Source of the DNA: Nannocystales bacterium
GTDB lineage: Bacteria > Myxococcota_A > Polyangia > Nannocystales > Nannocystaceae
Assembly: GCA_050633305.1 (NCBI GenBank)
Contig: JBOEGF010000027.1
Coordinates: 178,956 to 242,955, forward strand
DNA: 64,000 nt
Direction of reading: 5' to 3'
The notes below the pieces were generated by a model. The model saw only the letters and a list, made by a program, of their open reading frames with translations, was not told where the DNA came from and ran no database searches. A program made the position numbers and the translations under genes. Below, piece after piece: positions 1 to 64,000 of the stretch; positions within the stretch are counted from its first letter, which is position 1, and each line of letters begins with the position of its first letter.

Positions 1-1748
1 CCACGGTCGATCATGACCGGGATGGTCTCGCCGGGCACCAGCTCACCGAACGCCGCCATGTAGTCATCGATGCTGTGAATCTCGCGCGCGCCCATCTTCT
101 GGATGATGTCGCCCTTTTGAAGTCCAGCCTGCTCCGCGGGCCCTCCCTCGCGAACCCCGGAGAGCTTCAGCCCATCAACCTCCGCGGCGTAGTCGGGGAT
201 CGTCCCAAGCGAGACCTTGAACGCACGGCGGCCCGCGGGCGCCTTGGTCTTGGTCTTCTGGAACTCGAACGCAACCTGCTCGTGCACGACATCGTCGACC
301 ACACCCAGCGCGAGGTCCGTGATCTTGGCCATGCCCTCGAAGTCGAGCTTGTCAATGTCGTCGGAAGGCTTGTGATAATCCGAGTGCGCCCCGGTGAAGA
401 AGTGCAGCACCGGAATGCCATCGTCATAGAACGCGGCGTGATCCGAAGGACCCTGTCCGTCGACCTTCGTCGCGACGCTCAGGGAGGTCTCCTGTGCCTC
501 CAGTAGCGGCACCCACTGCGGGGCCGTGCCCACACCCGCGACCACAACCTCGTTATTCTCGAGGCGGCCGATCATGTCGAAGTTGACCATGGCGATGATG
601 CTCTCGCGTCGCACATCGTCAAGGTTCTTCACGAAGTAGCGCGAACCGAGCAGTCCCATCTCCTCCGCCCCAAACGTGAGGCACAGAACGTCGAAAGGAC
701 GCTGGGCGTCGGGAAGTCGTGCGAGCGCGCCACACAGCTCCAAGACGCCCGCGACGCCCGAGGCGTTGTCGTCGGCGCCGTTGTGGACCGCAACCTCTCC
801 GGGCGCCAGCGAGCTCGACGTGCCCATGCCCAGGTGGTCATGGTGCGCTCCGACGACGACCATCTTGGAGGACGTGCCGTTTCCAACGATCAAGCCCGCG
901 ACGTTGGCGGTCTCATGCACGACCCGCTCGACGTCGCTGCGCATCGACGCGGGCTCCTTGCTTTTCGTCCCCAGCGTGATGCCTGGCGAATCGGGGTCGA
1001 CCTTGGGCCCGGGTTTGCGCAGGCCAAACCCTGAGAGCAACGCGAGGTTGGCCTCGGACCCGACCGCGAGCGCAGGCATTCCGAGCGCGTCGGCCCGACC
1101 GTGGTTGGGGAACGCGGCGGCGGAGGTGGGGTCCCACAGGACGAACCCCACAGCCCCCCGATCCCGGGCGGCGATCATCTTGTTCTGCGGGCGCGTCGCG
1201 CCGGGAGGAAGGTGCGGGTTGTTCGAGGGGCCTCCGGCCAGCGCCACAACGATGCTGCCCTCGACCGCAGCCTTGATGCCCTTGTAGTCTCCATCGCCGC
1301 CGCCCTGCTCGGTGATGCCGTACCCAACGAAGACCAACGGAGCCTCCGTCGCCCCCTTTGCGGCGGTCCCTTGCGCAAACGGGAGCAGGCTGTGAGGCAC
1401 GGGTCGGCCCGCGACCACGAGACTGGACTGCCCCCCCTCCACCAGACGGACACCGTCGACAACCTCGAACGCCTGGCGGAACGTCAGCCCGAAACCCGGC
1501 TCCAACCCCGCCGCTCTCATTTTGCTTTCGATGTAGTCCTGCGTTGCCTGGTCCCCGGCCGTTCCGGGCGCACGTCCGGCCTGCGCATCGTCGGCAAGAA
1601 AGTCGACATGCTGGGTGAGCACCGCAGCCGACACGCCCTCGGGGGCTAGTCGCTGCGCAGGCTCGGGAGGCTTGGGCGGCGGCGAGGGCTGCTGTTCACA
1701 ACCAGCCACGAGCAAGCAGAACGCCAGAGTACGCGCGGTTCGGACCAC
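1..1748 (-). CDS. M28 family aminopeptidase lipoprotein with PA and PDZ domains (3' end runs off window)
   Basis: Absent from ORF track (no stop in window). Minus-strand translation from GTG 1748: VRTARTLAFCLLVAGC (lipobox), GAHHDHLG, HNGADDNASG, FGAEEMGLLGS, NFDMIGRL, SDHAAF, HSDYHKPSD, then PDZ LGTIPDY...GGPAEQAGLQKGD. Confidence 0.9.
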   Translation of the reverse strand, partial: MVRTARTLAFCLLVAGCEQQPSPPPKPPEPAQRLAPEGVSAAVLTQHVDFLADDAQAGRAPGTAGDQATQDYIESKMRAAGLEPGFGLTFRQAFEVVDGVRLVEGGQSSLVVAGRPVPHSLLPFAQGTAAKGATEAPLVFVGYGITEQGGGDGDYKGIKAAVEGSIVVALAGGPSNNPHLPPGATRPQNKMIAARDRGAVGFVLWDPTSAAAFPNHGRADALGMPALAVGSEANLALLSGFGLRKPGPKVDPDSPGITLGTKSKEPASMRSDVERVVHETANVAGLIVGNGTSSKMVVVGAHHDHLGMGTSSSLAPGEVAVHNGADDNASGVAGVLELCGALARLPDAQRPFDVLCLTFGAEEMGLLGSRYFVKNLDDVRRESIIAMVNFDMIGRLENNEVVVAGVGTAPQWVPLLEAQETSLSVATKVDGQGPSDHAAFYDDGIPVLHFFTGAHSDYHKPSDDIDKLDFEGMAKITDLALGVVDDVVHEQVAFEFQKTKTKAPAGRRAFKVSLGTIPDYAAEVDGLKLSGVREGGPAEQAGLQKGDIIQKMGAREIHSIDDYMAAFGELVPGETIPVMIDR

Positions 1749-1780
1749 GGTCGGAGGCTACTTCAGGCCCGTCTCGCCGG

Positions 1781-3154
1781 CTACCCGATCGCGAGATTGC
1801 CGAACATCCACAGCCCGCCTGCCGCCATCCAAACCGCGGCATATCCGATGATGTCTCGCGCACGCACGCCTGTGATCGCCAACAGCGGTAGGGCCCAGAA
1901 CGGCTGCAACATATTCGTCCACTGGTCCCCGTACGCCATCGCCATCACGACCCGCCCCGGCTCGATCCCCGTCGCCACGGCTCCCTGCATGAGTACCGGT
2001 CCCTGGACAGCCCACTGACCGCCGCCGGAGGGGACGAATAGATTCAGCAGCCCGGCGGAGCCGAACGCGAGTGCTTCGAACGTCCCCGGGCCAACCTGAG
2101 AGAACGCCCCAGCCAGCGCAGCTGCGAGTCCCGCGGCCTTCATCACCCCCATCACGCCCGCGTACAGCGGGAACTGAACGATCACCCCACCGCAGCTCCG
2201 CGCTCCCTCCTCGCAGGCCCGCAAGAACCGGTCGGGCCGTCCGTGCAGCAGCAACGCGAACGCGAAGAGCGCGAGGTTCACGGTGTTGAAGGACAGCCGA
2301 AGCAAGCCCCCCTCGGCGAGCACCATCGCCAACGCAGCGCACAGCGGGAGCGCGAGCAACATCGAGAAGACCCCGGACCGCTCGACCCGCTCGACGAGCC
2401 CGTCCGGCGGAGCCTCCGGTGGCAGCCTCGCCCCAGGTGGCTCCGGCGCGGGTTGAGCATCGGGGTCGGTTGCCGGCGTCATCCCCATGAACACCAAGGG
2501 ACCCAGCACCAGAAGACCCCCCGAAACCACCAGGTTGAGCGGACTGAGCAGCGTCGAGTGCAGGTCGAGGACACCCACCTGCTCGGCAAGCGCAGGACCC
2601 AGAACCTCGGCGAGGTCCTCGGCGGTCGTCACCTTCAAAGGAGCGCTCCCGCTGAGCCCACCATGCCAGGTCATCAGACCGCTGTACCCGGCCGCGCACA
2701 ACAACGGGTAGTGGAGCGAGTAGCCGCGGAGGCGAGCGATCCGTCCCGCCTCTCGGGCCACGATCGCGCCACCGATCAGCCCCAAGCTCCAGTTCAGCAA
2801 CGCGAGCCCGATGGCGATGAAGGCCGTCGCCCCCACCAGTTGGCGTGGAGACCTCACCCACCCGACCGATGCTGCGATGCCGCGCTGAACAGGCGAGGCG
2901 GTCGCCAGCGCCGTCCCCAACACCAACATCACGCACATCTGCATGGTGAAACTCAGCAGGGCCCACAGGCCCGCGCCGCCGCTCCACGCTCGCAGAACCT
3001 CCGCCGGAGGCGTGCCCACCGCGAGCGCCGTCACCAAGACCAGTGTGGTGAGCCCGACCGCGATCACGAAGGGCTCGGGAACGATGCGTCCGAATCCGAT
3101 TCGAGCCCGAGCGCCCACGCGAACCAGGGGCCCTCCAGAGGTCCTTTTTTTCAT
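1781..3154 (-). CDS. atoE: Short-chain fatty acid transporter, AtoE family
   Basis: Very hydrophobic; PEPFVIA, LLSFTMQM, WHGGLSGSAPL, QFPLYAG, NLFVPSGGGQWAVQGP, YGDQWTNMLQPFWALP. ATG 3154 overlaps the kinase stop (ATGA). Confidence 0.88.
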   Translation of the reverse strand: MKKRTSGGPLVRVGARARIGFGRIVPEPFVIAVGLTTLVLVTALAVGTPPAEVLRAWSGGAGLWALLSFTMQMCVMLVLGTALATASPVQRGIAASVGWVRSPRQLVGATAFIAIGLALLNWSLGLIGGAIVAREAGRIARLRGYSLHYPLLCAAGYSGLMTWHGGLSGSAPLKVTTAEDLAEVLGPALAEQVGVLDLHSTLLSPLNLVVSGGLLVLGPLVFMGMTPATDPDAQPAPEPPGARLPPEAPPDGLVERVERSGVFSMLLALPLCAALAMVLAEGGLLRLSFNTVNLALFAFALLLHGRPDRFLRACEEGARSCGGVIVQFPLYAGVMGVMKAAGLAAALAGAFSQVGPGTFEALAFGSAGLLNLFVPSGGGQWAVQGPVLMQGAVATGIEPGRVVMAMAYGDQWTNMLQPFWALPLLAITGVRARDIIGYAAVWMAAGGLWMFGNLAIG

Positions 3155-6100
3155 TCCGAAAGCCCCCTCACCGGCGCCGGCCCAGACCAAGACACTGCGA
3201 TCGTCTCGAGTTCTTCGAGGTCCTCGGCCGCCCCAGGGCCACTGCGTCGAAGTTCCACACGCGCCCTCGACAACGCGTCTCGGGCGGCCGCGTGGTCTCC
3301 CGAAGCCCACAATGCCTTGGCCAAACCCAGCCGTGTGGCGCCGAGCATTCCCGGGCTCCGGCTGCTCATCTCGTACCGCTGAAGACCCTCCCGGTAGGCG
3401 CGTATCGCCTCAGTGAACGACTCCTGTTCCAGCTCCAGCCGTCCCAAAGAGACGAAGCTCGACGCCGCCGCCGTGTCCTCCAACCCGTGACGCTGCAGGA
3501 CTCGAAACGCGTCGTCGAGTTCGGATCGTGCGCGCGTGTAGTTCTTCTGGTCGAGGGCGAGGTTGGCCCGACGCTGGTAGGTCGACACAAGCTTGGGGTG
3601 ATCGTCGTCGAGCGCCTTGCGCTTGATGCTCAGCTCGCGGTCGAGATGCTCCCACGCCTCCTCGAATCGCTCCGTCCGCCGATACAGCGACGCGATGTCC
3701 CCGTACGAGGACGCAACATCGAGGTGCTCGGGACCGAGCTCGGCCTGCCGCATCGCCAAAGCCTCCGCGTGGCGTTGCAGCGCGAGCTCGATGTTTCCGC
3801 TGCGCTTCTCCAGGTTCCCAAGGTTCGCAAGCACCATCGCTTCCATTTGCACACGCCCCCCCTTCCGGGCCAGCTCGAGCGCCCGTTCGTAGTCCGTCCG
3901 CGCCTCGTCAAGCCGACCTTGTTTCTTGCGCACCACACCGCGGGCCAGAAATGGTCGCGCGACCGCGAGATGGTCGTCACCAAGGATCGACAACAGCGCG
4001 ATCGACCGGTTCAAGTGCGGCTCGGCGTCGGTGTACTTTCCGTTCTTGACCATGGCCTTCGCGACGTTGAGGTGGAGGGTTCCCAGCTTGGGGTGGTCCA
4101 CGCCGAGCGCCTCTTCGCGAAGCGCAAGCGCGTCGACAAGCAACGCTTCTGCACGTCGGTCTTCCCCCTTTCGCATGTGCAGCAGCGCGAGGTTGTTCAA
4201 GCTGATCGAGTACGTGTACCGCTCCTGAACAGTCTGAGGAGCCTGCTCCGGCAAGGCCGCCTGCACAACCTCCAAGGCTTCGTCGTATCGCTGCTGTCGC
4301 GAGTAGAACGACATCGCGCTATGAGCGAGCTTGCGCTGCAAGTGCGCTGGGCGTCCGGCCCGATCCAGCATCGCGTCAGCGTAGGCCATCAGCCGCTCGG
4401 CCTCCTCAAAGCGCCGGAACGCGGTGCTGTACAGAAACACGAGGTCGGAAGCCACCGCCGCCGCGACCACGTCGTGTCCACACGCCTCGGCAGCTGCGAG
4501 CGCGTCCTCGTACACCTCCGCCGCTCGCTCACGATTCCCCTCCTCCGCCGCGACCTGCCCCTGAGCGTAACGAAGCTCAGCGACCAGAGGATCGAACCCC
4601 AACGACATGATACGAGGTGTGAGGTCCGCGAGGGCCTCCCTCGCCAGGCCGAACTTCCCCGCGCGACTCAGCTCAGACACCCTCGACAGCTCCACCCGAA
4701 CGGCCTCCGCCTCCGCCTTTCGCGCGGGAGACTCAGGTAGAGGCCACAGCACCCCGGCTTCGGCCAAAGCCTCATCGTCCGCACATGCCTCGATCGATTC
4801 GAGTTGGAGCAACAACTCGGGGACCCGAGCGGCGCGGGCTGAATCCGACGCAGTGCCTGAGATCAACCGTTCGCGCTGCGTCACCCGACGACGCAGACAC
4901 GACATCCGCCGATCGAACATCGCATCGTCGATCCGGGCCGTCGCGTACGCGTCACAGCTGCTGAGATACGTCGCGTGCCAAGCCTCGACATCCGCGTCGA
5001 GGCGCCCGCGAAGTCTCGCGACAACATCCGCGCCCCGCGGCCCCAGCGATTCGAGAATCGAACTCGAAGTCAGGGCCTGAGCGTCCGCATCCCAGGCGCT
5101 GCCCATCCGCTGGGCTCCGCGGACACAGTCACTGTCCTGCGGTGTCGAGGCCGCCACCCCCACCACCGCAGCCGCAAGGCCGAGCGCTCCGACGGCGCCC
5201 CCCCACCGCGCCTTGACGCTTCGCCGCTGCAGCGATCGGAGCAGCGCATCCATCGATGGCCAACGGTCGCGGGGCTCCGGTTGGAGTCCCCGAGTGAGCA
5301 CCTTCTCGAGCCAACGCGGGACCGCAGAGCCCTCGGGACGGGTCTCGATGCGACCCCGAGCTTTCGCGATCGCCATCTCGCGCGCGGTCCGACCTGCGAA
5401 CACCCTCTTCCCTCCCCACAAGAGACGCAGAAAGGCGACGCAGAAGCTGTACTGGTCTGAGGCGGGACTGACCGGACGACCGACATGTTGCTCCGGAGAC
5501 ATGTAGACCGGCGTTCCCATCACGATCCCGATTTCGGTCAGCCGTCCCTCCACGCTCGACTCCCCGTGCGCCGGAGCAACGCTCGAAACCGACTCGAGGC
5601 CCGAGCTGGCGCCGCCGTGTTCGCCCACCAGCGCCAACCCGAAGTCGAGCACCCGGACGCGCCCGTCCTCATCCACCATCACGTTGTCGGGCTTGAAGTC
5701 CCGGTGCACGATCCCAGCGGCGTGGGCTGCCGCCAAGCCACGGCCGGCGGCGCCAAACACCTCGAGCAGCTCCTCGGGGGAGCGGGAGCCCTCCTGCGCC
5801 CAAGTCCGAAGCGTCTGCCCGCGGACATGCTCCATCACGACGTAGACGGTCTTGCCGTCCTCGCATGTCCCGACCCCGTACACCCCCACCACGTTCGGGT
5901 GCGACAGGCGGGCCAGCGCTTGCGCCTCCCGGAGAAATCGTTCGGCCCCCCGCAGCTCGGTCCGTCGTCGACGGTTGCGGACCAGCTTGACCGCCACATG
6001 ACGCTCCAGCTTTGGATCCCAAGCTTCGAACACGATGCCCAAGCCACCCGCGCCCAGCATCCGACCCAACACATAGCGGTCGACTCGCTCGGGGGGAATG

Positions 6101-6246
6101 AACGCCGGCTCGGGATTCTCGGACGGAGCGTCGTCAGCGACGGTCCCCGACACGACGGCGGTTGGTGCATCCGCACCGCACTCCGAGCCCTCCGACGTCA
6201 CCGCTCCATGGTCCCGCGCCTCGCCTCGATGGCGCAATCGGGGCAC
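3151..6246 (-). CDS. Membrane Ser/Thr protein kinase with C-terminal TPR repeats
   Basis: LGAGGLG, VAVK, HRDFKPDN, DFG, GTPVYMSPE; TM segment GGAVGALGLAAAVVGVAA; TPR-like repeats (SLNNLALL, LGVDHP, LANLGNL). Start uncertain (alternative GTG 6201). Confidence 0.92.
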   Translation of the reverse strand: MPRLRHRGEARDHGAVTSEGSECGADAPTAVVSGTVADDAPSENPEPAFIPPERVDRYVLGRMLGAGGLGIVFEAWDPKLERHVAVKLVRNRRRRTELRGAERFLREAQALARLSHPNVVGVYGVGTCEDGKTVYVVMEHVRGQTLRTWAQEGSRSPEELLEVFGAAGRGLAAAHAAGIVHRDFKPDNVMVDEDGRVRVLDFGLALVGEHGGASSGLESVSSVAPAHGESSVEGRLTEIGIVMGTPVYMSPEQHVGRPVSPASDQYSFCVAFLRLLWGGKRVFAGRTAREMAIAKARGRIETRPEGSAVPRWLEKVLTRGLQPEPRDRWPSMDALLRSLQRRSVKARWGGAVGALGLAAAVVGVAASTPQDSDCVRGAQRMGSAWDADAQALTSSSILESLGPRGADVVARLRGRLDADVEAWHATYLSSCDAYATARIDDAMFDRRMSCLRRRVTQRERLISGTASDSARAARVPELLLQLESIEACADDEALAEAGVLWPLPESPARKAEAEAVRVELSRVSELSRAGKFGLAREALADLTPRIMSLGFDPLVAELRYAQGQVAAEEGNRERAAEVYEDALAAAEACGHDVVAAAVASDLVFLYSTAFRRFEEAERLMAYADAMLDRAGRPAHLQRKLAHSAMSFYSRQQRYDEALEVVQAALPEQAPQTVQERYTYSISLNNLALLHMRKGEDRRAEALLVDALALREEALGVDHPKLGTLHLNVAKAMVKNGKYTDAEPHLNRSIALLSILGDDHLAVARPFLARGVVRKKQGRLDEARTDYERALELARKGGRVQMEAMVLANLGNLEKRSGNIELALQRHAEALAMRQAELGPEHLDVASSYGDIASLYRRTERFEEAWEHLDRELSIKRKALDDDHPKLVSTYQRRANLALDQKNYTRARSELDDAFRVLQRHGLEDTAAASSFVSLGRLELEQESFTEAIRAYREGLQRYEMSSRSPGMLGATRLGLAKALWASGDHAAARDALSRARVELRRSGPGAAEDLEELETIAVSWSGPAPVRGLSE

Positions 6247-6303
6247 GAGGCGGCCGTCCGTTCCGTTCGCACATCGTCAGGTGCGCTGTTACGGTGTTCT
6301 GGC

Positions 6304-6783
6304 ATGCGCCGCGGCCTCTTCGCCCTCGGGACCGCGGCCCTCGTCGCGTTCATCGGAGCACTCGTCCTGCTCGAGACCCGCGAGGATCCGAATCCTCCCC
6401 GCGCGACGACCCCCCTCGCTCGACCCAACGATGGTGCGCGAGAACCCACAGAGGCGCCCACGCGACCCCCATCGCGAGACCCGGGCAAGGCCACTCCACC
6501 ACCCGCCGGCTTCAAGCTTGGCAAGGCCAGCGGCCCGGATGCTCGTTCCAACGCGCAGGCGATTCTGGACAACACGCTCGTCGAACTCCGCCGGCTGGAC
6601 ACCTCACAGCAGACACTGGCGCGGGATGTCTACATGCGAGGGCATTCGGCCGCGGAGCGCGTCGAGGATGAACTCGGCGACGACGATGAGCCCGGTCGCG
6701 CCGCGCTTCGAGCCCACGAGGATGCGCTCAAGGCCGAGCTCCGCCGCATCTACGGCGTGGACGAAGCTAGTCCGCGTCCATGA
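6304..6783 (+). CDS. Hypothetical protein with N-terminal membrane anchor
   Basis: 3' part of ORF 5485..6783: MRRGLFALGTAALVAFIGALVLL, Pro-rich linker, helical C-terminus; TACGGT 8 nt upstream of ATG. Confidence 0.6.
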   Translation: MRRGLFALGTAALVAFIGALVLLETREDPNPPRATTPLARPNDGAREPTEAPTRPPSRDPGKATPPPAGFKLGKASGPDARSNAQAILDNTLVELRRLDTSQQTLARDVYMRGHSAAERVEDELGDDDEPGRAALRAHEDALKAELRRIYGVDEASPRP

Positions 6784-7207
6784 ACGCCTGCATCGCGACG
6801 CGAAGATCGTCGGGCAGCGGCATCGACCGCCGGAATTGCTCGGAGTCCGGGTCGAGGTCCATCACCGCACACACCGTCGCCCCCGTCCCCCGGACGTCGT
6901 CGGGGTCGTCGGCCCCGCGGATTCGGTAGCCCAACCTCATCGAACTACGGCCCAGGTGCTCGAGCCGGAGTTCGACGACAACCGACTCCCCGAACGCCGT
7001 CGGTTTCTGGAAGTCCGCTTCGGTATGCACCGAGGGAAAGCCTACCTTTCGACGGACGATGACGTCGTCGTACGGCGCTTCGAGGCAGGCTGAGAACCAC
7101 GATTCCATCGCTTCGTGGAACATGTCGAAGAAGCGCGGGAAGTAGACGATGCCCGCGGGGTCGCAGTGGCCCCAGTAGACCTGCAACCGGTGGTGATGGA
7201 CGGCCAT
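6767..7207 (-). CDS. Acyl-CoA thioesterase (4HBT/YbgC hot-dog fold)
   Basis: CDPAGIVYFPRFFDMFHEAME motif; LEHLGRSS. Confidence 0.88.
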   Translation of the reverse strand: MAVHHHRLQVYWGHCDPAGIVYFPRFFDMFHEAMESWFSACLEAPYDDVIVRRKVGFPSVHTEADFQKPTAFGESVVVELRLEHLGRSSMRLGYRIRGADDPDDVRGTGATVCAVMDLDPDSEQFRRSMPLPDDLRVAMQAFMDAD

Positions 7208-7297
7208 GCCGCCACCCTACCGGCTCGCGTATCTTCGGCGCCAGCAGCATCCGGAGGTTAGACTTGGCGCGTTGTCCGAAGCCGACGGTGAAGCCAC

Positions 7298-8587
7298 GTG
7301 AGTCTCAAGTCCACGCTCCAACCCTTCGTCGCAGCCGCGATCACGACCCCCTTGCGGCGTGATGCCTTGCGGCGAGTTCGCGAGCGATGGAGACGCGTCC
7401 GAGGCAAGCCGCACCGCCTCACCGCGTTTATTCGGCTCGACGACCCCTACGCGCTGCTACTGCTGCACGCCCTGCAGACCGTACGAGAGCGCTTCGACGT
7501 CCAGCTCGAGCTGCGCGTGGTCGGGGCGACCCCATCGTCCATGGACCCAGCACCCGAAGCGTTGCGGGCATGGGCTCGACTCGACGCGGCCCGGGTCGCG
7601 GCGCTCTATGACCTGCAGGTCCCAGACTTCGACGCCCGGCGAGCGAGCGAGAGTGAGTCCGCGTCACTGGCCAGCCTCGAGTCGGCGCCCGACCCTCTCC
7701 TCGCCTTGCGCTCCGCGCTCGAGGGGTGGTGGCGAGGCGCACCAATTCCCGGATCGGCCAACGCCAAGCGGCTCGCGGAGAACAACCGCGAGCGCTCGTC
7801 CCGTGGCCACTACCTCAGCGCGATGGTCCACTATGAGGGGGAGTGGTACTGGGGCATCGACCGGCTCAACCACCTGACCCAACGACTCGACACGCTCGGC
7901 CTGCGCACCGTCGAGGCACGGCCAGCGTTCGAGCGTCGGTTCGCGTTCCTCACGGAGCCCGCGCCCGAGACCGGGCCTTCCGCGGAGCTGGAGTTGTTCT
8001 GGTCCGGGCGTAGTCCGTACGCCTACCTCGCGCTCGAACGCGCCTACCAGCTCGCCGACCACCACAGCGTCCCTTTGCGGATCCGTCCTGTGCTGCCGAT
8101 GGTGATGCGGGACCTGACGGTTCCGCTTCCCAAGCGGCGATACATCCTCGGCGACGCCAAGCGGGAGGCCGATTGGCTGGGCATTCCACTGGGCTTCATC
8201 TGCGACCCGGTCGGCCTCGGTATCGAGCGGGGCTACGCCTTGCTCGACGTCGCCCGGCAACACGATCGCCTCCGTGAGTACGTGCTCGCATTTTCGACCG
8301 CAGTGTGGAGCGAAGGGATCGACGCGGCAACCGAGGCGGGGTTGGAACAGATCGCGACCAACGCCGGACTGCCGTGGGCCCCCTGCCGCGCCGCGATGCG
8401 CGGAGACCACTGGCGAGCCGAGGTCGAGGCCAACCGCTCCACACTTCTCGACGCAGGGCAGTGGGGCGTGCCCGTCCTACGATGCGGTGAGAGCGTAGTT
8501 TGGGGCCAAGACCGATTCTGGGTCCTCGACCGCGCCCTGCAAGAGCTCGCCGCGTCCCCGACCCCACCTGCGCCCGAACATGCGTAG
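7298..8587 (+). CDS. Tandem DsbA-like / 2-hydroxychromene-2-carboxylate isomerase family protein
   Basis: Two repeats of the fold: DDPYALL...GEWYWGIDRL and RSPYAYL...GQWGVP...WGQDR. Confidence 0.8.
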   Translation: MSLKSTLQPFVAAAITTPLRRDALRRVRERWRRVRGKPHRLTAFIRLDDPYALLLLHALQTVRERFDVQLELRVVGATPSSMDPAPEALRAWARLDAARVAALYDLQVPDFDARRASESESASLASLESAPDPLLALRSALEGWWRGAPIPGSANAKRLAENNRERSSRGHYLSAMVHYEGEWYWGIDRLNHLTQRLDTLGLRTVEARPAFERRFAFLTEPAPETGPSAELELFWSGRSPYAYLALERAYQLADHHSVPLRIRPVLPMVMRDLTVPLPKRRYILGDAKREADWLGIPLGFICDPVGLGIERGYALLDVARQHDRLREYVLAFSTAVWSEGIDAATEAGLEQIATNAGLPWAPCRAAMRGDHWRAEVEANRSTLLDAGQWGVPVLRCGESVVWGQDRFWVLDRALQELAASPTPPAPEHA

Positions 8588-8595
8588 GCCCGGCA

Positions 8596-10347
8596 CTACA
8601 GGGACGCCGACTCGGGCCGCCCGGCTCCGCGGGAGAGCCGAACCGCGACCTCCAAGAGCTCCCCGGTCCGTACCGGTTTGACAACGAACGCGTCCGCTCC
8701 CGCATCGAGTGCAGCGGCTTCGGCATCCAAACTCCCGCTGAGCACCAGCACAGGCGGGGCGTCGACACTCGACATCGACGCGAGCACATCGACCCCGGTT
8801 CTCCCCGGCATCTCCAGATCCAGCACGACCAGGTCGAACGCCTCGCTGCGAAGTCTCTCCTCCGCCTCGCGGCCATCCGCAGCGGTCTCCACACGCGCTC
8901 CGACGTGCTCGAGCACTCGGGCAACCACTTCGCGCACGGTGGCGTCGTCGTCGACGACCAAGACACGTCGCCCGCGCAGCTCCCCCCGACGAGGCAGAGC
9001 CGGCTTGGACGGCTCCGATCGGGACTCCCGTGCCTTGGCATCCCAAGCAACTGTGGGACCCGCCAAGGCATCCATGCTCACCCGGAAGCAGAGGCGTGTC
9101 CCTTGCGGACTGGTTTCGTCGACCCAGATCGCGCCCCCCATCGCCTCCACAAAGTCGCGAGAGATCGACAGACCCAGCCCCACCCCCCCACCCACTGAAG
9201 CCTGCTCGCCTTGCTGCCAGGGCTCGAACACATCTCGGATGACGGTTGGAGCGATGCCCACGCCCGTATCCTCCACGGCGAACGACAACCCTCCCTGCTC
9301 GGCGGCACGGCCAACGGCGACCCGAACCTGGCCCTCGCGCGTGTGCTTCAGCGCATTGCCGAGCAAGTTGAGCAAGACCTGACGAAGCCGCGCACGGTCT
9401 CCGGACCAGCGGTCGGGGGTCTCGGACTCGACATCGACGACCAATCGGATCCGCGAACCATCCATTTGGGGCGAGACGACCTCAACCACATCGTCGAGCA
9501 ACTTGGAGACTGAGAATTCCTCCCGTCGTTGGGGCAACACCCCATCCTCGAGCCGCACCAGGTCGAGAATGTCGTCGAGGGTTCGCAGCGTGGCCCGGGC
9601 GGTTCGCTGCAGCTGCCCCAGAGACTGTCCCCCACCCCCGGAATCGACGTCGAGCATGTCCGCGGTCAACGCGAGGCTCGTCATCGGCGAGCGCAACTCG
9701 TGGCTCAGCATCGCGAGCAACCGGTGCCGTGCAACACGGTCCGTACGAGCTTGGGCCTCGGCCGCCTTCCGATCCCGGGTCTCCGCCTGCAAACGATGCA
9801 TCGCTCGCTGCAGCGCCTGCTCTCGCCTCCTGCGCTCTCGATGGAACGCGACCGCCAAGACCGCCGATAGACCCAGTACGGCGAAGAGGTTGGGTACCGA
9901 CAACGGGTGCTGCCACATGGCATCGGCAGGATCCGCCCTCAATGCCGTCCACCCGACTGCAACCGCCGTCGCCGGCACCCACAAGAACAGATGCCGCGCA
10001 CGACCCCACAACGTCGCCCAGGTTGGCACCAGCAGGAACCAGACGACGCCGATGTTCGGCGTCCCCCTCGTCACGTCGAGGACGATGGTCTGGTAGACGA
10101 GGAAGCTTCCCGAAACGATGTGCAGGGCGAGGCTGCGCCCGATTCGCGGGCTGAGCAGGATCGCCGAGCCCATGATCAGGAGTTCGGCCGTCAGGAGCCA
10201 GGACTCCAGCGAGCTCGCGAACACACCGACAAGAACCGCAAACGCGAGCCCGAGGGCGCCAAACGACCCGCGCACCAGCGGCCACGAAGGCGTCGCACCG
10301 TCGATGAGCGCGCCCTCGTCGACCGCAGATGCCTCTGCCGACCCCAC
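8596..10347 (-). CDS. Membrane hybrid sensor histidine kinase / response regulator
   Basis: Several TM helices, LSHELRSP H-box, QVLLNLLGNALKHT, DTGVGI, GLGLSI, receiver VLVVDDD...LDLEMPG...KP. Start uncertain (ORF track 10422). Confidence 0.9.
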   Translation of the reverse strand: MGSAEASAVDEGALIDGATPSWPLVRGSFGALGLAFAVLVGVFASSLESWLLTAELLIMGSAILLSPRIGRSLALHIVSGSFLVYQTIVLDVTRGTPNIGVVWFLLVPTWATLWGRARHLFLWVPATAVAVGWTALRADPADAMWQHPLSVPNLFAVLGLSAVLAVAFHRERRRREQALQRAMHRLQAETRDRKAAEAQARTDRVARHRLLAMLSHELRSPMTSLALTADMLDVDSGGGGQSLGQLQRTARATLRTLDDILDLVRLEDGVLPQRREEFSVSKLLDDVVEVVSPQMDGSRIRLVVDVESETPDRWSGDRARLRQVLLNLLGNALKHTREGQVRVAVGRAAEQGGLSFAVEDTGVGIAPTVIRDVFEPWQQGEQASVGGGVGLGLSISRDFVEAMGGAIWVDETSPQGTRLCFRVSMDALAGPTVAWDAKARESRSEPSKPALPRRGELRGRRVLVVDDDATVREVVARVLEHVGARVETAADGREAEERLRSEAFDLVVLDLEMPGRTGVDVLASMSSVDAPPVLVLSGSLDAEAAALDAGADAFVVKPVRTGELLEVAVRLSRGAGRPESASL

Positions 10348-10458
10348 ACGCAGAGAATGCCAGCTGTCCTCGACACGCAGTGTGCGCAGCCGGCCCGATC
10401 TGGCCCACCTCGGGGAATACACCCCCTGTGCGGCCGAAAGGACCGAAGCGCGCGGAGT

Positions 10459-10818
10459 CTACTTGACCTGCTCGTCGCGACGATCGGGATGCTCGTTGTA
10501 CCAAGTCTGCAGGGACTCATGGCTGATCTCGACCCGGAGATCGGCCTCCTGCACGACACACTGGCAGCCTAGCCGTGAACTCGGGCGGACATCAAAGCCC
10601 ATGTCCAAACGGTCTTCCTCGGCCTCCTCCATCTCCTCGAGCGAGGCGAGCCCCTCCTTGATGTAGACGTGGCACGACGAGCACGCACAAACGCCCCCGC
10701 AGGCGGAGCCTAGTTTGACCCCATGCTCTTCGGCAATCTCGAGGAGGTTGGAAGACGAGGCTTTAACCTCGACTTCAGAGGTGGCGCCTTCAGGGTCGAC
10801 GAACGTGATCTTGGGCAT
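10459..10818 (-). CDS. fdx: ISC-type [2Fe-2S] ferredoxin
   Basis: CGGVCACSSCH...SRLGCQ; last gene of the isc operon. Confidence 0.93.
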   Translation of the reverse strand: MPKITFVDPEGATSEVEVKASSSNLLEIAEEHGVKLGSACGGVCACSSCHVYIKEGLASLEEMEEAEEDRLDMGFDVRPSSRLGCQCVVQEADLRVEISHESLQTWYNEHPDRRDEQVK

Positions 10819-10832
10819 CGTGGATCTCGCGA

Positions 10833-12803
10833 TCAGGTTTGCTGGGGGGTATGGCTTCCGCGTCGCTCTTCGAGCGTTTCCTCGGCGGCCAGGGTCGATT
10901 CAATTTCACCGAGGGACTTGCCCTCCATGCCGGACAACAACGCCCGTTCCATGCGACGGCGGGCGAATGCTTCGCTGACGCTCTCGAGATGCTCCCGAGC
11001 CTTCTTGAGCTCGGCAGGCGTCCCGGCAGGGTTGGCCATGGCTTCGTCGGTGGCGACGAGCGCGGCAACGATCAGCTCGCGCTCCTCCGCGGGCAGCAGG
11101 CTTTCGAGATGTCCGACCTCTTCAAGTGCCGTGCGGACCGCCAGCGACACGCGGCCGGTCTCGACACGTCCCTCCGCGAGGTTGCGGGCTTCAAAGTCGG
11201 CCTCAGCGTTGTCCAGGCTCTCCATCACCAACGAGTCGACGGCGGCCTCGTCCAGGCCGTAGGTCGGCTTGACCTCGACGGTCTGTTTGACGCCCGTCAT
11301 CAGCTCTTTGGCCGTGACGGTGAGCAACGCGTCTGCGTCCAGCTGAAACGACACTTCGACGCGCGCCATGGACGGCGGCAGCTGAGGGATCCCTCGCAGC
11401 TCGAACTTGGCGAGCGAGCGACAATCGGACGCCAGCTCGCGCTCGCCCTGGACGACATGGAACACCATGCCGGTCTGCTGCTCGGAGTAGTTCGTGAAGA
11501 CCTGCCGCGCGCCGATGGGGATCGTCGCGTTCCTCGGAATGAGCTGCTCCACGATGCCGCCCATCGTCTCGATGCCAAGGCTCAGCGGAACGACATCGAG
11601 CAGGGTGACGCCCTCGCGAGCGCTTCCCGACAGGATGTCCGCCTGAATCGCCGCGCCGTAGGCCACGACGCGGTCCGGGTCCAGGTCGCACAGTGGCGGC
11701 CGCTTGAAGGTCTTCTCGACCACCTCCCGCACCTTCGGCACCCGGGTCGAGCCACCGACCAGCACAACCCCGTGCAAATCGTCTGCGGTGACGTCGGCAT
11801 CCTTGAGCGTCTGCCGACACGCCTTGACGGTTCGACGCACGATCGGGCTGATCAACCCCTCGAATGCCTCGCGGGTGACCTCGAAACCAGTGAGGCTACA
11901 GGTGGGAACATCCACCGACACCGTTTCGGCATCGCTCAGGCGCTCCTTCGCGCTTCGAGCCACGGCCAACGCCTCTTCGCGTTGCCCAGCAGTCGCGGTT
12001 GAGACACCCGCGGCCTCGAGCAGATGGGATGCAAGCGCGTGGTCGAAGTCGTCACCGCCGAGCGCCGAGTCGCCCCCGGTCGCGAGCACCTGAAAGACCC
12101 CCTCGCGAAGGCGGAGGATACTGATGTCGAACGTTCCGCCACCGAGGTCGTAGATGGCAAACAGGCCTTGCTTGCCGCCGTCGTTTTGATCGAGTCCGTA
12201 CGCGAGCGCCGCAGCGGTGGGCTCCGCGAGCAACCGATAGACCCTCAACCCTGCGATCCGCCCAGCATCCTTGGTGGCTTGCCGCTGTGCGTCGTCGAAG
12301 TACGCGGGCACCGTGATCACGGCGCCATCGATCGGCTCACCGAGTTCGGCCTCGGCGCGAGTCTTGAGCACGCGAAGGATCTCGGCCGAGACCTCCATCG
12401 GCGTCACGGCCCGCTGGGCCCCCATGTCGAAACGAACGACTTGGTCCGCCTCGTCCTTGGGCGGCGCCATCGGATACGGGTGGGCACCGACCTCGTCCCG
12501 TCCACGTCCCATGAAGCGCTTGACCGAGCTGATGACCCGCGCCGGGTTGGCGACCTGCTCGGCACGAGCCTGCGCTCCAACCACGACGTCCTCTCCGACG
12601 TAGGAAACCACCGAGGGAAGAATGTCGTGGCCCTCGGCATCCTTGACCTCGCGCGGCAGCTCACCGTGAGGTGCCAACGCGACCAGGCTGTGCGTCGTCC
12701 CCAGGTCGATGCCGATGCCACGGCCGGGCGCTCGCTTGGACGCCGCAGGAGCCGTCGGCTCCTCGATCTGGAAGAGGGCTCCGGGGTCGAAGTCGTCACT
12801 CAT
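10833..12803 (-). CDS. hscA: Fe-S assembly chaperone HscA (Hsp70)
   Basis: [58 protein letters not shown]; isc context. Confidence 0.93.
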
Positions 12804-12806
12804 GAT

Positions 12807-13319
12807 TCAGCCTTCGTCAATCTCATCGATCTCGTCGATGAGGCGCTGCAGGTACCGACGGACCACCAGGTGCCGAGACGCGGCGTCTGTGTCTCCGTCG
12901 GCGATGGCGGTGACCGCCGCGGCGAGCGCATCCCCGAGTTGGCCGTCGATGTCTTCGCGCAAGTCGTCCAGGGCGTCGGCCCCCGCCGAGCGAGCCTCAG
13001 CGACGCGCTCGCGATGCTCGATCATCTCGATCAGAAACGCCTGCGGCATCTTGGGGGCCCCCACCTCGGGGTCGGAGGAGTCGAGGTCTCGGCCACCGAG
13101 CTTCACCAAGTACTCCGCACGCTTCGCGGGGTCCCGAAGCGTCCTGTACGCCTCGTTGATCGCGGCGCTGGCCTCCATCGCGGTGCGCTTGGCCGACGAG
13201 TCGTCCTGGTTGACCTTGTCCGGATGCGCGTTGGCTGCGCGCGCGAGGTACTCGGTCTCGAGGGTGTCGCGATCCAGCGCATGCTGGCGCGGCAGCCCCA
13301 GCCGTTCGAAATGATCCAT
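12807..13319 (-). CDS. hscB: Co-chaperone HscB
   Basis: J-domain HPD, INEAYRTLRDPAKRAEYL, FLIEMIEHRE. Confidence 0.92.
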   Translation of the reverse strand: MDHFERLGLPRQHALDRDTLETEYLARAANAHPDKVNQDDSSAKRTAMEASAAINEAYRTLRDPAKRAEYLVKLGGRDLDSSDPEVGAPKMPQAFLIEMIEHRERVAEARSAGADALDDLREDIDGQLGDALAAAVTAIADGDTDAASRHLVVRRYLQRLIDEIDEIDEG

Positions 13320-13391
13320 GTTGCAAGACTTCAGCGGGTCGCCCAAAGACGCCCGCTTTGCAGAGGGTTGCTGCCGATCGGAGCGCCGGCT

Positions 13392-13778
13392 CTAGAACGA
13401 GACCGACTCGCCGCAGCCGCAGGAGTCGTCGACGTTGGGGTTTTCGAAGCGGAAGCCGTGACCGCGGATTCCGGTTTCGAAGTCGAGGCGAGTGCCTTTG
13501 ACCAGGACCATGCTCTTGGGGTCCACGTACACGCGGACACCGAAGGCTTCGACCACGTGATCGCTGGATCGCGGCTCACCGTCTTCGAACTGGAACATGT
13601 ACGAGTACCCGGTACAGCCGCCCCCGCGAATGCCGAAGCGGATTGCGCCGCCCGGGGTTCCGCGCTTGTCGAGTTGGCCGCGCATGACCTTGGCAGCACG
13701 AGCCGTGACCACGACCGTGTTGGCCGCGGGCGCAGGAGCCTCGGTGGACGGGGTTGGCGATGCGGGTGCTGCGTTCAC
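13392..13778 (-). CDS. iscA: Fe-S A-type carrier IscA
   Basis: GGGCTGYSY, FENPN, CGCGESVSF; GTG overlaps iscU stop. Confidence 0.93.
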   Translation of the reverse strand: MNAAPASPTPSTEAPAPAANTVVVTARAAKVMRGQLDKRGTPGGAIRFGIRGGGCTGYSYMFQFEDGEPRSSDHVVEAFGVRVYVDPKSMVLVKGTRLDFETGIRGHGFRFENPNVDDSCGCGESVSF

Positions 13779-14164
13779 TGCGGCCCGTTCCCGTTCTTCT
13801 CTTGGTAGTCCTTGATCGCCGCCTTGATCGCATCTTCGGCGAGCACCGAGCAGTGAATCTTCACAGGAGGAAGCGCGAGTTCCTCGGCGATCTGGCTGTT
13901 CTGAATCGACCCCGCCTCCTCGATGCTCATGCCCTTGACCCACTCGGTCACGAGCGAGCTGCTTGCGATGGCCGACCCGCAGCCGTAGGTCTTGAACTTT
14001 GCGTCCTTGATGACGCCGTCCTCAACCTTGATCTGCAGCTTCATCACGTCGCCACAAGCCGGAGCACCCACGATGCCCGTGCCCACGTCGTCGTCGCCCT
14101 TGTCGAGGCTGCCCACGTTGCGGGGGTTGTCGTAGTGTTCGATGACCTTTTCGCTGTACGCCAT
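13775..14164 (-). CDS. iscU: Fe-S scaffold IscU
   Basis: MAYSEKVIEHYDNPRNVG, GAPACGDVM, GCGSAIASSS, LPPVKIHCSVLAEDA. Confidence 0.97.
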   Translation of the reverse strand: MAYSEKVIEHYDNPRNVGSLDKGDDDVGTGIVGAPACGDVMKLQIKVEDGVIKDAKFKTYGCGSAIASSSLVTEWVKGMSIEEAGSIQNSQIAEELALPPVKIHCSVLAEDAIKAAIKDYQEKNGNGPQ

Positions 14165-14201
14165 GGTGTTGAATCCTTGAGGTTCGAGAGTGGGACGGAG
14201 C

Positions 14202-15422
14202 CTAGTGGTGTGCCCACTGGATAGAGTCGAGGTCGATGCCTTCCTGCACCATCTCCCACAGGGGAGACATCTCGCGCAGTCGGCTGACGTGTGTGCGAAG
14301 CAGCCCGACGACGAAGTCGATCTCGGCTTTCGTCGTCATGCGGCCGATCGTCATGCGGAGGCTGGAGTGCGCAAGCTCGTCGTTGAGGCCCATCGCCCGC
14401 AACACGTAGCTGGGCTCGAGGCTTGCCGAGGTGCATGCCGAACCCGACGACAGCGCAACATCCTTGAGCGCCATCAGCAGCGACTCGCCTTCGATGTAGG
14501 CGAAGCTCAGGTTGAGGTGGCCGGGGAGCATGTGCTCGGGGTGGCCGTTGAGGATCACGTGCTCGATCGAACCGGTAAGCTCGGACTTCATGTAGTCCCG
14601 AAGCTCGCCGATGCGCTTCATGTCGTCGGCCATGTCCTCGCGGGCGATGCGGGCGGCTTCCCCGAATCCTGCGATGTTCGGCACGGCCAAGGTGCCCGAG
14701 CGGTTGCCGCGTTCGTGGCCACCACCGTGGATCTGCGCGGCGAGACGGACGCGAGGCTTGCGGCGCCGAACGTAGAGCGCGCCCACGCCCTTGGGGCCGT
14801 AGATCTTGTGGGCCGAGATCGACATGAGGTCGATGCTCATCGCCTCGACGTCGATGGGAAGCTTGCCAAACGTCTGCGTGGCATCGGTGTGGAACAACAC
14901 CTTGTGCTCCCGACAGACCTTGCCGATCTCGGCGAGGGGCATGACCACGCCCGTCTCGTTGTTGCCGTGCATGACCGAGACCAGGACGGTCTTCTCGGTG
15001 ATCGCATCGGCGACCTGCTGCGGGGTGACAAGCCCGCCCTTGTCGACCTCGAGGTACGTGACGTCCACGCCCCGTCGCTCCAGGAACTTGCAGGTGTCGA
15101 GCACGGCCTTGTGCTCGGTGTTCACCGTGATGATGTGGTTGCCCTTCTCGGCCAGGTACTCGGCCACGCCCTTGATGGCGAGGTTGTTGGACTCGGTCGC
15201 GCCGCTGGTCCACGTGACCTCTTTGGGGTCCGCACCGATCGTCTTGGCGATCTCTTCACGGGCGTTCTCGACGGCTTCTTCCGCTTCCCAGCCGAACGCG
15301 TGTGTCCGGCTGGCCGAGTTGCCGTACGCCTTGGTGAAGAACGGCAACATCTTGTCGAGCACACGCTGGTCGACGGGACAGGTGGCGGCGTAGTCGAAGT
15401 AGACGGGGGTCTGGACGCTCAT
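14202..15422 (-). CDS. iscS: Cysteine desulfurase IscS
   Basis: [25 protein letters not shown] (PLP Lys), [20 protein letters not shown] 15422. Confidence 0.97.
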
Positions 15423-15429
15423 GGTGCGC

Positions 15430-15978
15430 TTACGGGGTGCTTGGATCCTGGAAGGATCGGATCTGGACGACGGCCGAGGTGCTCCGGCCCGTCGTAGGGG
15501 AATGAATGCCCGCGACCAGCGACGGTGCTTCGGTATCCGAGTGCACGCCGTCGCACGAGACACATCCATCGACGAGATGCTCGTGGCTGCACGCCCGGCA
15601 TCCCTCGAGGTAGGCAAGGCTCTCGGAGAGGTCTCGCTCGAGCTGAAGAAGCTTCTCGACCTGGGCCCGGGTATCGGCGAGCCGGCCGCGGAAGTTCTCC
15701 CGGAGGCTCTGCATGGCATCGGGGCCGGACGAGGAGCTTTCCACCGTCTCGAGCAGGCCCTGAATCTGAGGCAACGAGAAACCGAGCGCCTGGAGCTTGG
15801 CGATCCAGTAAACGCGGGCGACCTCGTCGGCCCCGTAGAGGCGGTAGTTCCCCTCCGAGCGCTTCGGCTGGAGCAAGCCCATCTCTTCGTACAACCGCAG
15901 CGCACGGACGGTCTTGCCGGTCATCCGGGCAAGCTCGCCGACTTTCATGCGATGCGAGATGTGTGCAGAGGTGGTCAT
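15430..15978 (-). CDS. MerR-family transcriptional regulator with C-terminal CX2CX8CX2C motif
   Basis: [26 protein letters not shown]...RSEGNYRLY...LGFSLPQI; C-terminal [16 protein letters not shown]; 7 bp upstream of iscS. Confidence 0.9.
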
Positions 15979-15985
15979 AGACTCT

Positions 15986-16089
15986 AACCCTTCCGTACGG
16001 GCCGGGTTGGCGGCGGGAGTCTGTAGGTACGCCAGGAGTCTGTCAACCCCGCCCTCAGCCTCCAAAACCCTACCCCTTACGGAAGGGTC
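15986..16089 (-). promoter_or_regulatory. Putative sigma70 promoter (TTGACA at 16046-16041) flanked by two MerR-type operator-like boxes
   Basis: ACCCTTCCGTA (15987-15997) and its exact reverse complement (16078-16088); each lies in an imperfect ACCC...GGGT palindrome. Confidence 0.55.
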
Positions 16090-16187
16090 AGGCAACCCGG
16101 CCCGCAAGCATCAGCGCGCTTGGCGCAGAACGAGAAAACGCCGCCCACGGGGACCCGGGGCGGCGTCGAAGCTGACGAGCGGAGCGC

Positions 16188-18500
16188 TCAGCCCTTCTTT
16201 TTCTTTTTCCCTTTCTTCTTCTTGCCCTTCTTCTTCTTGCCCTTCTTCTTCTTGCCCTTCTTCTTCTTGTCGGCATCATCGTCGACCGACGGCTTGGGCA
16301 CGGGCGGCTTCTTGGGCTCTACGACAGGGCCGTCTTTCTTCTCGTCGGCTTTCTTCTCGTCAGCCTTCTTCCCGTCGGCTTTCTTTTCGTCAGCCTTCTT
16401 CTCGTCGGCCTTCTTCTCATCGGCCTTCTTCTCATCGGCCTTCTTCTCATCGGCCTTCTTCTCGTCGTCCGGCTCGACCGGCGTGTGCTCGGGTACGACA
16501 GGCTTGTGCTCCGGGATGATCTCCGGCTCGGGGTCCGACGGGTTCACGCCCAGGTCCTGCGCCAGGGTCTCGTTGCCTAGGCCAGACACGGCGGCGTAGC
16601 CGATCGCACCCGCCACCGCCATCGCACCGACCCCACTGCCGACCAGGCTGCCGGGTCCCTCGCTGCCCGCCCGCGTGTGATACGCGAACGCCATCGCGGA
16701 ACTCTCGTACTTGGTCGCCAAGGGCGCGAACGCTTCGGCGGGCGCTGTCCCCTCGGTGACCCGGTGCGCGGCGTCGAGCGCGGCGCGTCCCTCGTCCGTC
16801 GCGCGGTTTCCGATCCCTTGGATCGCGAGGTGAGCAACCGGCAGTGCGCTCCCGGCGGGCTTCTCGACCCACATCGAGCTGCTCGAGACCGGCGCCGTCA
16901 GGGCCAGACCCGCGATCACAGTCTCGGCATCAACGTCGGGGACGTTCTTGAGTGCCGCACGAAGGAGCTTGTGCAGGTGCTCGCCCTGCATGAAGTCCGC
17001 GGGGAGGTGCATCGCGAAAGCGACCTCCTCGCGCTTGAACCCTTCGGCCAGCGGTGCGGGCAGAGAGGCGAGCGTGTCGGCGCTGATTCCATCACCCGAG
17101 CCGTCGAGCAGCTTGCCCACGTTGGCGGTGTTGGGCCCGACCGCAACGGTCAGTGCGTTGTTCGCCGCGAACGCCCAGCCGTCGAAATGTAGGCCCGCAA
17201 ACGCCTTCACGATGTCGGCCTCGGGAATCCCGGTGAGCTCTACGTGGAGCGCATCCGCCATCGTCGTGCCGTGATTCACGGGCACCTTTTCGATCTTCAG
17301 CTCGCTCCCCTCGAGCTCTGGAATTGCCTTTGGAGCCTCTTTCGAGGCCTCGAGGGCAAGTTCCCATGCTTTGGAGAACGGCGCGACGTCCCGGATGCCG
17401 GCTTGCAGCACCAAGCCACCGGGGTCCACCGAGCCGGCGACCATGAACTCACCGGTCATGGTCTCGAACATCTTGGCCACCTCGGGCGGAGCATCGCCGG
17501 CCGCTGCCGCCATCCCCACCCCCACCAGCGCAGAGTTGGCGCGACCCCACGCGAACCCAGCGCCAGGTTGCACGTTGGCCAAGGTGTGGGTCTCGCCCCC
17601 TTCGAGCGCTGCGAGCCCTTGCTCGACGTCCCTGTCGACCGGGAACACGCCTGCGAGGTGGACGAGGCCGGGCAAGGTCGTCACCGCGAAGATCGCATCC
17701 TCGCTCGGCATGTGGACCAGCACGTTGGCATCGTCGAGCGCGACGGCTGCCAGCTTGTCTTGCAGCGCTTTTCGTACCGCACTCGGGTCCTCCGCCGGTT
17801 TGTAGGCGTCGAGCGTGGCCTGATCGTCGGCGCAGACGCTCCAACCCTCGTGGCCAGCGAGCGAGCCGCACGCCATGTCGTCGGCGTCGTCCTCTCCTAG
17901 GGCTTTCGCGAGATTCGCGACCGCGTTCGGATCGTCGGCCGCGAACACCATGACGGGGTCCTTGTTGACGTTGATGATCGCCGCGCCATCTTTGAGGCGA
18001 AGGCCCGACGCACCCAGCGCCTCGATGACCTTCTTGCCCTTGGTGTCCATGACCTCATAGGCCTCGTTCACTTCCCGAAGGTCTGAGGAGGTCTCGGGGG
18101 ACGCGGCCAGCTTCTTGAGCGGCGCGTCCACGAAACGCATCCCTTCCTCGTAGTAGTCGGCGAGGACCGAGGCGTCCCGGATGATGGCGAACTCGGCGTC
18201 GGCGTCGGGGACGAAGGAGAGCATCAGGTCGAGGCCCGTGTGCATCGGCTCGACGGGAATCGGCTCCGGCGGTGCGACCTTCGGCTCCTCATCGTCCTTC
18301 TTGGCCTCGGCTTCTTTGGACTCGTCCTTCGATTCCTCGCTGGGCTTGTCCTTGCCGGCATCTTTGTCCTCCTCGCCGCCAACCTTCGCGGCGATTTCCT
18401 CGGCCTTGTCGCACCCTCCGAGCGTGACGGAACTCGACAGGAACGCGACGGCGAGCGGAATGGCCACGGTCGGTCGGTGGGGCGGTCTCCAAGATCGCAT
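16188..18500 (-). CDS. Large lipoprotein with C-terminal DEKKA and KKKKG repeats
   Basis: Signal with LGGC lipobox, long globular region, then (DEKKA)x9 and (KKKKG)x5 tail. Confidence 0.8.
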   Translation of the reverse strand: MRSWRPPHRPTVAIPLAVAFLSSSVTLGGCDKAEEIAAKVGGEEDKDAGKDKPSEESKDESKEAEAKKDDEEPKVAPPEPIPVEPMHTGLDLMLSFVPDADAEFAIIRDASVLADYYEEGMRFVDAPLKKLAASPETSSDLREVNEAYEVMDTKGKKVIEALGASGLRLKDGAAIINVNKDPVMVFAADDPNAVANLAKALGEDDADDMACGSLAGHEGWSVCADDQATLDAYKPAEDPSAVRKALQDKLAAVALDDANVLVHMPSEDAIFAVTTLPGLVHLAGVFPVDRDVEQGLAALEGGETHTLANVQPGAGFAWGRANSALVGVGMAAAAGDAPPEVAKMFETMTGEFMVAGSVDPGGLVLQAGIRDVAPFSKAWELALEASKEAPKAIPELEGSELKIEKVPVNHGTTMADALHVELTGIPEADIVKAFAGLHFDGWAFAANNALTVAVGPNTANVGKLLDGSGDGISADTLASLPAPLAEGFKREEVAFAMHLPADFMQGEHLHKLLRAALKNVPDVDAETVIAGLALTAPVSSSSMWVEKPAGSALPVAHLAIQGIGNRATDEGRAALDAAHRVTEGTAPAEAFAPLATKYESSAMAFAYHTRAGSEGPGSLVGSGVGAMAVAGAIGYAAVSGLGNETLAQDLGVNPSDPEPEIIPEHKPVVPEHTPVEPDDEKKADEKKADEKKADEKKADEKKADEKKADGKKADEKKADEKKDGPVVEPKKPPVPKPSVDDDADKKKKGKKKKGKKKKGKKKKGKKKKKG
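16192..16269. repeat. 15-bp coding tandem repeat (KKKKG x5)
   Basis: cccttcttcttcttg units on the + strand. Confidence 0.9.
16335..16466. repeat. 15-bp coding tandem repeat (DEKKA x9)
   Basis: ttcttctc(g/a)tcggc(c/t) units with synonymous variation. Confidence 0.9.
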
Positions 18501-18627
18501 GGGCGGAGCATACCGACCGCGGGACCGTCCTGTTCCGCACCAAACCAGCTGTAGGGCCGGAGATCTGCGCGCAGGGGGCCGTAGGTTGTGAGAGCTGCCC
18601 GCGCCGGGGTACCGTCATGTTCGGGTC

Positions 18628-19098
18628 ATGAGTTTTTCGGAGAAAATGCGCGAGAGTCTGGGTGCGACGGGTGTACGGCTGCGGGTTACACCGTCGTCGG
18701 ATCCGCTGACTCCCGGCGCGATGCTGACCGCACGGGTGGAACTCGAAGGAGGCACCTCGGCTGCCCATGTGGAGGCACTCGTGCTGCGGCTCATCGAGGC
18801 CGACCGACACTGGACCGCGGACGACGGCGGTCGATTCGAGGAGTCGGAGGCGGCGACGCTCGAGAACCGCGACCAGCTCACCGCTGCGTGGGATCGGCGC
18901 GCAGTCGCCGAGACCCGCATGTCTCTCGATGCTGACGTCGAGGCCTCGAGCGCCACGAGTGTGGAGATAGAGTTGTCGATTCCGCACGACTGCAAGCCCA
19001 CGTCGACCAGCTGTGCGCACACGCTCAACGTTCAGGCCGACATTCGGGGGCAGATCGACCCCACGGCCAACGCGCGCGTCGTGCTCGCCAGCGGTTGA
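18628..19098 (+). CDS. Spo0M-like (arrestin-fold) protein
   Basis: SLGATGVRL...PGAMLTARVELEGG, C-terminal ADIRGQIDPT resemble Spo0M family patterns. Confidence 0.55.
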   Translation: MSFSEKMRESLGATGVRLRVTPSSDPLTPGAMLTARVELEGGTSAAHVEALVLRLIEADRHWTADDGGRFEESEAATLENRDQLTAAWDRRAVAETRMSLDADVEASSATSVEIELSIPHDCKPTSTSCAHTLNVQADIRGQIDPTANARVVLASG

Positions 19099-19180
19099 AC
19101 GCAGAACGGGCCTCCCTCCAGGGTCCGAATGCGGGACCGATACTGGCGGATCAGGGCACGCCCCCGGTACGATGTCTCTC

Positions 19181-20533
19181 ATGGATCGGGTCGGGTCACT
19201 CAAGCGCGCCGCACCACTGTGCGCTGCGGCGCTCACACTCCTCGCGGCCACAGACGCCGCGGCCGAACGGGTGGTGTTCATCAACCTCGACCCCGTCACG
19301 CTCAACAGCGACGGGGGCCAGGATCCAACCGTCGACTCGTATACCAGCAACGGCTTCACCGCTGGCGCCGTCTCGGGGATGGCGCTGACCGCCGAGCAGC
19401 AGGAGCTGCTTCACTTCTATCTCAAGGAAGCGACGACTCCGTTCGACGTCGAATACGTCTTCGAGCGGCCCGCCGTCGCGGGCTACGACATGGTGGTCTT
19501 CGGCTCGGAGGCCGATGCAAACGGGCGCTTCGCGGACAGCGACTGCCCACCGGCCATCGGATTGGGAGACTGCGGCGACGGCAGCGCGCAGAACATCTCG
19601 TTCGTCTTCCAAGGATGCCTGCCGGTCGCTCAGCAGACCGACATGCGGCGCATCGCCTACTACTCGCTGACCGGCCTCGGCTTCGGCTGGGGGCTGGAGA
19701 ACGAGTCGACGGTGGGCCAGCTCATGGGCTCGTACAGTGTGTTCGGGCTTCAGTTCGGCAGCGAGTGTGTCGGCATCGTCGGGGGGACCTGCCCTGCCCA
19801 TCCCGGCTGCCCCGCAGGCGAGCAGAACGCCACCGCAGACCTCACCGCCGTCGTCGGCGTGCGCGTCGATGACGGGCCTCCCTCGGTCACGATCACCGCG
19901 CCTGCGAACGGCGCGACGGTCGACCCCACGTTCTCGATCAGCGCGGACGTGCTGGACGGCTTCGGAGGCCTGGACGTATCGCTGTCCGCCGACATCGACG
20001 GCACGCCGATCTCGGAAGATGCTGTTGAGCCGCCGTACGAATGGAACTTCAATGGCGTGCCCGCGGGCACCTGGACGTTCGACGTGAACGCCACCGATGC
20101 CGACGGAGCCATGGTCACCGCGTCGGTCACCGTCACCGTCGAAGGTGCCGCGACCACCGGAGCCGATACGACCGGTGGCGATGACACGACCGGTGGTGAT
20201 CCAACGCTCGACCCGACCGACGCCACGGTCGACCCCTCCACCTCGGGCGACCCGAGCGCAGGCACGGCCGATGGCACGGACACCGCCGACTCGTCCGAGA
20301 CCGAGGACACGGCCACCAGCGCGCCTATCGACCCCACGATGCCTGTCGATCCGGCTGCGTTCGGCGTCGGTGGGACAGGATGCGAATGCCGCAGCGCTCC
20401 GGGCCGCGGCCGCTGGGGTGGCGTGGGCGCGCTCGCGTTGCTCGTGCTTGGCGTTACCGCCTCACGCCGGCGCGGACGAACGTCCACACGCCCATCCCGG
20501 ACATCGAGCCACCGCGGCCGAACGTCCCGGTGA
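19181..20533 (+). CDS. Secreted protein with Ig-like domain, Thr/Asp linker and MYXO-CTERM sorting signal
   Basis: Signal peptide, Cys-rich region, PPSVTITAPANGATV Ig-like domain, GCECRSAPG...ALALLVLGVTASRRR. Confidence 0.82.
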   Translation: MDRVGSLKRAAPLCAAALTLLAATDAAAERVVFINLDPVTLNSDGGQDPTVDSYTSNGFTAGAVSGMALTAEQQELLHFYLKEATTPFDVEYVFERPAVAGYDMVVFGSEADANGRFADSDCPPAIGLGDCGDGSAQNISFVFQGCLPVAQQTDMRRIAYYSLTGLGFGWGLENESTVGQLMGSYSVFGLQFGSECVGIVGGTCPAHPGCPAGEQNATADLTAVVGVRVDDGPPSVTITAPANGATVDPTFSISADVLDGFGGLDVSLSADIDGTPISEDAVEPPYEWNFNGVPAGTWTFDVNATDADGAMVTASVTVTVEGAATTGADTTGGDDTTGGDPTLDPTDATVDPSTSGDPSAGTADGTDTADSSETEDTATSAPIDPTMPVDPAAFGVGGTGCECRSAPGRGRWGGVGALALLVLGVTASRRRGRTSTRPSRTSSHRGRTSR

Positions 20534-20975
20534 TCGTTGTGTCCTCGCGGTTGATCAGCAACCAGCCGCTGCCGACCGCACCACGGCCATCCTGCCACGT
20601 GAACGAGCACACGTTGGACGGCGCAGTCTCGCCCTCGCCCATCTCGGCTCGTGATTGCGTGAGCGAGAGGATGTATCGCTCGGGGCGCTTCCGGCCGCGG
20701 AAGTTCGCGTAGTAGCGCCCCTGTCCGAGTTGATCGATCCGAAGCTGCCCGGCGATTCCATCGACTTCGCCACGCCACGCTCCGGCGAAGTCGCTGGGCT
20801 TCTCGTACGCCTCGGGCGGAGGATGGGGCGGCTCGGACCCTGCATGGTCGCACCCCTCCGCCGCTGCCCAGCAGCCGGCAAGCCCGAGCAGACGCAGTCC
20901 GAAGCGTCGTCGTCCTTCGAGGGGTGCCAAAGCGGGGCGCACCATACACAAAGAGAGACGTTGGTGCGCTGCCAT
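20454..20975 (-). CDS. Hypothetical exported beta-rich protein
   Basis: Hydrophobic stretch with Cys, then FAGAWRG...GSGWL...GTFGRG...GVWTF; start uncertain. Confidence 0.55.
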   Translation of the reverse strand: MAAHQRLSLCMVRPALAPLEGRRRFGLRLLGLAGCWAAAEGCDHAGSEPPHPPPEAYEKPSDFAGAWRGEVDGIAGQLRIDQLGQGRYYANFRGRKRPERYILSLTQSRAEMGEGETAPSNVCSFTWQDGRGAVGSGWLLINREDTTITGTFGRGGSMSGMGVWTFVRAGVRR

Positions 20976-21069
20976 CCATGCGATCGCAGTACGTCAACGT
21001 GACGAAAACGACGCTGCGTGCCTGCGGCGCTTTCACCCTGCCGTTCCACCGTCTACACTCCGCCCGCCC

Positions 21070-21819
21070 ATGCCCCGTCGCCTCCACGCGCCAGGCTGCT
21101 TGTTCGCCGTGCTCAGCCTTGCCACGCCCCACGTGGTCCACGCCGAGCCTGTGTCGACGGATCCCGTCGCGGCGCCGACCGAACCCTCCCTCGACAAACC
21201 TGTCGACGAACCGCTCGACGAACCGGCAGAAGAGCCTGCGGACGATGCGCCGGCCGCCGCCTCCGACACGGCGCCGGCGGAGACCAATCCCGACGCCGAC
21301 CGCGCCGAGCCCGAGCCCGAGCCCGAGCCCGAACCCGACGCCGAACCCGAGCCCGCCGATGACGCCGAGCCCGAGCCTGCCGACGACGTCGAGCTCGAAG
21401 GCCCGGAGCAAGATTCGGAGGTCGACGACGCGGTCGCTCCGAGTTCTTCGCTGCCGGACCGCCTCCCGCGACTCCAGCGGATCGGCTGGTACCACGTCCT
21501 CGGCGCGTTCACGCTCGGCACGACCGCGGGCGTGCTCGCCGGCCTCGCCGAGCGGGAAGAGGACAAGGCAACGCGAATCGCATCCGGATACGACGGGGAA
21601 ACCGGCGCTTCGCTGCTCTACGCCGACCGCCAAGAGACCTACGAACGTCGCTTGGACCGCGGGCAGGCGTTCGAGACGAGTGCAATCGTCATCGGGGCAG
21701 CCGCTGGGGTCACCGCGATCGTCGCGATCACGCTGTTTGCGGTCGACGCGAAGCGACGTCCCTCGACGACAGCCCGTCGCACTCGAATCGGTCCAGGGTC
21801 GCTGGAGGTTTCGTTCTGA
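21070..21819 (+). CDS. Hypothetical secreted/membrane protein with Glu-Pro repeats
   Basis: Signal peptide ending VHA, EPEPEP linker, two hydrophobic helices, C-terminal ...LEVSF. Confidence 0.7.
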   Translation: MPRRLHAPGCLFAVLSLATPHVVHAEPVSTDPVAAPTEPSLDKPVDEPLDEPAEEPADDAPAAASDTAPAETNPDADRAEPEPEPEPEPDAEPEPADDAEPEPADDVELEGPEQDSEVDDAVAPSSSLPDRLPRLQRIGWYHVLGAFTLGTTAGVLAGLAEREEDKATRIASGYDGETGASLLYADRQETYERRLDRGQAFETSAIVIGAAAGVTAIVAITLFAVDAKRRPSTTARRTRIGPGSLEVSF

Positions 21820-22229
21820 TGGGCACCACACTTCGCCTCGTTGCCGTCGGGGTCTTGGCCGCGGCATGGGGCTGCTTCAGCGCCCCCTCGGCCGACGTCC
21901 TGTTCGCCTGCGACCCGGCCAACGCGCCCGAATGCCCGCCGGAGTACAGCTGCGAGGCCGATGGCTGCTGCCATCGAAACGGTTCGGATGTCGACGCCTC
22001 CCGGGGCGCGTGCAACTCCGCCGGAACCTCGGGGTTCGACCCGAACGCCACCGACGCTGGAACCGACACGGATCTGGGAACCGACACGGATCCCGACACA
22101 GATCCGGGGACCGACACAGATCCGGGGACCGACACGGGCACCGGCACTGGCGGCGCTGAGGCGTCGACCGCTGCACCCGACACCGACGCGACCGCTTCTT
22201 CGAGTGGTAGCGCGACCTCCGGTCGCTAA
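21819..22229 (+). CDS. Cys-rich lipoprotein with TDTDPG repeats
   Basis: AWGC lipobox, C-x7-CPPEYSC-x4-CC, degenerate 18-bp repeats 22059-22146; ATG overlaps upstream TGA. Confidence 0.72.
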   Translation: MGTTLRLVAVGVLAAAWGCFSAPSADVLFACDPANAPECPPEYSCEADGCCHRNGSDVDASRGACNSAGTSGFDPNATDAGTDTDLGTDTDPDTDPGTDTDPGTDTGTGTGGAEASTAAPDTDATASSSGSATSGR

Positions 22230-22524
22230 CCAGCGAGCCCCGTCGCGAACTCGGATCACGCCCGCGGTACGGCGGCGGCTCCGCCCCTTTGCGTTGCACC
22301 CCGGCCCCAGCTCCCCAATCGCGGCGTTGGAGATCGGCCGGTTGTTGACCGTGGCTCCGCGAGCCCGGAGTCGCGAGATGGCCCGCCCGGTGGGCTTCAA
22401 CTTCGTGTGAGACATCCCCGCGGGCCTCGCGAGCCCGCCGTAGCCCCCGTGGGGGGGTCGCTGCGTTCGCGCCCATCGCGGCCTTGCCGCCCGGCTCCGC
22501 GGTGCGCTAAAGAAGCCGCGAACC

Positions 22525-23250
22525 GTGGGCCTCAAGGATCTATTCAGTAGTTCGGGACGCGCCAAGTCGCGGCTCGACAAGTGGACCAAGACGGCGACGA
22601 GCCCGTACACGCAGTCGGCCGAGCGGTACGCGGCGATGCAGAACATGATCAAGGACGGCTCCGACGAGGCGCTGTTCTGCCTGTTCAAGCGGTTCACGGT
22701 CGTCTCGACCAAGAGCATCGAAGACGAGGAAGAGAAGAGCTGGGCCTATCGGGAGCTGTCCGGCCTTGGGCCCAAGGTCCTCCCCGCCGCCAAGCGCTTC
22801 TGTATCGAGGCCGAGAGCGTTGCGTGGGCGCTGCGCATCATCGAAGACGTCGCCGACGAGACCCAGGAATGGGAAATTCTCGACGAGCTGCTCAAGAACC
22901 ATCCGCCCGGTTACGAGCGCGACGCGGCGAAGAAGCAGCAGATTCTCACCCACCTCTCGGAGATCGACGACCCCAAGGTTGCCGAGCTTCTCGCGGGGTA
23001 TCTCGAAGACCACGACGAGGGCGTGCGGTTCTTTAGCGTGGAACAGCTGGTCGACATCGCGGACGAGTCGGTCAAGCCCGCGATGCTCGCCCGCCTGCTG
23101 AACCCCGAAGAAGACTCGCTCCGCCTTCGGACGCGAATCCTCGAAGGACTCGCGGAGCTGGAGTGGGATGTCTCCGAACAGACGGACGCCATCTCCAAAG
23201 TCATTGGTCAAGAACACGCCCTCCAGGGCGGAAAAATCGTCAGAAGGTAA
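22525..23250 (+). CDS. HEAT-repeat protein
   Basis: Helical, [20 protein letters not shown]-like unit; 11 bp upstream of carB. Confidence 0.7.
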
Positions 23251-23261
23251 GGGATCGGGCA

Positions 23262-26531
<3,270 letters not shown>

Positions 26532-26567
26532 CGACTCTGGGCGCAAGCGCGCGTCCGAAGGCATCTC

Positions 26568-27056
26568 ATGGCCGACGAAACCTACCCGATGACTCCCGCG
26601 GGCCTGCAGACCCTCAAGGCTGAGCTCAAGCAGATCAAAGAGATCGACCGGCCCCACAACGTGCAAGAGATCGAAGAGGCGCTCGAGCACGGCGACCTCC
26701 GCGAGAACGCGGAGTACCATGCGGCGAAGGATCGCCAGGCCGAACTCGACGCCCGCATGCGCTTCGCCGAGTACCGGATCAGCCGCTCCAAGGTCATCGA
26801 CCCCAGCAAGATGAGCTCGCCGAAGGTCGCGTTCGGAGCCACGGTCACCGTGCTCGACATGGACACCGACAAAGAGGACACCTACAGCATCGTCGGCGAG
26901 CACGAGTTCGACGTCGATCGTGGGCGCATCTCGTTCAAATCCCCGATTGCCCGCGTCCTGATGGGCAAAGAAGAAGGCGACGAGGCGATCCTCAAGCTTC
27001 CCCGCGGCGACCGCGAGCTCGAAGTCGTCTCGATCGAATACAAGGCCCTCGAATGA
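26568..27056 (+). CDS. greA: Transcription elongation factor GreA
   Basis: HGDLRENAEYHAAK, ISFKSPIAR; carB-greA synteny. Confidence 0.96.
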   Translation: MADETYPMTPAGLQTLKAELKQIKEIDRPHNVQEIEEALEHGDLRENAEYHAAKDRQAELDARMRFAEYRISRSKVIDPSKMSSPKVAFGATVTVLDMDTDKEDTYSIVGEHEFDVDRGRISFKSPIARVLMGKEEGDEAILKLPRGDRELEVVSIEYKALE

Positions 27057-27526
27057 CCAGCATCCGCGCTCTCGGGCTCGCAGCATTTGCGCTGCTCACC
27101 ACCACCATCACCGCGTGTCGCCCCTCCGAAGGGGAGCGCTGCATCTGTGCGGGTGAGTGCGCAGGCGGACTGGTTTGCGCCGCCGACGGTGCCGTGCTTC
27201 GCGGCGGCCAATGTGTCGGCTCCGTGAGTAACGACCTGGAGTCAGGTGTTTGCGTCGACGCGGGCAACGTCGACTTCGGGGACGACGCCCTCACACCCCC
27301 GCCCAAGTTCGACGCCGGAGGGTGGGCGACCAGCGGCACGCTTCCGATGACGACCGCGAGCAGCGCATCAGAGACAGAGGCCACGACCACCCCCGAGGAA
27401 ACCTCATCCTCCAGCGGCGACACGTCCGGAAGTGAGAGTTCCTCGTCGAGCGATGCGTCGTCCGACACCTCGACCAGCACCGGGACCGCCGAGACCGGCG
27501 CGACCGACACCACGAGCACCATGTAA
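27053..27526 (+). CDS. Cys-rich lipoprotein with Ser/Thr tail
   Basis: ITAC lipobox, GERCICAGECAGGLVC, S/T-rich C-terminus. Confidence 0.7.
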   Translation: MTSIRALGLAAFALLTTTITACRPSEGERCICAGECAGGLVCAADGAVLRGGQCVGSVSNDLESGVCVDAGNVDFGDDALTPPPKFDAGGWATSGTLPMTTASSASETEATTTPEETSSSSGDTSGSESSSSSDASSDTSTSTGTAETGATDTTSTM

Positions 27527-27618
27527 GCGCGCTCGGGGCGGTTGGTTGTTCCCGTATGGAATGGGACCAACAGCCTCCGGGGGCGACGAATGCCCCCTCG
27601 ACGGATATCGTGAGCGGC

Positions 27619-28449
27619 ATGCGCAGCTTCAGTTCGGTCGGACCCCTGTGGGCAAGCCTTTGTCTCGCAGGCTTGGCGGTCTTCGGTTGCCAGCGCATCG
27701 GGGACGGTGAGTCCGACGATGACAACGGCAACACACCGGTCGACACCGACATCGACGACGACGGTCTGTCCGGCGGGTCCTTGCTCGAGAGCGGAACCTT
27801 CGACGACACCGCGGACGACGACGACGGCGGCTCCGAAGTCAACTGCGACCCGGTGACCAGTGCGGAGTGCGGTGACGACGAGAAGTGCACCGTGGTCCTG
27901 CAGGGGGCCGAGCCCAGCTTCACGTGTGTGGGCGAAGCCGGCTCGCTCGCCATCGGAGCGGACTGCACGGTCAGCCTCAGCGACGGGTTGGACGGCTGCG
28001 CCGCGGGGAGTGTCTGTCTGGGCGAGGACGCCGGGACCTGCCGGCCCTTGTGTGCCAACTCGTCCGACTGTAGCAGCGCGCTCTGTCTCGACGACCCGCT
28101 CTACGGCGTCCCCCACTGCGCACCGGACTGCTCCCCGTTTGAGCCGACGTGCTCCAACTTGCTGCAATGCCGCCGCCAGAACGACCGATTCTCCTGCGTC
28201 GATGCGCTGCCGGGCGACGTCGGCGGTGCGGGTGAGCCTTGCACCCTGCAAGGCGACGCAGGCTGCGGACAAGGTCAGATGTGCGTGACCGGAGCCCTGG
28301 TTCCAGACTGCACCACCGCCGGCTGCTGTACTCCGCTGTGTGATCTCGACAGCTCGGTCGGGTGTGATGCGCCCGCGACCTGCACCCCCGCGCTCGAGAG
28401 TGCCGCGCCAGGATTCGAGTCCATCGGAGCCTGCTTCGTGCCAGCCTGA
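27619..28449 (+). CDS. Cys-rich lipoprotein
   Basis: VFGC lipobox, acidic linker, many Cys (CDPVT, CRPLC, CCTPLC, IGAC); TATCGT-N7-ATG. Confidence 0.78.
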   Translation: MRSFSSVGPLWASLCLAGLAVFGCQRIGDGESDDDNGNTPVDTDIDDDGLSGGSLLESGTFDDTADDDDGGSEVNCDPVTSAECGDDEKCTVVLQGAEPSFTCVGEAGSLAIGADCTVSLSDGLDGCAAGSVCLGEDAGTCRPLCANSSDCSSALCLDDPLYGVPHCAPDCSPFEPTCSNLLQCRRQNDRFSCVDALPGDVGGAGEPCTLQGDAGCGQGQMCVTGALVPDCTTAGCCTPLCDLDSSVGCDAPATCTPALESAAPGFESIGACFVPA

Positions 28450-28488
28450 GGGCGGCGGGCCATGCCGCTCCCCAACGCCGCGGCTGGG

Positions 28489-29541
28489 TCAGCCAAGCGT
28501 CGACGACGCCCGCCCCCCACCACCGGGCGTCCTGTACCCGCCCGCGCTCCTCGTCGCCCACGAGAGTTGCTCGAGCACGACCTGGGCTTCGCGTGGCTCG
28601 GTGGGCGGGAGCTCCACGCTCGAGAGTTCGAGGTCGCCTGGCCGCTGCCAATCCACGCGAACCTGACCCCGCTGCATCGAAACCGCCCGGATCGCGGACA
28701 GCGGGATGAGGAAGTCTGAGCGCGCGTCGCGACGGCGCAGCGCAAGGACGTCCGCGCGAATCTCGAAGCGCTCGACCGGCTGATCGAGGTGGACCATCGC
28801 CGCCACCACGACGCCGAACAGCAGCAGTATTACGCTGACCGGTCCACCAAGGCCCATCAACGCCACGGTCATGTCGTACACCGCTTCAAAGAAGCTGCCC
28901 TCCCACGCCCGCTCCCGGAACACCCGGACCGGAAGCGTCGGGTTCCCGACAAAGGGTCGCAAGACCCAGGACAACTGGGCACCGACAATTCCGTGGGTCA
29001 GCATCCAAGACCACAACACCCGCCGGGAAACTGCGGCGTCTGCGATGAGGGCGTCGAGGAGCCCGCGGAGTCGAGCGACCGCAACGATTCCTGCGCCCCC
29101 CATGATGAGCACGTGTCCGGTCAGCAGCCAGTGCGAGGTTGGGACCGACTGCGCCCCTTCGGGCGGTCCGACCTGCATCGAAACGAATGCCGCGACGGGT
29201 GCCAAACTGCCCAAGATCGAGCCGAGGATCGCCATCGCCAACACCGATGCGGTCAGAGCCTGAAGTGGCGCGATGCGGGCCCGGAGCAGGCCGGACAACA
29301 CCACGTCCAACGCCGCGGTCAGGGCCGCAGTCGCCAAGAACATCAGCGGCAGTTTGATCGCGCCGCTGACGGCCTGAAGCGGGCTACGCCACAGGCCCAT
29401 CGCAAACCCGTACGCGCCGCAGCCCACCGCAAGGATCGCCAGGGACGTTAGCAGGACGGGGCCGAGACGCTGAGCGTCGACCACCCGCCGCAGCAAGACC
29501 CCGTCCAGGCTGAGAACGCTCCGAAGCTGAGAACGCTTCAT
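28489..29541 (-). CDS. Integral membrane protein (paralog of the upstream gene)
   Basis: About 6 TM segments; AIKLPL, GAQLSWVLRPFVG; ATG overlaps upstream stop. Confidence 0.72.
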   Translation of the reverse strand: MKRSQLRSVLSLDGVLLRRVVDAQRLGPVLLTSLAILAVGCGAYGFAMGLWRSPLQAVSGAIKLPLMFLATAALTAALDVVLSGLLRARIAPLQALTASVLAMAILGSILGSLAPVAAFVSMQVGPPEGAQSVPTSHWLLTGHVLIMGGAGIVAVARLRGLLDALIADAAVSRRVLWSWMLTHGIVGAQLSWVLRPFVGNPTLPVRVFRERAWEGSFFEAVYDMTVALMGLGGPVSVILLLFGVVVAAMVHLDQPVERFEIRADVLALRRRDARSDFLIPLSAIRAVSMQRGQVRVDWQRPGDLELSSVELPPTEPREAQVVLEQLSWATRSAGGYRTPGGGGRASSTLG

Positions 29542-30278
29542 CGACGCGTCGCCGGGACGGAAGCCTGCACCCAGTGCTCGAGGAAGAACATGCGCTCGGA
29601 GTGCCACAGGCCGTCGAACTCGCCGACCAGCGGCCGGAGGGTGGTCGTCATCTGCAGCATCACCACGACGAACATGAGGCCCCACGCGCGTACGCCCGCG
29701 ATCGTCCGGCCGTTGAGCGCCCGCATCACCTTCGACATCAGCCGAACACCGACCGTCGATGCGACGACGAGGGCGATCACATGCAGGCTCCCCATCACTC
29801 CGGGCGCATCCGTGCTCTGCGAAAACAGCCACGTCACAGGCGCAAGCGCGACCAACAGCACGCCAATGAGCGCGATGCCCATCGCCAGCGTTAGCGCGGT
29901 CTCACGCACCGACTGTCCCGCCCCCGCGACCGAGGAGAAGACGTAGAGGCTGGGAAAACACAGCAACGCGCAAACCGTGAGCCCGAGGCAGAGCTTCAGC
30001 GGGACGACGAACATCTGACTCCCGCCGGAGAACGACGCGACGACCAACCCGACGATGACCATGGCCCCGAGCGTCAGCACGGCCAGGCGAAGCACGGGCC
30101 GCCTTCCAGGGCGGTTGGCCTCCGCGAGCAGATCGGCCGGAGTCTGCACGAGCGCGGCAATGATCCCCGCGAACCCGGGCCCGACGGGCCCCCCCTTGCC
30201 TCGCAGCGATGGTTCGACGATCGGAGCGTGAACAGTTGAGGACGGTGTTGGGGGATCGGACTGCGAGCTCGGCACCAC
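29538..30278 (-). CDS. Integral membrane protein (5 TM, Yip1-like topology)
   Basis: 3' part of ORF 29538..31040; PLKL...CFPSLYVF, LQMTTTLRPLVG; start GTG 30278 inferred. Confidence 0.68.
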   Translation of the reverse strand: MVPSSQSDPPTPSSTVHAPIVEPSLRGKGGPVGPGFAGIIAALVQTPADLLAEANRPGRRPVLRLAVLTLGAMVIVGLVVASFSGGSQMFVVPLKLCLGLTVCALLCFPSLYVFSSVAGAGQSVRETALTLAMGIALIGVLLVALAPVTWLFSQSTDAPGVMGSLHVIALVVASTVGVRLMSKVMRALNGRTIAGVRAWGLMFVVVMLQMTTTLRPLVGEFDGLWHSERMFFLEHWVQASVPATRR

Positions 30279-30387
30279 GGCCCAGGGGTAGCGCCGTGCG
30301 TACGCCCGACCCAGCTCAACCCGGGCGAGAGGATGGGGACGTGCACTCAACGGTCGTGGCGGGCGACTCAGTGGCGCCCGCCAACCC

Positions 30388-31037
30388 TCAGGGCAACCCG
30401 ACCGGAAGGGGCTCGCAGCGGGCCCGCGCGACGGTAGACCCCCCGCGATCGCCCCCTCGCGGTTCTGAAGCGAAACAGGCACGGGGACCGTCGCCGCACC
30501 CGGGAGGCGAGACTTCGCGAAGAGAGCCACGGCTCCATCGCAATCAAATGGAGCAAGCGCGTGCGCAGGACCGAGGCTGATGCCGTCCTCGACCACCAGC
30601 TCCCCGGCTTCTTCCCAAAGGTCGACAAACCGGAGTTGCTCACCGAGAGCGATGCCGAGCCAAACCCCCGAGGGGACTTCGGACTCCGCGCCGCCGACCT
30701 CGACGACCAGCACCGGGCCGACCTGCGTCTCCACGCCGCGGACCCGACACGGCAACGTCTCGCACGGAACCGGCATCTCCCCTGCGCTGCGCGACGGAGT
30801 CTTTGTGGAGTGAACGAGTTCCACGATGGTGTCCGTGGCCGGCCGAAGCGCCCACCCGCACACGGAGCCAGCAAACATCGTCAGCGCGCCGGACGGATCA
30901 GCATCGCCACAGGGAGACGCCGGGGCTTCATCGCGATCCTCCGGCGCTTCGGCCTCGGGTGTGCCTGGGGATCCGCCACCGCTGGTGCCGCAGCCGACGG
31001 CAAGCGCCAGCGCGACGAAAGCGATCGTGCGACGCAT
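30388..31037 (-). CDS. Lipoprotein, apparently frameshifted at a G6 tract near its 3' end
   Basis: MRRTIAFVALALAVGC lipobox; one extra G at 30439-30444 gives ...IAGGSTVARARCEPLPVGLP* with stop at 30388-30390. Confidence 0.6.
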
Positions 31038-31651
31038 CAACCGGCAGCGGCGTTGACCGTCAGAGCACCGCCATCACCGGGCGCACCCACGCCGGAGTCG
31101 GAGACTGTGCTGACCGTCCAGACCGTATCTCCGTCGGAGTTGTAGCCCCGGGTGCCGCCGACCTCGAGGCGGACGCGCGGTGCGAACCCGCCGTCGCATG
31201 CCGCGAGTTCCGCGTTGGGCAAGGGCCCGAACAGCAACACACGACCCTCGAGCGGGCCGGTGATGCTGTACGTGACCGTGAGTCGGCTGGAGTCGTCGAG
31301 CAGCTGCTGGTAGCCCACGATTTCGCACTCCGCACGTCCCGGAACATCTTCCTGGCACAGCCGATCCATCCATCCCTCGCCGCCCGCCTCCAGGTCTCCA
31401 AAGACGAGCTCTCCGTCCTCGCCCTCGAGACCCCAGTTCGAGTTGGTCGCGTAGAAATCCTCGTAGCAGGACTCGTAGCTCATCTGAATCTCGACCTGCG
31501 TTGTTCCCGTGAAGGGACTCTCGGCCTCCGAGTCGGAGCGCGAGAACTGGATCTTCACGAACCCGTGGGTGTCTTCGACTGGGGGGTCTCCGCAGCCGCT
31601 CAGAGCAAGCATCGGAGCCAGGACGAAAGCTGCTACGCAGGCGATCCTCAT
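31037..31651 (-). CDS. Hypothetical lipoprotein
   Basis: MRIACVAAFVLAPMLALSGC; TATGCT-N7-ATG. Confidence 0.72.
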   Translation of the reverse strand: MRIACVAAFVLAPMLALSGCGDPPVEDTHGFVKIQFSRSDSEAESPFTGTTQVEIQMSYESCYEDFYATNSNWGLEGEDGELVFGDLEAGGEGWMDRLCQEDVPGRAECEIVGYQQLLDDSSRLTVTYSITGPLEGRVLLFGPLPNAELAACDGGFAPRVRLEVGGTRGYNSDGDTVWTVSTVSDSGVGAPGDGGALTVNAAAG

Positions 31652-31891
31652 CGCGCGGAGCATATCGCACCCTCCTAGGGCCGAGCCACGGGCAAGCTGC
31701 CCCGGCGTCGGTCGTGTGCGACCGCAAACGAAGGCGGCTCGCAGTACCGGTGAGGTGACGCCGATCACAGGGGCCCCATGGTGCCAGGGACCGGCTCGAG
31801 GGGCGTGTTAAGGTCCGGCACCGGCGGTTGTGCGCGTTTTGCACACCGTTGGTTCGACCTTCGCTTCTCTTACCGTCCTGCGCATCTGGCC

Positions 31892-33838
31892 ATGCTCGAC
31901 ACGCCGCCCCCTTCTGCGTCGCCTTCGACTGTCGCTCCCGTCGCCGCCCTTGGCAGCCCGATCGAGCAAAGCCTCGGAATCGTTCAGCCGCTCGCGGCGT
32001 CGTGGCGAGCGCGAGTGGTCGACTCGATGGACACGACCAGTCCCGGAGAACGTTGGTTGGCCGCGGTGCCGGATGTCGGTCCAAGCTGCGAGGTGATCCT
32101 CGCGGACACGCTTCTGCACGATCTGGGCGCCGCCGAAAAAGCAGACCTGCTGCGATGGATTCGGGCGACACAAGACGCATCCGGGGCATGGCTCAGCACG
32201 GGGGGCAGTCCAGATCTCTCGCTGACGGTCCTCGGCTGGTGGGCGCGTCGCTGCGCTGGCGACGACCCGAGCGAGCCCTCGATGGTTCGTGCACAGAGGG
32301 TTGTGCACGCGCTTGGCGGTGCACAGCGAACAAACTTCGAGGTCCGGCTGTGGCTCGCGCTGTGCGGCGCTGTGCCCTGGGACTTCCTCCCCGCCATCCC
32401 TGGCGAGCTGTTCTTGCTGCCGCGCTCGATGTGGGTCTCGCCCAGCCGCGTGGCTCCTTGGGCCCGCGGCGTGCTGACGCCGTACTACGTCCTGGCTCGA
32501 GCCGGTGCCCGTCTGCGGCTGCCAGACCCCTCGCCGCTCATGCTGCGTCGCGATCCGGACGCATCCATGGTGTGCCCACGACTCACCCGGCCCGGCCTTG
32601 CGGGGGATCTGCTGCAGGCCTTCGACCGAACGGTGAAGCTGTCGCAGAAGCTCCCACGCGGTCCACTGCGGCGCCGCGCGGTCGCTCGCGCGGTCGCGTG
32701 GATCGAGGACACCAAACAGCGCCACGGAGGATGGTTCTCCACCCGACCGACGCTGCTGTCGCTTCTGGCGCTGCGAGTCCAAGGCGCCACGGAAGACGAC
32801 CCCCGCGTGGTCAGCGGCCTCGCTCACCTTCGGGCATCCCGAGGCAACGCGGTCGTTCGCCGCGGCATCGGCCAGGGCGAGACAGCGCTGGCGCAGGGGC
32901 TCGGCGGCACACACGTCGCGACCGCAGCTCGCCTCGTGCTCGCCGACGGCACGCCCTCCGACATCTCGACGCTGCTCCGCATGGAGCTGAGCACGCCCGG
33001 GCCGTGGCAGGACCGGGCCAACGCACTCGCGGGTGGCTGGCCCCACGAGCCGGGTGCCGAACACCACCTCGACCTGGACGCGACCTGCAACGTCCTCGCC
33101 GTGCTCGGCGGGATCGCCGAAGACAGCCCGCTGCGCACCCCGGCCTGGGCCGCCCGGCGGCGAGCCACCGACATTCTGCTCGCAATGCAGGAGGGCCCCG
33201 GCGGCTTCGCCCGCTTCGAACGCGGAGAAGCGTCCGTGTTCCTGAGGCGTTTTCCGTGGGCCGACGGCGACCTGCTGGCGATGGGGAACCCCCGCGACAC
33301 CGACCGCGTCCGACTCGCCGCCCATGCCCTGGGCCACCTCGGCCGGACCGGCTTCCGCATCGATGACGACCGAGTCGCCCGCGGGATCGCCTGGCTACGG
33401 AGCGTCACCTCCGATGCCTATGACACCCGTTCGATCGCGACGCTCTCGGGCCTGGCGGGTGCGGCGGTCGCAACCTGCCCTCCGTCACACCCGATGCGCC
33501 AAGAGATGGAACACCGGCTGCGCGCTCGCCAGCGCGAGGACGGAAGCTTCGGCGACCTCGTCGACACCGCCCAGGCCCTGTGCGCGCTGCTCGAACTCTC
33601 GGGCCCCTGCGTGCAGTGTCATCGCGCCGCTCGGCACCTCGCCGAAGCCGTGGCCCGCCACGGCGATGACCTCGAGCTCGCCAGTCAGGCCTCGTGCCAA
33701 GGACTGGGCCTCAGCGCCCGACTGGAGGACCCGTCAGCAACCGCGCGCGAAGTCTCGCTCGCCCTCCGTGCGTTCGTCCGGCAGACCAGCGGCGCACAAC
33801 CCAACAAACGAACGGGCTCCCGTTCGTCCAACAGGTAG
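31892..33838 (+). CDS. Divergent squalene-hopene cyclase-like (class II triterpene cyclase) protein
   Basis: QDASGAW, DLSLTV, GGAQRTNFEVRLWLAL.G..PW..LPAIPGELFLLP, PWARG, LRRRAV, QRHGGW, LAMQEGPGGFARFE, QREDGSF; catalytic-region motif GGWP...DLDAT. Confidence 0.8.
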   Translation: MLDTPPPSASPSTVAPVAALGSPIEQSLGIVQPLAASWRARVVDSMDTTSPGERWLAAVPDVGPSCEVILADTLLHDLGAAEKADLLRWIRATQDASGAWLSTGGSPDLSLTVLGWWARRCAGDDPSEPSMVRAQRVVHALGGAQRTNFEVRLWLALCGAVPWDFLPAIPGELFLLPRSMWVSPSRVAPWARGVLTPYYVLARAGARLRLPDPSPLMLRRDPDASMVCPRLTRPGLAGDLLQAFDRTVKLSQKLPRGPLRRRAVARAVAWIEDTKQRHGGWFSTRPTLLSLLALRVQGATEDDPRVVSGLAHLRASRGNAVVRRGIGQGETALAQGLGGTHVATAARLVLADGTPSDISTLLRMELSTPGPWQDRANALAGGWPHEPGAEHHLDLDATCNVLAVLGGIAEDSPLRTPAWAARRRATDILLAMQEGPGGFARFERGEASVFLRRFPWADGDLLAMGNPRDTDRVRLAAHALGHLGRTGFRIDDDRVARGIAWLRSVTSDAYDTRSIATLSGLAGAAVATCPPSHPMRQEMEHRLRARQREDGSFGDLVDTAQALCALLELSGPCVQCHRAARHLAEAVARHGDDLELASQASCQGLGLSARLEDPSATAREVSLALRAFVRQTSGAQPNKRTGSRSSNR

Positions 33839-33840
33839 AC

Positions 33841-35298
33841 ATGACCGCCCCGACGAACCACTTCGACGTCGTGATCATCGGTGCTGGCCTCGCCGGCTGC
33901 GCCACGGCCCGCGCACTGCGAGCCGCCGACCCCACCGGACGCCGCCGGATCGCACTGATCGACAAGTGCACTGACGTGCACCCTCAGTTTTCCGGCGAGT
34001 TCATTCATCCGCGGGGCGCGGAGATCCTCGACAGCCTCGGCTTCTACGAACCGCTGATCGAAGCCGGTGCCGTCGACGTCGACGGGTTTCTCGTCTTCGA
34101 GCACGCTGATGCTCAGCCGATCGAGCTCGAGTACAGCGACGTCCCCAACCGGCGGGACCGGGGTCTGTCGGTACACCACAAGACCCTCGTCCGGACGATT
34201 CGCGGCGAGTTGCGAGCCGCCGGCGGCATCGATATGCGCGAAGGCTGGTCGCTGATCGATCTCGTTCGGGACGATTCAGGCCGGACCACCGGCGTTGTCC
34301 TGCTCGATCCCGACAAGACCCGCCACACCTTGAACTGTGACCTCGTCGTTGCGGCTGACGGCAAGAACAGCTCGGTCCGCAAGCTCGCGGGCATCGGCGA
34401 TGGGGGACGCGAGACCATCGGCTTCACCGCAGGCGTGTCGGTCACCGACGCAACGCTGACACGAGACACGTACGCCCACGTCTTGCTCGGAGCATGGGGC
34501 CCGGTGCTCGCGTACCCGATTCAGAACGAGCAGGACGGGACCGTCACCACGCGGATCACCATCGACCTGCCCAAGGAGCTGCCCGCCAAGGGTGCGGCCC
34601 TCAAGGACCACCTCCTCGAGGCCTACATCCCTTTCCTGCCCGCACCCCTGTCGACCCAGGTCGCCGAGGCGATTCGCAAGCATCCGGGCAACCTCTACAT
34701 GGCGCCCACGGTGAACCTCCCCGCCCCCGCCGCCGCACAGCCCGGCATCGCGTTGGTCGGGGACGCAGGTGGCTGCTCGCATCCGATCACGGCGAGTGGA
34801 ATGACGATGGGCCTCCGGGACGCGGAGACCCTGGGCGAGGAGGCGAGTCGCCGCGCGAATACGCCGACCGACGAAGTCTGGTTCGACACCGCCGCGCTCC
34901 GTCGCTACCGCGCGCAGCACGACCGCTACGTCCCCACCCGTCAGGCCCTTGCCGATGCGATCTACGAGGCCTTTCGCGGCGAGCGGGAAGGATCCCGGGC
35001 GATCCGGCGGGCGCTCTTCGAATACTGGGGAAGTGGACGGTCGGCGCGGAGCCGGTCGATGTCCCTCCTCTCGTGCAGTGAGGGCCGTCCGTCGGTGTTC
35101 CTGAGCGAGTACTTCAAGACCGCTCGACATGCGCTCAGCTCGAGCCTGGTCCCGCAGCACGCCCGCAGATACCCGGTTGCGGACCGGGTCCGCCGTGCGC
35201 GCGGTGCCGCCTCCCTCGCCAAAGACAAACTGGGGCTTGTTGCCGCAGTCATGTGGGCCCAGGTCCGCCCCAGTTGGATGCCCCACACGGCCCGATGA
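33841..35298 (+). CDS. Squalene epoxidase/monooxygenase (SQLE/ERG1-like FAD enzyme)
   Basis: IIGAGLAG, GEFIHPRG, VAADGKNS, HVLLGAWGPVLAYPI, GDAGGCSHPITASGMT, ALADAIYEAF, IRRALFEYW parallel the squalene epoxidase motifs in order. Confidence 0.8.
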   Translation: MTAPTNHFDVVIIGAGLAGCATARALRAADPTGRRRIALIDKCTDVHPQFSGEFIHPRGAEILDSLGFYEPLIEAGAVDVDGFLVFEHADAQPIELEYSDVPNRRDRGLSVHHKTLVRTIRGELRAAGGIDMREGWSLIDLVRDDSGRTTGVVLLDPDKTRHTLNCDLVVAADGKNSSVRKLAGIGDGGRETIGFTAGVSVTDATLTRDTYAHVLLGAWGPVLAYPIQNEQDGTVTTRITIDLPKELPAKGAALKDHLLEAYIPFLPAPLSTQVAEAIRKHPGNLYMAPTVNLPAPAAAQPGIALVGDAGGCSHPITASGMTMGLRDAETLGEEASRRANTPTDEVWFDTAALRRYRAQHDRYVPTRQALADAIYEAFRGEREGSRAIRRALFEYWGSGRSARSRSMSLLSCSEGRPSVFLSEYFKTARHALSSSLVPQHARRYPVADRVRRARGAASLAKDKLGLVAAVMWAQVRPSWMPHTAR

Positions 35299-35318
35299 CG
35301 GCCGCGTAGCGTCTTGGA

Positions 35319-35348
35319 TTGACAAAGCTTTTCGCCGAGCCCTACGCT
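35319..35348 (+). promoter_or_regulatory. Sigma70 promoter TTGACA-N18-TACGCT, 7 nt before ATG (likely leaderless)
   Basis: TTGACA 35319-35324, TACGCT 35343-35348, ATG 35356. Confidence 0.75.
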
Positions 35349-35355
35349 GAAACCA

Positions 35356-36486
35356 ATGGGAGCGCGGGTTCTGGTCGTCGACGACGACCCTTGGATTCTC
35401 CGCATGGTCACCGCGACGCTGCAAAAGCGTGACTACGTGGTGGACACTGCGCGAGAAGGTCGACAAGCGCTTCAGCGCGCGAGTGCGAACCCGCCGGACG
35501 TGATCATCTCCGACGTGATGATGCCGGTCATGGACGGGTGGACCTTCGTCGAGCAACTCCGCCGCGACCCGAGGCTCTCGACCATCCCGGTCATCTTCCT
35601 CACCGCACTGGGCAAGGACGAGGCTCGCATCGCGGAGTTGGGCCTCAGCCCCGACGACTTTCTCGCGAAGCCGTTCCGGTTCGACGCGCTCGAGAAACGC
35701 GTCGCGGCTGCGCTCGCGAAGCCTGCGGCGGCACCGGTTCAGCCACATCCGCAAGCGGCGATGCCGGCCCACCCAAACGCCAACCCAAACGCCAACCCAC
35801 ACGCCAACCCAAACGCTAACGTCGATCCGTATGCGCCTCCCCCAGGCTCGACGCCTGTCCCAGGTACATACGGTGGCCAGCCCGCCCCTGCCGCGCGTCC
35901 GGCCTACACCTCCCCGGGTGCGTACGGAGCCGCCGCCGCTCCTGCGCCGAGTCCTGGGTACGCAGCACCGCAAGCACCAGTGGCACCGGCTGCGCCCGAA
36001 GAGCCTCCCGTCGGCGGGTTCGCTCCAGACTTCCCGGCCCGTCAGGTCGAGGCTGTACCCCCACACCAAGAGCCTCTGCGCGCGCCCCCAAAAACCGCCG
36101 AGGTCCGGGCCGCGGCCGCGGGGACCGAGCCGCGGCGCACACGGAGAACCACGGCCCTCAACGGTCGGCTCGAACAACTCCAGCTCTCGAGCCTGCTCGT
36201 GATGATGGAGATGGAACGCAAGGACGGTCTCCTGGCCCTCAAGGACAGTCGGACCGGTGTCGTCGGCCGCATCTTCCTCCGGCGAGGTCAGGTCATCTGC
36301 GCAAAGCTGGGTGACAACGACACGGGTAAAGAGTGTGTCTACGACATGCTCGGGTGGAAGGCTGGCACATTCAGCTTCAACGCGATGGAAGTCGAAATGG
36401 AGGACACCATCAACTCCTCCACGACGCATCTCCTGATGGAGGGTGCTCGGTTGATCGACGAAGCCAATCGCGAAGAAGGGTTCTGA
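35356..36486 (+). CDS. Response regulator with Pro-rich linker and DUF4388 domain
   Basis: VLVVDDD, SDVMMPVMDG, KPF; C-terminal LNGRLEQLQLSSLL.MMEMERKDG...W..GTFSF...LLMEGARLIDE. Confidence 0.88.
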   Translation: MGARVLVVDDDPWILRMVTATLQKRDYVVDTAREGRQALQRASANPPDVIISDVMMPVMDGWTFVEQLRRDPRLSTIPVIFLTALGKDEARIAELGLSPDDFLAKPFRFDALEKRVAAALAKPAAAPVQPHPQAAMPAHPNANPNANPHANPNANVDPYAPPPGSTPVPGTYGGQPAPAARPAYTSPGAYGAAAAPAPSPGYAAPQAPVAPAAPEEPPVGGFAPDFPARQVEAVPPHQEPLRAPPKTAEVRAAAAGTEPRRTRRTTALNGRLEQLQLSSLLVMMEMERKDGLLALKDSRTGVVGRIFLRRGQVICAKLGDNDTGKECVYDMLGWKAGTFSFNAMEVEMEDTINSSTTHLLMEGARLIDEANREEGF

Positions 36487-36492
36487 GATTCG

Positions 36493-37023
36493 GTGGCCAA
36501 CCCAAACGACGGCCACCCAGACGGCCAAACAGACAGCCAAGACGGGTGGAATGGGGAACCCGGCGAGGAACGGGCCGCCCCCACGATGGGTGGCGCAGAC
36601 GAGCTGCTGGATGTCTTGCCGGATAGAAGCCCCGCCGAGGGTGCATTCGCAGGCTATGCGGGCTCACAAAAGGTCCGCTGGTTCATCGGCTCCGCGATGG
36701 CACTGGGTGCTGTCGGAGCGATCTGGGGCGGGTTCTGGTACGCAGACTACGTTCGTCAGCAAGCGCGCCGCGGCATCAAGCCCGAGTACAGCACCCCACG
36801 CACCGACATCTCCACGGAGGACCGGACCATGCACTGGGACAGCGGCTCCGCACGGCTGGGCCTCGCGAGCGACGGGGTGAACCTCATCGTGTTGCCCGAC
36901 CGAGAGCTCAGGCTCGCCGAGGGTTACGACAGCGCGCAGGTCAGCGTACGCGTGGAAGACGGACGCACCGTGAAGCTTCGGATCCTGACCGGGCGCATTG
37001 ACGTCACCCGCACGGACAAGTGA
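36493..37023 (+). CDS. Hypothetical single-TM protein
   Basis: WFIGSAMALGAVGAIWGGFW TM; 6 bp after upstream gene. Confidence 0.6.
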   Translation: MANPNDGHPDGQTDSQDGWNGEPGEERAAPTMGGADELLDVLPDRSPAEGAFAGYAGSQKVRWFIGSAMALGAVGAIWGGFWYADYVRQQARRGIKPEYSTPRTDISTEDRTMHWDSGSARLGLASDGVNLIVLPDRELRLAEGYDSAQVSVRVEDGRTVKLRILTGRIDVTRTDK

Positions 37024-37025
37024 CC

Positions 37026-38075
37026 TCAGAGCCCGTCGTCGTCGGGCAGTTGCACGATGTCGGCGAGCATCTTTGGCCAGGGCGCAGAGAACCGCATTCG
37101 CTCGCCAGACTCGGGGTGTGGAACCTCGAGCACGTGGGCGTGCAACGCCTGACGGGGCAACCCCACCGTCTCGGAGACCTCCTCCATGCTCAGCAGACCA
37201 TCGGCCATCTCCCGAAAGAGTCGCTCGTCGACCCCATAGAGTTTGTCCCCCAGCAGCGGAGCGCCATGCAGTGCGAGGTGAACCCGAATCTGATGCTGGC
37301 GCCCGGTCAGCGGGACGCAACGAACCAGCGTGACCGGGTCACCGCGAAACGTTGCGTGCACCATGGGGACGACGTCGGTCTGTGCGTGGGCACCCCCGTC
37401 TTCGATCGACACCGCGCCCATCTTGATGTTGATGCTCGAGTGGGGATCGAACGCCAGCGGAATATCGATCCGCACCGCCTCGTCGACGGTCCCCCGGGCG
37501 ATCGCGAGGTACTCCTTGTGAACCTCCCGCCGTGCGAACGACCGCTTGAGGACACCGGCCGGAGACGGCGGGTCCCGGCGCGAACGCACCGCCGTGCCCC
37601 GGGCGAGCGCCAGCACGCCGGAGGTTTCTCGGTCGATGCGATGCGCCATCTGCCAGGGGTGGTCCACCCCGAGCCGCGTCCGCATGACCGCGGTGAGGGT
37701 GTGACGGTGGTATCGAGCCGTGGGGTGGACCGGCAAACCCGAGGGCTTGTCGATGACCATCAAGGACGCATCGCGGTAGAGTTCCTCGTAGTGCAGCGGA
37801 ACATCGGGTTCCTCGGGAGCCGGCCGACGCAGAATGAGCGTGTCTGCGGTGCGCACCCTATGCGAGGGCCGCGTGATGACCGCACCTCCCTCGACCCGAA
37901 GTTGTCCCAGCCCGATGATCGACTGAATCCGCGTGCGTGAGAGTCGGCGGATTCGGACCTGAAGGAACCGATCGACGCGATATCCGTTCAACCCCTCCTC
38001 GACCACGAACCGAATCTCGATCCAATCGGGGTCAGCAGCCTCCCTGGGCGGTTTGGGGTATAGTGTAGGCGTCAT
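37026..38075 (-). CDS. RluA/RluD-family pseudouridine synthase
   Basis: S4 domain RVDRFL, IDKPSGLPVHP, HRIDRETSG, TGRQHQIRVH, LLGDKLYG, RQALHA; start uncertain. Confidence 0.93.
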   Translation of the reverse strand: MTPTLYPKPPREAADPDWIEIRFVVEEGLNGYRVDRFLQVRIRRLSRTRIQSIIGLGQLRVEGGAVITRPSHRVRTADTLILRRPAPEEPDVPLHYEELYRDASLMVIDKPSGLPVHPTARYHRHTLTAVMRTRLGVDHPWQMAHRIDRETSGVLALARGTAVRSRRDPPSPAGVLKRSFARREVHKEYLAIARGTVDEAVRIDIPLAFDPHSSINIKMGAVSIEDGGAHAQTDVVPMVHATFRGDPVTLVRCVPLTGRQHQIRVHLALHGAPLLGDKLYGVDERLFREMADGLLSMEEVSETVGLPRQALHAHVLEVPHPESGERMRFSAPWPKMLADIVQLPDDDGL

Positions 38076-38712
38076 GAGCACCAAAGCCGGCAAAGACAAC
38101 AATCCCAACGCTTCCGGCCCCGGGGATGAAAGCAGCGAGGGAGGACTCGTTCCGGCGATTCTAGCCGGTGCTGGCATCCTCGCGTTGGTCGGTTTGCTTG
38201 TGTTCTGGCCCTCGGGTGACGACGACGCCCAGGGCTCGAAGAAGAAGGATGGGGCGGTCGCCGATGGACGCGGCAAGGGGTCCCGGACCAACGGCGGGAA
38301 GAACAAACCCGATGCACGCGGCGCTGGCGGCGTGGCGGCACGCAGCGTCGACGACGCGACCCCGGGTGGATCTGCCGCGGTCGGGAAGGTGAACCCTCGC
38401 ATGCTGCCCAAAACGGTCGGTATGGCACCGGGCCTACCCGCCGAAGAGCCCCCGCCAAAGTTCAAGAACGTCGAGGACGAGATCGCCTGGTACGAGACCA
38501 AGCTCGATGCGGCGAACACCCAGGTTGAAGCGCGGCAGAAGAACGTCGCACGTCTCGCCAAGGTGAAGCAAAACGCCGAGGACAGCCCCGACACCGCGAC
38601 TGCCCTGGCTCGCTACGAGAAGAGCAAGAAGATCGTCGAGGACAACCTCGCAAAAGCCGAAGCCAAGGTGACGACGATCGAGAAAAAGCTCGCGGACCTC
38701 CGCGGCGAGTAA
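38074..38712 (+). CDS. Hypothetical membrane-anchored coiled-coil protein
   Basis: TM LVPAILAGAGILALVGLLVFWP, helical K/E-rich C-terminus. Confidence 0.65.
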   Translation: MSTKAGKDNNPNASGPGDESSEGGLVPAILAGAGILALVGLLVFWPSGDDDAQGSKKKDGAVADGRGKGSRTNGGKNKPDARGAGGVAARSVDDATPGGSAAVGKVNPRMLPKTVGMAPGLPAEEPPPKFKNVEDEIAWYETKLDAANTQVEARQKNVARLAKVKQNAEDSPDTATALARYEKSKKIVEDNLAKAEAKVTTIEKKLADLRGE

Positions 38713-38776
38713 CCGCCGCACCTCCCGATCGCTCGGCGGCTTGTTCCCCTGCTTGTTCACAGGCAGGGTGCGAAGG

Positions 38777-40735
38777 ATGAAGCGAGCCAGGTTTCAATCG
38801 ATCGGCTGCAGCGTCGGGTTGCTCGCACTGTCGATGCTGGGCTGCCGGCCGCAGACGGAGCCCGCGCCCCCCGTCGCCACCCCCCCGCTCGCCGAAGCGT
38901 CAGCCGAGTCGATCGCCGCCGCCGAGCCCGACGGCAAAGCAGCACTCGCCGAGTACATCGCAGCGAACTACGACAAACGCGAGTCGCAGGTCGCGATGCG
39001 CGACGGCGTGAAGCTCTTCACCACCGTCTACACCCCGAAGAGTCCATCCGGGCCCGTCCCGGTCATGCTCAAGCGGACCCCCTATTCGGTCTCCCCGTAT
39101 GGCGAGGGACAGATGCCGACCAGCATGGGTCCCAGCGAGGCAATCGCGCGCAAGGGCTGGATCTTCGTCTACCAGGACGTACGAGGACGGTTCATGTCCG
39201 AGGGACGGTTCCTCAACATGACGCCCCATGTCTCCGACGCCGATCCGAAGGCCGTCGACGAGAGCACGGATACCTACGACACCATCGCGTGGGTGCTCGA
39301 CAACGTGCAGGGACACAATGGACGAGTGGGCCAGTGGGGCATCTCGTACCCCGGATTCTACGCGGCGGCCGGCATGATCAATGCCCACCCTGCCCTGCGG
39401 GCCGTCTCTCCGCAGGCTCCGATCGCCGACTGGTTCTTCGACGACTTCCACCACCACGGCGCCTTCTTCCTTCCGCACGCGTTCAACTTCCTGGCCGTGT
39501 TCGGACAGAAACGACGCGGTGTGACCACGCAGTGGCCCCCGCGATTTCAGCACGGGACGACCGACGGCTATGCCTTCTTCGACGCCCTCGGACCCCTCAA
39601 GAACGCGAACGCTCGCTACCTGCACGGTGAGATCGCGTTCTGGAACGCAATCACGGAGCACCCGAACTACGACGAGTTTTGGAAGTCCCGCAACTTGCTC
39701 CCTCACCTGCACGACGTCGCACCCGCGGTGATGACCGTCGGGGGGTGGTTTGATGCGGAAGACCTCTACGGCCCACTCCACATCTACGAAGCGATCGAAG
39801 CGAAGAACTCAGACGCCGACAACATGCTCGTGATGGGACCCTGGCCCCATGGAGGCTGGGCCCGAACCTCGGGGCGACGCCTGGGCAACATCGATTTTGG
39901 CGCGGATACGTCGGTCTTCTACCAAGCCGAGATCGAGGCTCGATTCTTCGAGCATCATCTCGCTGACGGGCCGGATCCACAGTTGCCCGAAGCCTACGTT
40001 TTCGAGACCGGGCGCAATCGCTGGCGGCAGTTCGAGGCGTGGCCTCCCCGCACTGATGACCGCACGCTGTACTTCGCAGACGGCGTGCTCACGAGTGCCA
40101 AGCCGACCGCGAAGTCGGCGTCGGACGCCTACGTCAGCGACCCCGAGCATCCCGTCCCCTTCACCGAAGAGATCGCGGACCGGATGACCCGGGAGTACAT
40201 GACGGACGACCAGCGCTTCGCCGCCCGACGCCCGGACGTGCTGACCTACCGCAGCGAAGCTCTCACGGAGTCCGTCACGATCGCGGGACCGCTGTCTGCG
40301 ACCCTTCACGTCTCCACAACGGGCCGCGACGCCGACTTCATCGTGAAGCTCATCGATGTCTTCCCCGACGACGCGACCATGCCCGACGCTGAAGGCACGC
40401 TCAAAGCGATTTCCGGCTACCAGATGATGGTGCGCTCCGAGGTCTTCCGCGCCCGGTTCCGCGACGACTATGCCGTGCCCAAGCCGATGAAACCCGGGCG
40501 TGTCGAGACCGTCGAGGTGCCCCTGCAGGATGTCCTGCACACCTTCGAACCCGGGCACCGCATCATGATCCAGGTCCAGAGCACCTGGTTCCCGCTGGTC
40601 GATCGCAACCCGCAGTCGTGGGTCGAGAACATCTTCGACGCCGACGAAGCGGACTTCATCCCCGCCACGCACACGCTGTGGCGGGATGCCGCGCACGCCT
40701 CGCACATCTCGTTCGGCGAGCTGCCTGCGGGCTGA
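38777..40735 (+). CDS. CocE/NonD family hydrolase (lipoprotein)
   Basis: MRDGVKLFT, RTPY, QDVRGRFMSEG, WGISYPG (catalytic Ser), GGWFDAED, GPWPHG, QSTWFPLVDRNPQ. Confidence 0.92.
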   Translation: MKRARFQSIGCSVGLLALSMLGCRPQTEPAPPVATPPLAEASAESIAAAEPDGKAALAEYIAANYDKRESQVAMRDGVKLFTTVYTPKSPSGPVPVMLKRTPYSVSPYGEGQMPTSMGPSEAIARKGWIFVYQDVRGRFMSEGRFLNMTPHVSDADPKAVDESTDTYDTIAWVLDNVQGHNGRVGQWGISYPGFYAAAGMINAHPALRAVSPQAPIADWFFDDFHHHGAFFLPHAFNFLAVFGQKRRGVTTQWPPRFQHGTTDGYAFFDALGPLKNANARYLHGEIAFWNAITEHPNYDEFWKSRNLLPHLHDVAPAVMTVGGWFDAEDLYGPLHIYEAIEAKNSDADNMLVMGPWPHGGWARTSGRRLGNIDFGADTSVFYQAEIEARFFEHHLADGPDPQLPEAYVFETGRNRWRQFEAWPPRTDDRTLYFADGVLTSAKPTAKSASDAYVSDPEHPVPFTEEIADRMTREYMTDDQRFAARRPDVLTYRSEALTESVTIAGPLSATLHVSTTGRDADFIVKLIDVFPDDATMPDAEGTLKAISGYQMMVRSEVFRARFRDDYAVPKPMKPGRVETVEVPLQDVLHTFEPGHRIMIQVQSTWFPLVDRNPQSWVENIFDADEADFIPATHTLWRDAAHASHISFGELPAG

Positions 40736-40758
40736 GCCGATATCCGGGCGAGCTCGAG

Positions 40759-41670
40759 TTAGACCCCGGGGAGCGCGGTCTGCATCAGCGCGTCGTAGAC
40801 CTGCGCGCGCGGCGTTCCCCCATCCACCATCGCGCGAGCATGGGCGAGCTCTTCGTCGATCAGCTCCGCAAAGCTGTCGAAGGGTCGCGCGCCAGAGAGG
40901 AAACGGCCGTTGACGAAGAACGCAGGAGTTCCCCGGGCCCCCAACTTCTGCGACTGCGCCTGCTGGTCCTTGATCTTCTGCTTCAGCCCCTGGTCTCGAA
41001 GGTCCCGCTTGAACTGCTTGCGGTTGAGCCGCAGCTTCTTGGCGTACCGAAGCAGGTCCTTCTCTTCGAGCTGCTTCTGATTGTCGAACAGCAGGTCGTG
41101 CATCTTCCAGAACTTCCCCTGTCGCCCCGCGGCCTCGCTCGCCATCGCTGCGGGCATCGCCGCCTGGTGGAACGCAAGTGGGTTGTGCTTGAAGACCAGC
41201 CGGACGTCCTGGCCGTATTCCTTGACGACCTTGTCCATCGTATCTGCCGCACGGGAGCAGTACGGACACTGGAAGTCCTCGAACATGACAATGGTGACCA
41301 ACGCGTCGGAGGGCCCCTTGGTTTGGGCGTCGCCAACCGTCGCTGCGTAGCGAGCCGCGGGATCGGGACGTCCTTGCTGTGCCTTCTTGGAGGGCGCAGG
41401 CCTCTTGTCCACCTCGAGGTCGGTGACACGCGTCGAGAGGTCGTCGGTGACCCCGCGTGCTCGTCGTCGCTCGATGGCCGCAGTGTCGGCATCGGCCTGC
41501 ATCGCGCGCTGCTCCGCTTCGACCAACTCGAGTTGAGCCACGAGCGCCTGGTGTTCCTGCTCCATCGCCGTCAGCCGAGACTCGAGGCTGTTCGCGTCAG
41601 ACTTCGCGGGGCGACACGCTGCGAGCAGAACCAGCGAGAGACCGAACGAAACGTAGGCGCCACGTACCAT
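40759..41670 (-). CDS. DsbA-family thioredoxin-fold lipoprotein
   Basis: LAAC lipobox, coiled coil, FEDFQCPYC, FKHNPL.FH, GTPAFFVNG. Confidence 0.9.
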   Translation of the reverse strand: MVRGAYVSFGLSLVLLAACRPAKSDANSLESRLTAMEQEHQALVAQLELVEAEQRAMQADADTAAIERRRARGVTDDLSTRVTDLEVDKRPAPSKKAQQGRPDPAARYAATVGDAQTKGPSDALVTIVMFEDFQCPYCSRAADTMDKVVKEYGQDVRLVFKHNPLAFHQAAMPAAMASEAAGRQGKFWKMHDLLFDNQKQLEEKDLLRYAKKLRLNRKQFKRDLRDQGLKQKIKDQQAQSQKLGARGTPAFFVNGRFLSGARPFDSFAELIDEELAHARAMVDGGTPRAQVYDALMQTALPGV

Positions 41671-41730
41671 GGCCCGGAGTCTACCCCCTGAGACGCCTTC
41701 GCTCCTCGCCGCACATGGGGCCAAACCAAT

Positions 41731-41768
41731 GACAACGCCACCTCCGGAAGGACCGGGGTGGCGTTGTC
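41731..41768 (-). terminator. Hairpin downstream of ahcY (likely intrinsic terminator)
   Basis: gacaacgccacc(41731-42)/ggtggcgttgtc(41757-68) perfect 12-bp stem; weak U-tract. Confidence 0.6.
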
Positions 41769-41785
41769 GACACAGCGGTGCTCGC

Positions 41786-43108
<1,323 letters not shown>

Positions 43109-43137
43109 TGTCTTGTTCCTCGGCCCGCGTGGGGGCC

Positions 43138-43605
43138 CTAGCCGTTGGCGTCGGAGGCGTGCCGATAGTGCGGCACCCACCCCGAGCTGTCCTTGAACAA
43201 CCTCACGCAGCGGATGTGCTTGCGAGAGGTCAGAAGAAAGCGATGGTGAAGGTTGGCGGGGACCACGAGCAGGTCCCCGGGTTCGACGGTGACGCGCATC
43301 CAGCGATCGTCCTGGGAACGCAGATCGAAGATGCCCTCCCCCTCGAGAACACAGCGCACCTCGTCGTCGGTGTGCAGGTGCTCGTCGACGAACTTGGCGC
43401 AGACCGCGTCGAGGTTCGGTGTCTCGGGGTTGAGCTCGATGATGTCCTGCTCGACGTACCCACGCTGAGCCTTGAGTTCATCGAGTGCGGGCTGGAACGC
43501 GTCCGAGTCCAACTCGAGCTGCTCGGCGAGAACGCCCACGGCCTCGAGGTCGGCGGAGGAGATCGGCTCCTGGGTATCGTTGGGCTCCAGCCACTGCAGT
43601 TTCAT
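43138..43605 (-). CDS. mtnD: Acireductone dioxygenase
   Basis: [10 protein letters not shown]...GEGIFD...[15 protein letters not shown] cupin; ATG overlaps mtnB stop. Confidence 0.92.
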
Positions 43606-44255
43606 GATGGGTCTCCAGCCAACCCGAGCCGATGCAGCTCGACGGTGGCGCGGAAAAGATAGTCCAAGCACTCGGCCTGCGTCTTCGCTTTCACCCACGT
43701 GTCTCCCCACACATAGACGCCGTGGCCCGCGACGATCACGGCGTCGACGTCTCGGTGGGCTTCCATCGCTTCTGCCATCGACTCGGTGAGCTGCGCCTCG
43801 CGGGCTGTGTTCGCGATGATCGGGATACGTACCGTGTCAAAGCAGCCCTTTCCGCGCAGCCCTTTTTGCATCTCCAGGCCTGAAGTCACGAACTCGGAGG
43901 GCTCTCCCTGAGGTGAAAACAGCCTGGCGGCCAGTACGGCCCAGACCGAGTGACTGTGCAAGACGGCCCCCGCGCCTCGGGTCCGGAACGCGTTGAAGAA
44001 CAGCGGCTGGCACTCGGAGACGCGCAGCTGCTCGTTCGCCGGCGCCTTCACCACCGAGCAACCGGACAGGTCGTGGCCGAGCACGAACACATCGGCCGGC
44101 GCGATGCGTTCTTTTTGGACGCCCGAGGGCGCCATGAAGATGCCGGCGTCCCCCTTGATCGAAATCCCGCCACCCGTTCCGGAGACCCAACCCAGGTCGT
44201 AGAACTGACGGCAGAGCTCGCAGATCAAGCTCGGGATGTCGGCGTCGGGCGTCAC
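43602..44255 (-). CDS. mtnB: Methylthioribulose-1-phosphate dehydratase
   Basis: GWVSGTGGGISIK, APSGVQKERI, GAGAVLHSHS, HGVYVWG, ECLDYLF. Confidence 0.93.
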   Translation of the reverse strand: MTPDADIPSLICELCRQFYDLGWVSGTGGGISIKGDAGIFMAPSGVQKERIAPADVFVLGHDLSGCSVVKAPANEQLRVSECQPLFFNAFRTRGAGAVLHSHSVWAVLAARLFSPQGEPSEFVTSGLEMQKGLRGKGCFDTVRIPIIANTAREAQLTESMAEAMEAHRDVDAVIVAGHGVYVWGDTWVKAKTQAECLDYLFRATVELHRLGLAGDPS

Positions 44256-44325
44256 AGCGGCCGGACCCTAACGCGCAAACGCGGGCTTGTCTCGCGCCGC
44301 GTGGGTCCGGGTTCGGGACAGGAGG

Positions 44326-44493
44326 TCAGCTGGGCTGGCCCGGCCGATGGTGCGGGCACTGGCGTACGGGGAGCGGGGGATACTTCGGCCAGCCCGAAGC
44401 CTGGTCGCTCATCCCGCAGCGCCAAAACGTGGACCCCTTCGCGCTGGTGATCTTGCGAGCGTGTTCGCACCGCTCGCACAAGCCGGGGCTCAC
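44326..44493 (-). CDS. Small Cys-rich protein (55 aa)
   Basis: VSPGLCERCEHARKITSAKGSTFWRC...WPKYPPLPVRQC; GTG overlaps upstream TGA. Confidence 0.62.
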   Translation of the reverse strand: MSPGLCERCEHARKITSAKGSTFWRCGMSDQASGWPKYPPLPVRQCPHHRPGQPS

Positions 44494-45134
44494 GACGAGG
44501 CCTTCACGTCGTCGAGGTCCTGGCTTGCTGGCGGCAAGATGAGCTGCTCTTCCTGGGCCAGCAGACCCAGCGCAACTGCGATACGAGCGCCCAGGAGTGC
44601 CCGACCACTGACCAGGCCTTGCTTGAGCTGCCAACCTCCCGCCATCAAGGCGAACCCCCAGATGATGCCGGCAACCCACTGCGGCATCCACTGGTACGCG
44701 GCGAACCCCAAGATGCCGAAGCCAACGAAGATCTGCAGCGCGAGCTTGGCCGACTCGAGCACCGGGGTGCTCTGCTCGGCGACCTGCTTGGACACCCGTA
44801 GCTCGAAGCGCCCGCGAGAGACCTTCACCTTGTAGTCGTCCTTTTGAACGCCCAGGTACTGCAATGCGGGACGCAGTGAGGAGAACAGCTCGGTCTCCTT
44901 GAGTACCGTCCGACCCCGGGCGACGATCGCCCCGTCGAGCGGGTCCTGCATCACGATGCCGGCCTTGAACCCATCGGTGAAGAAATCCGCTTCGACAGAG
45001 GTGGCGTCGAGCCCCGCCTCCTTCGCTGCAGAGCTGCGGATCTGATGTTCGTCGCCGCTCCAAGGCTCGACCGATGCCTCTCCCTTGGCCACCAGCGCGG
45101 TGGTGTTCGTCTTGCCTTTTTTGGCGGAGCTCAT
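44490..45134 (-). CDS. Hypothetical membrane protein
   Basis: Two TM helices near C-terminus; start overlaps coaD stop. Confidence 0.7.
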   Translation of the reverse strand: MSSAKKGKTNTTALVAKGEASVEPWSGDEHQIRSSAAKEAGLDATSVEADFFTDGFKAGIVMQDPLDGAIVARGRTVLKETELFSSLRPALQYLGVQKDDYKVKVSRGRFELRVSKQVAEQSTPVLESAKLALQIFVGFGILGFAAYQWMPQWVAGIIWGFALMAGGWQLKQGLVSGRALLGARIAVALGLLAQEEQLILPPASQDLDDVKASS

Positions 45135-45637
45135 TGCGCGTCCAACCGAGCCTTGATCGCTTGCGCCACCGGCTCCGCGACGTACCGACCATAGTCTCCC
45201 CCGTGGGTCGCAACCTCTCGGACGAGGGAGCTGGAGACGATCATGCGGTTGGGGCGCGGCACGATGAAGACGGTTTCCACGCTGGGCTCGAGGTCCCGGT
45301 TGGCCAGCGCCATCTGGAACTCCGACTCAAAGTCGCCATGCGCGCGAAGCCCACGAACGATGAACCCAGCGCCGACCTCTTTGCAGAAGTCGATGACCAA
45401 GTTGGAGAAGACCGCGACGTCGACCGTGGGCAGGTGCTCGATGCTCTGCGCGATCAGCTCCCGCCGTTCCTGCGGCGTGAACCACCCTCGCTTGGTCGGG
45501 TGCTGACCGATGCCCACGATGACGCGGTCGAACAGCTTGACCGCCCTCTCCATGATGTCCATGTGCCCGAGGGTCATCGGGTCGAAGGACCCCGGATAGA
45601 CCGCGGTGCGGCGGACGGCGGGCGATGGGTCGCTCAC
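45131..45637 (-). CDS. coaD: Phosphopantetheine adenylyltransferase
   Basis: AVYPGSFDPMTLGHMDI, IVRGLR..GDFESE, SSSLVREVA. Confidence 0.96.
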   Translation of the reverse strand: MSDPSPAVRRTAVYPGSFDPMTLGHMDIMERAVKLFDRVIVGIGQHPTKRGWFTPQERRELIAQSIEHLPTVDVAVFSNLVIDFCKEVGAGFIVRGLRAHGDFESEFQMALANRDLEPSVETVFIVPRPNRMIVSSSLVREVATHGGDYGRYVAEPVAQAIKARLDAQ

Positions 45638-45643
45638 TCGCGG

Positions 45644-45651
45644 AGTATACT
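45644..45651. promoter_or_regulatory. Palindromic bidirectional -10 element AGTATACT
   Basis: TATACT on both strands, 6 nt from coaD GTG and 7 nt from ATG 45659. Confidence 0.65.
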
Positions 45652-45658
45652 GCGCCGG

Positions 45659-46564
45659 ATGGCTCGTGCCGAAATGGCCCTGTTCGTTGGATGCCTCTTG
45701 GTTGGTTGTGGAGGCGGGGAGGCACCCGAACCCAAGAAGGTGGCCGAGCTCGAACCGGTGATCGAGCCCAGGGTTCGCCCTGTGCGCAAGGGCCCGTTCC
45801 GCAACCCCAACACCCAGGCGCCTGGACCGAGGACCGAGGACCAACTCCCCGAAACCGAGCTCGAGGCGGCGATCGCCCGCGGAAAAGCGCTCCGTGCCGA
45901 GGGGCGCGCGACCGTCGCGATCCAGGCGTTCCGAAAGTGTGCGAACAAGATCCCGCAGAGCATCGAGTGTGAGGCCGAACAGGCGATCACGATGTTTGGG
46001 GCCAAGCAGCAGCTCGCCTTCGCCAAGCACTTCTTGCTCGAGGCGGCCAACGGCCAGCCCGTCTCCACCGACGACACCCTGTACCGCCGCATCGGAGACA
46101 CGGCGGTCGCCCACGCCCAATACCCCGCCGCCCAAGCCGCGTACGGAGTTCTCCTGGCCCGGGAGGTGGCGACCGTTGGAGACCTCGAGCATCTCGCCCA
46201 GGCCCTGCAGGCCGAGAGCGGAAACGCGGACGAAGCGGCGGACGTCTACGCCCGCGCCTACGGACTCGACCCGACCCGCCACGAGCTTCTTCGAAAACGT
46301 GCGACGTTGTTGGGCCAAAACGGGGACCACACCCGGGCCGCCGATCTGTTCCAGGCCTACCTCGACAAGGCCAAGCCCGAGGAGAAGATCACCCGAGCGC
46401 TCGAACAACGGATCGCGATGCTGCGCGAGGAGGCCAAGACCTCGCCGTCGCAGGGCTCCCCCGAAACGCCCTCGCCCGGCAAGACCAAGACCGCCGGTAA
46501 GACCAAGGGCAAGACCAAGACCCCACAGAAACCGGCGCCCGCGAGCGCCGACAAGCCCGGGTGA
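45659..46564 (+). CDS. TPR-repeat lipoprotein
   Basis: LLVGC lipobox, TPR-like helices, K/T-rich tail. Confidence 0.75.
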   Translation: MARAEMALFVGCLLVGCGGGEAPEPKKVAELEPVIEPRVRPVRKGPFRNPNTQAPGPRTEDQLPETELEAAIARGKALRAEGRATVAIQAFRKCANKIPQSIECEAEQAITMFGAKQQLAFAKHFLLEAANGQPVSTDDTLYRRIGDTAVAHAQYPAAQAAYGVLLAREVATVGDLEHLAQALQAESGNADEAADVYARAYGLDPTRHELLRKRATLLGQNGDHTRAADLFQAYLDKAKPEEKITRALEQRIAMLREEAKTSPSQGSPETPSPGKTKTAGKTKGKTKTPQKPAPASADKPG

Positions 46565-46567
46565 GTC

Positions 46568-47617
46568 TCATCCGGCGAGCAGTCGGGCGCGGGCAGCTCT
46601 GCTCTTCAGCGCCGCTTCGTGCAAAGACGACTGCCCCTGCGCCCGCACCAAGTTGTGCTCCCCCGCGCTCGCGTATCGCTCTCGATTCCAGCCGAAGTAC
46701 GACTCGTTGAGGGCATCGGCGAGGAATCGAGCCGAGAGTTCCAAAGAGATCACCTCGACCCCGTAGGTCAACGCCTCTCGTTCGGCAGCGCTGAGGGTCG
46801 GGCCGGTTTCGGCGTACCCGCGCACCGAAGCTGCGAAGACGTCGAGATCGAAGACCGCGTGCGTCTCGTCCTCCCCCTTCGGGTTGCACCACGAGCGCCA
46901 CGCGTCGCCAAGCTCGAGGTGGAGCGGCATGGGAGCCACCGTGTCGAGGTCGATGAGGCCGAGTGCCTCCTCGGCGGCATCGCCCTGCGGGCCCGCAAAC
47001 ATCACATTGTTGAGTTTGGGGTCGCCGTGCGCGACGCGGTGCGGCAGTTCATCGAGTGAGGGAAGCAACTCGGCGGAGCGCAGCAACATCTCGGCCAGCG
47101 GCGCGACGATGTCGTAGAGCCGATGCTCACGATGTTCGGCAAGCGCGTCACGAAGACGTTGCAAGTGTGCGGGAGTGTCGTGCACCCCGCTGCGCAGACC
47201 GACGAAGGTGTGCTCGAGGTCCGCAAGGGCCCGGTGAAATCGTCCCAACGCTGCTGCAGCGGCACGCGCCTGGCCAACGCTACGCATCGCGTCGAACGTG
47301 ACGCCCGGCATTCGCGTCATGACCCGCCATGCTCGGCCCGACCGTTCGGACCACAACGTTCCATCCCGTGTCGGCCGCAGTCTCGGCGTGGCGATCCCCT
47401 TGGAGGCCAGATGCTCGGTCACGGCCGCGATGTTGTGGTGAATCTGAGGAGAGAAGACCGTGTGCACCCGCTGCAGCACCCAATCTTGCCCACCTGCGCG
47501 AACCGAGAACGTGTCGTTGATCAGTCCCGAGCCCAGGGGCTCGACCACAGCATCCCCATCCAGCCCGAAGTCCTCCAGGATGGCCGCCGCCTCTTCGCTC
47601 GAAACACCGTCTCTCAC
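46568..47617 (-). CDS. Phosphotransferase, APH/N-acetylhexosamine-kinase-like family
   Basis: LGSGLINDTF, VLQRV, HGDPKLNNVMF, IDLDT, ELSARFLADAL...YF...HNLVRA. Confidence 0.85.
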   Translation of the reverse strand: MRDGVSSEEAAAILEDFGLDGDAVVEPLGSGLINDTFSVRAGGQDWVLQRVHTVFSPQIHHNIAAVTEHLASKGIATPRLRPTRDGTLWSERSGRAWRVMTRMPGVTFDAMRSVGQARAAAAALGRFHRALADLEHTFVGLRSGVHDTPAHLQRLRDALAEHREHRLYDIVAPLAEMLLRSAELLPSLDELPHRVAHGDPKLNNVMFAGPQGDAAEEALGLIDLDTVAPMPLHLELGDAWRSWCNPKGEDETHAVFDLDVFAASVRGYAETGPTLSAAEREALTYGVEVISLELSARFLADALNESYFGWNRERYASAGEHNLVRAQGQSSLHEAALKSRAARARLLAG

Positions 47618-47718
47618 CGCCTTCCAGCTTCGCGGAACTGGGCGAGCGACACAAGAGGAAGCCCAGGTGTGAGTCCGCGGCGTCGCCCCCCGCCCCTCGG
47701 GGTGGCGACCTCGCGACG

Positions 47719-49314
47719 CTAGAAGCCCCAGCCCCGTAGCCGTCGACGCTCGTCGCGGATCTGAGCCTGCACCCAACCGGGGAGATTCTCCTGTTGCTCG
47801 AGAATGTCGAGGTCGGCCTTGGCGCGAGCGAACGCACCTCGCTCTCGCAGCGCCTTCGCTCGCTCGACGCGGATCACCGGGTGGTCGGGTCGGAGCTCGA
47901 TCGCACGGTCCATCGTCGCGATGGCCCGATCGGGCTGCCCGACGTACCGCCAGGCGACAGCGAGATTGTAGTAGTGCACTGCCGACGGGTCGGTCTTGCG
48001 ACTTCTCGGCCAGAACGATGCGCCGAGGATGAGCGCGAAGCAGACGAGGACGACCCAGCGGCGGGAGCGGGCCGCAGCACGCACGGACCGAACTCCGCTG
48101 GGGAGGGCCACGGCCAACGGCACCAGCAGCGGGAGCCGGTGCTGGGCCGACGTGAAGTACAAGACGTTGGCGGCGACCGTGCACAAGACCAACCCCAGCA
48201 ACGCCCAGCCGACAAGACCTGTCCCCCGCAGTCGCCCCACGCCGAACACAGCAAACGCGAGCGCGACGCCAAAGGGGATCCCAATCGAAGGGGAACACCA
48301 CAGCATCTCGCGCTCACCGAAGTGGTCGTAGTCCTGGGTGAGTTCGTCATTGCCGACGATCAACCAGACCTTGCGAACCTCCAGCCACCCCCACCGGCCA
48401 GGACTCTGCGCGATCTCGGACAGACCGCGGCGATACAGCGCGCCGCCGATCGCGGCGATCTCCTCCGCGTCGCTGCCTTTGGGGACACCCAGGAGCTCTC
48501 GGAGCTCTTCCCGTTCCCGAGAGACGTCGCCCGAGAGCAGCCCCCCCGCGTCGTTCCAGACGCCACGCGCGTGGGTGTTGTTGCCGATATAGAACGACGT
48601 CCCTCCCCCGTGGGCGGGCAGCACGGTGGGCCGTCCTGTCACCGCGGCGTTCCGAGCGGCCATCGGGAGCAGCGCCAACACCACCCCTGCAGCGAACGCC
48701 CCGAGTCGCTTGGCCCGATCGTCCGCCGCCCGCCACCCCGCCACCACCAACACGGGGATCAGCAGTGCGAAGTTCGGACGCCCAAGGACAGCAAGACCAA
48801 CGGCGAGCCCAAGCACCAGCCAACGCCTCGGTGAGGGGGCCTCATGGACCCGCACCGCCGCAGCGAACACCGCCACGCTGACGGTCACCGCGAGGCTCCC
48901 GGTCAGGAACTTGTTCTCGTAGAACGCCAGCATCGGGAACGACAGCAATGCGGCCGTGGTCCAGCCCGCCTCGTTCCGCCCCCTCCACCTCGATACAGCC
49001 CGGAAGAACCACACATGCGTGAGCCCGGCGAGGACCAGCTGTAGAAGCAGCGCAAACGAGACCCACGCCCGGATCATCATCGGCGCCGCCATCAAGTACG
49101 CATACAGCCCCTGAAGATAGAAGGGCTTGGTTCCCCACGGAGCGTGGTCGAGGATGTCCCGGGCCGCGAGTTCGTACTGGGCGCCGTCGGAGAATGTCGC
49201 AAGTGCGAACGGAACCTCGGCGAGGTAAGTCGAGTGATACAGCACCCGCAGCAGCCCCAACGCGAGCAACGCCGCGGTCAGAGCCGGGCTCAATCGCTCG
49301 CGTGTCCCGTCCAA
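47719..49314 (-). CDS. GT-C (PMT/GT39-like) membrane glycosyltransferase with C-terminal TPR
   Basis: Multi-TM; SDGAQY, PFYLQGLY, LGRPN, RNAAVTG, FYIGNN, QHRLP, TPR tail. Confidence 0.78.
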   Translation of the reverse strand: MDGTRERLSPALTAALLALGLLRVLYHSTYLAEVPFALATFSDGAQYELAARDILDHAPWGTKPFYLQGLYAYLMAAPMMIRAWVSFALLLQLVLAGLTHVWFFRAVSRWRGRNEAGWTTAALLSFPMLAFYENKFLTGSLAVTVSVAVFAAAVRVHEAPSPRRWLVLGLAVGLAVLGRPNFALLIPVLVVAGWRAADDRAKRLGAFAAGVVLALLPMAARNAAVTGRPTVLPAHGGGTSFYIGNNTHARGVWNDAGGLLSGDVSREREELRELLGVPKGSDAEEIAAIGGALYRRGLSEIAQSPGRWGWLEVRKVWLIVGNDELTQDYDHFGEREMLWCSPSIGIPFGVALAFAVFGVGRLRGTGLVGWALLGLVLCTVAANVLYFTSAQHRLPLLVPLAVALPSGVRSVRAAARSRRWVVLVCFALILGASFWPRSRKTDPSAVHYYNLAVAWRYVGQPDRAIATMDRAIELRPDHPVIRVERAKALRERGAFARAKADLDILEQQENLPGWVQAQIRDERRRLRGWGF

Positions 49315-49343
49315 CCTCGCGACGATAGCAGTACACTGCCCGC

Positions 49344-50069
49344 GTGCCGATCGACGATGCCGAGGTGCACCGCATCCATGCCCGATACCTGGAGGAGGTG
49401 GTCGAGGGTCTCGGGCTGTGTCCGTTCGCGCGGCACAGCCGGGAGCAGGGCCGGGTTCATCGCCCGCTGTTTCGGGTCGGGGACGCGGCCCCAGCCCCCG
49501 AGGCTGTCGCCCGAGAACTCGCCAGAACCACGACCGCGCACGACGACGCGGAGATCATTTTGGCAACATTCGTCGACCCGGGCGGTCGATTTGCGACCCC
49601 CGCCGCGTTCGAGCCGTTCGTCACGAACGTAAGGGCCGCCTACGACACGCTCGATGCCCCGCTTTACTTCATGGTGGCGTTTCATCCTCGACTCGACGAG
49701 ACCATCGACACCACACGGCCCCTGACAAAGGACACTCTCGTCCCGCTCATCCGGCGCACACCCGACCCCGTGATCCAATGTGTCAACGCGGAGGTGCTGG
49801 AGCGGGCCCGCGCGAACGCCCAGCAAGCGGCCAAGCGCAAGCTCATGGAGGCACACGGGCATGACCCCGTCCTGCGGGCGATGCTCGAACGCAGCGTGCA
49901 GACCGACTCCGAGCTGTCCGCGGACATCGCCCGAGCGAACTTCGACGCCTGCGGAACCGGAGAGGGACACCGCGAGCTACAGGCCCGGATCGCGAGCATC
50001 ATTGCGGAGAGAAGTGGCGAACCAGCACCCGCCCCGAACGCGGACGAGGTTTCAGGGGAACCGAGGTAG
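49344..50069 (+). CDS. DUF1415-like hypothetical protein
   Basis: VVEGLGLCPFAR, VAFHP, RRTPDP, IARAN. Confidence 0.6.
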   Translation: MPIDDAEVHRIHARYLEEVVEGLGLCPFARHSREQGRVHRPLFRVGDAAPAPEAVARELARTTTAHDDAEIILATFVDPGGRFATPAAFEPFVTNVRAAYDTLDAPLYFMVAFHPRLDETIDTTRPLTKDTLVPLIRRTPDPVIQCVNAEVLERARANAQQAAKRKLMEAHGHDPVLRAMLERSVQTDSELSADIARANFDACGTGEGHRELQARIASIIAERSGEPAPAPNADEVSGEPR

Positions 50070-50219
50070 CCCTTCGCCGAGCAACCCCTCGTATCGCGTC
50101 ACGCCGTAGACGAGCACGACGCGGCTCGGGTTGCCGCTCCGGATCGTTCTACGCCGGCTTCGCGGGGGTCTGGCAGTGTGTGATGACGGCGCCAGGACCC
50201 GCCGATACACTGCGCCCGC

Positions 50220-50849
50220 ATGGCGGATCGATATGCGTTCACTCGACGCGGGCTCTTTCGCGGCATCGGCTCGGCGACGGTCGTCGCGGGGTGCACGACG
50301 ACACCTCCGGGCGGCAAGACCACAGGGCCTTCCACCGATGCTGCGCTCGTTCCGGGCGAGATCGGACCGGCGCCGTCGCGGCTCTCGTTCGAGCTCAACG
50401 GCACCGCAGTCAACGTGGACGTCGAGCCCCGCACCACGCTCCTCGATGCCCTTCGTGTCGACCTCGACACGACCGGCCCCAAGAAGGTTTGCGACCGCGG
50501 TGCCTGCAGTGCCTGCACGGTCCTCGTCGACGGGGTGCAGCGAAACAGCTGCATGATGTTGGCGCACGACGTGGAGGGGCGACAGGTCACGACGGTGGAG
50601 GGACTCGCCAACGACGGTCACCTGACCGTGTTGCAGCAGAAGTTCGTCGAGCACGATGCCCAGCAATGCGGATTCTGCACGTCGGGCATGCTGATGAGCT
50701 GCGTCGCACTGCTGCAGCGAACATCCGGACGCGGGTCCTCCGTCTCCTCCGAGGAGGCCCGCGAAGCCATCAAGGGCAACCTGTGCCGCTGCGGCACCTA
50801 CCCCCATGTCGTCGCCGCCGTCGTCGCGGCGAGCAAGGAGCGCGCATAA
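50220..50849 (+). CDS. Molybdoenzyme 2x[2Fe-2S] subunit (PaoA/YagT-like) with Tat lipoprotein signal
   Basis: TRRGLF...VVAGC; CDRGACSACTV, QCGFCTSG, NLCRCGTY. Confidence 0.92.
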   Translation: MADRYAFTRRGLFRGIGSATVVAGCTTTPPGGKTTGPSTDAALVPGEIGPAPSRLSFELNGTAVNVDVEPRTTLLDALRVDLDTTGPKKVCDRGACSACTVLVDGVQRNSCMMLAHDVEGRQVTTVEGLANDGHLTVLQQKFVEHDAQQCGFCTSGMLMSCVALLQRTSGRGSSVSSEEAREAIKGNLCRCGTYPHVVAAVVAASKERA

Positions 50850-53171
50850 ATGGCCAAGACAACCATCCAGGTCGGGTTTCGGGACCAGGTCAACGCCGCC
50901 GATGTAGAGCTCCCCGAGGGCGAGGCCAAACCCTGGGACGCGGACGCCAAACTCGATGTCGTGGGCAAACCGCTCCCGCGTCGCGACGGCTCGCTCAAGG
51001 TCAGCGGCCGGGCCAAGTACACACACGACATCAACCTCCCCGACATGCTGCACGCAGCCGTCGTTCGCTCTCCCCTGCCGGCCGCGAAGGTGGTCTCGGT
51101 GGATACCAGCGCGGCCGAGAAGATCCCCGGCGTGAAGGCGGTCCTCACGGTCGCACAAGACGGTGACTCGATCTTGTTCGCGGGCCAGGACATCGCCGCG
51201 GTCGTCGCGGAGCGCCCCGAGCAGGCTTGGCAGGCTGCCAAGGTCGTGAAGGTGGAGTACGAGCAGCGAAAGTTCGTGACCCGTCTCGCCTTTGCCGCCA
51301 CGCCCGACGCTCCGCTCGTGCATCGCGAAGCTGTCCAGGAGCGGCAAACCGAGGGGCACGTCACCGCGGGTGGCGGAGGAGAAGCCAAAGGCAACGTCCG
51401 CCCGCTTCGTCCGATGCAAAAGGGCGACGTCGACAAGGGACTGGCCGGTGCGACGGTCCACGAAGCGGTCTACGAGACCCAGGTCCAGACCCACTCGGCG
51501 CTCGAGACCCACGGCATCGTCGCGCGGTGGGATGACGACGAGCACCTCACTGTGTGGGCGTCCACCCAGAGCATCTTCAGCGTGCGCGACGAGCTCGCCG
51601 AGGTCTTGGGACTCAAGCCGGCAAACGTGCGCGTCCACGCCGACCACGTCGGTGGGGGGTTCGGGGCCAAGTTCGGCGCGTCCGCGCCCGGTTCCCGCTT
51701 GGGAACGATCGCCGCCAAGCTGGCGAAGAAGACCGGCGCCCCCGTCAAGCTGATGTGCAACCGCCACGAGGAGCAGGTCTGCACGGGCAACCGGCCCGAC
51801 TCCGTTCAGACCGTCAAGATCGCCGGGAAGAAAGACGGGTCACTCACCGCGATCCACGTGAAGTCGCTCGGAACCGCGGGCATCGGAACTGGCGCGGGGG
51901 TCGGACGCAATGCGTTTGCCGTCTACACCAAGTGTCCCAACATCCTCGTTGACAGCAGCGACGTCTTCACCAACGCCGGGCCCGGCACCGCGATGCGAGC
52001 CCCGGGTCACCCACAAGGTGCCTTCGCCTTTGAGCTGGCCATCGACGAGCTCGCGGTCAAACTCGGGGTCGACCCCGTCAAGCTGCGACTGACCAACGAC
52101 GAGCACCCGGTCCGGCTGTGGCAGTTCGAAGATGGGGCCAAGCGCTTCGACTGGGATGCCAAGCGGGCCGAGTCCAAGGCGCTGCGAGAAGGCAACGCCC
52201 GAATCCGTCGAGGCTACGGGGTCGCCGCATCGATCTGGGGAGACTTCGGCCGACCCAAAGCGGCCGTCGTCACGTGCTCGGTGTTGCGCGATGGCACCAT
52301 CGAGATCCGAAACGGCGTGCAGGACATCGGCACCGGGATCGCCACTGTGCTGGCGCAGATCGGCGCCGAGGTGTTCTCTCGCCCGCTGGACACGGTCGTG
52401 GTGCGCTACGGCGATAGCGAGTTCGGAAGCTCGGTCGGCAGCGGCGGATCACAGACGACCTCGAGCGTGACCCCTGCTGTGCGCAACGCCTGCGAAGACG
52501 CCAAGACCAAGCTGATTGCCCACGCTGCAGAGGTGCTCAAGGCCAAGCCTGCCGATGTCACCTGGGCCAAGGACGGCACCTTCTCCGCCGGAGAAAAGAA
52601 GCTCACCTTCGCCCAGGTCTGTCGGAAGATCGAAGGAGAGTCGATCACGGCAACCTCGACCCGGCCCCGAACCTACGGTGCCCACCCGATGTCGTTCCTT
52701 GGTGCACCCATGCCGCAGATCGCAGGCGTGCAGTTCGCCGAAGTCGAGGTCGACACGTGGACCGGCGTCGTCCGAGCCAAACACGTGCTTGCCATGCATG
52801 ACTGCGGCCGCGTCATGAACCGTCTCACCTGCACCAGCCAGATCAACGGCGGCGTGATCCTCGGGACGAGCTACGCGCTGATGGAACAGCGCGTGATGGA
52901 CCATGACGTGGGCCGGATGCTCAACCCCAACCTCGAGTCGTACAAGATCTGCGGCGCCACAGACACGCCGAAGGTCGAGATCGAGTTCACCGATGTGTAC
53001 ACGGGCGCCAACAACACGGGCGCCGCCGGTATCGGTGAGCCCTCCACCATTCCCACGGCCGCCGCCCTCGCGTGCGCCGTGTTCGATGCGCTTGGCGAGC
53101 CGGTCCGCCGCCTCCCGATGACCCCCTCCCGCGTCCTCACGGCCATGGGACTCACGAAAGGCCTCGGATGA
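50850..53171 (+). CDS. Xanthine dehydrogenase-family molybdopterin subunit (PaoC/YagR-like)
   Basis: KVSGRAKY, VGGGFGAK, AMRAPGHPQG, QDIGTG, GSGGS, GIGEP. Confidence 0.93.
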   Translation: MAKTTIQVGFRDQVNAADVELPEGEAKPWDADAKLDVVGKPLPRRDGSLKVSGRAKYTHDINLPDMLHAAVVRSPLPAAKVVSVDTSAAEKIPGVKAVLTVAQDGDSILFAGQDIAAVVAERPEQAWQAAKVVKVEYEQRKFVTRLAFAATPDAPLVHREAVQERQTEGHVTAGGGGEAKGNVRPLRPMQKGDVDKGLAGATVHEAVYETQVQTHSALETHGIVARWDDDEHLTVWASTQSIFSVRDELAEVLGLKPANVRVHADHVGGGFGAKFGASAPGSRLGTIAAKLAKKTGAPVKLMCNRHEEQVCTGNRPDSVQTVKIAGKKDGSLTAIHVKSLGTAGIGTGAGVGRNAFAVYTKCPNILVDSSDVFTNAGPGTAMRAPGHPQGAFAFELAIDELAVKLGVDPVKLRLTNDEHPVRLWQFEDGAKRFDWDAKRAESKALREGNARIRRGYGVAASIWGDFGRPKAAVVTCSVLRDGTIEIRNGVQDIGTGIATVLAQIGAEVFSRPLDTVVVRYGDSEFGSSVGSGGSQTTSSVTPAVRNACEDAKTKLIAHAAEVLKAKPADVTWAKDGTFSAGEKKLTFAQVCRKIEGESITATSTRPRTYGAHPMSFLGAPMPQIAGVQFAEVEVDTWTGVVRAKHVLAMHDCGRVMNRLTCTSQINGGVILGTSYALMEQRVMDHDVGRMLNPNLESYKICGATDTPKVEIEFTDVYTGANNTGAAGIGEPSTIPTAAALACAVFDALGEPVRRLPMTPSRVLTAMGLTKGLG

Positions 53172-54178
53172 ACCCGTTCACCCTCGTTCGCCTCCCCACC
53201 CTCGACGCCGCCCACGACCATGTGGCGGCCGAACCTGCCGCTCGCCTCTACCGCGCGGGCGGCATCGACCTGCTCGACCGTATGAAGGAGGGCCTCGATG
53301 CCCCCGACGAGCTGGTCGAACTGCACGCCATCGCGGGCGAGCACGGGTCTCGAATGCGCGGCATCGCAGCAACCGAAGACGGTGGCTGGCGAATCGGCTC
53401 GCTGGTCACGCTCGGCCAACTCGCCGGTTTTGAGGATCTTCCATCGGCCTATGGCGCGCTCCGAGATGCGGCCGGCAACGCCGCCACCCCAAGCATTCGC
53501 AACGGCGCGACGGCGGGTGGAAACCTGCTGCAGCGCCCTCGGTGTTGGTACTTCCGGCATTCCGATCTGCTGTGCCTCAAGAAGGGAGGCTACGAGTGTC
53601 TCGCGGTCAGCGGAGACAACCGCTTCAACGCGATCCTCGGCGGCGGGCCGAGCTTCATCGTGCACCCCTCGAGCCTCGGCTCGCCCCTCGTCGCGCTCGG
53701 CGCATCCGTGACGGTCGCGGGTCCGAAAGGGTTGAGGACCATGCCCATCGAGGACCTGTTCGCGCTCCCGACCGTCGACCCGACGAAGGAGCACACGCTC
53801 GCAGACGGAGAGGTGCTGGTCAGCATCGAGCTCCCCCCTGCCCTTGCAGGACAGCGCTCGGCCTACCACTTCGCCAAGGAGAAGCAGTCTCAAGACTGGC
53901 CGTTGGCCGAAGCGAGCGTCCGCTGCACGGTCGAAGGCGGCGTCATGCGAGAGGTCCGCGTGGCACTGGGTCACGTCGCCCCGGTGCCGTGGCGCAGCAA
54001 AGAAGCCGAGGACGCGCTCGAAGGGGTGGCCCCGACCGCCGATGCGTTCGCCAAGGCCGCCGCCGCAGCGCTCTCCGTCGCCAAACCACTCGAAGGCAAC
54101 GCGTACAAGATCCCCCTCGCCCAGGGCGTGCTGCGGTATGCCCTTCACTTCTCCACATCCACCCCCCTGCCCGCCTGA
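53168..54178 (+). CDS. FAD-binding subunit (PaoB/YagS-like)
   Basis: AGGIDLLDRMK, ATAGGNLLQRPRCWYFR...C...C, PLEGNAYKI. Confidence 0.92.
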   Translation: MNPFTLVRLPTLDAAHDHVAAEPAARLYRAGGIDLLDRMKEGLDAPDELVELHAIAGEHGSRMRGIAATEDGGWRIGSLVTLGQLAGFEDLPSAYGALRDAAGNAATPSIRNGATAGGNLLQRPRCWYFRHSDLLCLKKGGYECLAVSGDNRFNAILGGGPSFIVHPSSLGSPLVALGASVTVAGPKGLRTMPIEDLFALPTVDPTKEHTLADGEVLVSIELPPALAGQRSAYHFAKEKQSQDWPLAEASVRCTVEGGVMREVRVALGHVAPVPWRSKEAEDALEGVAPTADAFAKAAAAALSVAKPLEGNAYKIPLAQGVLRYALHFSTSTPLPA

Positions 54179-54188
54179 GGAGGACGCC

Positions 54189-54422
54189 ATGCCCAACTTC
54201 GACGATCTCTCCCGCCAGATGTCTCAATCTGATGCACCCGTGTGCCGGCATCTGCGCACCAAGGCGCTCCACGTGTACGGCCAGGACACCCCCGACGCAT
54301 ATTTGACGTCTCACTCCAGCAGCTACCACTGCTTGCAGACCCAGTTCATCGTGGGTCCAGACCAGTCCCCGTGCGTTCCTGAGTCCTGTCAGCCATCTCG
54401 GGCCTGCTTCGAAGAACGGTGA
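54189..54422 (+). CDS. Small Cys-rich protein (77 aa)
   Basis: Strong RBS GAGGAGG before ATG 54189; CRHLRTK...YHCLQT...GPD...C...C...RAC. Confidence 0.72.
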   Translation: MPNFDDLSRQMSQSDAPVCRHLRTKALHVYGQDTPDAYLTSHSSSYHCLQTQFIVGPDQSPCVPESCQPSRACFEER

Positions 54423-54516
54423 GCCACAGGTATTTACGCGCTCGTAGCGTGGACATTGGCCAGACGCAGGCCAGGGCTTGTCAGCTTTCGTTTGCAGTGG
54501 GATACGTTCGGCAACG

Positions 54517-54849
54517 ATGGCCAGCGACAACGTGACCAACACCACCGACGGCAGCTTCTCTTCCGACGTGTTGGAGTCCGACACGCCCGTGCTCGTGGAC
54601 TTCTGGGCCACGTGGTGTGGGCCCTGCAAAGCGATTGCCCCCCACGTCGAAGCGGTGGCGGAGGAACTCACGGGCAAGGCGAAGGTCGTGAAGATGGACA
54701 TCGACTCCAACCCACAGACCCCCGCCAAATACGGCATCCGCAGCATCCCGACCCTGCTCGTCTTCAAGGGCGGCGAGGTCGTCGACCAGCTCGTGGGCAA
54801 CCCCGGCAGCAAGTCCAAGATCGCCGACCTCCTCGGCCGTCACGTCTAA
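54517..54849 (+). CDS. trxA: Thioredoxin
   Basis: LVDFWATWCGPCK, YGIRSIPTL. Confidence 0.96.
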   Translation: MASDNVTNTTDGSFSSDVLESDTPVLVDFWATWCGPCKAIAPHVEAVAEELTGKAKVVKMDIDSNPQTPAKYGIRSIPTLLVFKGGEVVDQLVGNPGSKSKIADLLGRHV

Positions 54850-54958
54850 GCCTCGACTCTCCGGGCGCACACGATGCGCTGCAAGAAGCCGCCCGAGCGA
54901 CTGCTCCGGCGGCTTTTGACGTTCGGTGGAAGCCGGAGCGATCCGTGTCTTTGGAGCG

Positions 54959-56011
54959 CTACGGCTCGTAGCACAGGACGCGAGCGCGAATCTGTCCCGA
55001 GGAGAAGTTCGCGCGGCCACAGGCCATCCATGCCTGGCCGTCCTCCATCGCCCGAGATACTTCGAGCGTCGCCGCCAGCGTTCCGCCGTTGCCTCCGCCC
55101 GCGATCGCGAGACCGGCCTTGCAGGCCGCCTGGGCGCAGTCGACCGTCGCGAGTTCCACCGGCTCGGTGACCTCCACCAGTTGAATGCTGGCGCCCACCG
55201 GAAGCACCGCACACGTCGCGTCCACCTCGACCTGCGGCGCCCCCCCAAGCCCCCGACCGCAGACCTCCCAATGCCCGTCGAGAGTCGGCTGGGAGGCAGT
55301 CAATGCGAAGTTGGACCCCCACCGTCCTCCGCCCCCGACCAGACTGGTTCCCATGGGGCAGCCGGCATCGACGCAGACGACCGCATCATCGTCGAGAACC
55401 TCGACTTCGGTCACGGTGAGCAGGTCGCCCTCCGCGACGGCACATCGCGCGAAGACGTTCCACGCGTCGGGGTTTCCAGCCGACGCGCCGCAGATGTCCC
55501 ACGAGCCCGCCTCGAAGTCGGCTGCACTGGAATGCAGGTCAACGTTGTCGACTTCGAAGCCGCCGCTCAGCGGAAGGTCCGGGCCGCAAGATGTGCTCAG
55601 GCACGGGGTCCCTTCGTTAAACGGACCTCCGATACCACTCACGCTGAATGCACTGGATATCTCCAGGGGTGACAGACACGTCCCGTCGACCTCGACCTGG
55701 CCGGGCGCACAACCGCCGCCGTCCGTAGACTCGCTGGCGGGGCCCTCCTCGGAGCTCTCGACTGCCCCCGTACTGTCGCCGGTCGTGGTGGTACCGGACG
55801 ACCCGCTGTCCGCCGCGGTGCTGGACGAGGTCGCGTCGGTCACAGTGGGGTCCGTCTGGCTCGTCTCGCCCGACGTCGGTGAGAGACTCGTCTGCGACGA
55901 CGTCGAGCTGCCGGTGTCACCTCCGGCATCGTTCACCGTTGGGGGATCCGAAAAACAGCCGACGAGCAGACTCGCAGCTCCCCAGACGACGTAGCGGCTC
56001 GCCCCGTTCAT
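54959..56011 (-). CDS. Lipoprotein with S/T linker and three Cys-containing repeats
   Basis: LVGC lipobox; three units of about 50 aa C...GG...S...W..CG...A.C. Confidence 0.75.
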   Translation of the reverse strand: MNGASRYVVWGAASLLVGCFSDPPTVNDAGGDTGSSTSSQTSLSPTSGETSQTDPTVTDATSSSTAADSGSSGTTTTGDSTGAVESSEEGPASESTDGGGCAPGQVEVDGTCLSPLEISSAFSVSGIGGPFNEGTPCLSTSCGPDLPLSGGFEVDNVDLHSSAADFEAGSWDICGASAGNPDAWNVFARCAVAEGDLLTVTEVEVLDDDAVVCVDAGCPMGTSLVGGGGRWGSNFALTASQPTLDGHWEVCGRGLGGAPQVEVDATCAVLPVGASIQLVEVTEPVELATVDCAQAACKAGLAIAGGGNGGTLAATLEVSRAMEDGQAWMACGRANFSSGQIRARVLCYEP

Positions 56012-56073
56012 GCGCGTGAACTCTACCAGCGAGGCCGCACCGATGCCTGGACCGGGATGGGGCAAACCACGCA

Positions 56074-56100
56074 AGAAGGCCCGCACGTGGCGGGCCCTCT
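56074..56100 (-). terminator. Hairpin after the transglutaminase gene
   Basis: agagggcccgc-cacgt-gcgggccttct on the minus strand, 27 nt after stop. Confidence 0.55.
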
Positions 56101-56127
56101 GAGTGCGCCGAGAAGGCGGCAAGCGGA

Positions 56128-58266
56128 CTAGTTGCGCAGACCGACGAGGTCGAACGCAGAGCTGGCCGCGTATCCACGCACCATGACGTGAATGACGTTC
56201 GGCTCCGACAGGCTGACCGAACAGTTCTCGGTCGACCCGGACGCATAGGGCCGACAGTCGTAGGCCGAGGTCGTCGGCGCGGATCCGACGCGCACGTAGA
56301 GGTCCGCATCGTTGGTGCCGGTCATGGCGAAGTCGTAACTGCCCGCAGGCACCTCGATGGTCTCGAAGCGAACCTCTTCCTGACGAGCGACCGTGCCTGC
56401 CTCAGCCAACCCATCCCAGGTTTCGCCCCCGCCGCCGCCGACGCCGGTCACGGTGAGGCGGTAGTGGTTCTCGTCGCCGTAGCCATGGACGAGTGCAGAG
56501 ACCGTCGCCGGAGCATCGAGCGTGAGCTCGCAAACCTCGTCGCTGCCGTTGAGGTACGGGCGGCAGTCGTACGCTTCGAGTGATGGCTCGGCGCCGACGC
56601 GGACGTAGAGGTCAGCATCCCCGCCTGGGTTCGTGGGGTGGTGCGCCATCGTGAAGGTGTAGCGTCCGGGCTCGAGCTCGACCGTGTGAGTCTGCGTACC
56701 GTCCCGGGCAACGAAGTCCGTGGTGTTGAGGAAGACCTCGGTTCCGCCCCCGCCCCCCTGCTCGGCCGCACAGCTGGCCGGCTCGTTGGCGCACTGAAGC
56801 AGCGAGCGCGCACGGGAGTACGAGATGAACGGGTTGTCGCTGTCGCCGCCCATGTCGTCGGCGTTCTCTCCGTAGCCGACGGAGTCGACCGCCATCCAGA
56901 TGAAGTCGGGGTGCAGCTCCTTGCTGTTGGACCCCCAGTTGACCGTGGGGTCTTCGACCCACTCGCCGCCGAGGATCCGGTCGTCGCTGTCGAGCTCGAG
57001 CACGTAGTTGAGCTCGACCAGGTGCGGGTCGATGTCGCGCTCGTCCGCACGGCGCATCAGCTCCCCTACGGGTACGCCATCGCTGATCATCGAGTAGGTC
57101 ATCGAGACGAGCATGTAGCGCTCGGCTTCGATGTTGAACTCGTACTCACTTCCCGCCGCCCCGATGAGTTCGTTGGCCGCTTCAGCCGTGACCTCTTCTT
57201 GGTGGTCGATCGTGTAGGAGACGATCGGAAAGTTCCAGACCTGGTAGTCCCAGTTGTGGTCGATGATGAACGCCGGGCGAGCATCGGGGTTGTTGGTCGA
57301 CAGGTTGCGGGCGCCGCGGCCGAGCATGCCTGTGATGGCGACGTGAAATGAGCCGGGGTTGAGGTCACGACACGCGACCTCGGTGGGCCGACCGAACTCG
57401 TCGCGCTCGATCTCATCGGGCCGGGTGTTGCAGCGCCGACCGCTGAAGGTCGCCTGGTCGCTGAAGTACAGCTCGGTCATCAGCGCCTCGATGTCGGCCA
57501 TGCGCCAGGTCATGCAGCCTTCATCGCCCTCGGCACACTCAACCACGCGGCCTTCTTCCATGCGCACGGTGACGTCGCGCTGCGGGTAGCCGAGCGGCTC
57601 GGTGGTGGCGTATGACGCCCAACCGTTGCAGTGGCCCCACCAGCTCTCGGGCTCCACCCACTGGTAGACGCCCTGGTTCTGCAGCTCCCATGCGGTGGCA
57701 GGACCGGCGACCTCGACTTGCGGGTGCTCGATCTGCTCGCAGTTGTCCGGGTCGTCCGCGTAGTCGGCATAGGTGCAGTGAGACACCGCCGGAACGACCT
57801 GCTCTTGACCGGGGTTGAACATCAGGTCGTACTTCTCCATCGGGGAGAGACGATTGATGTCGGAGCGATCGTTGTAGTCCTGGTTGGCGCCCGGCTGCCA
57901 ACGCCACGCCGTACCGTTGTCGGACTGGGGCCACCACGTGGACGCAAACACGTCCCAGTCGGTCTGCCCTTCCGTCAGGGCGGCGTCGTACAGGTGGTAC
58001 GCGCTGTCCCGGGTCACGTCGGGGTGGAGGCGAGAGACTCGGTTGGCGTCGTCAATCGCTTCGGTCTTGCCGGCTTCGTCAAAACCGACGACCACGTGCG
58101 ACCCACCACGGATCTGCTCGCCGTCGGGACCGGAGTAACCGAGCACGTAGAAGTACGAACCATCGCGGAAGTCCGCCGCGGGCTCGTGGTCGGAGGGCGA
58201 GCCGCCTTCGTTGGCACAAGCCGCGAGCAGGGTCAGAGCAGTGAGAGCAGTCAGGCGGAGTTTCAT
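56128..58266 (-). CDS. Transglutaminase-elicitor (oomycete GP42-like) lipoprotein with two PPC domains
   Basis: LAAC lipobox; STWWP, SPMEKYD, WWGHCNGWA, DIEALM, DLNPGSFH, VWNFP, YVLELD...ILGGEW, HPDFIW; two GDADLYVRVG...YDCRPY PPC domains. Confidence 0.85.
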   Translation of the reverse strand: MKLRLTALTALTLLAACANEGGSPSDHEPAADFRDGSYFYVLGYSGPDGEQIRGGSHVVVGFDEAGKTEAIDDANRVSRLHPDVTRDSAYHLYDAALTEGQTDWDVFASTWWPQSDNGTAWRWQPGANQDYNDRSDINRLSPMEKYDLMFNPGQEQVVPAVSHCTYADYADDPDNCEQIEHPQVEVAGPATAWELQNQGVYQWVEPESWWGHCNGWASYATTEPLGYPQRDVTVRMEEGRVVECAEGDEGCMTWRMADIEALMTELYFSDQATFSGRRCNTRPDEIERDEFGRPTEVACRDLNPGSFHVAITGMLGRGARNLSTNNPDARPAFIIDHNWDYQVWNFPIVSYTIDHQEEVTAEAANELIGAAGSEYEFNIEAERYMLVSMTYSMISDGVPVGELMRRADERDIDPHLVELNYVLELDSDDRILGGEWVEDPTVNWGSNSKELHPDFIWMAVDSVGYGENADDMGGDSDNPFISYSRARSLLQCANEPASCAAEQGGGGGTEVFLNTTDFVARDGTQTHTVELEPGRYTFTMAHHPTNPGGDADLYVRVGAEPSLEAYDCRPYLNGSDEVCELTLDAPATVSALVHGYGDENHYRLTVTGVGGGGGETWDGLAEAGTVARQEEVRFETIEVPAGSYDFAMTGTNDADLYVRVGSAPTTSAYDCRPYASGSTENCSVSLSEPNVIHVMVRGYAASSAFDLVGLRN

Positions 58267-58344
58267 GCGAACGACTCGAAGACAGGGCGCCAGGCATCCA
58301 ACAACGAGGGGCGCGCCCGCCACGCCTCGTCGCACTGGCAGAAG

Positions 58345-58360
58345 GCAATGTATGTGCCAA
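58345..58360 (-). promoter_or_regulatory. Sigma54 (-24/-12) promoter
   Basis: TTGGCAC-ATACA-TTGC on the minus strand, about 80 bp upstream of ATG 58266. Confidence 0.75.
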
Positions 58361-58432
58361 GAGCACAGAGAGTCCGGCCGCTGGAATCCCTGAACTTTCT
58401 CCGTGCGGGCGCGCACGAGGCTGACCACAACC

Positions 58433-58464
58433 GTTGCCAATGGCTGGCAACTTCACTTGCCAGC
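58433..58464. promoter_or_regulatory. Overlapping palindromes, candidate enhancer-binding-protein site
   Basis: GTTGCCA-N5-TGGCAAC and GCTGGCAA-N6-TTGCCAGC, about 75-105 bp upstream of the sigma54 site. Confidence 0.5.
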
Positions 58465-58554
58465 GCGGTCCATCACATCGAAACCACGACGTTTTTCGGG
58501 GCGACGCTGCAACCGTGCCCCGCCCGCGCCGTCGTCGTTTCTCCGCGGCAGAAC

Positions 58555-60525
58555 CTAACCGCAATCGCCGTCGAAGCCGCAATCGAACTGGGCTCGAATC
58601 GCCGGATTGGGCGACGCGAGAAACTCAAACACGTCTTCGGTCAGCACCTGGTCGGCCAGTTCCTGGTGTTCTGGCGCCATCTCCCGAACGACGATGCCCG
58701 GGTTGGCCGTCAAGAACAGTGAGCGCTCGACGTAGCTCAGCTCGGTGTAGTCGATCTCATCGCCATCGAACCATCCGCTCCCATCCAACCCATCACGGTA
58801 GGTCGCGTACAGCTCCTCCTCCGGGTCCGCGGTCAGACCGTCGATCAGCATCATCGAGTAGACGTGCCCCAGCAGGCTGATGCGATGAGCTGACGATGCG
58901 CCTTGGAATTCCTCCTCGAGGCACGAGCGGGTGTCCGAAAGGGTGTCGGCCGTCGTCCACGACGCGACCATTCCCGCCTGTCGCTCGACCTCATCCTCGT
59001 TGAGATGGAACCAGGTCTGCTCGTCGAGCGCGTAAGGCTTGGCCAGGAACGCGACGAGTAGGTTCTTCTCTTCGTCGGAGACTTCGCCGTCGCGCCAGGC
59101 CATCGCGGCCAACCCCCGAAACGCGCAGTCTCGGGCGGCGTTGTCCGACAAATACGTCGACCCCTCGAACATCAGGTCCGAGAGCCACCGCTTCGACATG
59201 ACCTGCACCGAGTTCCCGAGGTGCCAGGTCACCGCCGCATCCACAGCCGCGCTGACCAAGACAGCCGCGCCAAGCGTTGCCCACCCGAGGATCGTCTGCC
59301 CGATGCCCCGCGCTGTGCCCTCCAAGGCAGCCGTGGCGATCTGCTCCTGCGCCTTGCGGCTGAAGAGGTTGACGAGCAGGCCAATCGAACGATTGGCGAC
59401 GTTCCTGGCCACCTGCTCGCCAAGCGTCACGCCGAACCGTGCGGCCAGCCGCTTGGCGAGCAGGGGCACCAGAAGGTTCGAGATGATGACGTCCGCGGCC
59501 TCGGTCGCCAGCCCCTCGCCCATGAGCATCATGCTCATCAGGTACAGGTTGTCGCCCTCTCGGATGTCCCAGCCGTACACGGCCGCCAACTCGAAGGTCA
59601 TCTGCGCGTGCAGTTTCAGCAGCAGGAACGTCTCGCCGGTGATCGACAGCGCAGTTCCAGCGACGGGGACGAGCGCAACGACACCCGCCCCGGCACCGAC
59701 GGCCGCCGAAGCAGCGACGTAGCGGCGTACGATGTACTTGGCCTTGGCGTCCCGGGTCATCCCAGCGGGACGGATGTGCCCTTCGGCATCGATCACCTCG
59801 CCGAAGTTCTCGGCATTGATCACCTCGTAGTTTTTCTCGAGGATGCCAGTGGCCTTGTACATCGTGACCATCGCCGCACCGATCACCCCCGAGTCGTGCA
59901 TCAGCTGCAAGCTGCGCTGCATGTCGGGCGTAATCCCTACGACGTCCGAGAAGTCCGCCTCCGCGCCGGGTGTGGTGTCGTCGGCCTTGCCGTTGATCGA
60001 CACGTCGGTGAACTGCCCCAGCTGGACCATGTTCGCGGCGATGTACGCTCCCATCAGATCGCCAGTGACCTCAGCTTCCAGCTTGGCCAACACGCCGACC
60101 GCGTCGCGGTAGTGGCCCGCGGGGAGCTCCCCGATGGGCTCACCGAGTTCGTCCACCGCAAGCTCGGGAATCTCCACGTCGCCATCGGGAAGCTGAGAGG
60201 CCAACGCGACCACCTCGTCGAGCGCCTCCAGCTGTTCGTCGGTCAGCTTGTGTTCCAGGTAGTTCGCGTGCTGAACCAGGGCATCGAGAGACGCCTTTGG
60301 CTGATGGCCGAACAACACCTCGTCCTTCAGGTCGAGCATCGCCTTGGCGACCTCGACATCGTCCCCGCTCCAGCACAGGGTCGCCGACGACGGACACGCA
60401 GCATCAGCTTTGCCACCGAGCGCGAACGGCTCATCGGCCTGAGTCTCTTGGGCCGGCTCCTGGCAACCCGCCGTGCCCACACACAGTGACAACATCGCCG
60501 CAACGAGGCTCTTCGTAATCTTCAT
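58555..60525 (-). CDS. Lipoprotein with EcsC/DUF697-like hydrophobic domain and TerB-like C-terminus
   Basis: TAGC lipobox, two GKAD motifs, IVRRYVAASAAVGAGAG.VALVP...ELAAVYG, MAWRDGEVSDEEK, MMLIDG. Confidence 0.72.
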   Translation of the reverse strand: MKITKSLVAAMLSLCVGTAGCQEPAQETQADEPFALGGKADAACPSSATLCWSGDDVEVAKAMLDLKDEVLFGHQPKASLDALVQHANYLEHKLTDEQLEALDEVVALASQLPDGDVEIPELAVDELGEPIGELPAGHYRDAVGVLAKLEAEVTGDLMGAYIAANMVQLGQFTDVSINGKADDTTPGAEADFSDVVGITPDMQRSLQLMHDSGVIGAAMVTMYKATGILEKNYEVINAENFGEVIDAEGHIRPAGMTRDAKAKYIVRRYVAASAAVGAGAGVVALVPVAGTALSITGETFLLLKLHAQMTFELAAVYGWDIREGDNLYLMSMMLMGEGLATEAADVIISNLLVPLLAKRLAARFGVTLGEQVARNVANRSIGLLVNLFSRKAQEQIATAALEGTARGIGQTILGWATLGAAVLVSAAVDAAVTWHLGNSVQVMSKRWLSDLMFEGSTYLSDNAARDCAFRGLAAMAWRDGEVSDEEKNLLVAFLAKPYALDEQTWFHLNEDEVERQAGMVASWTTADTLSDTRSCLEEEFQGASSAHRISLLGHVYSMMLIDGLTADPEEELYATYRDGLDGSGWFDGDEIDYTELSYVERSLFLTANPGIVVREMAPEHQELADQVLTEDVFEFLASPNPAIRAQFDCGFDGDCG

Positions 60526-60656
60526 CGTTTCCAGAGCGCGCATCCAACGCGGCATCCCCGGACGACCCTAAAGTGTAGGCCTTCTGAATACAAGGCGAAA
60601 CGGCCCGCCCGCCGACTTCCGTGCCCGAACCAGGCGGAGGCAAGCGCAATTCCGCG

Positions 60657-62723
60657 CTACTCGACGTCGATCGTCAGGTCGTAGACGTTGGAGGCGCCCG
60701 CGTAGCCTTGGACCGACAGGTAGAACGTACACGGTGCGCAGCCCGGCTCCGAGATCAGCCGCTCGACGTGCTCGTTGGAGGTCGCGCTCTGCCCGTTGGA
60801 CGTGCTGCACAGCCCCGGAGCATCTGGCGTGCACGGGGTGAGGTCTGTGCCGTCGGTGTCGTGGAAGTGGAAGTCCAGGTCGCCATCGGCGTGCACGAAC
60901 GTTAGGTCGGCGACCAGCGTGTCCCCTGTGGACAGTTCGACGGCGTGGTAGTCGGCGTCGCCGGAGCAGATCTCGCGGTCGTTCGAGGCAAATGGAACTG
61001 AGACAACCGTCGCGCTTCCAGTTCCGTCATCCTCCTCCAAGCCGTCGTCCTGGCAGATGCCCGCGCAGTTCTCGGCGTCGAACGTGTAGAGCAACTCGTA
61101 GTCACGGTTGCCATCCCCCGAGGAGAAGACCCGTGCGTAGTACGACCCGGGCGAGAGGCAAACCTCGAGGACCTCATCGCTGCTCCCGGTCTCCGAGGTC
61201 TCGACCTCTCCGCCGCTGACGTCGTACAGGCCCAGATCCAAGTTGGCCCTGCCTGCTCCACCCGCGATGAGGAGCCCCAGCGTTCCATCGTCGGTGACGG
61301 TCATCCGGAACCAGTCCTCATCGCCTTCGCAGTAGGTGTAGTCCCCGGAAGCTTCGACCTCCAACGCTGGTTGGGATGCAGCCTGCGCCCGCGTGTCGTT
61401 GGGCTCGAAGTCATCGTCGGTGCACTCCGGGGGAGGCTCGTCGCTGCACGCCGGAGGCACACATTGTTCGGCCGTGACCCCGCCGGCTGAGGTCACCTCG
61501 GTGCAGGTGAACCCGTCGGCGCAGCCGCCATCGCACGCCTCGGTGCAATGCGTCGCCCTGCCCTCACCCACGACAACACAAAGGTCAGCATCGCCGCCGC
61601 ACTGGACGTCGGCGCTGCACGGCTCGCAAACTCCGGCACCCCCGCTGCCACCAGGGTTGTGCACCTCGATGGCGAACGTCCCCCGATCCGGGAGGTCGGT
61701 GAGGTGGTCACATTCGCCTTCGGCGTCGTCATCGTCGACGGCGGAGAGCAGGTAGTACAAGTTCGCGGTCGCTCCCTGGGCTTCACCGGCGACAGGGTTG
61801 GGGACCGTGGCGTTCCAGATTCCCAGCTGGAGGTCGCCGCTTTGCAACTCCATCTCGACGAGCGAAAGTTCGCTGAAGTCGAGCGGCTGCTTCGGCTCCT
61901 CCAGACTGTAGTACAGCAGCGGCGGTCCCTTGAGGCCCAGATCATCGCTGACTTCCGCGCTGATCTGAAGGTCGAGCACCGTCGAGAGATCGACGGCCTC
62001 GTGCTCGATCGTGGGCCCCTTGCCGGGACACTCCGCGTTGTCCCCGGGCCGCAGGACGATCAGGTAGTTTTTCAAGACGGGCTCATGCTCGCCGTCGTCG
62101 GCGAAGAGTGTCAGAGGGAAGCGATCCTCGGCGAGTTGTTCCTTGCTGGGGCACCACTGCCAACGGGCGGTCAACCCGGTGTCCTGCTGAAGCACCGCGT
62201 CGGCGATCAGCGGCTCTGCTTGTCCGAGGGTGACCGCGGCGTCGTCCTGGTCCTCGACCACGATTGCCAGGTCGAGGCAGTCCGCGCTTCCCAGGTCGAG
62301 CGTGGTCCCCGAGCCAAGCGGCTCGCGAAACATCGGTGCGGTGCCCTCGAGCGCGGTGCGAATGTCGATCGTGGCCGTGACGGTGTCGGAGTGCGTCCCG
62401 TCGCTGGCCGAGAAGTCGAACGGCCACTCCCCAACGTCAGCCCCTTGAGGCGTGAAGCGAAACACCGCCGTGCCATCGGGGCGCTCGGAGATGCTCGCGC
62501 GCGCGTCCAGGTCGTCGAGGTCGGCCGCGAAGTCGTAGCTGAGGTCGTCCCCGTCGGGATCGGTCGCCCGCAGTGTGATGACCAGCTCATTGCCGACCGC
62601 CGCCACCTGGTCGTCCACGGTTTCGAGGCGTGGCGGACGACTGTCCTCACCGCACGCAACAGCGGCGAGCACCCCCAGGATCGGGGCAACAAGACGGACG
62701 CGGACGTGCAGCTCGGAGGTCAT
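60657..62723 (-). CDS. Lipoprotein with cadherin/Ig-like, Cys-rich and PPC-like domains
   Basis: AVAC lipobox, ATDPDGDDLSY, Cys-rich EGF-like segment, DDDFEPND, DEDWF, NLDLGLY, DGDLDF; start could be GTG 62768. Confidence 0.78.
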   Translation of the reverse strand: MTSELHVRVRLVAPILGVLAAVACGEDSRPPRLETVDDQVAAVGNELVITLRATDPDGDDLSYDFAADLDDLDARASISERPDGTAVFRFTPQGADVGEWPFDFSASDGTHSDTVTATIDIRTALEGTAPMFREPLGSGTTLDLGSADCLDLAIVVEDQDDAAVTLGQAEPLIADAVLQQDTGLTARWQWCPSKEQLAEDRFPLTLFADDGEHEPVLKNYLIVLRPGDNAECPGKGPTIEHEAVDLSTVLDLQISAEVSDDLGLKGPPLLYYSLEEPKQPLDFSELSLVEMELQSGDLQLGIWNATVPNPVAGEAQGATANLYYLLSAVDDDDAEGECDHLTDLPDRGTFAIEVHNPGGSGGAGVCEPCSADVQCGGDADLCVVVGEGRATHCTEACDGGCADGFTCTEVTSAGGVTAEQCVPPACSDEPPPECTDDDFEPNDTRAQAASQPALEVEASGDYTYCEGDEDWFRMTVTDDGTLGLLIAGGAGRANLDLGLYDVSGGEVETSETGSSDEVLEVCLSPGSYYARVFSSGDGNRDYELLYTFDAENCAGICQDDGLEEDDGTGSATVVSVPFASNDREICSGDADYHAVELSTGDTLVADLTFVHADGDLDFHFHDTDGTDLTPCTPDAPGLCSTSNGQSATSNEHVERLISEPGCAPCTFYLSVQGYAGASNVYDLTIDVE

Positions 62724-62869
62724 CGACTCGGGTGGGAGGGCGTCGGGCTTCACTGCGCCCGAGACCACTTCGCCCCCATGGTACGCCACCACCGATCGGG
62801 GCACTCGGGCGGGCTGGAGCCAGCCCGACGAAACCGCGGACAGAGGCCCCGTACAACCCTGCCGAGGCT

Positions 62870-63964
62870 CTAGTCGACGGTGCGCAAGAGGCTGGAACGC
62901 TTGGGTCCCGTCGCGGAGAGCTTGCTGGTCTCCATGGCCGCCTGTGCCGCGATCAAGCTGAGCGCCTGCGCGAGCTCGCCCTCGGGGGCCGTCTCCACGA
63001 TCGGCTTGCCGGACTCGCCACCAAAGGCCACCGCGGGGTTGATGGGCACCCGACCCAACACCTCGACGTCGAACTCCTCGGCGAGGCGCTTGCCACCCCC
63101 GACCCCGAAGATCTCGTCGTGGTGCCCGCACGACGGGCACCGGTAGTACGACATGTTCTCGACGACGCCGATGACCGGGACTTCGAGCTTCTTGAACATG
63201 TTGACCGCCTTGCGCACATCGATCAGCGCAACCTCTTGTGGGGTGGTCACGATCAGCGACGCGGTGATCGGCACCAGCTGCGCCAGGGAAAGCTGGGCGT
63301 CTCCAGTGCCGGGCGGGAGATCGACGATGAGGTAGTCCAGCTCGCCCCACTGCACGTCCTCGAGGAACTGTGTGAGCAGCTTGTGAATCATCGGCCCGCG
63401 CCAGATGACGGCTTTCCCGGGCTCGACGAAGTAGTCGACACTCATCACCGGCATCCCGCGGTACAGGGCCGGAGAGATTCCGCTCCCGCCTTCGGCCGTG
63501 CCGGCCTCCCGATCGGCGGCGCCCAACATCTTCGGGACAGACGGTCCGTAGATGTCTGCGTCGAGCAGGCCGACCTTCGCACCCAACGAGCGCAGGGCCA
63601 TCGCCGTGTTGACGCTGAGCGTGCTCTTCCCCACGCCACCCTTCCCGGCAGCCACGGCGATCACGTTCTTGACGGTGGGCAGGCGGTTGAGGTCGGCACG
63701 CGCCGGCTTCTGCGGCACCTTCAGTCCCCAGGAGAGCTCCAGATTCGGGAGCTCCAGCGGCGCCAGCGCGTCCCGGATCGATGCCTCGAGGCCGTCTCGC
63801 AGGGGAAATCCGGGGGAGACGAGGTCCACGCGAAGCGACACAGAGGCGTCGTCCGCCACGTTCACATCGGACAACTGACCCGTGGCGACGATCGCGTGTC
63901 CTGTCGCAGGATCTTTGATCGAGGCGAGTGCGGCACGGATCTTCTCAGCATCGATGGCGGTCAT
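62870..63964 (-). CDS. mrp: Mrp/NBP35 (ApbC) Fe-S carrier ATPase
   Basis: GKGGVGKST, DADIYGPS, WRGPM, DLPPGTGDAQ, TTPQ, ENMSYYRCPSC. Confidence 0.95.
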   Translation of the reverse strand: MTAIDAEKIRAALASIKDPATGHAIVATGQLSDVNVADDASVSLRVDLVSPGFPLRDGLEASIRDALAPLELPNLELSWGLKVPQKPARADLNRLPTVKNVIAVAAGKGGVGKSTLSVNTAMALRSLGAKVGLLDADIYGPSVPKMLGAADREAGTAEGGSGISPALYRGMPVMSVDYFVEPGKAVIWRGPMIHKLLTQFLEDVQWGELDYLIVDLPPGTGDAQLSLAQLVPITASLIVTTPQEVALIDVRKAVNMFKKLEVPVIGVVENMSYYRCPSCGHHDEIFGVGGGKRLAEEFDVEVLGRVPINPAVAFGGESGKPIVETAPEGELAQALSLIAAQAAMETSKLSATGPKRSSLLRTVD

Positions 63965-64000
63965 AGGAGGGTCGCGGATCTAGCACCCGCTTGACCGCCA

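Follow-up and report, generated by a model that had tools for sequence, protein, structure and literature searches.

Genes and features of the locus

The window, a 64,000-nucleotide stretch of a Nannocystales genome, carries two adjacent genes on its forward strand (Table 1). The first encodes a protein derived from squalene-hopene cyclase (SHC), here called the pseudo-cyclase, with a start at 31892 that is consistent with the lengths of its closest homologues; the second encodes a squalene epoxidase (SE). The 2-bp spacing given in the initial annotation is correct: the pseudo-cyclase stop codon TAG ends at 33838 and the SE ATG is at 33841. No sigma-70-like promoter was found in a promoter search. 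Beyond the main segment listed in Table 1, the predicted partner-binding surface of SE takes in residues 217–219, 381–383, and 438–451.

Table 1. Features of the pseudo-cyclase/SE locus, in window positions
Feature	Position	Strand	Basis
Divergent upstream gene, matching no known family; conserved flank on the left that served as synteny marker, outside the system	31037..31768	-	
SHC-derived pseudo-cyclase, 648 aa, complete two-barrel fold	31892..33838	+	Pfam, alignment to SHC, model
Amphipathic helix, residues 236–254, equivalent of the SHC membrane helix	32597..32653	+	Alignment to SHC
Predicted SE-binding segment 1, pseudo-cyclase residues 373–379	33008..33028	+	Complex prediction
DLDAT, residues 394–398, in register with SHC D374-x-D376-D377-T378	33071..33085	+	
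Predicted SE-binding segment 2, pseudo-cyclase helix 415–431, W419 central	33134..33184	+	Complex prediction
Predicted SE-binding segment 3, pseudo-cyclase residues 485–493, G-F-R-x-D-D-D	33344..33370	+	Complex prediction
SE, 485 aa	33841..35298	+	Pfam, SQLE match
Main predicted partner-binding surface of SE, residues 257–279	34609..34677	+	Complex prediction
Response regulator with DUF4388; conserved right flank, synteny marker only	35356..36486	+	

The cyclase-like protein

The pseudo-cyclase matches Pfam SQHop_cyclase_N (E = 2e-52) and SQHop_cyclase_C (E = 1e-18), and profile comparison places it nearer SHC (E = 9e-48) than human oxidosqualene cyclase (OSC; E = 8e-15). Its AlphaFold model (pLDDT 91.5) has SHC 2sqc as best structural match (TM 0.78), so that the earlier description of its N-terminal half as SHC-like rather than OSC-like holds. 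It nonetheless scores below the cut-offs of both TIGR01507 for SHC (161.7 versus 431.1 bits) and TIGR03463 for OSC (59.2 versus 851 bits), and it has no DCTAE. In the cyclase tree, the pseudo-cyclases form their own clade outside the OSC clade on a long stem branch (1.55), which leaves their position among SHC subgroups unsettled.

The two alpha-alpha barrels and QW repeats expected of an SHC are present, with four QW-like repeats (residues 94, 276, 433, and 547) and a WAR at residue 190 whose Trp, W190, corresponds to SHC W169, in line with what had been noticed by eye. The DLDAT motif, read initially as neither DxDD nor DCTAE, is indeed neither; aligned to D374-V-D376-D377-T378 of the A. acidocaldarius SHC, it retains in this copy the acid position (D396), and the His partner is likewise kept (H478, equivalent to H451). 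The SPVWDT, GRWGVNY, and GTGFP motifs reported missing are absent from the pseudo-cyclase as exact strings, but GLGLS (residues 604–608) survives as a remnant of the last. DxDD with conserved D376 and D377, carried by 13/13 control SHCs, is lacking. The SHC aromatic cage, which we take to comprise W312, F365, F437, W489, Y495, F601, F605, Y609, and Y612, is not preserved among the homologues, and the W489/Y495 segment is shortened; the residue mapping beyond SHC residue 537 is an ungapped reading by eye and less certain.

The epoxidase and the sterol pathway

The FAD protein, noted at the outset as squalene-epoxidase-like, does belong there: it matches Pfam SE (PF08491; E = 4e-31) and human SQLE (E = 2e-30; model TM 0.81), and it groups among myxobacterial SEs in a tree built with no non-SE outgroup. 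The GxGxxG, DG, and GD FAD motifs do not vary across 119 homologues, and neither does the Tyr (Y98) that lines up with the catalytic Tyr of SQLE. Since this is the sole SE-family gene found in a genome that also has an OSC and a sterol reductase, we infer that it epoxidizes squalene. An ordinary OSC with VSDCTAE is encoded on another contig; canonical OSCs occur in 69/72 Nannocystales genomes (VSDCTAE in 30/30 sequences fetched), and the separation of the active Nannocystaceae OSC from the SE locus has been stated before (bioRxiv 10.1101/2024.11.01.621555). The SE therefore requires no new cyclase. The search for a canonical osc or shc elsewhere thus yielded the OSC, while no second, canonical SHC was found in this genome (92% complete), which has two cyclase-family genes only.

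The tail hydropathy of three native SEs is 0.65–0.98, compared with 0.99–1.15 in three unpartnered SEs; the value for G032, which belongs to an OSC tail, was left out. The idea that SE here is short of a hydrophobic anchor of its own relative to other SEs is unsupported by these values, nor do they point to any particular need for an anchor.

Catalytic residues drift while the gene is conserved

As judged from alignments, purifying selection acts on the pseudo-cyclase gene but leaves its catalytic residues unconstrained. Among 121 homologues, the acid position 396 is Asp in only 32, with Glu, Leu, Arg, Lys, Ala, Trp, and Gly among the replacements; counted by genome, it is Asp in 16/55, Arg in 9, Leu in 8, and Lys in 2, and a congener copy 88% identical to this one already has Glu. 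The DLDA motif is therefore not kept in relatives. The D377 position is Asp in 0/121, the H451 position is His in 9/121, and the original aromatic is found in 0/121 at the positions of W312, F437, Y609, and Y612. An invariant Phe stands in place of Gly near the pocket. D394 is invariant (121/121 homologues; 55/55 genomes), and D394 and T398 are both near-invariant where position 396 between them varies.

The dN/dS of the pseudo-cyclase (0.04–0.38; 14 genome pairs) is like that of SE (0.06–0.32) and OSC (0.08–0.45; 13 pairs), so the gene does not behave as a decaying one. At least 95% conservation is reached at 145 positions, comprising 92/281 in the N-terminal domain versus 53/297 in the C-terminal domain. 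Helix 236–254, whose SHC equivalent we take to insert in the membrane, is strongly conserved, with a hydrophobic moment of at least 0.49 in 121/121 homologues.

Pairing and distribution

In a survey of 72 Nannocystales genomes, family-type SE genes are accompanied by a pseudo-cyclase in 64/64 genomes that have them, directly upstream in 63 and split at contig ends in the remaining one, so that the gene pair, if not its DLDA, is kept in relatives; metagenome loci with downstream DNA have SE next in 7/7. The pseudo-cyclase is present in 66/72 genomes, including two reduced genomes of 4.4–4.5 Mb, and at the syntenic site both genes are absent in 5/5 genomes checked. Lineages without the pair are few (three genera plus genome G009); in an rpoB tree, two of the pair-less lineages lie near the base, where the branching is not fixed, and some absences may therefore be ancestral. 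Genomes without the pair also carry a different OSC, and co-occurrence alone thus cannot separate SE from OSC as the partner. G009 has lost the adjacent family-type SE yet has an intact pseudo-cyclase ORF (∼635 aa), the copy with the longest branch (1.18); the pseudo-cyclase can therefore persist alone.

Among 401 genomes of the phylum, family-strength matches were restricted to Nannocystaceae; there were 20 weaker matches, and the 13 fetched were all DxDD SHCs. The homologues listed for the pseudo-cyclase include Nannocystis pusilla, Paraliomyxa miuraensis, and Nannocystaceae, and a scan of named genomes gave just six close relatives. No fusion of a family-type SE with a pseudo-cyclase was found; the two long matches were both distant SE–OSC fusions (weak evidence).

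A predicted complex

With both chains trimmed, the pseudo-cyclase and SE were predicted to form a complex with a score of 0.78, as against 0.00 for the best of three controls, at least 96% of contacts agreeing between runs and partner pLDDT at least 84. The mark for this score is reached by 116/157 solved complexes and 2/215 mismatched pairs, and neighbouring genes pass fairly often (7/44 in the tool's own test). The orphan pseudo-cyclase of G009, which lay outside the alignments used, has segment 1 deleted and retains 3/16 consensus interface residues versus 177/282 elsewhere (Fisher p = 0.0009), whereas the other 54 genomes retain 10 to 16 of 16. G009 has also lost the membrane helix (9/27 retained), and the interface is thus not the only part of this copy to have decayed. 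One further copy, P0126, retains 2/16 interface residues and 25/27 of the membrane helix, showing that the two can part. In relaxed proteins in general, surface residues decay earlier than core residues.

The SE half of the interface is conserved no better than the remainder of SE (9/16 in G014, G015, and G058), and the replacement SEs have 2–3/16 interface residues, not significant against a 38–44% background (p = 0.06–0.18). Inter-protein covariation across 53 paired genomes, a signal too weak and kin-biased to rely on, put the interface block slightly above random (mean Z 0.10; 0.85% among 2000 random sets), and no pair in the top 25 links the two interfaces. Binding of SE by the pseudo-cyclase is a prediction, supported by the modeled complex and by the G009 orphan.

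Proposed role and alternatives

By comparison of genomes, catalytic constraint has been lost under purifying selection, the gene pair is fixed, and both genes are absent together. We consider it fairly probable that the pseudo-cyclase is a conserved SHC-derived pseudoenzyme complexed with the adjacent SE in Nannocystaceae, probably as a membrane anchor that presents squalene. SE would be a housekeeping sterol enzyme supplying 2,3-oxidosqualene to the ordinary OSC, whose gene lies elsewhere, and the pseudo-cyclase would perform no cyclization. Its C-terminal barrel is predicted to dock on SE by the outer face, and its retained amphipathic helix probably holds SE at the membrane and aids access to squalene; within the same account, it might instead stabilize or tune SE. 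Of the two possibilities raised initially, selection, the complex prediction, G009, and linkage thus favor a non-catalytic partner of the epoxidase, while an SHC re-purposed for oxidosqualene in a new pathway is poorly supported, given that DLDA is not conserved and a canonical OSC lies elsewhere.

A bolder version, which we advance tentatively, is a two-subunit SE in which the former cyclase is inserted in the membrane, takes up squalene by way of its original substrate channel, and either presents it or, sensing sterol, throttles SE. This would be the first dedicated accessory subunit of a squalene epoxidase and a relic of a hopanoid-to-sterol switch, with a parallel in the SE–barrel fusions of other myxobacteria.

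A fairly unlikely variant has the pseudo-cyclase as a lipid-sensing regulatory subunit and not an anchor, its emptied pocket binding squalene, oxidosqualene, or a sterol and turning SE up or down. Every indication of binding (complex score, G009, and linkage) applies to it equally; the protein retains its fold, W190 (W169), and the side by which substrate enters, and its N-terminal domain is the more conserved. The available text of PMC8166775 describes a lipid-sensing regulatory domain in mammalian SE; SE here begins directly at the FAD fold. Against this, the pocket no longer has the aromatics on which a sterol would stack, and the invariant Phe replaces Gly nearby.

Continued enzymatic activity is improbable; in that case the protein would be a cyclase or isomerase of the SHC lineage, converting oxidosqualene into a partly cyclized (e.g. 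monocyclic) 3-hydroxy triterpene with D396 or D394 as acid. All of D394, D396, and H478 are present in this copy, SHC D377C yields monocyclic 3-deoxyachilleol (PMC6127371, available portion), some SHC-clade enzymes are described in the available part of PMC12324236 as oxidosqualene-only, with MstE using DxD, and a physical complex with SE would suit substrate hand-off too. Yet position 396 tolerates Arg, Lys, Leu, Ala, Trp, and Gly under purifying selection, and the invariance of D394 has a structural explanation: D394...T398 repeats the pattern of other barrel-repeat helix starts (D108...T112, S283...T287, and x555...T559). The other candidate acids, E67 and D613, are replaced in the divergent partnered copies of G010, G014, and G015, the cation-stabilizing aromatics are lost, and lipid accounts of E. 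salina, P. pacifica, and Nannocystis, in the portions available, give sterols only.

We also regard as improbable a non-catalytic sterol-pathway protein that is merely co-transcribed with SE and makes no contact with it, for instance a squalene or sterol carrier, a membrane shaper, or an OSC partner. In its distribution, the pseudo-cyclase follows the native OSC no less closely than it follows the native SE, G009 keeps it without SE, and P0126 has lost the interface and kept the helix; the complex score relative to controls speaks against this reading, as does the SE-less copy, from which the predicted interface has gone. Finally, a decaying SHC, relaxed once sterols displaced hopanoids (as suggested for P. 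pacifica in the available part of PMC2817430), would fit the long stem, the active-site loss, and the G009 copy, but is largely refuted for the family, and is very improbable, by a dN/dS as low as in SE and OSC, the many conserved positions, and retention of the gene even in reduced genomes.

To our knowledge, the sterols of Nannocystaceae (Enhygromyxa, Plesiocystis, and Nannocystis) are the most eukaryote-like among bacteria, and the family is prominent in the debate over the origin of sterol synthesis. If the dead cyclase is a partner of SE, a hopanoid enzyme has been recycled into sterol synthesis, which would hint at how a flavoprotein reaches a membrane-buried hydrocarbon. Annotation of these proteins as squalene-hopene cyclases may be misread as a sign of hopanoids or of novel triterpenes. 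Sequence surveys of cyclases in recent work exclude sequences without DxD (PMC12324236, available part), and most pseudo-cyclases therefore lie outside them.

Relation to known systems

The gene pair is not new: a divergent "SHC" or "SHC-like undefined enzyme" adjoining ERG1/SQMO is already in print for Plesiocystis pacifica and Enhygromyxa salina (Desmond and Gribaldo 2009, PMC2817430; Santana-Molina et al. 2020, PMC7306690), and that pair is almost certainly orthologous to the one here. The available portions of the two papers call the arrangement puzzling, suggest relaxed constraint, and mention myxobacterial SHC-like sequences without critical residues; they contain no selection analysis, partner hypothesis, or test that we found, and the available literature yielded no proposal or test of a partner subunit for this combination. 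The SE-beside-SHC arrangement has stood as an oddity without explanation since 2009.

The pseudo-cyclase shares with SHC (A. acidocaldarius, 2sqc/1gsz; TIGR01507; PF13249 and PF13243) the two-barrel fold, QW-like repeats, amphipathic helix, and equivalents of W169, D374, and T378. It differs in that DxDD is not kept, the acid, His, and most pocket aromatics are unconstrained or lost, it is tied to SE and not to hopanoid genes, and it forms its own long-branch clade. The planctomycete "SHC-like" clade, as described in the available part of PMC7306690, keeps the critical residues and has a polyprenyl synthase nearby, whereas the pseudo-cyclase does not keep them and neighbours SE and a response regulator.

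Human SQLE (6c6n/6c6p) is the best sequence and fold match of SE, with FAD motifs and the catalytic Tyr position kept, but SE here has no N-terminal regulatory domain; none of the solved entries matched has a cyclase-fold partner. In bacterial SE and OSC pairs and SMO/OSC fusions (Methylococcus, Gemmata, and Myxococcaceae; fusions in PMC10070321), SE likewise lies beside or is fused to a triterpene-cyclase fold and feeds the OSC, but the cyclase there is an active DCTAE enzyme, whereas here the neighbour is an SHC-derived pseudoenzyme. Other myxobacteria have fusions of SE, a barrel remnant, and squalene synthase (SQS), which again join SE to a cyclase-type barrel without DxDD or DCTAE; they differ in belonging to another SE clade and in being single polypeptides with a remnant of ∼250–400 aa instead of a whole, separate two-barrel protein. 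Of 12 such ORFs checked, all 12 have SE and SQS domains and nine a weak barrel match.

The gene pair

The pair consists of a cyclase-like ORF, whose product we call the pseudo-cyclase, and a squalene epoxidase (SE) gene. All checkable points of the initial annotation, which had described an ORF of the squalene-hopene cyclase (SHC) type, a 2-bp gap, the motif DLDAT and an SE-like neighbour, were borne out. In profile searches the pseudo-cyclase has both SHC Pfam domains, yet the protein scores well below the SHC and oxidosqualene cyclase (OSC) cut-offs, and the structural model (pLDDT 91.5) has Alicyclobacillus acidocaldarius SHC as its best match (TM 0.78). When aligned with SHC, the window copy has an acid position (D396) and its His partner (H478), while the equivalent of D377 is missing. 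Pfam, sequence and fold all identify the second ORF as an SE, whose FAD motifs and catalytic-Tyr position are invariant across 119 homologues. Several small ORFs precede the pair, Cys-rich or lipoprotein-like and in some cases syntenic across Nannocystaceae.

Features of the window and of fetched loci (L-numbers) from other Nannocystales genomes (G-numbers)
Feature	Location	Product	Remarks
Pseudo-cyclase ORF	31892-33838 (+)	648 aa	two SHC Pfam domains
DLDAT motif	33071-33085		in register with SHC D374-T378
SE ORF	33841-35298 (+)	485 aa	begins 2 bp past the pseudo-cyclase ORF
Small ORFs	27053-31768
Three ORFs scanned	28489-29832, 29538-31040, 31037-31768		no Pfam match
Orphan pseudo-cyclase, G009	L038:7978-10068		intact ORF, ancestral site, SE missing there
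SE-OSC fusion, G032	L042:538-3915	1125 aa	one ORF; VSDCTAE
Additional SHC, G027	L179:5889-7844		intact DNDD; besides pair and OSC
Additional very divergent cyclase, G020	L051:5064-6959		CDCDTT; right after large kinase-like ORF

Catalytic site and sterol genes

An alignment of the pseudo-cyclase with the 120 best of 314 matches (121 sequences) has Asp at the acid position in 32, Glu in 32, Leu in 27, Ala in 9 and other residues in the rest. Asp is found at the D377 position in none of the 121, and His at the H451 position in nine. The SHC residue occurs at W312, F437, Y609 and Y612 in none and at F601 in two, residue mapping beyond SHC residue 537 being an ungapped reading by hand; the only aromatic positions still kept are W169 (121/121) and Y420 (Phe in 117, Tyr in 4). 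Across 55 genomes, the fetched part of the 66 that carry the gene, the acid position is Asp in 16, Glu in 11, Arg in 9, Leu in 8, Ala in 4 and Lys in 2, with five further residues in one genome each; DxDD is present in all 13 control SHCs from the phylum and VSDCTAE in all 30 fetched OSCs. Judged from these alignments, the catalytic site of the pseudo-cyclase is not under constraint. The first Asp, D394, is invariant, and D394...T398 echoes a helix-start pattern at three other barrel repeats, so that structure can explain the invariance; it may also reflect a catalytic role.

The source genome (11 Mb, 92% complete) has a single SE-family gene, that of the window, and two cyclase-family genes, the pseudo-cyclase and an OSC with VSDCTAE on a different contig, as well as three squalene/phytoene synthase matches and one sterol reductase. 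Because the genome has its own OSC, sterol genes and only this SE, the latter is probably the ordinary first sterol enzyme, and no new cyclase is needed. The new triterpenoid pathway suggested by the initial annotation is not likely, given the OSC elsewhere in the genome and the unconstrained site.

Co-occurrence with SE

The pseudo-cyclase gene is found in 66 of 72 Nannocystales genomes and a family-type SE (at least 54% identity) in 64, all 64 of which also carry the pseudo-cyclase; it lies directly upstream of SE on the same strand in 63, the pair being split at contig ends in the other. Two genomes have a pseudo-cyclase and no family-type SE: G029, where sequence stops at the contig edge, and G009, a true orphan. 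Fifteen of 18 metagenome loci are family members, with SE next in 7/7 that have downstream DNA and the other eight too short. Among the six genomes missing the pseudo-cyclase, three lack any match to SE or OSC (G016-G018, one genus with small genomes of 2.5-4.7 Mb, apparently sterol-free Nannocystaceae), and three carry distantly related versions of SE (32-34%) and OSC (38-43%). Flanking genes are less than 900 bases apart in 5/5 genomes checked, so both pair genes are absent from the site. A quick-method rpoB tree, which places 27 of 30 genomes, groups G009 with G032 as sister taxa nested next to pair-bearing genomes, and the change there is therefore a loss; the other two genera lie near the base in a position that the tree does not settle, and the independent events are thus few. 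Pair genes or OSC occur as two frame-shifted pieces in G022, G036, G067 and G005, probably through sequencing errors, several genes per assembly being hit in G022 and G036.

A predicted complex and its alternatives

With pseudo-cyclase residues 52-570 and SE residues 5-482 as input, the predicted complex scored 0.78 versus 0.00 for the best control. The score mark is reached by 116/157 solved complexes versus 2/215 mismatched pairs, counts that hold only roughly as own alignments were used as input, and blind-picked neighbouring genes passed the same test 7/44 times. Runs agreed on at least 96% of contacts, with partner pLDDT of at least 84. The solved structures matched by either protein are all single enzymes, which makes recall of a similar complex unlikely. 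The predicted interface is on the outside of the C-terminal barrel (residues 373-379, 415-431 and 485-493), distant from the trimmed chain ends. Its consensus residues are for the most part rare among 79 DxDD cyclases. The G009 orphan, which is outside the alignments used, has 3/16 consensus interface residues versus 177/282 elsewhere (p 0.0009, the sites not being independent of one another). In each of the remaining 54 genomes 10 to 16 are retained, and these include three copies as diverged as that of G009 that do have SE. Two points caution against a strong reading of the orphan: its membrane helix is also eroded (9/27), with the core retained, and its ORF is still intact.

We consider it reasonably probable that the two proteins form a complex of a membrane-seated non-catalytic subunit and an SE making oxidosqualene for a distant OSC, and we regard the pseudo-cyclase as a well-supported candidate subunit of SE. 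The pseudo-cyclase would bind SE without catalysing a reaction and would seat the assembly in the membrane; SE would then produce oxidosqualene, used by the OSC encoded at a distant site. The next reading, the same complex with the pseudo-cyclase as a regulatory, lipid-sensing subunit, is unlikely. Residual or new catalysis is somewhat less likely still. It does have precedents, in that SHC D377C yields a monocyclic product (PMC6127371) and oxidosqualene is the sole substrate of some SHC-clade enzymes (PMC12324236), but orthologues whose acid position carries Arg, Lys or Leu argue against catalysis as the family function. A role without SE contact ranks just behind. The SE side of the predicted interface has no special conservation, covariation between the proteins is weak, and P0126, a metagenome homologue on a 5981-bp contig, has lost the interface (2/16) and kept the membrane helix (25/27).

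Plain decay of the gene is very improbable. By a simple counting method, at high GC and with some dS near 1, dN/dS is 0.04-0.38 over 14 genome pairs, compared to 0.06-0.32 for SE and 0.08-0.45 for OSC (13 pairs). Among the 121 homologues conservation reaches 95% or more at 145 positions. These are denser in the N-terminal barrel, where they include the amphipathic helix that corresponds to the membrane helix of SHC. Pseudo-cyclases form a single long-stemmed clade outside OSC, whose place among SHCs the tree does not settle. Family-strength matches are confined to Nannocystaceae (401 phylum genomes searched), as are the named homologues.

Relation to published work

The pair is real and conserved, and the literature already notes it in part. 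Desmond and Gribaldo 2009 (PMC2817430) describe P. pacifica ERG1 as adjoining a very divergent SHC, term the adjacency puzzling and suggest relaxed constraint, and Santana-Molina et al. 2020 (PMC7306690) place the P. pacifica and E. salina SQMOs contiguous to an undefined SHC-like enzyme, critical residues being retained only by planctomycete SHC-like proteins. Lee et al. (bioRxiv 10.1101/2024.11.01.621555) state that in Nannocystaceae Osc and SMO are not co-localised, and McShea et al. (PMC12324236) excluded sequences lacking DxD. The available portions of PMC4919349, PMC10202945, PMC6226438, PMC8237579 and PMC12146001 contain no test of the pseudo-cyclase. A partner-subunit proposal for SE was not found in the literature searched, where subscription journals are thinly covered, which does not prove its absence. 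In PMC4919349 the P. pacifica and N. exedens lanosterol synthase tags of table 4 adjoin the SE tags and are not the ones that table 2 gives for Osc; from these tables, the lanosterol synthase tags may be pseudo-cyclase orthologues.

SE fusions in other families

We sought long SE ORFs in 400 genomes of the class and fetched 15 loci for long frames (L211-L225). SE-OSC fusions with VSDCTAE, a type mentioned in PMC10070321 (available text), occur in four of them. The replacement SE of G032 is likewise fused to a DCTAE OSC; by eye, its neighbours resemble HMG-CoA reductase, type 2 IPP isomerase and prenyltransferase-fusion genes. Twelve of 13 other long ORFs were scanned, and all 12 have SE and squalene synthase domains, with a weak cyclase-barrel match between the two in nine (eight with custom profiles, six with Pfam models at E ≤0.01) where DxDD and DCTAE are missing. 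These SEs belong to a clade other than that of the pair. By sequence, then, SE is accompanied by a non-catalytic barrel more than once; since many SEs stand alone, there is no general need for one. In both L214 and L223 the two fusion kinds occur next to each other, with a single long SE ORF for either kind. Among distant matches, P0185, P0201, P0252, P0257 and P0176 are SHC fusions to squalene synthase, transferase, glycosyltransferase or DUF116.
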